A DNA stretch of 64,000 nucleotides from the NCBI RefSeq assembly GCF_006345805.1, contig NW_021835991.1, forward strand, positions 124,001-188,000. The letters run 5' to 3'. The notes beneath the pieces are model-generated. The model did not search any database and was not told the DNA's origin. It saw only the letters and a list, made by a program, of their open reading frames with translations. The DNA comes from Octopus sinensis (Eukaryota). Below, one piece after another: positions 1 to 64,000 of the stretch; position 1 is the stretch's first letter; each line of letters begins with the position of its first letter. Made by a program: the position numbers and the translations under genes.

Positions 1-720
1 AGAAGTAGCATAATAGGTGCAGGAGTGTCGTATCTGGAATTGGATAACAACACAAGGACTAGTATTTATGACAATCCAATTGCTGGGAATACTACTATCC
101 CAACTAACTTGCATTCCCTTTCGCCCATTATCGATGATGCTATTTGTGTTTCTGAAGCTGAGTGGGTGTCTCAGATTGTTTATGCCACGAAGCAAAGAAT
201 TGGGAGGATACCAAGAGGTGGATGGAATCTTATCCGTGAGAAGTTTAATTCAAAATTCTCGAATAGTGAGAGAATAAACGAGATTTATCACCAAGTGGTG
301 TGTATTCATTTTTTGAGATAATTTTTTTGGTTGTTCAATAAGACGGGAAATATTTGTATGCATTTTTTTGGAGTTGATGTTTTATAATTATTCAATTAGA
401 CGGGAAATATTTATATGCATTTTTTGTAGTTTATTTTTATAATTATTCAATGTCGTAGGTATGGAATTAAACGAAGCAAGAAATTGATGCCAAATTGGGA
501 AAGTAATTACAATGGAAAGGAACGTTCGGAAATTTGTTGCTTCTTTGGTGGAAACTTGTTGCTTTTGAAAGCAGCGGGGTAATAGAATGGAACTTAAATA
601 CCTATTCTATACTAATTGATCGGGTTACATCTAAATTATCCAAAAATTGTCCTCCTTCCTATAAAAAGTCTCTTAATCGAACAAACTGGGAGGAAATTGC
701 TTTTGATAATGTCGACTCAA

Positions 721-1331
721 AATGTCGAAATCAGAGTTGACACGTCAATTATAACTGAAACGAAAGTCCAATTTAATTAGATAATTTAAAATTTGAAATA
801 TTAGTAAATATATTATTCAATATAACAAGCCGGACATTTTTCTATACGACAAAAAATTAAACCAGATATGGCTAATAGAGATTGGAGTGACGTGTGTGAA
901 TAATTTTTGGTTATTACGTGGGAAGGAATAACATCCAGATTCTATGAACACTACCAAAATTCCCTACAAGTCCAGTCCCTTCAGACAATCGTAATCAAGA
1001 AAACATTGAAGAGCATGCTTGAGGAAAACAAGAATTCTGCGGGTCATTAATGCAAAGAAAACACATATGGCCACTATCGCAGAATTTTTATTTGAAAATA
1101 CAATAAAAAGTTGAAAAAATTAAAAAAACGATTCAGTCCAATCTGTTACTAACAATGAATTTGTGAAAATCCGAGTCGATACAAACCTCCTGACTAATAA
1201 TGCTATCCCGAATAAGGAGGCAGACATATTTGTTTATGACAAATCGAGCAACACAATTACTTTTATCGAGGTGGGGATCACTTCACAAAATTGTCCCAAG
1301 CAGGTCAAAGTGGAAAAGTTCCATTGTAAAT
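721..1331 (+). pseudogene. Remnants of REL (restriction-like endonuclease) non-LTR retrotransposons, two PD-(D/E)xK fragments
   Basis: Manual translation gives NVEIRVDT..Q/YNKPDIFLYDKK..LIEIGVT..VITWEGI (721-1020) and KIRVDT..NKEADIFVYDKS..FIEVGITSQ..VEK (1150-1331). Both are broken by indels and stops. Confidence 0.7.
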
Positions 1332-1727
1332 AAATTGACAATATCGAATATGATAAAAATCAACGTGGATATTTACGAACACATCAAAAAAGTAAATAAA
1401 ATAATATAAAAATCAAGGACAATAGAACATTTGAATAAATATGAAAAGCAAAATATAAATTAGTAATTTCAAAATTAAAAAATTTCGAAACTAATAATGA
1501 TATTTATCAAATGGATATCGTTTAGGAAATATAATAAAAATATACAAAAAATAACGACTATTTTGTTTTTTTGTTTTATTATTAACACATATAGCGTGGC
1601 TTGTGCATTTTCTTTTATATTAAAATAAAAGTCCTAATTTGTAAATTAAGAATTCCTAAAAGACTATTTAGGAAATACTTAGTACCTAGGAAATATGAAA
1701 ATATTTAGGAAATGGGAATAGGAAATA

Positions 1728-2430
1728 GTGAATATAACATTGATTCAGATATTAATAGTGAATAAGATTAATAATGTTGAATATTCGCAAAAAACTAGCT
1801 TTATTGCACCATTCGTAATAAAAATTGATTATGAGGTAGAAAATATCAACTCAATAACAGAAAGAGTAATTGAAAATTATATAGTTATAATACAGATTTT
1901 TCGTGACATTGATGGAAATTTTTTTGTTCAAATTTTTCAATTGTTATCGGCCATTATGAGAAATTTGCTGTTGATACACATTGTAATACGGTCAGCATCT
2001 ATAAAGAAAAGGAATTTTAGATCTTTTTATATTTAGATAACATGGAATTGGTTAAAGGTACGAAGATGTTCTTCCCAAATGCGTATATTAATTGGTCAAT
2101 TAAGCTACAAAGCCATTTATGGAAGCAAATATTTCTCTTTATAAGATAAGGAAATATTATCTTAATTCCTCTCTAAAATTAGGTATAGAAAGACAGTGCT
2201 AGATTTTGTGCTTAGAGTTGTTCAGGAATTTATAATCGGCATTTTCTTGATTAAAATAGATCGAGTTGTACATAGATGTTTTAAAATACCGAAAGAAAAG
2301 GCAATTAAAATATTGAACTCCTTATTGTGATTTGAATATTAGAAAATAACAATTAATATTTAAATAGAGAAATTTTATTAGATATTAGATTGAAAATCCG
2401 AAAATGTAAGGATCTGCCGACAACCGTGAA
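1728..2430 (+). pseudogene. Possible MULE-type transposase remnant
   Basis: Weak motifs DGNF..QIFQLLSAI and LVKGTKMFFPNA. TAGGAAATA repeats lie upstream (1520-1730). Heavily degenerate. Confidence 0.3.
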
Positions 2431-2813
2431 CCAAATTGTGCATTCACGTATCTCACTAGGAAATAAAAAAAATATTTGAGATTGGGAAAACCTTATATTT
2501 TTATTTTATTATTAATTGATTTTTTTTGAGGCCTACTTAAATAAACTTTTAGTATGTTTATACACGTTTTTGTTCTTATTGTCGTGTTTTCTTAAAAAAT
2601 TCTATTTTTATTTTGAATTAGATCTTGAATGAATAAAACATTATGAGCTTTCATTTAATGATTTTATTATTGAAATTTTCTGAATTTTATCTTTTATTTT
2701 GTTTTTATTCCTTTTAAAATCCATTTTCCTTTTGAAATTATTCTTTTGCAATTTAATTTGAAATTTTTAAAGATATTTTTCATAATTTACTTTTAATCTT
2801 TTTAATGAAATTA

Positions 2814-3865
2814 TTATAATTTGATTAATCTATCTATTTTTTTATCAGCATGGTTGAAAATTTCGTCGAAATATTCCGAAATGATTGCAGTTTTTTCAGT
2901 TTCACTAATGACTGTTCTTCCAAGTTTATCATGCACAGTAATATGGTTTGTTCTTTTTCCTCTGTTTATTAAGCGAACAGCTTTAAACATCCTTGTTCCA
3001 TCCTTATATTTTTCAATTTCAGCCACTTGCTCCTCAACTTCTTTTCGTAATTGACTTTTTTTTGTATTTTTTTGATTTTTGTTAATATTCTTCCACGTTG
3101 TGTCTTCAGTTCCCTTTTCCTATTTGCCGTCAATGTTTTGTTTAGTTCGAGCCTGAGTCTTTTCTGTTCAATCGAAAGAGATTCGATTTCCAAATTATTG
3201 TGCACGTATTTTCTTTTATGAACAGGTCCCAAAATAGATAATGACGTTTTCTTCATTGCAAGAACAGTCTCCGTCCATATTATGTTTGCCGGCTGGCTTA
3301 TGTCAATTTTATTAATTTCTCTTCTGAGATTTTCACTGTACCCAATTCTCTTGGATTTGTCGTAAACAAGTTTCTTTGTGTCGATGGTTTCCATTTGTCC
3401 TGTTCTTTGTCGCCAACTGTTCCATGTAATCTCTTTAAAACAATCCTAGTCACAACCTGTTTATGATCACTACTGGTTTCAAGACCATCATAGGATCTCG
3501 CATCTGACAATATGTTTTTCATAATTCTTCTGCATATGATGTAGTCAATCTGGTTATAAATTGGGTAAATGTTTCTGTTTTTGTCTTTTCTTGCTCCTGT
3601 CCAGGTAGTTTTATGCCTTGCTCGGTGGTCGAAGGCGGTGTTCGATATGAATAGGTCAAATGGCGAACAGAATTGAATTAAGCAGGTCTCTCCAAACCGG
3701 GCTTTCCCTGCTCTGGCGTTCCAATCGCCAGCAATAAGAATTAAATATGACGACGACAGGGAGTTATGTGTCTCCTTAAGGGTGGAATAAAATTCGTCCA
3801 ACTCTTCAGGTTTGGAGTTAACTCTCGCTCCCGTTGGCGCATATATATTGATAATTGATATAATA
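2814..3865 (-). pseudogene. RTE-clade non-LTR element, 3' part of the APE endonuclease and linker (no RT)
   Basis: ORFs 3298-3933, 2969-3394 and 2814-3026 contain INIYAPT, AGDWNAR, NQIDYII and SSDHKQV. The frame continues across the 3866-8531 insertion. Confidence 0.85.
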
Positions 3866-4425
3866 TGTCGCGAGCGCAGCGCGCGACCGAGCGCTAGACG
3901 CACTTTGACACCTAACAAGCCTATCATCAACAAATATATTTATTAAATTATTTAAAATTTTAACATGATTTAAAATTAAAATTGAAATAACTTAAGTTTT
4001 CCATTGAATCCCATAAAATATTTTATAAGTAGACCTTAATAGAAAAAGTAAAATCAATGAATACTGAACGCTAATTTGGTTTAGGTTGTGAGGGGGGTAA
4101 TAATTTGACAGATCTCATTGCTATTTTTTCGTTTTAATCTCTAAAATTAGGTCTTCTAATCAAAAATGAACTGTGCAGACAGGCTTGCTCCTTCAGAAGA
4201 TTCTTGTTTTGACATTTTTATAAATTATGAAGCATTTAGATTTTTTCTCATTATTCTAAAATATCAATTATAAATTTTAAAATATTATTTTTATTTATGA
4301 AATCGGTTTTAAAGCTCATTCTGCTTTGGCATCGATTTTAATTTTTGTTATCGAATATATTTAATCCCAAATACAAGCCTGGGTATTTGTAATTGGCCGA
4401 AAAAAAAAAAAATTTTTTTTTCGGC

Positions 4426-5595
4426 ATGACACGTTTCGTTTCTCGTGGTGCAAAAAATAAAACTATCAAAAACTCAAAATCTTCTGTGTCTCAAGAGCTT
4501 GAACGCAAAGATGAAATCCGTATCAAAGATGAGGAGGGGTCACACTCCTCTCAAGTCTCTTTGAACAATCCAAACTGTACTGAGTCTCTTGTCCTCTCGC
4601 TGCAGATAAAAAATTATGCGATTGGACGAATAAAGTCCTTTAATATTCTAACCAAATCCGAGACTGCACAGAAGGCCCGAATTACTGCCAGGAAGTCTGG
4701 GGACTTTACCCTCGAATTCTCAAATTCTAGTGATAGGGACTCGTTTGTGAATGACTTCGAGTATAACAAACCATTTGGCCAGGACGGCCATTATATTTCT
4801 GCGTGCAGTCTGCAACCATCGACCGTAGTCTTGAAGGGAATACCATCTTGGGTCTCCGAGGAAGACCTGGATCTTTACCTCAAAGAAATTCTCAACCCCG
4901 GTTTTACTTTCCAACGGTTCTACAAAAATGGACGGAGTATACCTGTTGGAAAGTTGAGTCTGAATTCGAGGGCAGAAGCCACTTCGCTTGTAAGGATGGG
5001 AATCGAAGTGGGATTTCAAAAAATACGATGCGAATGGTTTAAAAACCCAGCAACAAGATGCTTTCGCTGCCAACAATTTGGTCACATTGCTAACTTCTGC
5101 AAAGAAGTGGAAAGATGTCTTTTCTGTGGTGGTGATCATAATATGAAAATGTGCCCGATTAAAGGAAAAACTGAGAAAAAATGTATAAACTGCGGTCTGA
5201 GTGGGCATTTGGCTTGCTACGGTGGCTGCTCTTCAGCTAAGGCAGCCACTGAACAACTAAAAAAGCAGCTCAGTGCCAGGGACAGACTGGCCAAAGCAGA
5301 ACACTCAAAAACTGTATGGTCAAAAGCGGAGGCCGTTGAATCTGTATGGCGAAAACCCACAATTTCCCGCTGTTTTGACTCCTCAACGCAAACAGATGTT
5401 AGTGAAGACGCAACTTTGCCTCCCAATACACAACACACAGAGCCTCCAACCCGCTTTAAGAGGAAAGCACCAACTATCGACGTTGAGCTTACCTCTATGA
5501 TTCGCAAAATAATCGCTATATGCGATGAAAAAGGCCTCGATATCAACAATCTGTTGTCCCTTTCTCTTGGAAGGGAAAGGATTGATCAGGCGTGA
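4426..5595 (+). CDS. LINE ORF1, gag-like nucleic-acid-binding protein with three CCHC knuckles
   Basis: CFRCQQFGHIANFC, CLFCGGDHNMKMC, CINCGLSGHLACYGGC. The first ATG is at 4426; the track's TTG at 4393 lies in the 5' hairpin. Confidence 0.9.
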   Translation: MTRFVSRGAKNKTIKNSKSSVSQELERKDEIRIKDEEGSHSSQVSLNNPNCTESLVLSLQIKNYAIGRIKSFNILTKSETAQKARITARKSGDFTLEFSNSSDRDSFVNDFEYNKPFGQDGHYISACSLQPSTVVLKGIPSWVSEEDLDLYLKEILNPGFTFQRFYKNGRSIPVGKLSLNSRAEATSLVRMGIEVGFQKIRCEWFKNPATRCFRCQQFGHIANFCKEVERCLFCGGDHNMKMCPIKGKTEKKCINCGLSGHLACYGGCSSAKAATEQLKKQLSARDRLAKAEHSKTVWSKAEAVESVWRKPTISRCFDSSTQTDVSEDATLPPNTQHTEPPTRFKRKAPTIDVELTSMIRKIIAICDEKGLDINNLLSLSLGRERIDQA

Positions 5596-8222
5596 GCCCC
5601 TTTCTGTCTATTATCGCTGTGAACGCACGTTCTCTAAAGAGAAGGCGTTCAGAGATTGAGGATATGTTATCCCATAACCCCGTGGACCTTTTGATCGTAA
5701 ACGAAACAAAAATCAAAAAACATGATGATTACTACTTGGATGGCTATCGTTCCCTTGATATTAAGTGGAAGCCGGGCTCGATCGCTGGAACAGGCACTTC
5801 TATCTACTACAAATCAACTCTAAGGGTGAAAAATCTAAAAATTGTGTCCGAGGAATTGTGTGAATTCCTCACAATCGACGTCCTTCTGGAAAAAGGGTGG
5901 GTAACAATCGGAGGGATGTACTCAAAATCCCTTTCCAATTATTCATCGCTTATCAAGGACTTTTTTGCCGATAAACACAATCATTTGTCAATACTCCTCG
6001 GGGATCTAAATGCCAAATGCACATCTTTTGGCTGTCTGAGAACCAACAGGGATGGCATCATTCTTAAGAAGCTTTCAGAATCTCTCAGTTTCTCGGTCAT
6101 CACATCAAAAACCCCAAATCATTACTCACCAGGAGGGTGGGACTATTTGGGCGTAGCATTGGTCTCTATGTCTACTCTTCAATTTATGGAACAACCGTAC
6201 ACCTTAAATGATATTGGAAGTGACCATCTACCAATTTTATACAAACTCAACCTTGGACCTTTAAAGGGTAAACCAACTTTTATACGATATAACCTCTCGA
6301 CTATAAACTGGGAACACTACCGAAAATGTTTTACACTTTATCTGAGCAATTTCGCTCCTAAACTTGACGAAAATTCTTCATCTGAGGACCTCGAGAAGTC
6401 TAGCAATTCCCTTATTGGATACATAAAGTCTTATCTGGAAACATATTCTACAAAAATCGTCTCAAACAATAGGAAAACTCACATGCCAAACATGAATGTT
6501 GAAATCCTACTAAGGAAAAAACAATGTCTAAGGAACAAACTCCGGCGCTGCGCAGATTTTCGTGACCGGTCCGTTTTGGAAAGTGAAATCTTCACCATTA
6601 CGGAAGAAATAAGAAAATCGGCGAAGGTGGCGAAGGATAAAAAATGGAATACTGAGTGCAAAAAGCTACATAAAGGAAGTCCAAATTTTTGGAAGGTCTA
6701 CTCGAAATTAACCTCGACGTCTGAGAAAACTATACCTAAACTGCTAAAACAAGATGGATCCCCTGCATCTCATGAAGAAATCCCGAACATATTTGCTGAT
6801 AGTCTCAAAAGAATACAAGAAGTCAATCCGGATACAAATCTATCTGATTCAGCTTTGTTTGATATGGAAAAAGAGTTGGAAGACAATCTTAGCTCATTAC
6901 CAATGTGCTCGGAATCTATAACGTGCAAAGACGTGGAAAATGCAGTTAGATACTCCAAAAATAACGCTCCGGGAAAGGACAAGATAACCATGCGCATGTT
7001 CAAAGAAGCTCCCAAGCAACTTTACGAATATTTGGGATGTCTCTTCTCCCGCAGTGTGAGCTTGGGATACGTCCCTTCTTCATGGAAACTGACGGAGGTA
7101 AGGATGATACGGAAGCCTGGAAAACCTGGTTACTTGGCGACAAGTTATAGGCCTATAAGCCTAATTCCTACCATCAGTCGAATAATGGAAAGGGTAATGT
7201 TTGAACGACTCTCTGAACACGTCGAGAGAAATGGTTATCTCAAAGACGTGCAGTGGGGCTTTCGGAGGGGTCGTTCCTGTGCTGACTGTCTTTATACACT
7301 CAATTCGTCGATTGTAAAGGCTCTGGATTTCAAAGAGTGTCTGACAATTGTGTCTCTAGACATCTCAAAAGCCTTTGATATGGTTTGGCACCTCGGTCTC
7401 CTTAGACATCTGGCGAAGTGTCACATAGACAAAGGACTATTCCTATGGCTAAAAGACTTCCTCCGCGACAGGCGCTCTGTGATAAGCTTTCTGAACTATG
7501 ACTCGGATGAACTGAAACTTAAAAGAGGCGTCCCTCAAGGATCAGTCCTCAGTCCTCTATTATTCAACATTGTGATGAGCAATCTGCCGTCTCCTGTCAA
7601 CACACGGACGGAAATTTTGATATACGCCGATGATGTTGTAATCCTTGACATTTCATCGAAACCTGCCTTATCCGAACAAAGGATTATATCATATATGAAT
7701 ACAGTGGAGCAATGGTGCGATGAAAATATGTTCATTATTGCGCGTGAGAAGTCCGCATTACTGAGAATCACAGAAAGCAGAAATTTAATAAATTTACCGT
7801 GCCTGATCAAGAACATACCTCGACAAAACTCAATTAAATATCTTGGCTTGTTCATCGATGAAAAGGGAAACTATCTCGAAAACGCAAAATTAAGTAAAAG
7901 GAAAGCAACTAATGCTCTGTTCTGCCTGAGGAAGTTAAATTTGGAGCCTGATACTTTCCTCTACGTTTTCAATACGGTGATCCTACCGGGACTACTATAC
8001 GGAAAAGAGGGATGGTACTTCTCTAAAAAGAAGGACACCATCTTAACTAAATTTGAAAAGTCTCGCAGGCTCGCTTTGAAGCTTGCTTACCACCAAAAAG
8101 TTGAAGATCCAATCCCCCTGTGGCTTGAAAGTAAATCCTCCATGGTCGGTGAAACTGTCGAAAAAGCTATAAGTGGTTATAAATCCAACTCAATTGTCAC
8201 TGGGACGTACCTGCAGAGGTAG
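5592..8222 (+). CDS. LINE ORF2, APE endonuclease + reverse transcriptase
   Basis: VNARSL, NETK, GDLNAK, SDHLP; YRPISL, QWGFR, LDISKAFD, GVPQGSVLSPLLF, YADD, IKYLG. 876 aa with no stops. Confidence 0.95.
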   Translation: MSPFLSIIAVNARSLKRRRSEIEDMLSHNPVDLLIVNETKIKKHDDYYLDGYRSLDIKWKPGSIAGTGTSIYYKSTLRVKNLKIVSEELCEFLTIDVLLEKGWVTIGGMYSKSLSNYSSLIKDFFADKHNHLSILLGDLNAKCTSFGCLRTNRDGIILKKLSESLSFSVITSKTPNHYSPGGWDYLGVALVSMSTLQFMEQPYTLNDIGSDHLPILYKLNLGPLKGKPTFIRYNLSTINWEHYRKCFTLYLSNFAPKLDENSSSEDLEKSSNSLIGYIKSYLETYSTKIVSNNRKTHMPNMNVEILLRKKQCLRNKLRRCADFRDRSVLESEIFTITEEIRKSAKVAKDKKWNTECKKLHKGSPNFWKVYSKLTSTSEKTIPKLLKQDGSPASHEEIPNIFADSLKRIQEVNPDTNLSDSALFDMEKELEDNLSSLPMCSESITCKDVENAVRYSKNNAPGKDKITMRMFKEAPKQLYEYLGCLFSRSVSLGYVPSSWKLTEVRMIRKPGKPGYLATSYRPISLIPTISRIMERVMFERLSEHVERNGYLKDVQWGFRRGRSCADCLYTLNSSIVKALDFKECLTIVSLDISKAFDMVWHLGLLRHLAKCHIDKGLFLWLKDFLRDRRSVISFLNYDSDELKLKRGVPQGSVLSPLLFNIVMSNLPSPVNTRTEILIYADDVVILDISSKPALSEQRIISYMNTVEQWCDENMFIIAREKSALLRITESRNLINLPCLIKNIPRQNSIKYLGLFIDEKGNYLENAKLSKRKATNALFCLRKLNLEPDTFLYVFNTVILPGLLYGKEGWYFSKKKDTILTKFEKSRRLALKLAYHQKVEDPIPLWLESKSSMVGETVEKAISGYKSNSIVTGTYLQR

Positions 8223-8227
8223 AAAAG

Positions 8228-8261
<34 letters not shown>

Positions 8262-8440
8262 ACTTGAGGGGGTCTCTTTTTTTTTCTGGGAAGAAGTCGA
8301 TAGGGTAGTCCTATTGTTTCATTATACAAACTCCCCCCTAACCTTTAACCCTTCTCTGTTTCCAATAAAACTTCCTTCCTTCCTTCCTGGGTATTTGTCA
8401 ATTTATAGATTTTTTGATTGATCGGATCTAGAAATTGAGT

Positions 8441-8525
8441 GGTCGCTCGCTGCGCTCGGTCGCTCGCTGCGCTCGGTCGCTCGCTGCGCTCGGTCGCTCG
8501 CTGCGCTCGGTCGCTCGCTGCGCTC
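8441..8525 (+). repeat. Five perfect tandem copies of the 17-mer GGTCGCTCGCTGCGCTC (subterminal array of the TIR element)
   Basis: Counted directly. About 1.4 inverted copies sit at the other end (3872-3895). Confidence 0.95.
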
Positions 8526-8536
8526 GCGACATAATA

Positions 8537-8850
8537 GAATTAGGTTTATCTCCAAACATCATCTGCATAACTGCCACACGATCAGAAACCGCTATGTTCT
8601 AGTCATCAAATTGTATAAATGACGGTGTACTGCAAACCTCAGACTATGTGTCGACAAGTGCATGGTAGGGTAATAATATAAAAATTACCGGCAAGTGTGA
8701 TGTTTTTCTCAGTCGTCTTCGTCTCTTGGAAAAGGCAGACACTGACATGGTGATTCCAGAGATCCCGTGCAAGTTGGTGCTGCTTGTAAATGAATTTCAG
8801 TCATCTTGTGTTAAAGCTCCAAAGTGAAAACGTGGGGGACGTCGCGAAAG
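8537..8850 (-). pseudogene. RTE-clade element, 5' part of the APE endonuclease
   Basis: The minus strand reads SFNTR*..KQHQLARDLWNHHVSVCLFQETK..SDRVAVMQMMFGDKPNS and joins 3865 after the insertion is removed. Confidence 0.75.
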
Positions 8851-8869
8851 TTGTAAAACGCGAAAAAGA

Positions 8870-9090
8870 CATATCCGTAACAGACAGAGGCATTCCGAGG
8901 AAGACCAAAGACAACACTTTTATCGGTGCTAAATCAGGATCTCAAAATTATTGGGAGGAAACTCGAAACTGCTGATGACCTCGACAACCTGAGAGAATTG
9001 GAAAAGAGGAGAGGCACCTGGAGAAGTTTGTGGGACAGTATTGTTCTTCACGCGACACAAGGGAAGCTTAATTAGTTTAATGACTTCTCG
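8870..9090 (+). pseudogene. RTE-type C-terminal fragment
   Basis: AFRGRPKTTLLSVLNQDL..LRELEKRRGTWRSLW, the typical RTE RGRPxxT..DL..W tail. Confidence 0.55.
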
Positions 9091-10249
9091 GGAGTGCTTT
9101 TAATAATAATAATCAGCATGGCAATTGTCAATTCTTTCTTCTCGCCTTTTCGTTCTTTCAGGCTTATGACTTGCACTGTCTGAAGTGTCAGCTAGGACAG
9201 CATGTTGTTATGTAGACCTGTCAGGACGTTTTCCGTCTACACGGTCTAGCCCTACTGGCTCCAGTACTGAAGGGAATTCAATAAAAGTCAAAATCAAATG
9301 GATTATAAACCATAATGACTCTTGTTTAAAATCATAAAAAAATCAACTTTCGAATTGATTGGACCAGGAGTCGGTAAATACTTTTGGGGAAGAGCGAATT
9401 TTAGACATTTTTGGAAATTCCGATAAATTGAAGATCTATCTTTTACCATTTGTCCAAATCAAAAATTATGAATTCATTATTATAGAGATTTTAATAACAG
9501 ACAAGGCTGAAGTTGTCTATAAAAAGCACTTTCGAGCTTAGTTTTGCATTACATTACCATCTTTACCCCTCTAAGTAAATTTCGTATGTGCTCACTACAA
9601 TATGGTTGAAAGGATCCTAGTTTTGTGTGAGGAATTGGGCTAAAAACATCATGTGCACGTATAAAGATATTATTTTTGTCGAAAGTGATGAGATTGGCTG
9701 AGAAGAGTATGTGACAAATAGCATCCGGTAGATTTCCTTGGAGCGGTTGAATTATCAGACAAATAATTGATTTGAACAACGTTTACCGGGCCTATCCACG
9801 GTGTGGGAAATTAGATCCTCGGTCATCCATTGGAGTCTGAGCAGTATTTCCGAGCCATGAAGGAGTGGATGTTTTTCTTTATTCGGGTGGTTAAAGATGT
9901 TTCGATCAGATTTCATAGAGGCATCGAGAGCCAAGGGATAAATCTCAGAAGACGGATCCAGTCCTGTTTAGACAAGGTCACAGCGTCGATACATGTTGAT
10001 AGAGCATCGGCCGAAGTAGCTCGTCCAGCCTTGGAGATCTTCACATATGTAGCGAGATTTGCGCCTATCCAATATGAGCTTCAGCATGGAAATAGGGTCG
10101 GACGGCACCCGGTTGCAAATGTTACAAAAGTTCACACATAAAGCACCAATTCGCGTAGCCCTTCATAGTGTAATTATAATTCACATATTCTTGATAATAT
10201 TGACATAACGTCCAAAACAACTTTTTTATTCACTAGTGATGAAATCCAA

Positions 10250-10700
10250 CCTTTTACACTCTTGTTAACTATAAAATTTATACAGAAAACACCTTTCTAT
10301 TTTTCCCTGTACCAAGGGCCTTGTGGTCCTGCAAATATGTGTCAAATATTATACTTCTCGTATAATTTTTCCATTTTGGATTTCTTAAATTCTTTTCCGT
10401 TCGATGATAGGTGGTCCAAAAAATAAATAATCCGTTTTAAGCTAGAAGCCACTTCATCTGCAGATTTCGTTCTAATAACCTCAACCACGGCATATTTTGA
10501 AAAAGAATTTATCACATGTAATACCTAACTACTTATTAATATTATAAAACCCATGAATATGAGTCGTTTGTCTTCGAATAACGTCGTAAATTGACTAAGT
10601 CTGCAATATATCGGACACGTGGTGTGATCTCTGCTTTGGTGTTCACTGATCATTAACGAGAATGTAAGAAATTTCATTCTTAAAGACAATTGACCTGGCT
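10250..10700 (-). pseudogene. rve integrase remnant (Ginger2/KRABA2-like)
   Basis: RVRYIADLVNLRRYS..INSFSKYAVV..KSADEVA..FFGPP..NGKEF..PW.QGKIER, with stops and frameshifts. Confidence 0.65.
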
Positions 10701-11819
10701 ATTCTGTCAAGCCGCATTCGCTAGGACTTGCTATTGCTATCGAAAACACTCAAATCCTCTTCATTTAACTTTTATTCTTTGATAATTTCCAATTCTTCCT
10801 GAGATAGTGTTCTAAATTTAATTATTTTATCAGTTTTAATAGAAATTTATACATAAATAAACGACTTTTTCCTGAAAATTATTTTTTTTATTTTTTTAAT
10901 TTGACTAATCTATTTTGTTTGTTTTTATCAACAAAACAAGAAACAAAGGTAATCAGGTACAAGCCGTATAAAGAACTGAGAAACTGTTTCTTTTAAGAAC
11001 AGCTCTGAGAGACCCTGTTAAGACCAGAGGTCTTCACAGAAGCTAAGTACCTCGAGCAGACGTTTTACAATGCTATTAAGCTTCACTTGCCTGGGGATCC
11101 TCCCAAGGCTTTTAAGTCTATTGATTTCTATTGATTTCTTATCTATGGCTTTTTTTGGCCTGGGAGTTTTAAAAATGAAATTAGATCTGAATTATGGAAA
11201 ATAGAATTTTAGCCATCTGATGGGGAATTTCCAAGCAGGCGTTTCACGATGCGACTAATCTCCACGTTCATAAGGAATCTTCCAGGGATTTTCCGTCTAT
11301 CTTTTTATATTTTTTAGAGAGCTTTTTGTGCAATTACCCAACTGGATTTGAAATTAGCCCAGGGACAAAGCAATAAGTGTCCACCAAAGAAGTAGATTTT
11401 GCGATTTTCGTTCCAGTCGGTAAATACTTTTGGCAAAAAGCCAATTTTTCACATTCTTGGAAATTCAGACAAATTGAGGAGCCATCCTCTTCTTAGTAGC
11501 ATCAACATGAGAGATCCAAGTGGATTCAGAGCCGTCGACATAACTGATGATAACTACCAATAAGTGGAGGTTTGTTGGCATCTTTCTAACTCCATCAATA
11601 GGAGTAATCACGAAATTTTCCGTGATTTCGTACACCCCGACAGAAAAATTTCCTGCTTCCTCGAGACTCGTACTGTTATTTTCTGCAGGGGCGCCCATAT
11701 GATTAAACCTTCCATAAAAAGCAAAATTTACAACTAAAATTTAATAATATTTAAGAATTCATTAAAAAATAAAATTGATTTGTCTCATTACCAAATATTT
11801 TATAACAATAAGCAGGGTG

Positions 11820-12640
11820 GCATTATAACGCGACCCCGCTAAAATTAATTAAACACAAAATTTATTAAAAAACTCCATAATCGTTGACTGTCTATAACTA
11901 TTTCATCCATTGAAAAACATATACGTTGACATCCATCTCATCATTAATATTCAATGTTGAAATCAGTTGACTCAATTGATTTTGATCAACAATTTCTTTT
12001 CTCGAATTTTTAGCCGTAGTTTTCGGTAATGTGCCTTAAAACTATGTATCATTCCGGAATCCAATGGTTGTAAGTGACTTGTTGTTAGAGGCAAAAAGTG
12101 CACTTCAATATTCGATAACGTCGGAATAATGTGACTTGGACAGTTGTCCATAATTAGAAGTATTTTTCCCCCACATCTCATTTGATTATCCAACTCCTTT
12201 ATCTAATCTTGAAATATCATTGATGTCGTTTATGATTTAGTATTAAATCTGTAATCCGAATATAAATGATAATTGAAGCCTTTGAAACAACGCGGATTAT
12301 TAGATTTCCAATCACAAGTGGACGGAGTTTTTTGCTCCCATCTGAATTACAACAGAAAACAATTGTAATTCTTTCTTTATATTTTTTAACATTTTCAAAA
12401 TATGGTTGGTTTATTAAAATTATCTTTAGTTTTATCAGGAGTTGTTAATGATTTTGACGGAATCATTTTATAGTAAAGACAAGTCTTATCTATATTAAAG
12501 ATATCATTTCCATTATATTTGGCACAAATTTAGTTTGATTTTTCAAATCTATCATAAACTGTCTTAGGATCCACTTAAAAATTATAATTTAAAAATTTTA
12601 ATGGCGTTATATCGGATAAGGCACATAATTTAACGTGGCA
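11820..12640 (-). pseudogene. pogo/Tigger DDE_1 transposase remnant
   Basis: KILLIMDNCPSH..FLP..TSHLQPLDSGMIHSFKAHYRK. Confidence 0.75.
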
Positions 12641-13073
12641 ATAACTGAGTTTACAGCACGGATGTGCATTATAAAGAAAAATTTGAAGAACCAAAAAACG
12701 GGGCAATAAGCGGGGTTGCATTATAAGGGGATGGCATTATAGAGGGGTTTAAGTGTATTAGAATAACAAAAAAGACGTTAAAAAGCATGCGTCCGGAATA
12801 CAAAATCTCAGCTACAGCGGAAAATACCTTAGCAAGTATTTTAATGGATGCCAATACTTACCGCCGTACTTGCCATATAGATATTATCTTCTCTAGGATC
12901 TCAGGGAGGCTTTTGAGAAACAATTCTTGGGCGTCCGAGAGCTGCTCTTGCCATCCTAAGCCATGTGCAAGGCGGATACCGCGGAACGGATGACCTCATA
13001 TAATAGAGGGGTTCGATTAAAAATTTCAAATTACAAAATCAATACTCAACATAGCGGTTAAATTAATAATAAC

Positions 13074-13146
13074 GCCTCGGTGGTGTAGCGGTTATCACGC
13101 TCGCCTAACACGCGAGAGGTTCTGGGTTCAACTCCCAGTCGAGGTA
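13074..13146 (+). tRNA. tRNA-Val(AAC)
   Basis: Cloverleaf: acceptor GCCTCGG/TCGAGGT, D arm GTGTAGCGGTTATCAC, anticodon stem CTCGC/GCGAG with loop CTAACAC, T arm CTGGG-TTCAACT-CCCAG. A T-run follows downstream. Confidence 0.93.
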
Positions 13147-13399
13147 ATTTGATTTTATTTTTTTCAAATTTATTTTTAATAGATATAAATTAGACTTATC
13201 TTTTGTCATTTAAAATATTTTTAAACCACCTTTTTACAATTTAAATAAATTTAGGCATTTAAAACCATTGAAGAAATTTAAAATGTCATTAAAATAGTAA
13301 ATTTCCCCTGGAATTATATATGTATTACTTACATGCAACGTATTTTCTCTATTCACTACAGGACCAACCTTGTGATAGAAATTACAATTTATTTATTTT

Positions 13400-13850
13400 A
13401 CTAGTTAGGAAGACAGGAAAAACTAGCCATTATTGACGACGGGAAATTTAAAAAAATGAGGCACCGGAGTGTCTCTACTGAGCAGCATATTTCCCTTATG
13501 GACACTTTAGATATCTGACGTCCACTACAAAAACAACCGCGCCTTCTCCAGCATTCATATGAGTTATCTAATTTTTCTTTGAGATCGAGACCGTAGGCCA
13601 ACTTAATGGCGTAACGCCTCTTTTTCTCAAGTTTGTTGATTAGACAAACCCTCTCACCTGTATCATACCAGCCCTCAAACTCGTAGGTGAAAATCGGTTG
13701 TACACATGTCCTGTATACGTAGATGTATGTTTTTGGACTCAGATGAAATCTGATCAGGCTTCGTAGGATTTTAACGGCTCTCTTCCTTTGTGTATCGATA
13801 TGATTTCCATAAGAGCCTCTGGAATCGAGAATGTGATAGAAAATGAAACG
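13400..13850 (-). pseudogene. 5'-truncated 3' fragment of the LINE family at 57981-60260
   Basis: ILRSLIRFHLSPKTYIYVYRTCVQPIFTYEFEGWY..KLEKKRRYAIKLAYGL matches ILRSIIHFHLSPETFLYVYKTCVEPLLTYGFEGWY..KLEKTRRYAIKLANGL. Confidence 0.8.
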
Positions 13851-14428
13851 ATGGCTTATATATAGTTAGTCGTGCAGCAGGGGAATATAAAAGTCGACAA
13901 AAACCATCCCTTTCTACGCAAAAACAAACTTTAAAGAGCTACAACTAGAGAATAATTTTGATCTTCCTTGAGGATTAATAACTGAATACAAGTACATATT
14001 CTTTCTGTTTTAGATGGTCCTAAGAGAAGAAGACTAGCCAGAAAATCGACAGATAAATCTTAAAAATGTATTAGTTATTCAAAACAATAATCTAAAATAA
14101 TTCTTATGAGTTTTTTTAATAAGACAAGTGATGTCATACGTCTATATTATTAAAAGAGTGCACCTTCTGGAAGGTCTACAGTGCCAGAGAAAAGGAGGAA
14201 GAAGAGGAGGAGGTGCGTGGATTGCCATCCTCTGCTCACTTTGAAGGCTCTTGATTTTGAAAAATTACTTAGTTAATTAGTTTCTTTTTATTAATAAAGT
14301 TCTCAAACACATATATATTGTATTCTACTAAACATAGAAAATAGACTGAAATATCAAATTTAGAAGTACAGAATCTAGTAAACAAATCGATTCATTAAAT
14401 GATTAGTAGATTATTTAGAGGTATTATA

Positions 14429-15189
14429 TTAAACATTTTTAGGATATTTAGCAAATATGCCAAGACCCTAGATATTATTGAAATAAAATTGATAACTGTT
14501 AGAATGCAAATCAGAACTGCTCCAATGATTAAATAAATTTTATATTTTGTTAATAAAGCGTCAATTCGTGCCACGCATCCCTAAAAATAAATTCATTATT
14601 AAATTACAGTGCTATATGTAATCGCGTTTTTTGAATAACAACTTTGAGGTGGGACAATCAACGGCAAATAATCAGCTGTGGAGTCTGCACCACAACATTT
14701 GAACGTGTTTTGAATAAAATCAAGATTTTTCGTATTAGAATTAAAATTTTTAATTTCTCGCAGCAGTTCTTTCCGTATCAAGTTTATCATCTACAGTTAG
14801 GACTATAGTCTTTAACTTGTGGTTTTTTCACACAATAAATAATTGTTGCGGCCAAGACAAGCGAAAATATGCACAATAGACAAATCGAGAACTAGTTGTT
14901 ATATTTATTTTCAATTTTTTACAAAAATACTGCAGCATCGATTATTTTTAAAAGAATAACAAATTCCAGACAACATTCCTATAAATCCAAATATTCCTGC
15001 AAAGAGAATTATAATTCCAGGTGTTTGTAAATAACTATTATTTAGCATGTTTCTCTGAATAGTATCTTTTAATATCACTACTCCCGCATAGCTGCCCAGT
15101 CCTCCAATGACCTGTTTTTATAATTATTAGAAATCTACCCCCAATAGGACTATATTTATTATGATCAGAAATTTAGTACAAAACGCCAT
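14429..15189 (-). CDS. Tetraspanin paralogue 1 (206 aa, 6 exons)
   Basis: Exons 15189-15139, 15111-14923, 14891-14817, 14790-14608, 14580-14497, 14467-14429. GT-AG introns of 27, 31, 26, 27 and 29 nt. Four TM segments; EC2 has CCG, PQSC and GC. Confidence 0.9.
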
Positions 15190-15309
15190 AACTTCTGTAA
15201 TTTGAACGCTATTTTTATTTTTAATCATTTAAATCATTGATGCGTATTTTGACCACATTTTAATAACCTGAAATATATATCCTGAATTAAGTCTTTTATT
15301 TATTTACTG

Positions 15310-17000
15310 AGTACAGTAAAACCTCTCAAACTCTCTGATTTCAATATCCGCAGCTTCTCAAACCCGATTGTTTTAATCAAAAATTTAAACTTTCTTATGG
15401 ATAATTCTCAAATCTGTTTGTTTTTCGAATCCGCTTTTCAAGTACAGTCTAACCTTATTTGGAATAGTTTTCGGTATGGAACACTTTGTACGATCTCTGC
15501 CTAGAATTAATAATTTCTTTTAAATTTGAAACTCGTTTTGGAGAAAAATTTTTTATTATTTTTTATTTCTAGTCATTAAACAAATTAATTAATTAGGAAT
15601 AAAAAAACTCGACGCTTAATCACTATGAGTCATATTTACGAGAAAAAAGTTGAAAGTGCTCGACAACTAAAAAGTCATTCACACAGAATACTTTTTTGTA
15701 AATATGAAATCAGCATTGGTATAATTGATGTAATAAAAAACGAAATATTAATTTTTTGACAGAACCTCGGTTTTTGGAACTCTTAGTGTTCCAATTTAAG
15801 GTCGTACTATATTATGGAAAAGTATTTTTATATAATTGTAAGTTAAATTATCATTACATTCTAAAATGTGTTTTTCTGTGATGTCTCGTTGTGTTAGACT
15901 TTTTATCAGCAAAAAAATTTCCTTACTACGCTTAATTCTGAAAACCAATTTGTTTAGGCACTTCAAATTTCTAGGATTTTCTCTTTACGATTTAAAAAAA
16001 ACTTTTCTCGAGAACTATAAACGATCTCAAATCAAATTCGGATCCTTTGAATATGACCGATATCAAAAATTCAACATAACGAAAATTACAAAACTCAAAT
16101 TCAGTGAACTTGATGAGCGATTAAACATGTATTGACTTAATGAAATCTAGTAAAGCAATTCAATCAGATTCGATGTTAATTGTAAAAGCTCTTAAATTTT
16201 GAAAAAATAATTCAGAATCAAGAAATGGTTTCAAGTTAAGAAATTTTTAGGAGACAGTGGATCTTTAAATCATGATAAAAAACTTATTGCTAATTATAAT
16301 GACACAATCAGTTTAAAAATTGATCAATATGGATTGGAAAATGTTTATAATGTAGATTAACCCGTTTTTTTACAAGGCGATTACTTGTAAAATCCGGTTC
16401 TGGAAAAAAAGGCCCATAACGATGGGAAGATTTAAAACTCAAAGGTGTTGTTAAAAATTTTAACATTGGCAATTATGTTATCTACACCAATTCCAATAAA
16501 GCATGAAAAATTTCAACATTTGAAATTATGTTATCCACACCCATTCTAATAAAGCATAAATGAACCGTTAAATTTTTAATAAATGGCTCAGTGATTGTGA
16601 ACTTGTAAAGAAAAAACAAAAAAATACAGTTGCAATAAATCGATGCTCATCTCATCAAATTACTGTCACGCTAAACTCTATTAAAATTTTCTTATTGCCT
16701 TCAAGAACTTCCTCGGTCTTGCAACGAATGGATCAAGGAATTATAAAATCCTTTAAAGCCAATTTGAAAATAAATGATATGATCAAAAAGATCGAGGCGG
16801 GGAAAATTGTTAGAATGAAAATAATGCAATTACGCTTAAAGCTGTTGCCACATTAACATTCTTTGGTTAGAATAAAGTAACTCCTGAGTCATCAAAACTT
16901 GCTTTCGTCATGCTCAATTGATAAAATGTGAGAAAATTATAATTAACAGTGAATCTAAGAACTACGAAAATGATTATGAAGAAATTAACATTGGGGATTT
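15310..17000 (+). pseudogene. Degenerate pogo/Tigger element
   Basis: TA-CAGT termini-like sequences at about 15313 and 15443; DDE_1 motif LLPSRTSSVLQRMDQGIIKSFKA at about 16690. Confidence 0.6.
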
Positions 17001-18053
17001 ATTAGAATAAGAAATCAATTAATCTAATTTATGCAAAGAAGAAGAACTGATGGCGATCCTGTTTCCCCTCACAATTGCTTGGGACACGTTCTGGAGCCCA
17101 AGGCATTCAGCTCTCAACGACGTTATAAGAAGAGCTCTCGATTCAATCGGATTCCCATCAGTGCTGGAACCACCTGGATTGGACCGAGGAGATGGAAAAC
17201 GCTCAGACGGGATGACTATCTTTCCGTTTTTGGAAGGAAAGCCTCTCGTATGGGATTCAACATGTTCCGACTCCTTGTCCAAGACAAACATGTTGGAAAG
17301 TGCCTGCAATGCCGGCACAGCTGCGGATAGAGCAGAGGATATCAAGAAGAAGAAATAAAATGTCACAGTCGGATAAATGGACACGCGAATAAATGGACAC
17401 TTTCAAAATTTCATTTTTGAGCAATATTACCATACAAAATACATGTTAATTTTTTTCTAAGTCTCACTTTAAACACATTTTTAATAATTTTGGTACCTGT
17501 TGAAAAAAGCAGGATCTCGAAAAAATCAACATCCCACTGACATCAACAATTTTTATTGATTATCGAGAAATCTATTTGATTTTTGGTTAACCATTAAAAA
17601 ATAATGATTTAAAATTGTAAATAAATTGGTTAAAATTGAGATAATAATTAAAATTTACATTAGAAAATAGAAAGAAATTCTAGATTCCATATAAAAGCTT
17701 CGTCTGCTCCTAACCCTAACTCAAATCTTAAACAACTAACCCTAACCCTATGCGGGCTTCCAATTCTTAAAAAAATTTAGATGAAAAATTTTAAACAAAA
17801 TCGTTAGTCAATTTTTGCAATTCTTGATATATGTACGTTAGTTTTTCACCATTCTCATCTTCGATCGAGTACATGTCATTTTGTTGATCTACCACAACAT
17901 ATTTGTTGTTTGATAATCCATCGTATAATGGGAACCTTCGAATATTGGCATCATTGTCTTGTCTTGGGAATGTGTTAAAAAATTAATACCTTAGTAATAC
18001 TGTAGCTCCGACTTTTATGGAATCTTCATCATATTTCCATCTTCTCCTGTCTA

Positions 18054-18887
18054 TCATTTTATCTCCAGCGATAAAAAGTTTTGAATACGCTCTTCACGTG
18101 CATCTACGATTGCACTGTCGACATCTCCCAATAATAATTGTTCAATTTCCGACTCCGTTACTGGATTCGGATTTTGAGCACCCATAAACAAGTAGAACGG
18201 GACTTTTCCGGTTGTGGAATGTATTGTGTTATTGTAATCATAAACAATGTCTTTGATTATGGTACAATATCGCCCAAAATATCCACGAGAGGCACTTGCT
18301 GAAGATATCCAACGTTTTATGCTTTGGTTGAACCTTAAAAAATTAAAACCATCAGGCAACCTCTCTACTTGCCCTTGTATCCAGGGCGCTCGTGCCCTAC
18401 CACGCACATGCTTGATCGAATATTTTTCACAGACTTCGTCAATTAACGAATTACAGAATTCTTTCCCATTGTCTGTTTGGAGGATGATTGGTGGTCCGAT
18501 GTAATAAAAAATATTTTGAAATAGGTTAGCTATTTCTACCGCAAATTTCATCTCTAGTCAAACCATAATACTTAGTCTTTAGCTTGCTGAACAGTCGATC
18601 TCTACCAAAATGATTATAATTATGTTCCGCCTAATTAATGTTAATTAATCCAATACCTCAATGCATTTAAGCTTCAACTCAATGTCATCCTCTGCGAAAA
18701 ATCGCAATTTGGTTGAATTCTTAATAAAGAATACATTTCCATTTTCAAAGCATATGTTTTTCGCAAGCTGCTTTAGCCTAAATCGTTGTTTTCTGTTGGG
18801 ACTGTCGTCTAATGTGTTTTCTTCTTGGTTTTCTCTGATTTTTTTGATTTTTTCAAGAATTTCTTTGCTGAGCTTCACAATACGCAT
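18054..18887 (-). pseudogene. Ginger-type rve integrase with tiny introns, internally deleted
   Basis: HNYNHFGRD (H-H of the HHCC finger), LQTDNGKEF, PWIQGQVER/FNQSIK, YNNTIHSTTG. Introns 18631-18656 (26 nt) and 18334-18360 (27 nt). The CxxC and first Asp region is missing. Confidence 0.8.
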
Positions 18888-19162
18888 AGTTCCACACTTT
18901 TTTTATAAATTAAAAAGTACAATATTTCTCTAAAATATTTAACTAATTGTTAATATTGATGTATAAAAATAACTATTTATATATTTTTTAAATATTTTTA
19001 AGCCAGGTGTCCATTTATTCGCGTGTCCATTTATCCGACTGTGAGATTCTATATTGAGTTAATTCCAAATGGATGATATTTTTGCAAATAAATGTTTCTT
19101 TTTCAAAAATTACAAATTTTTTATATAGCTTAATGAAATTAAAAAATGAAAGAATTTATAAA

Positions 19163-19650
19163 CTACTTAATCATATTTTCAAAATCTGGTACGAAATTAG
19201 ATGTTGAAATCCGCAGCAACTTACTTAGATGAACATCCGTTAGTCTATTGCGGTGTCTGTTCTTAATTCTAGCTATTTTGCTGAAAATGCAAAGAATGTC
19301 TATTTGAAAGTTTAATCTTCCACAAATATAGTTTTTTGAATAAAGAGGATATAAATCCATATAATTGATTGCAAAGCTTGTCTTTTCCTTGTAAATCAGT
19401 GTTCAAATCCGAAATTATGTAATGAAAAATCAAAAGAATATAAAGAATAACATCTCCACAATCGGCATCAATATCATTTATAAAAGATTTGAAGTTTTGA
19501 TGATTGAGGGCCTTTGTCCTTATCCAATTAACGATGAATACAACGATTTCGGAACATTTTCCATTTTTATTGTTTTTGTAATTTAATTTTCCTAATGAAT
19601 AACACAATGATGCTATAAATCTCTTATAAACAAAGATGTGGCGCCACATC
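19163..19650 (-). pseudogene. hAT (GTF2IRD2/SPIN-like) transposase remnant
   Basis: IVVFIVNWIRTKALNHQNFKSF..LNTDLQGK..FSKIARIKNRHRNRLTDVHL..LRIST. Confidence 0.7.
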
Positions 19651-20002
19651 CAAAAAATGATGATTGTTTTGCATATTCAGATTAAAAAAAATTTACTTTT
19701 TATTTTCTAGAATCGCCTTTCTAGAAACGCCTATCATAAATTGATTTGTATAGATTTTTTGTTAAAAAAATTTGGCACGTGGAAATTTCAGAAATACAAT
19801 CTCCTTGCAAATTAATTGTCGATTCTCTATGAAACAGAAATAAATATTGTTATCGCAGTCTTTATTTCAGATATCTGGACCATCATTGAGATATCCCCTC
19901 TGGTATTTACACTGTTTATAAGCTACTAGGTAGAATTGTGTTTTAATTAAAATTATTTTAATTTTTAGTTACCAAATTATTAATAGAAAACATAATAAAT
20001 TG

Positions 20003-20170
20003 TGGCACGTGTGAGCACGCTGTTGACATACCTTGTTGTCCTGTTGCATTATTTGGTCAATCTTTATTTTTTTATTTAATTGGATTAGAAGGAATATTTG
20101 CGATGCAGTTTCTTTTAATTAATAAATTATCTGAAATTTCATCATTTTGTAATATTTGCGAGTTTATTCT
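20003..20170. repeat. Unclassified dispersed repeat (further copies at about 29005-29170 and, inverted, about 35790-35925)
   Basis: Shared CACGTGTGAGCACG ... GATGCAGTTTCTTT..TGAAATTTCATCATTTTGT blocks. Confidence 0.6.
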
Positions 20171-20519
20171 TTCAATCTGTTTATATTGCTTATTTGAAAT
20201 CTTCTCATTTATCTTTATTCATCGAATTTCACCTTATTTTTTGATAGAAAGTTCTATTCTTTATATTCTTACGGCAAACTTTTATTTATTTGTTCCCGGA
20301 TTTGGCGATCTTTTATTTTAGCGCCCTAAAATCTAAAATGATCAATTTCTACCAGATTTTAATCATTATTGGAATGATACTTTTTGGATTACTCAACAAA
20401 ATTTCGGAATGATACTTTTTTATTATATAAATTTTTTCCCTTGCATTATAAGGGGATGGCATTATAGAGAGCGCTCGGTTACTGAAGGATCGGATGAGAT
20501 AGTAGAAGTTGCAGTCTTC

Positions 20520-20960
20520 CTCCTCTACTGTCTGAACTGGGTACAAGTACGTGAGTCTCTTCCCAATAACTACTGACTGGAACCATGGGAAGATCCTCCT
20601 TAATCGGGCACCAAAAGGTGTCCCTTCAGCCCGGTCCATGGACCTCTTGAAGATCTTCAGTGCGTAGTCTCCCTTGTTCATTACGTGTTTGGCTTCGTTG
20701 CTGTGTGTCGGCGTGTACACACGTTGCGCAACCTCATTTATCTGGGCTTTGGAAGCAGTTGGCGACTTGGATAGGAGGTTAAATCTCTTGATCTTTCCAA
20801 GTGCCGGGTTTTCGATACTCAGAGAATATGTGAGGCTTGAGCTGTTAGGCTCAGTTGTCGTCTGATGGGATTGGGTCTCACTGTGTTTTTGAAGCACAGT
20901 AGGGTTCGGAGGTTCGGTGGCATATTCAGCTTTGATGGGTTCGCAAAAGGGCTGGGGCTT
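20520..20960 (-). pseudogene. Fragment of a LINE ORF1 paralogous to 4426-5595
   Basis: SLSIENPALGKIKRFNLLSKSPTASKAQI versus SLQIKNYAIGRIKSFNILTKSETAQKARI. Confidence 0.7.
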
Positions 20961-21883
20961 TACCGCTGTTCGTCTAATGTGTTTTCTTCTTGGTTTTCTT
21001 TGATTTTTTTAATTTTTTCAATAATTTCTTTGCTGAGCTTCACAATACGCATAGTTCCACGCTTTTTTATAAATTAAAAAGTAAAATATTTCTCTAAAAT
21101 ATTTAACTAATTGTTAATATTGATGTATAAAATAACTATTTATATATTTTTTAAATATTTTTAAGCCAGGTGTTTATTTATTCGCTTGTCCATTTATCCG
21201 ACTGTGACATATAATGGGCTCACCGATCGTTACGTTTTCCGGCCGGTTGCTGTCGAAACCCTGGGATCGATTGGGAATGAGTCGTTGTGCTTCCTCAAGT
21301 GTATTGGACGTCTCAAGACCTTGAGAACACACAATCCTCTGGAGACGAGATGGCTCCTCCAGAACGTGTCCCAAGCAATAGTGGGGGGAAACATTATGAA
21401 GAAATAATTAAGAAATTTCATAAAATCTATGCTTCTCAGGAAAATGAAAATATAGGTGATCGCTAAAATATTATGAAAATCGGGAAAATGTTAGGAAAGT
21501 CAGATAAAAAACATAATTTTTTTTATTTTTATAAATATTTTATGTTTTCAGTCATTTTTGTATAAAAAATATTTAATCTATATTGTGAGTTCATGTTTCA
21601 ACTATAAAATATTATTCAAATTGCCTTTTGCATCCGCAGATTTTTGATCAAAATCGGCGGATTTGAAAGGTTTTATTGTATTTAGTCTTATTTAATTTGT
21701 GACGACAATTAAAGATCCTTTTTTATTTGTTCTCTCAGTGCAGGCTGTACCCCTGTCAAAAATAAACAATATTGGACATTGAGTATTTTGTATAAAAATT
21801 AATTACTTTTTTAACTTAAGTTTGGTTAGTATTTTTGTTGTTAGAGTATTTTAAGAGAATCCAAATTGAATTGTTTATAATCT

Positions 21884-21953
21884 GATCGTCATGTGGTTCA
21901 CCTTCTCGTGGAGACGATGGATGCTGATTTCTCATCAGCAACAAACAGAACCA
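21884..21953 (+). ncRNA. HDV-like self-cleaving ribozyme fold at the LINE 5' end
   Basis: P1 ATCGTC/GACGAT, P2 TGGTTC/GAACCA, P3 ACC/GGA around L3 TTCTCGT, GG for P1.1, P4 TGCTGAT/ATCAGCA, then CAAA. It begins at the TSD boundary and has small deviations from consensus. Confidence 0.65.
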
Positions 21954-22009
21954 ATTTTTCCCCCTTGCCAACCAACCTGTCAACGGTTTGGTTGGTAGTG
22001 GCTACGGGA

Positions 22010-22081
22010 CGAGCGCCAAGCTTACGTTCCCTGACTCTATTGTTGATTCGGTGTGGAGATGTGGAACAAAACCCTGGACCT
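22010..22081 (+). other. 2A-like ribosomal stop-go peptide (..LTLLLIRCGDVEQNPG|P)
   Basis: Exact D-V-E-x-N-P-G-P motif at 22058-22081, in frame and immediately before the APE domain. Confidence 0.85.
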
Positions 22082-25000
22082 GAGCCTATTAGAACACTAA
22101 CCATCCTTCAATTGAACATCAACGGGATTTCCAAGAAATGCAATGACCTACGCTACTTTCTACACACGAACTCTATTGATATAGCTCTTATTCAAGAGAC
22201 CAAACTTACTCAAAAATCCCAAACCCCCCGTTTTAAGGGATATTCCACCATTCGTCGTGACCGCCAGTCTGGAAAGCCTGGCGGTGGTCTCATTACTCTC
22301 ATTCACGAGGCCATTCCCTTTGCAGACTCAACTGCCAACATTGAATCTCTCTTAACTAATGATCGATTTACCGAAATTTCATCTATTCAAATTAACATTA
22401 ACAAGATATGTTACTCTGTTGTTAACACATATATCCCCCGATTTCGTCATGTGCTCCCAATTATACACCGAACTTACTGCCTCTTTTTTTCAATTGAAAA
22501 CTGTATTCTATGTGACGACTTCAACGCCCACCATCCTCTCTGGTTATCCACAAACAAAACTGACAAACGTGGCCAGCAAATCACAACGGATGCGGAAGAA
22601 TTGATCACTCTAAACAACCCTCTTCTACACACCCGCTGTGCAATGCGACCTGGAGATTCAAACACTTCTCCTGACATTACCTTATGTTCCCCAAACATCG
22701 CCCTCGACGCCAAATGGACAGTTCTGTACGACCTACCAACGGACCACAATCCTATTCTAATCAAAATAAACCATCACCCTGTAAAGAAGAGAATTACGAA
22801 GACCTACATTAACTACAAACGTGGGAAATGGGACTCGTTCAGGAGTGAAACTGAACGTATATTCAGTAATTTTTCTTGCTCCTCTTTCAATCATTTGACG
22901 CTGCCGTTGCTTTCTTTACTAGTACACTTCTTTCTGCGGACAAAAAATTTATTCCCCGCGGCTTCATCCGAAATCACGGCCTCCACTTCCCCCCACCTAT
23001 CATTGAACTATTCAAAAACGAAGGAGGATCAAATCGACGACTTCTATCAATGGAAATGGAGAATCCCTAGCAGAAATCAACAAACAAATTGACGAATTAA
23101 TCAAGAAACATAAAACTGACGAATGGAATGATTTTATCACTTCAATAACCCCAAATACTGGATCCCGTGCTTTCTGGAGAACCCTCAAGAAAATTCACAC
23201 GAGGCAAACATGTCCCCTCTCACATGCCACCGGTATCTCGACCAAAAAATGTCCTATCTTTCCAGGATCAAGCCAACATCTTAATTCGCCATTATGCAAA
23301 AATCAGTCACCTTCCTACCCCAAAGGATCTCCGTTTCGTAAGAAATCACATTATAAGTCAAATGACATTCTACTGACTATATTAACATCCCAGAATCATT
23401 TACCAGGCAACTTGTTGTTAACTCGCGGAATTCTAACGCCAGAGGTCCTGATGGCCTTGCCATCCACCACCTAAAAAATCTGGGTCCTAATGGCTTTCTG
23501 GCTCTGACCAATTTAATCGAATACTCGATCAACCATGGTCTGGTTCCTATGCTTTGGAAGAAATCTACCATCATCCCTATCCCAAAGCCAAATCGTGATA
23601 CCTCTGACCCCTCCTCTTTTCGACCTATCTCTTTGATCTCAGTGGTTTCAAAAATAACAGAGCGAGTTGTATTGAGCATCATAAAACCTTTCCTCCCATT
23701 TGCTGAATCTCAACATGGCTTTCGTTCTTTGCATTCCACTTCCACCCATCTTTCAAAACTGACACAATTCATTGCGGATGGGTTTAACAATCATAAGCCA
23801 CCTCAAAGAACAATTATTGCATCCATCGACATTGAAAAGGCATTTGACAGAACGTCAAGACACGTTCTGTGTAGGAAAATAACCGATACGGAATTCCCCT
23901 ACCAAATAAAGTCATGGCTACTCTCTTTTCTCTCTGGGCGTCTTGGTCGCACCACAATCATGTCTTCTTACTCACGCTACAAATACTTGCCTAACGGAGT
24001 TCCCCAAGGCTCGGTCCTTTCACCTGCCTTATTTAACTTACATCTGTCAAATATCCCGACGAACAATAATACTCTACTTCTCTCCTACGCTGATGACTTA
24101 ATTTTTGCCTCCCGCCACCAAAACATAATCACCGCTTCTGGATTTCTGCAGGAACACATGAACACTCTTTCGTCCTGGCTGAAATGCAATCTTCTTCAAC
24201 CTTCTCCTTCCAAATCATCTGTTACGCTATTCACAACTGACCGCCGTCAGTTCAACTTAGAGCCTAAACTATTCCTAGACAACACTCCACTCCCAGTTGA
24301 AAAATCCCCCAAAATCTTGGGTCTGATATTTGATTGCTGTTTGTCCTTCTCGAAACATGTTTCATATATCTGTGGAAAATCCCAGAAAAAACTCAATGTG
24401 CTCCGAGCTATTGCGGGGACTTCATTTGGGCAGGATAAGGAAAGTCTAACAACTGTATACAAGCAGTTTATTAGAACAACTATGAACTACGCCATCCCTG
24501 CTTGGGGTTCCTGCTTATCTAATACAAACCTTGAAAAACTTCAGAGAACTCAAACTCAGCATTACGAATTATTACCGGCTGTCTAAAAACGACACCTACC
24601 GACCACCTACATTGGGAATCGAAAATCCTTCCAATCAGTGACCATTTTGAAATGCTCGGGCTGCAATTTCTTGACAAATGCCGAACCCTAAATCACCCTG
24701 GCTACTTCCTCTGGCACTCCACTAACAACAGGAGAATAGTTCCGACCCTCGCGGACAAAGTCCGCAAGCTTATACGATCCCCTCCGACATTAACCAGAAG
24801 GGGATTCACGACCTGGTGGCTACGAGGGCAATCAGATGTCTGGAATAAACAAGCTTCTGGGACGCCTTCCGCCGCCAATTAATAAGATCGAATCCTCCCT
24901 CTCAAGAGAAGCCCGAGTGAACTTGGCTCGTCTCCGCTGTGGCCACCATACTGGCCTACACGATTATCGCATAAAAATCGGTCTTGGTGAATAACCCCTT

Positions 25001-25279
25001 CCTATTCCCTCAACGACCTTTTCTCCTGTCCAGGCCCGCCTTCTACTTCCTCGGAACACCGGATCACGATCGGGGATCTTTGGGAGCGTCCGACATTGGC
25101 CCTAACGTTCTTGTTAGCCACCGGCTTCCTTCAATTGAAGGGGCCGGGGTAAATAAATAAATAAATAAATAAATTGTTTATAATCTAGATTCTTAATGTC
25201 AAAATTCTTTAACAAATAACGAAAACGGAAACTGAATAACTATTTTATAATCCATTAATATATACGAATCTAGATTCCT

Positions 25280-25430
25280 AACGAAAATAAAAATTGTCTG
25301 TCGTTATGACCTGGGACAAAATTGTGTCAAAATTCTTAATGAACCATCTGAAGGTGCTCGAAAGGGTGAAGGCATATATTCAGATACTGGTGTTGCGAAA
25401 AATCTTAGAGAGTTTGCAAGCCGAGACGAA
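25280..25430 (+). pseudogene. 3' tip of a REL-type non-LTR element (related pieces at about 28500-28900)
   Basis: SVVMTWDKIVSK..AYIQILVLRKILES; DHLATRCD at about 28545 and PIVLTWDG (minus strand) at about 28850. Confidence 0.55.
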
Positions 25431-28400
25431 GCACGGATTATCGATGCCTGTTGAGTGCGTACCCCTGAATTTAGACTGCGCGTCGACATGTATCTGCCCA
25501 TCCGTGCTGTAAACGTAGGTCTTAAGAGGACGACGTTGATGTAAAAAATTGACCTTGGCCGACTGAACCACTAATGGTTCCCAAAAAAATTTTAGTGGAC
25601 CCAGGAATTTTGAAAAATAAAAATATATATAAGTTAAAACTAATTGTATAATTAATTATAATACAATAGACATTAAAATTAGTCTGATTTGATTAGCGTG
25701 GTTTATTATTCTACTTATTATTAACAAGATTGTCGTTTTTGGTCGGATTGTTACGTTGAATTTGGATTCACCAAATTTATTGCCTCAAATAATGAAATAA
25801 ATAGAAAATACAAAATTTTCCATAGAATTATGGGAAACAATCCACTGAACCCCTCTAACATAGGAGTCAAAAAGAGTCTGAACACTCAGAAAATTGTTGC
25901 TTACATGAATTTTTTAAAGTCATAAGAACGAAATTTAATTCGCAGCCAAAGCTTGGATTCATATAATAAATCTCAAGATAAATCGAGGTTAGAATCATCA
26001 TATGTTGTAATTTTAACCTAAAACAAATAGATCTCTAATTTTTATTCTGTTTGGAGATGGATACACTTGTGGAGAGGAAATCCTCAATATTTTTGACACT
26101 TCTATGAAGACGAATAATTAATTATGCTTGCGGGTTGTTAACCCATGGAAACAATTCCCCCGACTGAAGCAAGCCTGTCACTACTGCAAGACCGAAATTT
26201 GTTTTTCAATAACGGAGAGAATAAATGCAGCCACTGCAACTTGGCAAGTCAAATCGACAGTGAGAAAACTTGATTATCAAAGACCGATCCCTAAACTGGA
26301 GTCTCTGCTCCGCGTATGGGCATATGGAATGTCTAATTAATAGACTTTTAAAGTCTTTTTTGCTTTATTCCTGCTCGGATTATTTTGGCTGGCAATTCTG
26401 ATGTCACTTTTGTTAAATTAATTGTGTGACATTCACTTTTAGGGGATAGAACTCTACATACTTAAAAAGGAAATAGAAAAATAAGATCAATTAAACAAAC
26501 AAAGTGTACACGACTGTATCCCTTTTATTTGAATTATATTTCAAAACTTGTCCTAGGACTGAATGTCAAATCGGGATATGCCAAAAGAGTTCATCAAACA
26601 AACTCTTAAAATGAAAAGAAAAATTTACAAATAATCTAAGAATAATTTAGCGGACATCTGTGCTTGTAAAGTCCGACCATTGCATGGTCCAAACCAAGGT
26701 TTTCTGATTGTAGCAAAGCATCCCGGGTTGTTTTGGTAAGAAAGATGTTGAAGATCTTTTTGGTTTATCGTGTTTACGCAAGAGACACCAAAAAAATATT
26801 GGAAACAAGTTAAATTTAAATTTTGTTTACTGCTCTTCTACAATGCCTAAAACAGGTTTCTATCACTAAGCGAATTTCTTCTATTGTTAATCTTCATTGG
26901 ATGGAAAATTATTCCGCAAATTATGTAATTTCCATTTTGCTCTGCCAGAAAGTTAATTTTTTTGTTCATTTCGTAATTATAAATAATATAAAAGCAAAAA
27001 ATTTATAAACTATCTGAGATATCAAATTATACAATCCAATTTGCTGAAGGAGAGACGGGATTGTATTAAAAGAAAAGGCTCATCATCATTTAGACTAATA
27101 GAATCCTTAAAGGATCGATGTATCCAATATGCACCAGGATTGACGACTGACGCCGTTATCAGTGTTATCGCTGCGGAATCGGATGTCTTAATCGGCCACA
27201 CAACAAAAAATGGGGAGGGGTAACAAGATGAAGCAGAAGAGACACATGACTTTATTTTGATTAGTTAGTTCCTTGGTAACGTGTTCTCTTTCTGTCTTGT
27301 TCTTTTTATAAAAAAAGTGTGCCCGGCCTGGGCGACATGTCAGCATTCGCGGAAGGTATATTTACGATTTTTACGCAACTCCTTGCCGGATCAACTATTT
27401 TTTTAAGACAAGTGAAATTCTTTTGCATGTATTCGTTGTGGAAGAAGATGAACAGAGAGAATATTTGTTGTAAATGTTCACCTTGAAAATGGACATCTTT
27501 TTCTTTATAGGTTTCTTCTCTTTTAAAGAATTTAGTCTATGAATCTCGCAGAGATGAAGTTATGATTGTGCTCAGGTCTTGTCCACAATGTCTTGCTAGA
27601 CGACTTATGAACACTCGATCGAGTATAACACCAATAGAGCATATACAGTAAGAGAAAGATAGTAAGTATGTATTCTAATATCAGATATCTTTTTGATTGA
27701 GTTAATGCACGCCAATATTCAAATTCCAGTGGCAACCAAATATGCACTTCTAAGAATTCATTGATGTTCGATTTTGTACTACATTAAAGAATCTGCCGAA
27801 TATCGATGTGGGACCTGAACGGGAGCAAACAAACCAGCCCAAGTCCAATATTTGTCGACAAATAAACAAATTATTGGGTTGTGACAACCGAATGAATTTT
27901 GACAGTAGTGTCAGGAAGTATGACACCATCTAAAATCCTAGTCTCGTCATTACCCGACTATCGTCTTCCGTGATGATACAGTATAAAGTATATCCCGAGC
28001 ATAAAGTAACAATCCAGGTTGTGTGACATTCAATTAATAAGTTTTAAATTAACGACTTTAAATTTATTTATTAAACTGAAAGCGTTTTTTATTTTTTAAA
28101 CAAGCGTTCGACTTTATCTTTTTATATTTGCATCACCAATAGATTATGAATAAAAATCAAACTTTTACCGGTCCTCCAGTACGAGAATCTTTGTTAGTGG
28201 CGTTTCTGATAGTTGTCCGGGAGTGGTCTATTTGCTTATAATCACGGATTATCTCAAGTGCAAATTTACATTCCATGAAACTGGAAATCTTTTTTTGAAC
28301 ATGCTGAGAGAATTGCAGAAGAACTTTATGATGGAGCAAATAAAGAATAAACAATGGCATGCAACTCTCTCAGATTTTTTAAATGATCTAAGCGTCAATG

Positions 28401-29408
28401 TTGCTAATTTTCCAGTTGATTATTGCATAGAAAAAACTTACCGGAAACAGTGAAGACTCTCTGTTTCATACAGAAAAGTATTCTATTTTTTATAATGCTA
28501 GAATAATGTGCAGTCACCGTAACTCAGCCAAGAAGACGGTTGATCACTTGGCGACAAGGTGTGATTGAATGCTAGTGACTATTTACAAAGACACAGTGAA
28601 CTATGTTGTGCAGGTAGTATAGAATTACGAAATCGAAGGTTGAAAATCTATTCTTTTAGTCGAAGAGTGCGAATTACTCTGTGAAGATTCGTATCGATGC
28701 AACAATAAATAAAAATACGAAAGTCCAGAGTAACGAGGCGGACATGAGAAGCACAATCTGCTTATAGAGATTGTGATGATCTCTCAAAAAGACCTGATCG
28801 ATCAAAAAGTGCAGATTGTAGGAATTTTTGAGTAACCAGCCATCCCATGTTAATACAATAGGTACATGAACCACATGTCTGACTCTGCAGTTCCTTGCGT
28901 AATTCGCAGAATTACTGTGGAAATGTTTGTAATTAGAATATAGTTTATTTTTTATTAATTATTGTTTAATTATCCTAATTTTAATGGTAAACCTAATGAA
29001 TTATTCCACGTGTGAGCACGCAGTTGATTCACCTTGTGGTGATGTTTATATAATTAACCCTTTTCTTATTTTTTATATAATTGGATTTAGTGGGAATATA
29101 TCGAGATGCAGTTTCTTTTAATGATTAAATTATTTGAAATTTCATCATTTTGTGATATTTTTCGAATTTATTCCTATAATTTGTTTCTTTTACTCATTTT
29201 GAAATTTCTGTAACGCTAATATTTTTTGAAATATTTATTTATTCAATTTTTAATCATTTCTGGGACTTTTTCATATACTTATCTTTTCCCACGACCAGTT
29301 AAGTTTTTTATATACAGTATAAACTCCATTTGGGGAATGAATTTTGTAAAAATTGCCTGAAATTTTCTTCATTTTTATAAACTAACATTTTTAAGTACTA
29401 AAATTTTT

Positions 29409-30547
29409 GGTACATATGTAGTAGTTGGCGGCCACTTTTTAGCGAATTTTAAAAAAACTATATTTTTTTTGGTGAATAATTACCTTTTTTAAATAATATT
29501 ACTATAAAAAAATTAATTATTTTTATACAAAATTATTAATTATTTTTTTTATTTTAGTTTTGATTCTGGGGGACAATGTAAGGCAATGCACTCCATGATT
29601 GTTTCAAATTCTTTCTTTTTGGCTGTCTGTCGCCAAATGAACTCCGTAAAATAACTATTAAGGTGTTGTCTGACTGTTCCCCTTTGTTTTCTATTACGCC
29701 ATTTGGCGCTACTCCACATTCTAAGGAATAATTATATAATTGGAAACCTTTCAATATGTTGGGTGTGTGCACCCGTAGTTGGATCAACAAAACAATATCT
29801 GTGATTCACTTGCAGGTGCTGATATCCTGCATCCTGAAGATCTTTTGTTGAATAACCCTTCCAGCAGTCTGATATGATAATGGTGCCTTCTTCTACATTC
29901 TCAAGAATAGCCTTCGTAAGGGTCTTCATTGTTCTGTCAGGTATTGCTTCTAAGAAGCATTGGTTCGTTTCTCTGCAGATTCCGCCGAAAACCCATTGCT
30001 CAGGCAACATTCTGCCTCTGTTGTATTTCCTTTTTGAAAAATGACTTTCGTCAATTTCCACATCATTCCTTCACCGCCTATTATATTATAAATTTACGCA
30101 CACCTATTTTGGATCTCTGACGAGATGTCAATGATAGCATGCAAATTTCACGCATGTACATTGACCAGTCCACGGTTGTATGTGAAGCCCAACCAAGATT
30201 TTCCATGCATATCTCCATAGAAGATATATTTTTTGCCCACAGGTAGACAAACCGGATTATATCTTCGAATGGTACTTTGGTTCCTGCTAACCACGTTCCT
30301 GTTGAGTTTTTAATGATATAAATACCAGTTTTTAGACTCGATTTACTTCGACAGCCCCTTCTGTAGCTTCTGACATATTTGTGGGTAGATTGAATAGATT
30401 GACCTCACTTCTCATTTAAATTAAAGTAGCGTGGGATTTTATTATTTTTATATTGTATTATTTTTAATTATATATTTTTTTAACTAAAAAAAATATAGTT
30501 TTTTTAAAATTCGCTAAAAAGTGGCCGCCAACTACTACATATGTACC
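29409..30547 (-). mobile_element. Merlin (IS1595/IS1016-like) DNA transposon
   Basis: About 60-bp TIR GGTACATATGTAGTAGTTGGCGGCCACTTTTTAGCG... and an 8-bp TSD AAATTTTT (29401-29408 and 30548-30555). Confidence 0.93.
29549..30415 (-). pseudogene. Merlin DDE transposase with three tiny introns, N-terminal deletion and a 1-nt frameshift
   Basis: EIDES..WVFGG..SDCWKGY..VNH..HTQHIER/MWSSAK..FIWR. Introns 30299-30325 (27 nt), 30078-30103 (26 nt) and 29721-29747 (27 nt, contains an in-frame TAA). Confidence 0.85.
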
Positions 30548-30650
30548 AAATTTTTATTCTACTGACGAGTTTTTCGTTATCATTTGTTCATTTGCAACGG
30601 TGAGTCATGTAATATGCGACATGGGCCAAATGATACTTATCCGATGCGCG

Positions 30651-32160
30651 TTACACTGAGTGGCTATTACCCCTGACAACGGTTGTTGAAAGGCGTTGAA
30701 ACAGCCATTCGGTCTCCCTTCTATCTTTCGTCTGAACCGAGATCAGGGATCCAAGTTTCCTAATGAAAGAGATTGATTCCGGACCGAAGACTCCAGATGA
30801 CTCCACAATAATCGGTTGCACTATGAACCTGTCCTTGAGCTCTGAATATTTTAATTTTTTCGTAGTTCTGTGAAGCATATCCTGGAGAGGAGGCTGAGGC
30901 GATCAGGTTTGTCTCTGAGAAGGTGTCGGTGCAGGCGCAGTCCCAGACAAGGCACTTCCCGTTGGTGTACGGGAAAATTGTTATCCCATCCGGCCTTTTT
31001 CAAATTGAAAGAAAAAAGAGAGAATAAAATAGTTATTAACTAACTAAATTCCCGGCCTCGTAAATGGAAACACAGTTTCCACGTACTATAGCCAAGGAAA
31101 ACAATTCGTCGATGCGTTTTCCAAATGGCTCACTTGCCTTCGCCATAAAAATTCTACAAATTAAATCTGAATATTTTATATGTCGCGTCCCACACGAGCT
31201 ACCCATCCCATGGTGGTTACATGTCACCTGTCAATAAATAATAATGCCTGCCATGGTGACTGTCAAATTTAATAATTAATTGAATCCGTGACATTCTTGG
31301 GAAAAAAACTAAGTAACAAATCGATTGAATTAATTAGTATGACCCTAGCATAGCGTGTGAATTTCCGCGGACAATTGCACACGAAATCCTCTGGAAGAGC
31401 CACGACGTCTCCCGCGGATCACCTGTTTTTTTGGTGATTAGACCACCCAATCTTCGAATGAACGAAAAACTCTCTGACTGAATGGGCTGATGCTTCACAA
31501 CCTCCTCTGACACCCAATTGGATGTTTTTAAAGATGCTCGGGTAGGAATGGGAGCTACGACTGCATAATATTTTGGCTGCAAGGCGTCTAAAAGTGCACC
31601 CAACAGAAATCGGTCTAATTCTGCTGTCCTTTTTATTAAGGGCGGTGAGGCTTCCAGACATGAAGAGAGAACGTGCAAAATCAGAGATATGGCCACTGAT
31701 GAAAAGGGTTATCAGGTCGCATATTGAATCAATTAGGTTCACACCTGCATCAGACGAATTGAGTGATAAAAGGTCGCGAATGTGACCGGGACGAAGGCCG
31801 TCTAACCCCCCACTACTGGAGGGTCGGAATGATTTGAGATTATAAAGGAGCTCTTCTTTGCTCACTTTTTTAACTTCGGTAAAATGAGGACGAGAAAGGA
31901 ATTCTAGATCATTTTTAACGTCGGGATGTTTTCCCTTAACAGCTCGAGAGTCCTGTCCCCAATAGAGGCAAATGAGTCGTTACTGCAAAGAATTCTTAGA
32001 GCGGTTTTCCAAAAGATCACTTTACTGCATCTTCTGATTTTCCAAATGATTTTGAAAATCTTTATATTCCGGGTGCTTAGATGAAAAATGTCTACGAAGT
32101 TTAGATGGAACCATTGATTCATTCGACAACATCTCCATGCAAATCAGGCACTGTGGTAAA
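30651..32160 (-). pseudogene. Cluster of CRE-clade fragments (RT and three 3' ends)
   Basis: SSGGLDGLRPGH..IRPISVGCTFRRLAAK..QLGVRGGCE. Three ..IVRGN(S/C) termini at about 30660, 31075 and 31360. Confidence 0.8.
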
Positions 32161-32218
32161 CTATTTCCAGTGCCACAACAGTCAAAACCCATAGATAAAA
32201 AAGATGATTTGTAATGAC

Positions 32219-33996
32219 TAGGGCAATTTAAGTTAAAAAAGTTAAAATATATGAAAATGTGTATTTTGGCTTAAAAGTAAAAATAAAGTATTTTTTAAAT
32301 GAAATAGTTACTTATTAAAGAAAAAAATAAAGTTAAAAAGTTAAAAAAATTTTTTATAAAGTTAAAAATTTTAACTTTATTTAAAATAGCGCGTGGGTGT
32401 TTAGTATGCCAAGAACTGTAAAAACAATGTATTTTAAGGCAAAAAAAATTGTTATTGAATATCCGCTGGAGTTTTTATTACGAGAGAATGGCGAGTTGCA
32501 ATGTCAACTTTGCTTATGCACAGTCAGGTGTGAGAAAAAGCATTTTGTGAATTCTCACCGAGAATCGAAGAAGCACTCAAATTTATTAAGTTTTTACAAA
32601 TTAATATAATTTTTAGAGAATAATTTCTATCAGCCTTGTTTGGACGAGTTACCCAATGATGACTGGTCAATGCAAGTCACTAAAGCATTTATTCAATGCG
32701 ATATACCCTTGCATAAATTGACTATGCCTCCTCTAAAGAATTTATTCAAGAATACTTCTTTGCCTCTTCCTTCCCAATACAAAGCAAGAATGTGCGTTAA
32801 ACAATTGAAAACTGAATATATTGTATTATTTCAAGAAAAGTTTAGGTTTATGAATATATAATTTTTTAGAAATCAACTTGTATTCGCCATAAGTGACGAG
32901 GTCACTATTCGTAGTCAAAAATTTGTTGCAGTTTTAATGGGGATACTTAAAAATCCCGATAAAACTTATTTGATTTCTTTCGTAAAAATTGATAAAACTT
33001 CTACCAAAGAAACAATTATTCAAATTGTTGACGATACGATTAAATGCGTTTTAATTGAAAGACAAAATTTCCTTCTCCTAATAACAGATTCCGCTAAATA
33101 TATGCTAGCAGGTTTTAATTTAACATATAATTATAGCTGGAAAAGTTCTTAAGCTTTTATATCCAAGGTTATTTCACGTAACTTGTGTTGCTCATCTGAT
33201 GCATAATTTTTCAATGAAAATCAGGACTATTTATCCTGAAATTGATTCTCTTATTGCATCAATTCAAGCGGCAATAACAAAAAATAACAAGAGAAAACGA
33301 CTATTTAATGAAATTGGAATTCCACCTCATGTAGTTTTAACTAGATGGGGTACTTGGCTAACTGCTGCATTTTATTATGCAAAAAATTTAATACATGTGA
33401 TAAACATTTTCAAAACAATTCCTGATGATGGAATCATTGTTCAGGCTGCAAAAAATAGCCTAAGAGATGAATCTCTAGTAAAAAGCTTAAGTTCTATTGT
33501 TAGAAATTATTCGACAATTCCAGATAAAACTAGTTTAATAATAGCAGAATTATTGTGCAAATTTGAAAGTTCTCACTCCTCAATAGAGTTAGCTTACAAT
33601 GAGCTAAAGAATTTAAAATTTGACGACGAATCAGATATAATTGAAAAATATTTGAATGAACGATTACAAAAAAATAATTTATGTCAAATTATAAGAATGA
33701 CAAATTCATCAATTTCTCCTGAAGAATATTGTATGCTTTTAAAGTGTCAGCCTTCATTCTCTTCCATAGAACGATGCTTCTCTCAAATTAAAAACTTTAT
33801 GAGGGATAACAGAAATTTTAATATTGAAAATATAGAGAATTATGTTATATGTTTGTATAATAAATGATTCTTAAGTTAAAATTTGTTAGGTTAAAATTTT
33901 TGTTTTATAGGTTAAAATTTGGTTATTTTTAGGTTAAAAAGTTAAAATTTTTAGGTTAAAAAATCGAAGTTTTTAGGTTAAAAAAAAATTGCCCTA
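32219..33996 (+). mobile_element. hAT-superfamily transposon, apparently intact
   Basis: TIR TAGGGCAATTT, 8-bp TSD GTAATGAC (32211-32218 and 33997-34004), and many subterminal (A/G)GTTAAAA motifs at both ends. Confidence 0.92.
32406..33867 (+). CDS. hAT-type transposase, 461 aa after splicing three tiny introns
   Basis: Exons 32406-32589, 32617-32845, 32870-33111 and 33137-33867 (1386 nt, open). N-terminal CxxC..H..H finger, SDEVT, ITDSAKYM, TCVAHLMHN (CxxH), TRWGTW, SSIERCFS. Confidence 0.88.
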
Positions 33997-34149
33997 GTAA
34001 TGACGAATACTCCCATACACAGACATAACAAATAGCAACGTGATTATAATTTATTATAATTGTTTCATAATAAATAATTTTTAAGTTAAAAATTAAACAA
34101 AAAATAAGTAAATATAGATCTTCACGCGGCACAAAAATGTGCCGCGGCG

Positions 34150-34880
34150 CAGTGTTTGAAAACCTGTGATTTAGATATTTTTTTAGATTCGTTTCTTGGA
34201 AATTTTAGGAGAAATGTGGTGTTCGTTTTTTATTTTGGTTTACTGAAAGTCAATTATTTTGAACAAGTGGAAAAAATTATAGATGAGGCGAATACTTTTT
34301 TTGAATACACAAAAATGATATTTAATAGGTTGATTTAGAAGCATCGGCAAAAAAAATTCATAAAGCAATTGGATTCAAAGATATAAATGTTGATTTTTTG
34401 ATGAATTTGTTAATGTAAAATCGTTCTAGTCAAAAAAATAAGGAAAGGAAAACTAATCAGGATAACTACGAATCAAATCGGATGCATGTTTGTAAATATT
34501 TTAATGAGATAAGCACTCAAGTTTCAAATTTTATTAAAATTATCGAATATGTTCTTTGCTTACCTGGCACTACCGCTCCTGTAGACAGAATATTTTAAAT
34601 TATAAATTCCACTTGGTCAAATGAAAGAAGTCGAATGAAAGAAGAAACCTTCAAATCACAATTGAGTTGTAAATTGAACATTGACATGACGTGCACTGAT
34701 ATTTTAAAAAAAATCAAAAATTTATAGATAAAGTTCATTCAGTTAAAAAACATAATCGAATTTCTTGACTAATTTTAACTAAACATATTTTCTTGTTTTT
34801 CTGTAAAAATTTTTTTTTTCCCAGAAAGTCCCAAATTTTTATTGTCGAAATCGATAAACGTCCCGGATTTCCAGAATAAT
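34150..34880 (+). pseudogene. hAT transposase C-terminal remnant
   Basis: LCLPGTTAPVDRIF..NSTWSNERSRMKEE (dimerisation domain). Confidence 0.6.
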
Positions 34881-36269
34881 AAAGTTGTAAGTCTATTTTA
34901 ATGAATTCTATTAACGCAATTTTCTAATAACCGCCATATGTTTGAAGAGGTGTAATCGTGGCGGCCGACAGTCGAGTGACTGTAGGATAAGGCGCCTCAA
35001 TGTAGTTATTCTGGAGTTAATTTAGTCACTGATATCTAAAAAGAATCCTCAATATTTTTAAGAATGCAGCTATCACGGCTCCTGGACCTTTAAACGTATG
35101 TGAAGTGAATAAGATAAGACAGGTTTATTTTCGCAAAGAGACAAAGTTAATGGCCAGTAGGATGCCTTACTCATAAAGTCGTCAATGGATATTTCCTTCT
35201 CTTCTGTTGAAACTTTCCTCAGAGGGGTGATAACGTGATCACATGGTTCTTATCGTGCAAAGTAAGCCTAACATTGACATTGAAAATAATGATACTGATA
35301 TTCCACGTTAAACTTTATCACTTCATCTGACTATACTTGGTGAAATACAACATACTATGCTCAATTCCAACTGCTCTAAAGGCAAGAATTTCACGCAAAA
35401 TGAATGGCTCATTTATACTCGAGTTCAGACCTCATGTGGAGGCTAAAATAACTTCCAAATGGAGCTTGATTAGCTAAAACTTTTTGGCTCGGATTTCCAT
35501 TAAATATGTGAAGTGAATCTTGTGTTTTAACGTGCCCGGAAATCTCATTTCAGTGATATATGAAAGACACCAATAATTTTTGTCTTTGTTTTCTTTTTTC
35601 CTTTAAAATAAAGTTATATAATTTTCAAATAGAAAATTGATAAAATCAAACGATTAAAATACACAAAATTTCCATTGACAAAATGAAATTGCAAAAAAAG
35701 ATTTTAAAATAGCAGATTAAAAAAATAAAATCAAAAAATTTCAAAAAGTGAAAGAAGCAGATTAGAGGAATAAAATCAAAAAAATCCAAAAATGATGAAA
35801 TTTCAGATAACTTAATCACTTAAGAAAAATTGCATCACGAAATATTCCTTCTGAACCCAATTAAACAAAAAAATTAATATAAAGTAGAATAAAAACAAGT
35901 ACAACAAAATAAAAATAACACGTGTGAGAGTTTAACAGGCTTTTATTAAAAATTCATCCAATTAAAAAATTCTTAATTAAAATTTATTTTATTTAAAAAG
36001 ACAAACTAAAAGTTTACTGAGAGGCTATAATTGAATCCTAGGGGTCACCTTTGGCCTCGGGCAACACACTTGGGAATCACTGATTTGGAGTAAACTAATA
36101 ATTACAATGTTCCAGTCACAACTCTATTAATTGATTTCTTATTATTTCAGTAAATAAAATTACAGTAAAGTCTTTCGAATCCGCCAATTATAACTAATAA
36201 TAAATTTTTTTCAAAAAATATAACGTACAAATTTCTCTTATGATGATATTTGAAATAAGAGAGGAAAGA

Positions 36270-36365
36270 GAGTATTCTTGGCTCCTGGAACGTCTGTCGA
36301 TTGCTGTGATCCGAGGGAACGGCTTCGCCATTCGCGAGGCTGGCCGGGTGTCTCGTGAGGCCAGT
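36270..36365 (+). pseudogene. CRE 3' tip
   Basis: YSWLLERLSIAVIRGNGFAIREAG. Confidence 0.65.
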
Positions 36366-36954
36366 AATTAGCTTAGCTATCTCTTCACTTCCATTCGCTA
36401 TAATCAATATTGTTAAAAAAAGAGAGGAAATGTGTTGAATAACTTAAGGTCTGACATTTCTTGTAAAAAATTTTAAGATTTAGTGAAATCGATAATGATA
36501 CGATTTCTTAGATTAATTTAATGGATGCTAAAAGAGCCACTCTGAACGATGAAATTATTACTAAAAAATCCAATATATTTGCTTCGAAACGAAGATCGGA
36601 TCCTCAAAATTGGCGGATTTGAGGGACTTTACTGAATTATCTTTCAATTTAAGTATTTTATCTCAGGTGACGTCATAAATTAGAATAATCTATTGTATCA
36701 TGTTTCATCAATGAATTTACTACAAGGAGAGAAAAATTTAAACATTTGAAGGCTTTGTTGAAGCAATTAAAAGCTATAAAAAACAAAATTTCAGAATAAC
36801 CGCAGCCGACTGCAAATAAGAACGGAAAAATACTATATCAAACCTGACACCATATTTTTTAAAATTAAATATATTCTCCTTTTAAATCTAAAATATTATA
36901 CAATCGTAAAACATGACTTTTAAAATGGTTAATAGATTAGATTTATTATATTAA

Positions 36955-37719
36955 TCAATCGTATTTTCGATATTTAGCAAATATCCCGAGACCCTAGAAT
37001 TATTAAAATAAATTAAATTACTGTTAGAATACAAATCAGAACTGCTCCAATGATTAAATAAATTTTATATTTCGTTAATAAATCATCAAGTCTTGCGGCA
37101 CATCCCTAAAAATATATTCATTATTAAATTACAGTGGTGTATATAATCTTGTATTTTGAAAAACAACTTGATGGAGGGCTCATACCTCTTGGAACATAAT
37201 CAAATGCGGAGTCTGCACCACAACATTCGAACGTTTTTTGAATAAAATCAAGGTTATATTTATTAAAATTGAAATTTTTGATTTCTCTCAGCAATTCTAT
37301 CCGTATCAAACTTATCATCTATAGATAGAACTATAATCATTAACTTGTGGTTTCTTCAGACAATAAAAAACTGTAGCAGCCAAAATCAGAGAAAATATGC
37401 AAAATAGACATATCGAGAACTATTTGTTAAATTGATTTTTAATTCTTACAAAAATACTGCAACATTGACTATTTGTTTTACAACAATAACAAATTCCGGA
37501 CAGCATTCCTATAAATGCAAATATTCCTGCAAAGAGGATTATAATTCCAGGTGTTTGTAAATAAATATTATTAAGTGCATATATCTGAATAGTATCTTTT
37601 AATATCACTACTCCGGCATAGCTGCCCAGTCCTCCAATGACCTGTTGTTCTGATTATTAGAAATTTACCCCCAATAGAATTATATTTACAGTAATCAGTA
37701 AGCTCGTACAAAACGCCAT
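36955..37719 (-). CDS. Tetraspanin paralogue 2 (6 exons)
   Basis: Same five tiny GT-AG introns as paralogue 1 and open after splicing. EC2 CCGADSAFDYVPRGMSPPSSC. Confidence 0.9.
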
Positions 37720-37880
37720 TTCTTCTGCAATTTAACGCTACTTTTAATTTTTATTTGGCGCAAATATCAAAGCCAATATTGACGCCAGAATTGAATTATA
37801 TTTACAGTAATCAGTAAGCTCGTACAAAACGTTATTTCTCTTGCAATTTAACGCTATTTTTAATTATTAAACATTTAAAT

Positions 37881-39865
<1,985 letters not shown>

Positions 39866-40309
39866 TAAATTAATCCAATGGATGCTAAAGAAGCCATTTT
39901 GAACAATGAAATTATTATCGGTAAACCTAAAATATTTGCTTCGAAACGAAGATAGGATCTTCGAAATTGGCGGATTTAAGGGACTTACTGAATTATCTTT
40001 CAATTTAAGTATTTTATCTCAAGTGATATTATAAATTAGAATAATCTATTGTATCATGTTTCATCAATGAATTTACTAAAACGAGAGACACTTTTAAACA
40101 TTTGAAGGCTTTGTCAAGGCAATTAGAAGCTATGAAAAAACAAAATTTCAGAATAACTGCACCCGACTGCAAATAAAAATAAAAAATACTATATCAAACC
40201 TGACACGATATTTATTAAATTAAATATATTCTCCTTTTAAATCTAAAATATTATACAATCGTAAAACATGACTTTTAAAATGGTTAATAGATTAGAGTTA
40301 TTATATTAA

Positions 40310-41073
40310 TCAATCGTTTTTTCGATATTTAGCAAATATCCCGAGACCCTAGAATTATTAAAATAAATTAAATTACTGTTAGAATACAAATCAGAACTGC
40401 TCCAATGATTAAATAAATTTTATATTTCGTTAATAAATCATCAAATCTTGCGACACATCCCTAAAATATATTCATTATTAAATTACAGTGGTATATATAA
40501 TTGTGGATTTTGAATAACAACTTTGTGGAGGGAGGATAGTCCTTGGAACATAATCAGCTGCGGAGTCTGCACCACAACATTCAAACGTTTTTTGAATAAA
40601 ATCAAGGTTTTTTGAATTAAACTTGAAATTTTCGATTTCTCTCAGCAGTTCTTTCCGTATCAAACTTATCATCTATAGATAGGACTATAATCATTAACTT
40701 GTGGTTTCTTCAAACAATAAAAAATTGTTGCAGCCAAGGTCAGAGAAAATATGCAAAATAGACATATCGAGAACTATTTGTTAAATTGATTTTTAATTCT
40801 TACAAAAATACTGCAACATTGACTATTTGTTTTACAACAATAACAAATTCCGGACAGCATTCCTATAAATGCAAATATTCCTGCAAAGAGAATTATAATT
40901 CCAGGTGTTTGTAAATAAATATTATTAAGTCCATTTATCGGAATAGTGTCTTTTAATATCACTACTCCGGCATAGCTGCCCAGTCCTCCAATGACCTGTT
41001 GTTCTGATTATTAGAAATTTACCCCCAATAGAATTATATTTACAGTAATCAGTAAGCTCGTACAAAACGCCAT
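40310..41073 (-). CDS. Tetraspanin paralogue 3 (6 exons)
   Basis: Same intron positions and open after splicing. EC2 CCGADSAADYVPRTILPPQSC. The flank 39800-40310 duplicates 36446-36955. Confidence 0.9.
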
Positions 41074-41370
41074 TTCTTCTGCAATCTAACGCTACTTTTA
41101 ATTTTTAAACATTTACACGATTGCTGCGGTTTTAAGCCACATAAAACCTCAAATAATCGTTAAATTCTGACTTTTCTTTGAATAATTTCCTGAATTTATC
41201 AGCTCAAAATTTAGGTCGGGATGATAGGTGGTCAAAGTTGGTTCACTTTCTGGGTACTTTGAAATAAATATGAAGTATTTGTTTTTTTAGGTGAAAAGAA
41301 TGGCCGGATATAGTTTTTTATTTTAAAATTTAATACATTTAATTATATATAAATTAAATTTTTAAAAAAA

Positions 41371-41963
41371 TTGATGTTTGGAGTTTGTCTGCGCCTCGGT
41401 CTCGGTCTACGCGTCTATGAAAAACACCAATGCCGATGCGGCGTGTGGACTGACGAGTTTGGATATCACTCCCTCTCATGTCGAAATGGAATTGGACGTT
41501 CCTCACGGCATTCCGAACTGAACCAGATTATCTGTCGATCTCTTCGAACTGCTGGATTCCACACACAATTGGAACCTGCAGGGATTTTCGTAGAGGACGG
41601 CAGAAGACCCGATGGGATGACCACATTTCCATTTCAGAGGGAAAGTGTCTGGTTTGGGACGTCACGTGTGTGAACTCCTTTTCCAATCAGAACATCAAAT
41701 TATGCATCGAGAATCCTGGAGCCCCGTCTGAACTGGCAGAGAAGAGAAAAGCTGAGAAATACGCTGGAATTGGGAATGGGAGATTGTTTGTCCCCTTGGC
41801 TATTGAGACGTCAGGAATACAGGGGCCTTCTACTCAAACCCAACTCCAGCGCATTGCCTCATTAATCGAAAGGGTTACCGGCGACCCGTGTGAGCACCGG
41901 TATTTAATCGAAAGAATATCTATAGCCATAGTCAGAGGCAATACTCTGGCTATCTGCCAATGA
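41371..41963 (+). pseudogene. 5'-truncated CRE-clade element (CCHC + REL endonuclease), one frameshift
   Basis: CRCG..HSLSC..RHSELNQII..EPAG..RRPDG..WDVTC..K..KY..PLAIETSG..IAIVRGN, followed by an A/TAA-rich tail. Confidence 0.88.
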
Positions 41964-42074
41964 CGATTTCTCTTTTGATTTGAAATAAAATAAAATTATA
42001 AAAAAAATAATAATAATATACAATCGTAGAACATGACTTCTAAAATGGTTAATAGATTAGTTAAAGTTATTATA

Positions 42075-44659
42075 TTAATCATTATATCTGCGATACATAG
42101 AAAATATCCCGAGACCCTAGGATTATTAAAATAAAATTGATTACTGTTAGAATACAAATCAGAACTGCTCCAATGATTAAATAAATTTATATTTCGTCAA
42201 TAATTCATCAAGTCTTGCGACACATCCCTAAAATATATTCATTATTAAATTACAGTGGTATATATAATTGTGGATTTTGTAAAACAACTTGGTGGAGGGA
42301 GAATAATCCATGGAATATAATCAGCTGCGGAGTCTGCACCACAACATTCAAACGTTTTTTGAATAAAATTAAGGTTTTTTGAATTAGAATTGAAATTTCT
42401 GATTTCTCTCAGCAGTTCTTTGCGTATCAAACTTATCATCTATAGATAGGACTATAATCATTAACTTGTGGTTTTTTCAAACAATAAAAAACTGTAGCAG
42501 CCAAGGTCAGAGAAAATATGCAAAATAAACATATCGAGAACTAGTTGTTATATTTATTTTCAATTCTTACTAAAATACTGTAGTATCGATCATTGTTTTT
42601 AAAATAATAAAAAATTCCGGACAGCATTCCTATAAGTGCAAATATTCCTGCAAAGAGAATTATAATTCCAGGTGTTTTTAAATAACTATTATTTAGCATG
42701 TGCTTCTGAATAGTATCTTTTAATATCACTACTCCCGCATAGCTTCCCAATACTCCAATGACCTGTTTTTATAATTACAGTGAATCCTCGCAAATTGGCC
42801 ACCTCGCAAATTGGCCAATTTTTAAATTGGCCAATTTTTTCACAATTTACTAAGAAAAAAATTAATTTTCTTAGTAAATTGGCCAATTCTCAAATTGGCC
42901 ACAATTTTTGAATTATTATTTTTTTTAATTAGAAAATAAACTATTTTTTTAATCACATGTCTTATAAAATTTCTCGTGGACGTTATACTCGGCTCACTTT
43001 TCTTGAAAAACACAAATTATAAACTACAAGGAAGAAAATGACAGTGTTTCGTGTCAGCTTCTGGCTGACAGATTCTCACATTTATTCCACAAGACGATCT
43101 CGAGAAAGACGATCAATAATCTACTGCTTAATAAAGACTCTATTTTACGGATTCGAAAATCTATCAAAATTCGTATAAAGCTGCTCACAAACCAAAATTT
43201 CCTACGCTTGAAGAAAAATTGATCGAATGGATGGATACAATAGAGTCTAAAGGTATTAATTGAAACCAATTTTTAGGTGGTTTTTTGAATGATTCCTTAA
43301 TATCGTGTAAGGCTGCGCATTTTGCCGAAGAGCTACAACTTAGTAACTTTAAAAATTCTAATGGATTTCTGGCAAAATTCAAAAAGAGACACGGTTTTAG
43401 AATGCTAAATTACATGGAGAGATGCGAACAGATAAAGTAGTTGACATTAATTCTTTTCGTGAAGAATTTAAAGAAATTTCTAAATCGTATAAGCCTGATC
43501 TAATTTATAATTTGGATGAAACTGCATTATACTACAAGCTTATTCCATCGAAAAGCGTATGCAGAAACCGATTCCAAGGATACAAAAATTTTAAAGACCG
43601 TGTGTCTATTATGCTTTGTTCAAACATGACCGGAAGTCATAAATTGAAACCTGTGATGATTGGAAAACCAAAATGCCTAGATGTTTTAAAAATTTTGACT
43701 ATGGATGTCTTGTCTCATATTATAGCTCACAGAAAGCTTGGATGACTGGATCTATTTTTATTGATTGGATTATTAGCTTTGATCTCCAGCTTAAAATTAA
43801 AAAGAAGAAAATTTTATTGCTAATAGACCACTGTCCTGCACATTCTATTCCTCAAAACTTGGATTGTATTAAGATTTTATTTTTTCCTAAAAATTCTACT
43901 GGATTACTACAACCAATGGATATTGGAATTATAAAAACCTTCAAGACTCATTTCATGAGAAGAAAGCTACAGTACTTAACTGATTTGCTGGAGACTGAAA
44001 ATATTTCTGTATACAATTCATACAAAAAATTGACATTAAAAGATGCAATTTTGTTTGTTAATATGGCTTGGGATGACGTATCTACTGAAACTATTCAAAA
44101 TTGTTTTAAGATTTTAAATGAATCTAATCACGAAAATACATTAATTGAACATTATGAGACTGAAATTGAAAGAACTGACATTTTCGATCCTCTAATGAGC
44201 GAAGATTTTCTAAATATCGAAAACACAGAAGATCAAGATATAAACGAAAATTGTTTACAAGAGGATCAAGAGTCTGAAATTAGCGACGAAGAGACAAAAA
44301 TCATATATCCACTCGATAGAAAAGATATTGCAAAGACATTAACTAGAATAGAAAGGCAACTTTACTGTAATGCAGAAAATGAGAATGATGTTTCGCTGAT
44401 TACTGCAATAAGAAAATACAAAGAAAATGTAAAAGAGCAAATAAAAAGGAATTAGGGATTGAATTTTATTTTAATAAAATTTAAACGTGTTTATTTTATT
44501 TTTTAAATATTGATTTTTTTCAAATTGGCCATTTTCTCAAATTGGCCATAAAATCTCTATGTACCAAAAATGGCCAATTTGCGAGGATTCACTGTATTAG
44601 AAATCTACCCCCAATAGGAATATATTTGCTATGATCAGAAATTTAGTAAAAAACTCCAT
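42075..44659 (-). CDS. Tetraspanin paralogue 4; intron 1 is expanded to 1846 nt by a pogo insertion, so function is uncertain
   Basis: Exon 1 at 44659-44609, intron 1 at 44608-42763, remaining exons at 42762-42075. All exons are open. EC2 CCGADSAADYIPWIILPPPSC. Confidence 0.8.
42778..44594 (+). mobile_element. pogo/Tigger DNA transposon (CENP-B HTH + DDE_1), frameshifted
   Basis: Perfect 24-bp TIR CAGTGAATCCTCGCAAATTGGCCA and a TA TSD. YNLDETALYYK, LLIDHCPAH, LLQPMDIGII. A 24-nt intron at 43253-43276 carries an in-frame TGA. Confidence 0.95.
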
Positions 44660-44949
44660 TTTTTCGGCAATTTAACGCTACATTTAATTTTAAAACATTT
44701 AAACAATTGCTGGGGTTTCAAGCCACATAAAACCTCAAATAATTGTTTGAAACTGACTTTTCTTTGTATAATTTCCTGAATTTATTAGCTCAAAATTTAG
44801 GCTGGGATGATAGGTGGTCAAAGTTTGTTCACTTTCTTGGGTACTTTGAAATAAATATAAAGTATTTGTTTTTTAAGATGAAAGAATGGCCGGATATAGT
44901 TTTTATTTTAAAATTTAATTATATTTAAATTAAATTTTTTAATAAATTG

Positions 44950-45410
44950 ATGTTTAGTTGTTGGTCGTTGATTTGTCGCCGACTATACAGTAATTCTCGA
45001 ATAAAGTAAAATATTTTAATATATTTTGTTTAAATTCCTCATATTTCTTATCGAAAAATAAAGAAATGATTTTATCATGTCACCCAGAAGTCACATTCCC
45101 CTACGAACAGTCAGAGGTAATCTCTCTAAATGACCAAACATTAGCCTCTACCAGAGAATTTCGAGGATCTTAAGCTTGTTGTTATATAAATCTCATCAAT
45201 TAGAACGAAAATGATTTAAAAGTACAAATTCATCCAAAATCACTTCTTCGGCAAACATCAAAGCCAATTTTGGCGGGAGAACTGGCTCAAATTTTTAACA
45301 CAACTCAAGTCTTGTGGAGACCACAGTACTTATTTTAATTTTCTTTCCTTTCTAGGCCCAAAAGACGGAGAAGGAGATCATATTTAGGACCAGAAAGAGA
45401 ACAATTATAA
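44950..45410 (+). CDS. MRPL42: Mitochondrial ribosomal protein mL42-like
   Basis: After splicing 45117-45144, 45178-45203 and 45326-45355 it reads MILSCHPEVTFPYEQSEPLP...ELAQIFNTTQVLWRPQPKRRRR, resembling the mL42 motifs IVCYHPSVDIPYEHTKPIP...LSKMFFTTKHRWYP (recalled, not searched). The 5' exon and start (44950 or 45066) are uncertain. Confidence 0.7.
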
Positions 45411-45505
45411 TGCTAATTTAATTAATAAATTTTTTAAATATTTATTTAATAAATTGAATTTAAATAAAATATTGTAGTGTATAGTTTAGTTGTGTGGAAT
45501 ATTTA

Positions 45506-46674
45506 ATGATGGCTTTTTTATCACCTTTTGATAGGACAAGTGAATTTAAATTAACAGCAAACTCAATGAAATCAAAAGTAAATAAATTTATAATAATTTT
45601 TTAATAAGAATTCACCTCCAATACGACAAAACACAATACCTCAAGAAAGAATAGAATTTATAAACATTTCTCAGTAAAAATTGCATATATTAACAACATT
45701 GCAGAGAATTAGCCAGAAATTTATCATTTTTGAATATGCGGATAGAAAAGCTATCAGAATGTATATTTATTCATTATATATCCCCGTCCAGTAGTATCTT
45801 CCAGCTCACTCTTTAACAGCAGGGCTAATGAAATTGAAAATCAGTTTTCAAACGTGGCCAAAGAACTACAATTGGCCTGTACTCACTACGATATGTTTAA
45901 AACTGTATTTTTAAATATTTATTTAACAAGAAATATTCAAAATGTCTAAATAGTGGAAGAAATCAGTCAAAAAATCATTTTATTTCAATTTCAGATTATT
46001 TGAACGTTTATTTATTATTTTGACATTCTAGTCACGAATATGTTCTATTAGTGATTATTTTAAAATTGTTTTGAGGGAATGGAGTTTGGTTAGTTTTTTA
46101 GAGTGTCTATTTTTTGACTAGAAACAACAATCTCAGCACACAAAACGTGAATTATTGGCCGACGGAGATTTAATTCCCGCCACTTTTCCAGTTTCTGTTA
46201 TCTCAAATGGTTTTGGGATATGGCATAATCTAGAAGAGGGCAATGCAGAGTGCCCTGCCTTAGTTCGGGCTAAAAACGCCCTTAGGAACAAGCCCGTGTC
46301 TGTGAACCTTGGAGGACTTGAAAGCAGTCGGGCACTTCACCAAGAAGAATTGTTCCAGAATATTCTAGAAGAACAGAGAATAGTGGATATTGAAGAAGTG
46401 AATCAAGTTAATGCCAAATTACAAGACCTAACAGGAATGTTTCAGCAGATTGCTCGAATTGTGTCAGAACAAGGAGAACAGATCAATCGGTTGGGATATG
46501 TGATTGACTGGAAATAGAATTGACAAGAATGTAGAAGAGACGGAGAATTATGTCGAGCAGGGATATCGGGAGTTGACTAAGTATTTGAATTCTATCTCAA
46601 AAAGTCGGTGGCTGTTTATCAAGATTTTTGCTATTCTATGTATATTCTTATTTCTGTTTGTTCTTATATTCTAA
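45506..46674 (+). CDS. STX5: Syntaxin-5/Sed5 (Qa-SNARE), about 320 aa
   Basis: Exons 45506-45577, 45609-45673, 45705-45760, 45792-45904, 45931-46005, 46032-46088, 46122-46489 and 46518-46674 (introns 26-33 nt; possible extra 24-nt intron at 46210-46233). N-peptide DRTSEF, SNARE motif MFQQIARIVSEQGEQINRID, SRWLFIKIF and a C-terminal TM anchor. Confidence 0.9.
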
Positions 46675-48799
46675 CTTTATTTGTGTTTTTGAATTATGAC
46701 TTATGAGATAAAGAAATTTAATATTAAATAAGTTTTGATTTGTGAAGCTGTTAATATATGTTTACTTTGCTTTGGAATCGTCAATATGTACTTTAAAAAG
46801 TTGTCCAGAATGTTTTTTAGCGAAATCTAAATTTAATTAAATGTAGAGGAAACACCAAAAAATGCTTTCTATATTTAAAGTGATTCAGTTTAATTCAAAA
46901 TTCACAAATTTTGCAATTAATTTAAAATATTCAGAAAACTTTTAAAATAGTTAAAATGTCTTTTTCAAAATAATTTCATTTAAATTTGACCAATCCTAAG
47001 GTGAAGTCCTTTGGCGTTTTGGAAATTGAAAAATTTACAGAAAATAATTTCCAGATAAAAAAGATAGAGATTTTAAAAATTTTTATTTGGAACAAATTTT
47101 TAAAAACAATTCTAACCTCTCTTTGGATACCTTACAAGCTATTTATATTTTAGAAAAAGTGTTTTTAAATAACTATAGTTTGCCTGTGCATTTAAATCCA
47201 TCTTTAGGATCTGTCCCAATACACTCCATTTGCATTTTGTAATTTTGGGAGATATTGGTTTGTTTGATGTCATATCATTAATTGTTTTATTGCTCAGCCT
47301 CAAATGTCATTTAAAGGCTAGAGTACGCAGAAGATGGTCTCTATAAAACGATTCTTGATTGAAATTGTCCGTTTCAAAAAGTCTCTATGTTCCGCATTAT
47401 AAAAGAAGATAAGTTTCACCAGAACTTCAAGTCAGTAATTCCGTTTTACAAATGAATAATTTTTTATTGATGGTGAAGTTGGCCGTAATTGCTTCAAACA
47501 TAATTACTTTAAACGTGTTTTTACTCTGATCTCTGTGGATATTTCCATGAGGGTCGTGATAGTGAACTGTAAAATAAATTTAGAGAGTGAACACACGGAT
47601 TTAAGAATTTAAATTATATATTTGATTATATTATTAAAGTTCAACATATTCAGAGGGAAACCTAAAACTTTATAAATTCACACTGTTTTATTAATTGTAC
47701 AGATCAGAATGTTCTTTTGTTGATTTTATTTTGCTGCAAATATTAATTTTTTATTCATAGTTATTATCATTTCTATTCAAAGACTTAATGGATATTAATA
47801 TTTACTCAGAACCTTCTATGAATTAAAAAAATTGTTGGTTATGAGTTTGTTTCTCATAATATCGAGATATGTATTATCCGTTAGTCTATGATTTAATAAT
47901 ATATTATTTCTATTCATTTTGATGCCTTCTTTTTAATGACCTAATTTTTTTAATTTCCATTGTCAATTCGATTCTCGATATGACCTATTTATAATTTTAT
48001 TTTCCAGAAGATTAAGTAATATATTTTCAATGTTTCCCAATGTATTACGTGACTAGCATTATTAAATGATTATTTATGCCTGTTATATTTTTATTCTGAC
48101 CCTAATACTTATTTTATTAAATATAACACTTTTTTACTATTTGATTTATTTTCATTTTTTTTTGTTTGGAGATGTGAGTAATTTTGTTATATTTTGTCTA
48201 TGCCGAGTACAAATAGAGTGATATCTCGTCCAATTTTTCTGAACCATTACGCACGATATCGTAAGATATGACACCATCGTTGTATCTATTAAAAAAGACA
48301 ACATTTGAGTTTATTTGTTTAAAAGCTCAATATTTTTGTGAATGGATAACATAAACAAAAATTGTTTTAAACTGCTGCGTATAAGATGGATGACCTGGCA
48401 GTTACCTCGGACGATCGCCAACGAGACTCTTTGGAAAAAGATGGAAAGTCTTGTTGGAATTCTTGTTTACCCTTGCAATCTTTGTCCTCAGCCGACGAAG
48501 GAAAGAAAAGTTTAGTCTTAATTTGTAACATGGTTATATTTTTTGACCTTGTAGACGTCAAAATAAAAGCTCTTGATTATCACAAACATTATTTTTATGC
48601 AACAATTATAAATTCTAACTATGCCTTGTACTGATTTAAATTAGTCTTTGTTCATTTACTTAAATAATTTAAAAAATTTATTTTTTTAATTGATAAACCT
48701 AAATATATTGCAAAATTTTTAACGTGGTAGATTTGTTTCTTGTAATGGGTTCTTATAGGGGTATGTCAAAGATTTTCCAGAGTATTGAATTTTAGTATC

Positions 48800-49110
48800 T
48801 CAAATCTGACGATCCAAAGCTCGTCATTAATTTGGACAACGAAACCGAGATGGAGTATTTAGCTAAATCTCTATATGAATATTCACATCGAGGAGTAAAC
48901 AAGATTGAGTATGTGTGTCGACAAAGAAACTTCATTGCCAAAAATGACATAATCAGAAAAGTCATTCGAAATTGTGAAGTATGTAAATTTTCCTGACCAT
49001 TGTAAGTTTTAATTCTTTTTAATTTTTAATGTAGGTTGTGATATGAATCATCATATTTTTGCTTCTTTTCCGAATGAAAGGTTTCAGCTAGATCTTGTAG
49101 ATCTAAATGG
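48800..49110 (+). pseudogene. Integrase HHCC/first-Asp remnant (Ginger/KRABA2-like)
   Basis: YSHRGVNK..VIRNCEVC..PNERFQLDLVDL. Confidence 0.6.
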
Positions 49111-49941
49111 GTTTAACAGTCATCGATGTTTAAGTAAGCTTTTAAACAATTTATTCAGATTTTCATTTGGAAATGACGACTAACACGCTACGTAATGAAG
49201 ATTTTATTAATTATATCGTGAGTACTAAACTTTTTTTAGCTCAAGGACTTAAATCGATAATTAAAAGTTCATTTAATGACCACACAAAAAATTATTTATG
49301 TTGTTAAATAAAAGAAAGAGTGACAAAAATAAGGCTTTATTTGGTTTGGAGTTTTATTTTGTAGTAACAGGGAGTGAATTCGAAAACAATGTACCCAAAA
49401 GTTGAATCAGATGTTCATCTTTTAATTGATTTCGATACTTTGTTTTTAATCGCGTAAGTTTGTTGAAAAGAGCTACACAAGCATATGTTGATCAAATATT
49501 CATGCATTTTTTGTGCATTACCAAACAAGTTCTGATATTTCTATTTTAAATTCGAATCAAAAATCCAGAAGCTCATTTGATTTAAATATCGCGGAAAGTT
49601 GTAAATCTGACTGGATTTTAATTAGCTTCAGTTGATATACGGATCGAACAGTTGCAGTGTCTGTTCCCATAAGTGATGAAAATATTTTCATAATAGGTAG
49701 AGATGTTTAAAATTGTTAAAACGTCTTAGATTTCCTTAATTAATGTACTAATTACAGATTTTTTAATAATTTTAAGCAGGCATCGTTGAGAATCATCGAA
49801 TGAAATAATTAATTAACATAATAATAAAATATGTCTATTCAATGTAGCAAAAAAATCAAATGTCAAATTTAATTTAAAGATAAAGAATTGACTTACAACT
49901 TCAGAAGGATTTCAAAGGAATTTCCATGGAATGGTCTATAG

Positions 49942-50640
49942 CAGCGTTTCCCAAAGTTGGTGCCGCGGGCAAGTACTCGGAGTGGCGCGAAAAATTATTT
50001 TATTATTTAAGTAATTTTATTTAGACAAAATAAATAGATTCTCAACAAATAACGGCCTTGTCGATATCTATAGTTTTATCGTTATTTTTTAGTATTTTTG
50101 TAGATTTATTATATTCGAATTAATGAATAACAAAACTTTTAATGAAAATAACTCCAAAGACAATCATTCAAATGTATAAAAAATTACAATTTACAATAAA
50201 GAAACTAAAATACCTGGACGAATATCTGTTATATGGATTTGCAAAGTGTGGTGAACAGCCTTTACCGAAAGCTGAATGTATGTTTTGGCACAAAATATTA
50301 TGCAACGCTTTTCATGTTCTTTCTAAACTTTTATGTCACTTGAATTCTTACCATCCTCAATACAAAGATAAAGTCTGCCAATTTTTTGAAAAATTGACCA
50401 CTTTTACATGTTCTAATAAGATAATGATCTTTTTGATGATGATTCCGAAAAGATTGACTTAATATCGTTTTCCAATAACACGAATAGCAGGAAAATACTT
50501 TATATGGATTCTCTGACAAATCTGCCAAAAATTTCGAAAAAGTTTTTAACAAATATTTATTTAAAATATTATTTAGAGGTGCCGAGGATAAAGTCAACAT
50601 TTTTAGGGGTATCGCGAAAGAAAGAGTTTGGGAAACCCTG
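49942..50640 (+). mobile_element. Internally deleted hAT (Charlie-like) element
   Basis: CAGCGTTTCCCAAA...TTTGGGAAACCCTG TIRs and a diverged 8-bp TSD (GTCTATAG/GCCCATAG). BED-like YLLYGF..AECMFWHKIL..HLNSYHP. Confidence 0.7.
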
Positions 50641-50719
50641 GCCCATAGCCTCATCGAAAATATTATAAAATGTTTATATCGCCAAACAAAATTAAAATTT
50701 GACACACAGTGGGGGCGTG

Positions 50720-51070
50720 GGAAGTTCCAGAGGCGGATTTAAGCTTTGAAATAATAGTTAGGGACCTCTCCATTATAGGATCTAGTTAGCAGAAAAAATA
50801 GTGAAGAGTAGGAACAAGACATTGTACTAATTGAGTCACACTGGCCTGATAAATTGTAGACAAAAAGCTTAACAAATACTCTTTCAAGTTTTACTGCGTT
50901 GAAAGCTCAAGTGTATTTCTAGCCATTCCAAATGAATGTTGTTTGGAATCATAGCAACGGTGGACTAATAAAAGTGAGATGGGGGTATACTTTTTTGGAT
51001 TTCTTTCTTTTTTTCACGTTTGTATACCTTGGGGTTTCGTTTACAAAAATATAAAATAAATTTTTTGTAA
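50720..51070. repeat. About 350-bp dispersed repeat, with a second copy at about 55640-56097
   Basis: Long shared blocks. The second copy has an insert of about 125 bp flanked by CATTTCAAAT direct repeats. Confidence 0.75.
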
Positions 51071-51098
51071 ATTGAAAAATTTTATTACTTTTTTTTGA

Positions 51099-53320
51099 CA
51101 CATACCTATTCTTGTTCGACAAGACTCTCCTCCAATATCTCCTGCCCCAAGACGTGTTCCTCCAATGCTGTGTCCCCAGTCATTGAGGGACTCCTTTCTC
51201 CAAAGGAAAGTTCATTTGACTATTTATAGAAGCAACAATTGACCCCTCTTCATCGACAACCTGTTAAAAGAAGATAAGTCACTCGACATAGTCACTCAAT
51301 TTGAGAACATGCGGAAGTGCCCGACTCATATCTGTTCTGGGATTCATTGCCAACGCCACTGTTCTAAATTACGGTTCAGTTTCCGTGTTGCGACAGCAGA
51401 CGCGATTCCCGACCGAGACATGCTTGAGAAACAACTTTCTGTGTTCCTTCTCGAAAATGCCTCTACTTACATTAACATCGCCAAGTATTTCAGGATCTGG
51501 AATGGTGTCTACAATGTCTCCGTTAAGCCCTCCACAATGCTCAAGGACATTGCTGACTACCGCGAACCAGACTTTTGTTTCCACGTTGAAGAAACTATCT
51601 CCGGACATTATTCACTCAAAGGCAAATGGGCATTGTCTCAAATTAACGAGAGTTGGCCCTCAAATTATTCAACGGGGAATATTCGTGCTGAACAAAGATC
51701 AATTCCGAGATTTACAACACAATGTACTACGAATACCAACGTAGGTGATCCCTTGCTCTATTCGTAGAGTCAAGAAAATGTCCAAAACTGTTCACGACGT
51801 CCAGATTTGGTTGTCCAAATCCTTCAACCCAGACAAAACGAACTTTGAGGCAATCGCCCCACTGGTTCAGCCTCATTCTGTCCAGTCTTGTGGTTGGGCC
51901 ACTGCCCCATTTTCAGCTGGACGGGGGAGGAATTTCCCCAATTGGTGGCCACGTGCTGTCGACTGACATTCTTCAAATATGTCATGTCTGAGGGTCTGTC
52001 TCCAAATGTCCTCGTTGTAAATGTCATACTCACGTCCAGTCCTTGTTGGTTTCAGAATCCAACCTGCTAACCCATTTCCTCAAAATTTCCGCCATTCTGC
52101 AACCCCTCTTGTTTGGAGTGGAAGCAAACCTTTCACAACTGACTCGATTAGCGATATTTGTAATATTCTGGGTATTTCCATTTCTGAGATGAGACGGGAC
52201 ATTGCTCGACTGTTTGCGGAATGCACATTCAGCACACATTCGGAGGTATTTCTTTATTTGGTCATTCGGTCAGCAGGCTAATCTCCTCAATGTCGTCCCG
52301 GATCCTGCTCTCGTTTCCTTGCCGGTCCACCTCGTGGAGTTTTATGACCTCATTGCAGACAGGGTGTGCTGGCATGACTCTTAGTAGACAGAATAACTTG
52401 AGTTATCCAATAAAATGTATTTTATTCATTCATCAGAATCATTACGAATTGTATGAAGTCTACTCCGGCCGACCATATGAATCAGGAAACCAACATGATT
52501 AAACTTGCAGACCATTTCGACATCTGTGGAACCCTCAGCGAGTATGATCAAAAACCACCCAAGTCACAATCTCACGACAACACCAACCCCTGACAGAAAC
52601 ATCAAAAACACTTTACTACTGCCGTATTCTGAACTCATTCTCTAACAAAAAATCATCTGAAATAAAAAAACTAATAACTAAATCCTTCTTGAACGCAATA
52701 ACCGCCAACAATATTCTCCAAAAAATAAACACAGCTGAAAAAGATCTCATCCGCAAAGATCGGGTCGAGCTCGCAAGATTTTGCTGTTGGCATCATTCAC
52801 TTTGCTACTACGAACATGTCCTTGAAATTACTGAACAACGTGGGAGCAATGTCGAGAGAGTGCTGTCTCCGATTTGTTTCGTAATTCCACTCTCTATTGG
52901 GGATTGTCGGGCAAACTGACATTCAGACAAACTCACTGGTGTGGGCACTCATAAACCTGATAAACCTCATCGACCACTTCGAGAGTGCCGTCCTCTTCTT
53001 CCTCTCTTTCGAGCACAAGGAGGGATATTACATTCCCCTCCTGACACATTTCCAGGGTATCTTTCTGTCCATTCCACAGAACACCACTGAGATGATCACC
53101 TCTTTCAATCCTTTCCCAACAATGCCCATATCTTCTTCACCAGACCCGTCTTTCACTCTCTCGGCACATACCTATTCTTGTTCGACAAGACTCTCCTCCA
53201 ATATCCCCTGCCTCACGACGTGTTCCTCCAATGCGCGGGTGCTGTGTCCTCAGTCATTGAGAGACTCCTTTCTCCAAAGGCAAATTCATTCGACCATTTA
53301 TAGAAGCAACAATTGACCCC
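51099..53320 (+). repeat. About 150-bp direct repeats (51099-51246 and 53165-53320) flanking an unassigned ORF region and a LINE C-terminal remnant
   Basis: CATACCTATTCTTGTTCGACAAGACTCTCCTCC...TATAGAAGCAACAATTGACCCC occurs twice. The inside contains KDLIRKDRVELARF, similar to ESSLSREARVNLARL at about 24900. Confidence 0.7.
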
Positions 53321-53459
53321 CTTGCTATAGACCTTTCCATGAAATTCTCAAATGCTGAAAAATCTGGATCCCAAAGTTTTTAAAATTTTTCAAAAATTAG
53401 GAAATGAAAAAGTTGCTCTGTCTGGACCTACGATTAACAAAATTAGATCCATGGTCGCA

Positions 53460-53975
53460 TCTAAAATATCAATCATATCGTCTAATGTTTGGCTTAAAGA
53501 TTTATGAAGCGACACAATTTAGATTACAAAACATTGGACGCTAAAGTTGTCCTTTATGATAAAAAAAATATTTTTAAATGCGACGAAACTGTACTCTATT
53601 TCAAATATACAACAACTAAGTCATTTGTGCAGCACGGAGAATATTCGTTCTGTTTTAAGCAACACAAAGAAAGGGTTAGTCTGCTTCTCTGCTGCAGCTA
53701 TCTTGGATATAAACTTTCCATTAGTTATAGGCAAATATAAAAACACTCGATGCTGAAAACAATTTAATTTTGATGTTTTTAACGTCATGCATTCTTTTAG
53801 AAATTTGTGGATGACAATTGACATTTTTAAATCCTGGATCTTAAAAATAAATTTAATAATGCTTTCAGAAGAAAAAAATATATTAATGTTGTTGGATAAT
53901 GCTAGTCCACATCTATTAGTTGATTTTTCAAACGTTAAATTTTTTTACTTACCTAAAAATACAACACATTAATCT
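53460..53975 (+). pseudogene. pogo/Tigger DDE_1 remnant
   Basis: FKCDETVLYFK..KERVSLLLCCS..LLDNASPH..FYLPKNTT. Confidence 0.7.
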
Positions 53976-55111
53976 AGCCTTGGATATGAGGATAATTAAA
54001 AGATTCAAAATAAATTAAAGCAATTTACTTATTAAATTCCTTTTCCTTTATGAATGAATTAATTAATTATTCACGAATGGTGGCTAGTTGACCCTGATTT
54101 TGATATTAATTAAATTGTATCAAATTTCGCAATCAATATCAAATTTCGCACATGAAATTAGTTTTTTTCCATCAAAAATTTTCTAATAAAATGGCATTTT
54201 TTTGACCTTTCAATTATTATTTTTTTGATTTTTTAAAACTGGACATCCGGATTCAATAAACTGACATAAATTGTGCCTTTTCATCACTTCAAAATTATGT
54301 TTTGTGTGAATTTCCAAATTAAGCACATCATGATTTTCCGCTAGAAATAAAATACATTTATAAACCAAAAATTATCTCAACTTTAGCATTTATCTCTTCA
54401 TTTCTGAAAGCATTGCATGATTCATTATTACAATTTGAGACATCAATATATGTTATATTTGCAGTTTCCCCACAATATTCGAACGACATTGGAGCAGTTA
54501 AAATATTTAAAAATACCACAGGAATTAATACTAACATTTTATTCCTAGCTAAGTTGTCCTAATTAATTAGTTAAATATCTATTCCCAACGACGAGGTTAT
54601 CCTAATTATAACAAATTAAACATATTCTAATTTAAAATAAATTAAAAATATTAATAACCCACGCGTCATTTTTATAAAATAATTCACCTTGAGTTCAATC
54701 ACGACAAATACTGATAATAACACATTTTATTGACCTGTACAGTCCAGTCTGACACAGAATACTTTTGTAATATCATCTCAATCTAAATATACATAACATA
54801 CTATACCCGACCAGTAACACTAATCACTATACTCATTTCCCACAGTCACCCGAACTTTGGCATGATTGGAGGAGACTAGTCTCAGCCAAATCTGCACAGT
54901 TGGGGGGGATTACTCAATACACCTTCAACAGTCAAAATCTAAAAATAAACACAGAATTCACTATTTCTTAACATGAGCACTTTCTGTGTATCCTTAATAG
55001 GTTAATATTGATGTTGATATTTTTTAATCGTTTTTTATTGAAGAAAAAGGCACTATTATAAGGCACTTGCGGTTGCATGTATGATGGAGAGTGCATTGAC
55101 ACGAATAATAG

Positions 55112-55360
55112 TCATTCCAATATTTTGGAACAACCATGACACTTACCGAGGCTCCCCACTTCGCACAGCAACTTTTGATCGCACTTTTTTGATAAAAAAG
55201 TCATTAGAGGGCCGGTTACCCTCGATGTTTCCACAGCGATAAAAATGAAACGATAACGTTGTCCAAGATTTGCATATTTGGCAATTTTTCTTTGTTCTGC
55301 AGCATCTGCTGCTAACGATTTGACGAAGATATGTTGCTTGATCACAAAAAATTTCCTGCA
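55112..55360 (-). pseudogene. CRE 3' fragment
   Basis: AAEQRKIAKYANLGQRYRFIFIAVETS. Confidence 0.65.
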
Positions 55361-56105
55361 TAGTGGATCCAGAAAATTATGATGGATTTCAACAAGATGT
55401 ACTCTTTATTATTTTAAAAACATCCTGCTACATGCCATTAGGTTAGCATAATTTTTTAACGTAATATTATTTTATACCGACATATTCTGTCACAATATTT
55501 TATCTCGCGACATATCAACATCGTTTATTGTCAAAATATTAGCTCCTTTGAAATTCTTTTTATTTGATGGAAAATTTTATTAATTTTTTTCTCAGCATTC
55601 CATATTTTTGAATACTTATTAATTATTCATTCTGGGTCCCTGGAAAGTTCCATAGACGAATCTAAGCTGTGAAACAATAGTTAGGGATCCAGTAAGGTGA
55701 AAAAATAGTGAAGAGTAGGAACAAGAAATTGTACTTATTGAGTCACAGTGGCCTGATAAATCGCAGACAAAAGGCTTAACAAATACTCTTTAAAGTTTTA
55801 TTGCGTTGAGAGTTCGACTGTATTCTCTCGTCATTTCAAATCCGTGACAACTGTTTCGCAATCCCTGAGACTGTGAGGGCGTCCTAAACTGCAATCATTG
55901 ATCGATCGTTTTTTGTAAATATCATTTAATTGATGTAGCATGTTTCTAGTGGGACATTTCAAATAAATGTTGTTTGAAATCATAGCCACGGTGAACTGAT
56001 AAAAGTGAGATAAAGGAATATTTTTTTGGACATCTTTTTTCACGTTTGTACACCTTGGGGTTTCGTTCACAAAAATATAAAATAAATTTTTTGTATTAAT
56101 AAGAG

Positions 56106-57077
56106 TTAATATTGAGTTAGCTTTGGTTCAATTTGAGGAATTGTTTTCTCAAAATGCTCTACGTCGGCATGCCAATCAACTCCACTAAGAGAGAATATAT
56201 TCGAGAATCTATGATCCCAGAGGACCTCAGTTGAATGGTAAGAAGTCCGTGATTTCACGGAATAACCAGACGATTCACTGACTCCTGTCACTGTGACGAT
56301 AATCTCACATCCATCAGCAATGAACTTTGATTGGTCGTATTTGTAAAGAGGGCTGTTTTCGTCTATCATGTGAGAGACCGTTATTGGCCAGCCAGAGTCA
56401 GGAGAATTTGAATCAAAATTGGTTGCAAGACGTTTAGAGTGAAAAGGAATCATTTCCCCTTCGGCAGTAATTCGAGAACAAATGAGACACATTTTAACAT
56501 TAGAAGCTATAATTTGAGACTTTTGGATATTAAGAATTCGACAAATAAAATATTTTGATTGATTCCTTTTACAAACAACCGCATTTTTTGTAAAAATCCA
56601 AGTTTTTTGCCTTGAAAGCGGATTGGATATTTTTTTGAATGCAAGTCCAAAAGCCAAAGATTCCAAACAAATTCCAATCAGTGTTTGCAATAAGAGAACT
56701 ATGCCTGAAAGAGGACAGTTTGAACTAACAAACATATGGCCGTATCCAACAGTGCTTTGTGTTGCCATTGAAAAAACCATTGCTCCTAAAAAAGTGTTTA
56801 AATTATGAACACATTCCGTTTCACTGTATAAAAACAGAATGTACCAGATCAGTGCAAACACAACAGAACTAAGTAAATATATAAAAATGATGAAAATAAA
56901 TAATGGTATCCAATTCAGTAAGAGCAGAGATGTCAAAAAATCGGAAATAACACGTTTTTTTATTAAACCGGAAATTCTACATTTAATTTTTCCGTTTTTT
57001 TCAACTAATCGGGAGTTCGTTCTGGCCCACTTTTTGGATGAACTTTGGTGGGAAGAAGGAGCTTCCCCCACATTCAT
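56106..57077 (-). CDS. Inward-rectifier K+ channel (Kir family), intronless, Kir7-like pore
   Basis: RLVEKNG, slide helix DFLTSLL..W, M1, ECV, FSMATQSTVGYGHMF..NCP, M2 with E, cytoplasmic GWPITVSHMIDENSPLY, EIIVTVTG, SRTSY..EVLWDHRF. Confidence 0.93.
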   Translation of the reverse strand: MNVGEAPSSHQSSSKKWARTNSRLVEKNGKIKCRISGLIKKRVISDFLTSLLLLNWIPLFIFIIFIYLLSSVVFALIWYILFLYSETECVHNLNTFLGAMVFSMATQSTVGYGHMFVSSNCPLSGIVLLLQTLIGICLESLAFGLAFKKISNPLSRQKTWIFTKNAVVCKRNQSKYFICRILNIQKSQIIASNVKMCLICSRITAEGEMIPFHSKRLATNFDSNSPDSGWPITVSHMIDENSPLYKYDQSKFIADGCEIIVTVTGVSESSGYSVKSRTSYHSTEVLWDHRFSNIFSLSGVDWHADVEHFEKTIPQIEPKLTQY

Positions 57078-57980
57078 GTAAACTGACGAGTCTGTTTCAT
57101 TTGAATCCTGATCAACGTAAGACAGATAATAAAAATACTTTGCATGGAAAAAGTAACTCTGTTGAACTGGACATAAATTATGTTAAATTTTTATATTTGA
57201 CCTTATTTTTTAAAAAATTCTTGAATAAAAATAAATTAAATTTAAAGGGAATTTATTCTATTTTGGTCATTATCCTGCTATATTATGTTTATTCGGTACT
57301 TCCATTAATATTATCATTTTAGTACTTTTCATAAGGATTACATAAAAATTACTATTAAAACCCACGTACGTGGATTTTTCTATGATGTCAAAAGTCTTAC
57401 ATATTCCTACAACCTTTTTGCCTCAAATATTCTGTCCTTCTTTCATACGGGGTTGCCATAAATGTTTTTAGCTTGTTCAATATTTGGTGTAAAAAATATT
57501 ACTCAGCAGAATAAATGGACAATGTAAACTTTCGAAAACTTTAAAAATGATAATTCTTAATTTACAGACTTTATTTTTCGACTACGGTTTTGCATTCGTA
57601 GTTTTATTTTTGGTAAATGAGTAGCTTTGATATAATTTATTGAAATTATATACTGGTTGTCTTAGGCCTGATTTTCCGAGCATTTGTTTACTTAATTACA
57701 CGAAAATGGCCTGTTCCTGATACTACTAGGAAATTGTTGGAATAATCTCTTTCCTAATTCTCAATGTGTACTCCAGTTCAAGCTATTGTCATTTTTTAGA
57801 AGGTCATTTGCTTGACTGATGCAGGAGTCAATTATCTAATTTTTCTTAATAAAAATGTTCTGTCCAGGTTACAGCCACGAAATAAACTCTCTAATAAACG
57901 GGAAAAAAACATTCTGCCGAGTCTTGAAAAAGAAATAGCCAAAAGAATAGCCAAAATCCACTCATATATAATTGCTTCTT

Positions 57981-60260
57981 TGAATGAATGAATGAATGAA
58001 TTTTTATTAACGGAAAAGCCGAAAAAAGAGGGAGAAAGTTAATGAGACAACGTATGCCTCTTCTTAGTTGTTTCCCTCTTTTTTTTTTTTTTTTAATATT
58101 TAATTCGAGAAGAAAAGGCTCTCTCAAGAACACTTCCAACCGTTTCCGTCGCGTCTTCCATCACTTGAGGGATGGGTTGGTCCAACTGGAGTCCATTTGC
58201 CAATTTGATGGCATATCGCCTCGTCTTTTCGAGCTTAGCGATAATGCCATCCCTTTCAGCAGTAGGATACCATCCCTCGAACCCGTAGGTAAGCAATGGT
58301 TCGACGCACGTTTTATAAACATATAAAAACGTTTCCGGGGAAAGGTGGAAGTGAATTATGCTCCTGAGAATTTGAGCGCATTTCCTTCTCCTCGAGTCGA
58401 TGTATCTGAAGTAAGAACCCTTGGATCCAACTTCAACCCCAAGGTATTTCAGGTTCTCCGTTACTGTAAACCCATAGAGGTTTCTCGGCGGTTTTCGTTT
58501 TGCTCCCTGTTTTGCAATCCAAGTGGCGGTGCACTTTTCTTTTGCAAGCGTCAGTCCTTTTGATATGCACCATTCTTCCACTCTTGTCACGTATCCTTTT
58601 AACTTCCTCCACGAGATGTCTTTTCTCCACAAAGCATCCGTTATTAATATGTCGTCCGCGTAGATCATGAGACGACTGGTAGGATCTTTCGGTTTTGGAA
58701 TATCAGCAACGTAAATATTAAAAAGCAGGGGGCTCAAGACCGAGCCTTGAGGTACCCCTCTTTTGAGATCGACAGATTCCGACAAACGGTTTCCGCATCG
58801 TATGTATGACCTTCTCATTGATAAATAGCTCTTCAGCCAATTGACCGTTTTAGACCCGGGTTTGCTCTTGGCGACACTTTCCAAGAGGCCCAGGTGCCAT
58901 ACGCTGTCAAAAGCTTTTGAGACATCGAGGCAGATAGCAATAGTCGCTGTATTATTAGCAAGACTAAGCGAGATGACTTTCTCGAGTTCTCCGAAACAAT
59001 CACCACAGGATCTTTTTCGTCGGAATCCCCACTGCTCTACTGCAAGTGCACCTGATTCCTCTACGAAGTTCGAAAGTCTTGTGAAGACAATCCGTTCCAT
59101 AATTTTAGAGACGGAGCATATTAGGCTTATCGGCCTATAGTTCTCTGCATGGTCCTTTATTTTTCCAGGCTTTGGAATCATACGTACGATTGACTTTTTC
59201 CAAGAGTCCGGTACGTATCCAAGTCTCCAGCTTGCATTGTATAGTGCGGTCAAGTATCGTAGGAGAATATTTGGAGCATGTTTGAATACAGAAATTGGAA
59301 TGTAGTCATGGCCGGGTGCATTATTCTTGCAGCTCATAATTGCGGCATACGTTTCTTCCAACGTTATGTCTCTGCACAGTGGTCCCGTATGACTCAAATT
59401 AGCTCTTAGACTTCTCTGAGCCTCACATATAACTTCTTTCGGAACCATGTCGATCGGATCCACCTCTTGAACTTTTGCCAGTTGACTTCGCAGATGTGAG
59501 GGAACTTCATCGAGCGGGATATCTATTCCTTCAGTTGTTTTTAGTCGGATCTCTTCTCCTTTGTTCTCCATATTACTCAGTCTGTTGAAAACCTTCCAAA
59601 AATGAGGGTTTTTCTTATTCAGTTTCGAGCATTGACTCTTCCAAGCAAGGTCTGAATGTTTTTTTGCGACATCATTTATCTCTATTTTCACGGTACGAAT
59701 CTTATCCCGAAGACGAATACGATCTATGGGGTCACTGCATCGTCTTAGCTTCTTTTCAAGGTTTCCCTTCCATTTTATAAGTTTTCCCAAAGATTCGTCA
59801 ATCCGGGTTTTTCTGTTAGTATTTGACATGATGTATTTCCTGATTGAAGATTTTCGGAGAAAGTCCAGTATAGCTTCTCTGAGAATTTTATCAAGTTTTT
59901 CAATTTGTATATTCGAAGAGATGTTTTGTATTGGATACGGTGTCAAATGCTTTTTCATTGATACCTCAAGGTCCGACCAGATTGTCCGAGACGTATCGTA
60001 TCCGATAAACAGATCTTCGCATATCGTAGATGATGTTCGCATACACAAGGATTGAGGTAGGTGATCACTACCAATGTTTATCTCAATCCTTGGTATGCTG
60101 CATTGATGAACAAGATCTGCCGATACGAGGAAAACTCCAATACAATCCTCTCCATAACAAGAGAAGTGGTTTGGTTCTCGTGAGGTCAAAACACTAAAAC
60201 CGCAGTTCTCCGATAATCTGAGGAGTATATTACCGTCCGAATTTGTGTTGGCACATCGTA
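57981..60260 (-). mobile_element. 5'-truncated LINE related to 4391-8385; ORF 58093-60260 is open (partial APE + RT)
   Basis: SDHLP, YRPISL, EQWGFR, LDVSKAFD, GVPQGSVLSPLLF, YADD, LKYLG. The 3' end is AATAAA followed by (TTCA)5. Confidence 0.92.
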
Positions 60261-60872
60261 TTTTTTAATAAAAAATCAGTTAATTTTAATCGAGTGTTTT
60301 GTTTTTTTTGCATAAAATTAAAAGTCTTTTTCTACAAAATGAATTCCCTCAGGGATCTCTCCTATCCTCGGTTGTGGTCGAAATATTAATGTACAATATA
60401 TCACATCCCCATTACGATGATTGTCCAAACCTCTATTATGTTAAAAACAGGGACAAACATCATGTGGGTCTTTTCCTCCCACGAAACCACTTTTCCGCCC
60501 CTAAGATCCTATACACATTAAGATGCCCACCCTGTTTGCACAGAGGTGATTTTCTTTCCGATTTTGACAATATTTTATAGTTCGATAGGAACTCATCTTG
60601 CAATCTAGCCTTCGAAGATTCGGCCTGGACTCATACATCCCTACCTCAGCGCTGGGGCGTCCTTGGCATGAGATCCTATTCCGATCTGGCCTTTCCTGCT
60701 TTTTTATCAACTCACTCTGGTTTACGTATTCTTTCAGACATCGTTCAAGAAACCTTCCTGAATGGAAATTGTCTGAAGATTATTTTGCTGCTTGTGGCCG
60801 GTGGGAAGCTCGGTTTGGCTCGAGGCTGTCCGATTCTGCATCTATCCAGCGTCAGTAGGACAAATTCACATG

Positions 60873-61436
60873 TCAGTCAATATAAAAAGATTTGATTTCT
60901 ATCTTCAATAAACACAGACTTTTTTCTTCGGATGTTGAGAAACCTTGAGCTAAGATTCCTTCCCTTTTCTTTTTTAGTCGGTATAGCATTCCTTTAGAGA
61001 TGTTAAATCCTTCACAAATCATTTTGTCCTTATGACCCGACTGTATATCCTTGCAAATTCTGATCTTTTCACTTTGATTTAGTTTTCTAGGCATTGGCTT
61101 TCTAAAATTTATAAAATAACTTTAAAAATTGATAATTTCAATTTTTTACCAGGTTAATTAGCTAACTAACTAAGTTACCAGGTTAAATAAATTTTAAAAT
61201 TACTGATTACAAATTTGGAAAAACAGGTTACAATAAATAATAATAAATCAAAAATTATACAAATATATTAATGAATCGTTTATTAGAATATAAAATTTTT
61301 CCCCGGTAGGGGGTTTATTTCATTAAAAATCATCGTATTTTATAAAGATGGCAAAAATATTCCCCCAAAAGCAAAGTTTTCCCCAAAAAAGAGGGTTTCC
61401 CCGCTACTTGGTTTTCCCCAATTCGAGGTCGCACTG
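60873..61436 (-). pseudogene. Left end and N-terminal HTH of a pogo/Tigger element
   Basis: TA-CAGTGCGACCTCG end at 61436; MPRKLNQSEKIRICKDI..FNISKGMLYRLKK. Confidence 0.65.
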
Positions 61437-61897
61437 TATAACTATTAAAATTTTAAATGAAAATAAAAAAACCTGAAAATTGACGGGAATTAAAATTCCA
61501 AAAGTGCACAAAAATTCATTAAGAAATAAAATATTATTCAAAAATTGAGATTTCAATGTGTATAAAAAATTAACAAAAAATCTTAAAAATTATAGCTATT
61601 CACCTTTATATGTTTAGTCGAGACTAATACATTTGCCCATATTCTACTCTATTGTCTTTTCAAAACAATGTTATATAACATCTAATTTTCTGGAAAATTT
61701 CCACTGAAAAACACTTTCAACTGTAAAAATACGTATTAAATATTCACAGAATTCCGAAACTTATTTTTTACTGAAGAAAAAATCATTAAATGAGGATGTT
61801 AATAATTGGTTAAGAAATAAATCTAACATTGACAATATTTTTAGAAAAGTCACTGCATTGCCAATAAATATGAATTCAAAAATTGAAACAATTTAGA

Positions 61898-63560
61898 TCA
61901 GGGATTCTCAACATGACCCAGCTGGCCGGATGCAGGCCTCCATGATTTTTGTGCGGGCCGCTTAAAATTATAAAAAATATTACATGTTTTGCATAATGCA
62001 GGCGGATTTTAACTGTTTCTTCTTTCTGTCTGTTTGTATAATAAACTTTTGATGTAACAAAATTTTTACATATTTTAATTATTGTTTTTGAATTAAATAT
62101 TTTTTTATATTAAATTTTAATTATCATTGTTTTTGCTGTCTGGAAAACGTGTTAAAAGAAGTTATTATTAATAAAACATCAAGACCACGGTAAAACCGAT
62201 CAAAAGTCACGGATCTAGATGCACTCAACTAGGGACCTTATCCTCGCTTGATGATCTTAGTGACCGACCCCCATATGAGGTAGAAATCAGGTCGATTGGA
62301 TGCACACACGTGAAGAACTTGAGTATTTAATTCTGGTTTTCATTGTATGTCTAAAATCTTGAGACGAGCCGATCCAAGTTAGTTTGGAGTTTTTTAGAGG
62401 CCTTTTGGATGTCCTGATCCCATAAGGCCATTACGATGTCACCCTATATGAAACGACAACATCATTATTGTCGAGGGAGGTCACATGATCACATTACTAA
62501 GAATAACATTACCAATGAAAAAATCTCCATTATGTAAAACCCTTTCGAAAACAAATGATGTGCGGTGAGCGACGGTAGGAAGGTGACAAATGGAAACTTG
62601 GCGAACCAGATATTCCCCACCTCTCTTTGGATCCGGAAAGCTGTATTGAAGATTTGGAGGCTAATGCTGATCGGCACAGACAGTTCCTTCTTCCTTGGTT
62701 TCTTCATTCGATTAGTTATATGACTGTTTGTGCTGGGTTTGCTAAGCAAGCTTGTGGGTTAATAGATAAATTGTCGAGGAAGGGCGGAAGATCTTCAGAA
62801 AAAGGTTGAAAAGGGTCGGGATAAAAGGGATTCTTGTGGTACTCCGTTTGGCAGGAATCGAGACGTGGATTTCCGTCCTTCGAGTCAAAAGCTTTGTGGA
62901 TGTTTACATAGCTAAACACGGTCTTTTGGTGATTTGAATGAAATATTTTTTGTATTAAATTTCAATTAAAATTGCTTGTTCTGTCTTGAAAATGTGTTAA
63001 AAAAAGTAGAAAAATTCTTGATTTTTACTCTGAATTTTACTCTGAATGGAGGAAATTTTTTTGCAATTCACAATGAAAATATCCGAACTTGGTTGATAAT
63101 GCTCAAAAAATGCATTAGTCAAAGTATTCATGTGAACCTCTTTTCAGTAAACTTACGGGAATAAAAAGTAAGTATTGAAATCAATTGACTGGTGAACATT
63201 TAATTTAACGTACATCGTATTCGAACTCACTCTTAACAACAACAAGCCCTGCCGCAAGATGAGAACGAAATGTTGACATCTCGCTTGGGCCAGCCACATA
63301 AGATCAAGACAGAAAGAGAACATGTTATTAGGAAACTAACTAATCCAAAAGAAGACAATCCAAACGAAGACATGTGTCTCTGCTCCATCTGAACTTCACT
63401 CTTCGATTTGATAAAATATTAGACGCCAAACAAAATCAAGTCTCACATTGATTCTCTTATTACGTAATAAAGCCTTTTTTCTTTAATAAATAAAATCTTT
63501 TTTGTGCGGCCCGGAAATATACTCTTTCTTGTCAATTTGACCCTTAAGCAATTTGGCCCT
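61898..63560. mobile_element. Possible hAT-type non-autonomous element containing decayed coding-like DNA
   Basis: CAGGGATTCTCAAC..GGCCG left end and GCGGCCCGG..GGCCC right subterminal motifs. The interior was not reliably assigned. Confidence 0.35.
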
Positions 63561-64000
63561 TATATATTAAAACCAAAACAATAAATGGGTTAAAGAGAAA
63601 TTGATAACTAGAAAACTCGAACTTTTAGAGTGTTTGTTTCAACATTTAAAGCTTTTGTGATCCGGATGACTAAATTGATTAAAATATTCTTACTCATCTG
63701 GTTTGAAAGCAGATTTGTTAGATTCTTCGCGGACCTAAAATCACAAGCTAGATAAGCATGATTTTGTGTTCTGGATGTTCATTTTCATGATTTTTGGAGT
63801 TCGGTTTTTTTGGTTCAATTTTTTGATCATTTTGAATTAATCTACAAAATTTAATTTAAAGTTGACCAATTTAAATCAATAATAATAAATTATAAAGATA
63901 AAATAAATAACAAATCGAATTATCAAAATAATTTATTAATAGTTATGGAAGAATTATTCATGAGATTACACCAATATTTAATTTCTTAAACAATTATGTA

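What the first reader, a model, noticed from the sequence alone, without database searches (positions are those of the whole stretch)
21884..21953. HDV-like ribozyme fold beginning exactly at the 5' boundary of a LINE
The nested double pseudoknot order is complete: P1 21885-21890/21913-21918, P2 21894-21899/21948-21953, P3 around L3 TTCTCGT (compare HDV TCCTCG and CPEB3 TTCACGT), GG at 21919-21920, the P4 hairpin, then C-A-A-A at 21942-21945. The predicted cleavage site coincides with the boundary defined independently by a 15-bp TSD. HDV-like ribozymes are known in R2, RTE and L1Tc/Ingi elements. Deviations (6-bp P1, one P3 mismatch, 2 extra nt in J4/2) may be decay in this frameshifted copy. 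An in-frame ATG (21917) lies inside the fold.
Basis: partly seen in the sequence, partly recalled or inferred. Interest (0 to 1): 0.78.

Follow-up and report, generated by a model that had tools for sequence, protein, structure and literature searches.

The report
Self-cleaving ribozyme at a LINE's start
The first 70 bases of a dead jumping gene (a LINE) fold on paper into an HDV-like self-cleaving RNA, and related LINEs carry the same fold at their starts, so this is very probably the device that trims the element's RNA to its exact 5' end; the kind of device is already known, but not in this 2A-peptide-bearing group of LINEs.

Summary
The fold sits at the 5' edge of a 3.3-kb frameshifted APE+RT LINE (21884-25173), whose ends are set by a 13-15-bp target-site duplication and a (TAAA)6 tail. 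One correction: P1 starts at 21885, one base inside the boundary (21883|21884).

Taken alone the fold is weak evidence. No Rfam family matches, the MFE z-score is -0.75, a loose descriptor gives 9 hits per window against 6.4 in shuffles, and a leave-one-out covariance model gives E about 1.

Comparison with relatives makes the case. Eight of 16 related loci, seven families, carry the same double pseudoknot at or just before their ORF start. Most encode an N-terminal 2A peptide, as this element does. All helices differ in sequence between families, while the core bases are kept: L3 U and G, the P3 C-G pair, and C-N-A-A in J4/2. Two features outside my descriptor are also present: P1.1 pairing and the A-A after the catalytic C. 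In two families, similarity between copies begins at P1.

Verdict: a relic of an HDV-like 5'-processing ribozyme, with a layout like sea-urchin drz-Spur-3 and an architecture like L1Tc (ribozyme, short peptide, 2A, APE-RT). Cleavage is untested. It is a new member of a known kind.

The parts
21869..21883 (+). 5' target-site duplication AATTGTTTATAATCT
   Evidence: An exact second copy lies at 25172-25186. A 14-mer search gave 2 matches against 0.16 expected.
21884..21884 (+). First base of the element (G). It is either ribozyme position +1 of a 7-position P1 lying opposite G21919, or one extra base at the 5' junction.
   Evidence: The TSD ends at 21883. In the 7-position register J1/4 becomes GA and both P1.1 pairs are Watson-Crick (C21905-G21920, U21904-A21921). 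This is read from the sequence and is an inference.
21885..21890 (+). P1 5' strand ATCGTC
   Evidence: Pairs perfectly with 21913-21918.
21891..21893 (+). J1/2 (ATG)
   Evidence: parse.
21894..21899 (+). P2 5' strand TGGTTC
   Evidence: Pairs perfectly with 21948-21953. It is also the outer helix of the MFE fold.
21900..21912 (+). P3 (ACC/GGA: two C-G pairs plus an A21900.A21912 mismatch) enclosing the 7-nt L3 TTCTCGT (21903-21909)
   Evidence: Relatives have ACC/GGT, GCC/GGT, GCG/CGT and GCC/GGC. L3 position 1 (U) and position 6 (G) are invariant in them.
21913..21918 (+). P1 3' strand GACGAT
21919..21921 (+). J1/4 GGA. G21919 and G21920 can pair with C21905 and U21904 of L3 to form P1.1.
   Evidence: P1.1 was not part of my descriptor, yet its first pair is Watson-Crick in all nine sequences when read by hand (7 of 8 in the automatic parse).
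21922..21940 (+). P4 hairpin: 7 bp TGCTGAT/ATCAGCA, loop TTCTC
21941..21947 (+). J4/2 A-C-A-A-A-C-A. C21942 is the presumed catalytic cytosine, followed by N-A-A.
   Evidence: C-N-A-A right after P4 is present in 7 of 8 sequences tested, but in only 8% of false descriptor hits. The columns for C49, A51 and A52 are invariant in A8.
21948..21953 (+). P2 3' strand GAACCA
21917..22081 (+). Leader ORF starting at the ATG inside P1's 3' strand and ending in a 2A-like 'StopGo' motif. G-D-V-E-Q-N-P-G-P is encoded at 22055-22081.
   Evidence: Translation. The same N-terminal 2A is seen in relatives. The motif and its position match those described for non-LTR elements in PMC3708506.
22493..22757 (+). 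AP-endonuclease domain of the LINE
   Evidence: Pfam PF14529, E 4e-11, residues 201-288 of the ORF that starts at 21893.
23549..24586 (+). Reverse-transcriptase ORF, in a different frame from the endonuclease ORF, so the copy is frameshifted
   Evidence: Pfam RVT_1, E 5e-33. ORF list.
25150..25173 (+). (TAAA)6 3' tail of the LINE
25172..25186 (+). 3' target-site duplication

Best explanation
Bases 21884/5-21953 are the HDV-like self-cleaving ribozyme that forms the 5' terminus of a single-ORF APE+RT LINE (21884-25173).

Proposed mechanism:
1. The element is transcribed, probably as part of a longer read-through transcript.
2. The nascent RNA folds into the nested double pseudoknot (P1, P1.1, P2, P3, P4).
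3. C21942 in J4/2 catalyses cleavage at the foot of P1. This leaves a 5'-OH RNA whose first base is the first base of the element.
4. The uncapped RNA is translated from an AUG inside or just after the fold.
5. The short, unconserved leader peptide is shed at the 2A 'StopGo' site (GDVEQNPG|P), releasing the endonuclease-RT protein.
6. Target-primed reverse transcription copies the RNA to its cleaved 5' end, so each full-length new copy begins with P1 directly against the target-site duplication.

Shown here: the fold, its position at the TSD boundary, the 2A motif, and the same fold with co-varying helices in related LINE families.
Inferred: the catalysis, the read-through transcription, cap-independent translation and 2A activity.

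This particular copy is dead (frameshifts). Its ribozyme may be weakened by the A.A mismatch in P3.
For: (1) All elements are present at the stated coordinates, and P1, P2 and P4 are entirely Watson-Crick. It is the only such match in 128 kb, against 0.05 expected.

(2) It abuts the TSD-defined 5' end to within one base.

(3) Eight related loci, seven families, have the same architecture on the sense strand at or just upstream of the ORF start. They share 25-39% amino-acid identity with this element in the endonuclease region, and all but L013 come from the ENA protein hits. Per-locus shuffle probabilities are 0.001-0.047. Background sense-strand hits elsewhere in those loci are about 1 per 10 kb.

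(4) Helix sequences differ in every family. 13 of 15 pairs show changes on both sides, while the middle C-G pair of P3, L3 U1 and G6, the catalytic C and the following A-A are invariant.

(5) Two features not demanded by the descriptor are present: P1.1 first pair (C-G or U-A) and C-N-A-A. Both occur together in 6 of 8 real sequences, including the window, against 1.7% of 686 false hits.

(6) The alignable families L003 and L009 show compensatory P2 changes (U-A to A-U, U.G to A-U).

(7) Similarity between copies starts at P1 in L002/L012 and within 2 nt of P1 in L003/L009. This is what is expected if the RNA template ends at the cleavage site.

(8) drz-Spur-3, an experimentally active ribozyme, has the same layout: 6-bp P1, 3-bp P3, 7-nt L3 of the form U..C.CGU, GG, CCAA. 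My descriptor recovers it.

(9) Literature. HDV-like ribozymes process the 5' ends of R2 and other LINEs, with P1 of 6-7 bp, J1/4 of 0-2 nt, and an active example with a P3 mismatch (PMC3774820). L1Tc has the arrangement ribozyme, short peptide, 2A, APE-RT (PMC3185411).
Against: - No Rfam HDV-type family matches the window at gathering score or at E<=10. None matches the relatives either.
- The MFE of the 70-mer is no better than shuffles (z = -0.75), although pseudoknots are not modelled there.
- A covariance model built only from the relatives (P1+P3+P4, core-normalised seed) ranks the site second in the window at 13.7 bits, E about 1.
- The loose descriptor is not specific in this AT-rich DNA.
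- In this copy P3 has only two pairs, the foot of P1 is A-U rather than G.U or G-C, and an unpaired A precedes the catalytic C.
- The cleavage site implied by a 6-bp P1 is one base inside the TSD boundary.
- Five further LINE relatives showed no complete fold (L004, L005, L007, L008, L010). Three 2A-bearing loci of uncertain kind also showed none (L015, L022, L023).
- The helices in the comparative alignment were found by requiring pairing, so their near-100% pairing is partly circular.
- No cleavage data exist.
Confidence: 0.8

Rival explanations
1. The fold is a chance match. A permissive double-pseudoknot pattern happens to fit the start of this LINE, and the RNA does nothing.
For: The loose descriptor gives as many hits in the real window as in shuffles (9 against 6.4 +/- 2.5). 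9% of shuffles of the local 300 nt give a hit. The covariance model gives E about 1. Rfam finds nothing. The MFE z-score is -0.75. P3 is imperfect.
Against: The match would have to fall within one base of an independently defined boundary and be the only all-Watson-Crick match in the window (0.05 expected). It would also have to carry P1.1 plus C-N-A-A (1.7% of false hits). And it would have to recur at the same place in seven other LINE families with different helix sequences.
Confidence: 0.05
2. The conserved 5' structure is real, but its main job is not cleavage. It could be an internal promoter, a cap-independent translation starter or a binding site for the element's own protein, with the HDV-like shape incidental or vestigial.
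For: In L1Tc the same 77 nt act as promoter and as ribozyme (PMC3185411). The R2 ribozyme is reported to support translation initiation and to bind R2 protein (PMC6765202). Here the first AUG lies inside the fold. In L001, L002, L011 and L012 the ORF runs through it.
Against: The bases that are invariant across families are the ones tied to catalysis in HDV-like ribozymes: L3 U and G, the J4/2 C followed by A-A, and P1.1. Element copies begin at the foot of P1. That is explained by cleavage or by exact transcription initiation, but not by protein binding alone. The roles are not mutually exclusive.
Confidence: 0.12
3. The ribozyme existed in the active master element, but this copy's version is dead because of changes at 21912 and perhaps 21919. 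On this view the window holds only a fossil. This refines the main explanation rather than replacing it.
For: The copy has frameshifts between the APE and RT ORFs and after RT. P3 is ACC/GGA here where the closest-looking relatives have ACC/GGT (L001, L011). G21884 faces G21919, where L006 and L009 have G.U at the foot of P1.
Against: The TSDs are identical (15 of 15) and the tail is intact, so the copy is not very old. An R2 ribozyme with a P3 mismatch is active (PMC3774820). No family consensus is available to show what the ancestral bases were.
Confidence: 0.5

Closest known systems
drz-Spur-3, an HDV-like ribozyme of the sea urchin Strongylocentrotus purpuratus (experimentally active; sequence rebuilt from primers in PMC5984629)
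   Same: Same order and sizes: 6-bp P1, short J1/2, 6-7-bp P2, 3-bp P3, 7-nt L3 with U at position 1 and C-G at positions 5-6, GG after P1, a hairpin P4, and J4/2 beginning C-N-A-A.
   Different: All helix sequences differ. Its genomic context was not examined here. The window copy has a P3 mismatch, an extra A before the catalytic C, and two extra bases before P2'.
L1Tc / ingi 5' module of trypanosomes (Pr77 = L1TcRz HDV-like ribozyme, followed by a 2A peptide)
   Same: Same architecture: TSD, ribozyme in the first 70-77 nt with cleavage at +1 of the element, short peptide, 2A, AP endonuclease, RT, in a single ORF (PMC3185411; PMC3708506).
   Different: L1Tc also carries RNase H and a C-terminal chaperone domain. 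Only about 190 codons separate the RT ORF from the tail here, which leaves no room for them. In L1Tc P1.1 is a single pair, and the 77 nt are also a promoter. Sequence homology to Pr77 was not tested. The hosts are kinetoplastids, whereas the nearest named RT relatives here are from Octopus sinensis.
R2 retrotransposon ribozymes, plus those reported for the R1, R4, RTE and LOA clades
   Same: An HDV-like fold at the extreme 5' end processes the element out of a co-transcript. P1 is 6-7 bp, P2 at least 5 bp, P4 is variable, and J1/4 is 0-2 nt. Few bases are conserved beyond the catalytic C. An active example with a P3 mismatch exists (PMC3774820; clade list in PMC5786205).
   Different: R2 is a site-specific element with a restriction-like endonuclease, lies in 28S rDNA and often has a J1/2 of hundreds of nt. 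This element is an APE-type LINE inserted in AT-rich DNA, has a 3-nt J1/2 and a 2A leader. Its clade was not resolved here.
Twister-variant ribozymes at the 5' end of Perere-3 LINEs in Schistosoma mansoni
   Same: A self-cleaving ribozyme at the LINE 5' end, the TSD directly next to the cleavage site, a short microsatellite-like 3' tail, and cleavage proposed to permit translation (PMC8501958).
   Different: It belongs to a different ribozyme class (twister). None of its conserved sequence blocks occur here, and Rfam finds no twister.
CPEB3 intronic ribozyme of mammals
   Same: Same fold family. Its L3, TTCACGT (as printed in PMC5984629), is identical to the L3 of relatives L008 and L011 and differs from the window's TTCTCGT at one base.
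   Different: It is intronic in a host gene, not at a transposon terminus. My descriptor did not recover it.

Membership tests
HDV-like self-cleaving ribozymes | Nested double pseudoknot in the strand order P1-P2-P3-L3-P3'-P1'-J1/4-P4-J4/2-P2' | tested here: met
   All strands are found in this order at 21885-21953.
HDV-like self-cleaving ribozymes | P1 of 6-7 bp starting at the cleavage site, usually with G at +1 (G.U or G-C) | tested here: inconclusive
   P1 is 6 perfect bp but starts with A21885-U21918. G21884 precedes it and faces G21919. Relatives have G-C, G.U, C-G or U-A at this position.
HDV-like self-cleaving ribozymes | P3 of 3 bp closing a 7-nt L3 | tested here: inconclusive
   The window has 2 C-G pairs plus an A.A mismatch. 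7 of the 8 relative sequences (6 of 7 families) have 3 pairs. An active R2 ribozyme with a P3 mismatch is on record (PMC3774820).
HDV-like self-cleaving ribozymes | Conserved L3 U and G (the reverse-wobble pair) | tested here: met
   L3 is TTCTCGT, with U at position 1 and G at position 6. Both are invariant in the relatives. These two bases were required by my descriptor. Their role is taken from PMC3774820.
HDV-like self-cleaving ribozymes | P1.1: one or two pairs between L3 and the bases just 3' of P1 | tested here: met
   C21905-G21919 and U21904.G21920, or C-G plus U-A in the 7-position register. The first pair is C-G or U-A in all nine sequences by hand parse. The background rate is 25%.
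HDV-like self-cleaving ribozymes | Catalytic C at the start of J4/2 | tested here: met
   C21942 lies one base after P4 and is followed by A-A-A. C-N-A-A is present in 7 of 8 sequences against 8% of false hits.
HDV-like self-cleaving ribozymes | Divalent-metal-dependent self-cleavage giving a 5'-OH product, abolished by C-to-U at the catalytic position | not testable with these tools
   This needs a transcription and cleavage assay.
HDV-like self-cleaving ribozymes | Match to a curated Rfam HDV-type covariance model | tested here: not met
   No hit for the window or for the relatives. The fold family has very little conserved sequence (about five bases; PMC4870747), and its pseudoknots were not represented in my own model either, so this is weak negative evidence.
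LINE 5'-terminal processing ribozymes (R2 / RTE / L1Tc type) | [quoted passage not shown] | tested here: met
   In the window the TSD ends at 21883 and P1 starts at 21885, one base off. In L002/L012 identity starts exactly at P1. In L003/L009 it starts within 2 nt.
LINE 5'-terminal processing ribozymes (R2 / RTE / L1Tc type) | Compensatory change in helices among copies or related elements | tested here: met
   Met across related families: 13 of 15 pairs have changes on both sides, with compensatory P2 changes between L003 and L009. Within the window's own family this could not be tested, because no second copy was found.
2A-bearing single-ORF APE-type non-LTR elements | The G-D-(V/I)-E-x-N-P-G-P motif about 40-80 residues from the N-terminus of the endonuclease-RT ORF | tested here: met
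   GDVEQNPGP is encoded at 22055-22081, residues 47-55 counted from ATG 21917, directly before the APE domain. The criterion is from PMC3708506. 2A activity was not tested.

The most novel reading that the evidence does not exclude
The ribozyme and the 2A peptide may form one conserved 'double self-liberation' cassette shared by a broad, previously unrecognised set of single-ORF LINEs of marine invertebrates (molluscs and others), and by L1Tc/ingi of trypanosomes.

In this reading the RNA cuts itself free of any upstream host transcript. The 2A site then cuts the enzyme free of whatever peptide the ribozyme-overlapping leader happens to encode. That would relieve the ribozyme sequence of coding constraint and let the element be expressed from any read-through transcript without its own promoter or an ORF1.

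The two papers I read on 2A in non-LTR elements do not mention ribozymes at all. [quoted passage not shown]
Probability: 0.35. Interest if true: 0.7.

Novelty: new member of a known kind. Interest (0 to 1): 0.55.

Why it matters
HDV-like ribozymes are hard to find because only about five bases are conserved, and curated models miss this whole group. This result gives a concrete, testable set of eight new candidate sequences (seven families) plus the window copy, in LINEs that also carry an N-terminal 2A peptide.

If cleavage is confirmed, three things follow:
- The list of LINE lineages that define their 5' ends by self-cleavage grows.
- It would explain how these ORF1-less, apparently promoter-less elements are expressed from read-through transcripts.
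- RNA self-cleavage and 2A ribosome skipping, previously seen together only in trypanosome L1Tc/ingi, would be linked as a recurring pair.

For genome annotation it offers a marker for full-length 5' ends of this LINE group.

Tried and rejected
- **Rfam.** Searches at gathering score and at permissive E-values, on the window and on seven relatives, found no HDV-type family.
- **Plain MFE folding.** It recovers P2 and P4 but is not better than shuffles.
- **Same-family copies.** None in the window. None closer than 39% in the protein database. None in the metagenome contig scan.
- **Covariance model R1**, built from two natural sequences (L006, L009), was too sequence-specific and found only their relative L003.
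- **Covariance model R2.** MAFFT could not align the full-length ribozymes structurally. I therefore built the seed from core-normalised sequences, with J1/2 and the interior of P4 trimmed, and one or two unpaired bases dropped in L003, L011 and L013. A first attempt contained a typing error in L013 and a shifted register, and was discarded. R2 places the window site second at E about 1, so it does not give independent significance.
- **Relatives without a complete fold:** L004, L005, L007 and L010. L008 has P3-L3-P4-J4/2-P2, but I could find no P1 5' strand.
- **Other 2A-bearing loci** L015, L022 and L023 show no fold and look like a different kind of gene.
- **Clade assignment** (CR1 / L2 / Rex1 / Crack against Ingi / Vingi) could not be settled. 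No reference LINE library is available, and the Vingi, Ruminski 2011 and Webb-Luptak 2011 papers are not held.
- **Coding constraint as the cause of conservation.** Rejected, because the peptides encoded across the fold share no similarity between families.
- **Twister or hammerhead as an alternative class.** Rejected, because no Rfam hit and none of the conserved twister blocks of PMC8501958 are present.

Full report
**What is in the window**

The window is AT-rich (34% G+C) and full of transposon remains. At 21884-25173 lies one 3.3-kb non-LTR retrotransposon.
- An ORF with an AP-endonuclease domain (Pfam PF14529, E 4e-11) is followed, in another frame, by a reverse-transcriptase ORF (RVT_1, E 5e-33).
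- It ends in a (TAAA)6 tail and is flanked by the direct repeat AATTGTTTATAATCT, at 21869-21883 and 25172-25186.
- The copy is frameshifted and is the only one in the window.
- The ORF is open from the first base of the element. Its first ATG is at 21917. Residues 47-55 from that ATG read GDVEQNPGP (22055-22081), a 2A 'StopGo' motif sitting directly before the endonuclease.

**Checking the observation**

- P1: ATCGTC/GACGAT (21885-90 / 21913-18).
- P2: TGGTTC/GAACCA (21894-99 / 21948-53).
- P3: ACC/GGA, with one A.A mismatch, around L3 TTCTCGT.
- GG at 21919-20.
- P4: a 7-bp hairpin (21922-40).
- J4/2: A-CAAA-CA, with the C at 21942.

Two corrections are needed. The TSD boundary is 21883|21884 and P1 begins at 21885, so the agreement is to within one base. 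An alternative register makes G21884 the +1 base of a 7-position P1, facing G21919. In that register J1/4 is GA and both P1.1 pairs are Watson-Crick. The 7-nt J4/2 is within the 4-8 nt range seen in the relatives.

**How strong the fold is on its own**

It is not strong.
- Rfam gives no HDV-type match at gathering score or at E<=10 on a 281-nt slice.
- The MFE fold recovers P2 and P4, but its energy is ordinary (z = -0.75).
- I wrote a descriptor scanner with these settings: P1 6-7 bp, P2 at least 5-6 bp, P3 3 bp with up to 1 mismatch, 7-nt L3 with U at position 1 and G at position 6, a P4 stem of at least 4 bp, and a C in the first two bases of a 3-8-nt J4/2, with G.U pairs allowed.
- That scanner finds 9 matches in the window against 6.4 +/- 2.5 in dinucleotide shuffles. 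9% of shuffles of the local 300 nt give a match.
- The candidate is, however, the only match whose P1 and P2 are all Watson-Crick (0.05 expected per window). It also lies at a position fixed beforehand by the TSD.
- The scanner recovers the experimentally active sea-urchin ribozyme drz-Spur-3 as a positive control, but not CPEB3, so it is neither fully general nor very specific.

**Evidence from relatives**

No second copy of this family could be found. The closest endonuclease proteins in the 5.8-billion-protein collection are 33-39% identical, and a metagenome scan gave only distant relatives. Many of those relatives share the N-terminal 2A, often followed by a PHD finger.

I fetched the DNA of twelve relatives and eleven metagenome loci, and looked at the 5' region of 16 loci in all.

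On the sense strand, at or just upstream of the ORF start, eight loci from seven families contain a compact match:

| Locus | P1 | J1/2 | P2 | P3 | L3 | P3' | P1' | J1/4 | P4 | J4/2 | P2' |
|---|---|---|---|---|---|---|---|---|---|---|---|
| L001 | GGCAAT | - | AGGCTCT | ACC | tgttcgc | GGT | GTTGCC | ac | P4 | caaa | GGAGCCT |
| L002 / L012 | CTTCCA | aat | TGGTGCCG | GCC | tctacgc | GGT | TGGAAG | - | P4 | ccaaat | CGGCACCA |
| L003 | GGTCCT | gg | TGTGGTC | GCC | tcttcgt | GGT | GGGACC | ag | P4 | acccaatc | GGCTACA |
| L009 | GGTCCT | ggca | AAGAC | GCA | tccatgt | GGT | GGGACT | gc | GCTCggaaGAGC | ccaatc | GTCTT |
| L006 | GGTCCC | gaa | GATATC | GCG | tgctcga | CGT | GGGACT | gc | AGTCaaaaGACT | caaac | GATATT |
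| L011 | GTTGGAC | aaga | GTTGGG | ACC | ttcacgt | GGT | GTCCAAC | ga | P4 | cgaa | CCCAAC |
| L013 | GCAGCAC | a | ACTCCCA | GCC | tccaagt | GGC | GTGCTGC | gga | CCCCtcacGGGG | acgaa | TGGGAGT |

- Shuffles of each 300-nt region give a match with probability 0.001-0.047.
- Elsewhere on the sense strand of these loci the background is about one hit per 10 kb.
- Hits on the antisense strand are common. That strand is G+T-rich and G.U pairs were allowed, so those hits carry no weight.

**Covariation and conserved core**

In a core alignment of the seven families (A8), several bases are invariant: the middle C-G pair of P3, the U and G of L3, the J4/2 C, and the two A's that follow one base later. 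Every P1 and P4 pair, and one P3 pair, changes on both sides. Overall 13 of 15 pairs do so, and 95% of cells are paired against about 40% when partners are slid.

That alignment was built around the structure and the helices were found by requiring pairing, so these counts are partly circular.

Two features were not in the descriptor.
- The first P1.1 pair (L3 position 3 with the base after P1) is C-G or U-A in all nine sequences when each is read in its own 6- or 7-bp register.
- J4/2 begins C-N-A-A, optionally after one base, in 7 of 8.
- Among 686 false hits from shuffles, only 1.7% have both features. The window candidate and five relatives have both in the automatic parse.
- Between the two alignable families L003 and L009, P2 shows compensatory changes.

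The peptides encoded across the fold are unrelated between families. The conservation is therefore at the RNA level.

**Position at the element's end**

L002 and L012 are two copies of one family on different contigs. Their flanks are unrelated, and identity begins exactly at the C of CTTCCA, the first base of P1. For L003 and L009, similarity begins at (AA)GGTCCT. In the window the TSD abuts the fold. This is what is expected if the RNA template ends at the ribozyme cut.

**A negative result to weigh**

A covariance model trained only on the relatives (R2: P1, P3 and P4 modelled; seed sequences trimmed as described under tried-and-rejected) places 21885-21952 second in the window at 13.7 bits, E about 1. 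Without the positional prior and without P2, Infernal cannot separate it from noise. A fold with about five conserved bases (PMC4870747) has little information for such a model.

**Most likely mechanism**

The element is transcribed, probably by read-through. The 5' RNA folds and cuts itself at the foot of P1, using C21942. The uncapped RNA is translated from an AUG in or just after the fold. The 2A site releases the endonuclease-RT from the leader peptide. Reverse transcription to the cleaved end then gives copies that begin with P1.

Only the sequence features are shown here. Catalysis, translation mode and 2A activity are inferred from the described behaviour of R2 and L1Tc ribozymes (PMC3774820, PMC3185411, PMC6765202) and of non-LTR 2A sequences (PMC3708506).

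The window copy is dead, and its P3 mismatch may have weakened the ribozyme. An active R2 ribozyme with a P3 mismatch is known.

**Comparison with what is known**

- The fold layout is closest to drz-Spur-3 (GACACT ga GTGAGAA ACG tccccgt CGT AGTGTC gg ... ccaa TTCTCAC).
- The element architecture is closest to L1Tc: TSD, 77-nt ribozyme, short peptide, 2A, APE-RT.
- The papers describing 2A in CR1, L2, Rex1, Crack and Ingi elements of metazoans never mention ribozymes.
- A full-text search for HDV-like ribozymes together with CR1 found only the schistosome twister paper.
- The clade of this element is unresolved. It has no room for an RNase H domain. Its relatives carry the 2A-PHD-APE arrangement described for CR1/Crack-type elements. 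Its RT is 54-58% identical to uncharacterised Octopus sinensis proteins.

**Verdict**

This is a new member, probably a new subgroup, of a known kind of element. Its moderate interest comes from the recurring ribozyme-plus-2A pairing.

Noticed in passing
window 22055-22081 (+): A 2A-like 'StopGo' motif (GDVEQNPGP) is encoded 47-55 residues after the ATG inside the ribozyme and directly before the endonuclease domain. Most related LINEs have the same N-terminal motif, often followed by a PHD finger.
   Followed up: partly
L008 1440-1510 (+): A partial HDV-like core lies upstream of a 2A-bearing LINE ORF: GCC ttcacgt GGC, a 5-bp P4, cgaaat, and a 5-bp P2. I could find no P1 5' strand, so the copy is possibly 5'-truncated or rearranged.
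   Followed up: partly
L015 298-350; L022 1240-1420; L023 2030-2215: These loci encode a CGDVEQNPGP 2A motif after a different, hydrophobic leader (MGISIEQWRC...). They have no HDV-like fold upstream and may be a different kind of 2A-bearing gene or element.
   Followed up: no
window 13074-13146 (+): A tRNA gene, the only Rfam match in the window at gathering score (59.5 bits).
   Followed up: no
window 4393-8222 (+): Another LINE with two overlapping ORFs: a 400-aa ORF1 with zinc-knuckle-like Cys/His motifs and an 876-aa endonuclease-RT ORF2. Its 5' end was not examined for a ribozyme.
   Followed up: no
window 58093-60189 (-): A 698-aa LINE ORF (partial endonuclease, then RT) on the minus strand. 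The top hit of covariance model R2 (58189-58243, minus strand, E 0.91) lies inside its 3' part, lacks P3 and L3, and looks like chance.
   Followed up: partly
window 56106-57077 (-): A 323-aa ORF with a potassium-channel selectivity-filter motif (TVGYG), probably an inward-rectifier-type channel exon. It is the one likely host gene seen.
   Followed up: no
window 23549-24586 (+): The nearest named relatives of the RT are uncharacterised proteins of Octopus sinensis (54-58% identity over about half the query). This hints at a mollusc or other lophotrochozoan source, but the source organism was not determined.
   Followed up: partly
window 28885-29016 (+): The only descriptor match with a perfect 3-bp P3. 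It relies on several G.U pairs and an 85-nt AT-rich 'P4', and is not at any element boundary I could see, so I judge it a chance match.
   Followed up: no
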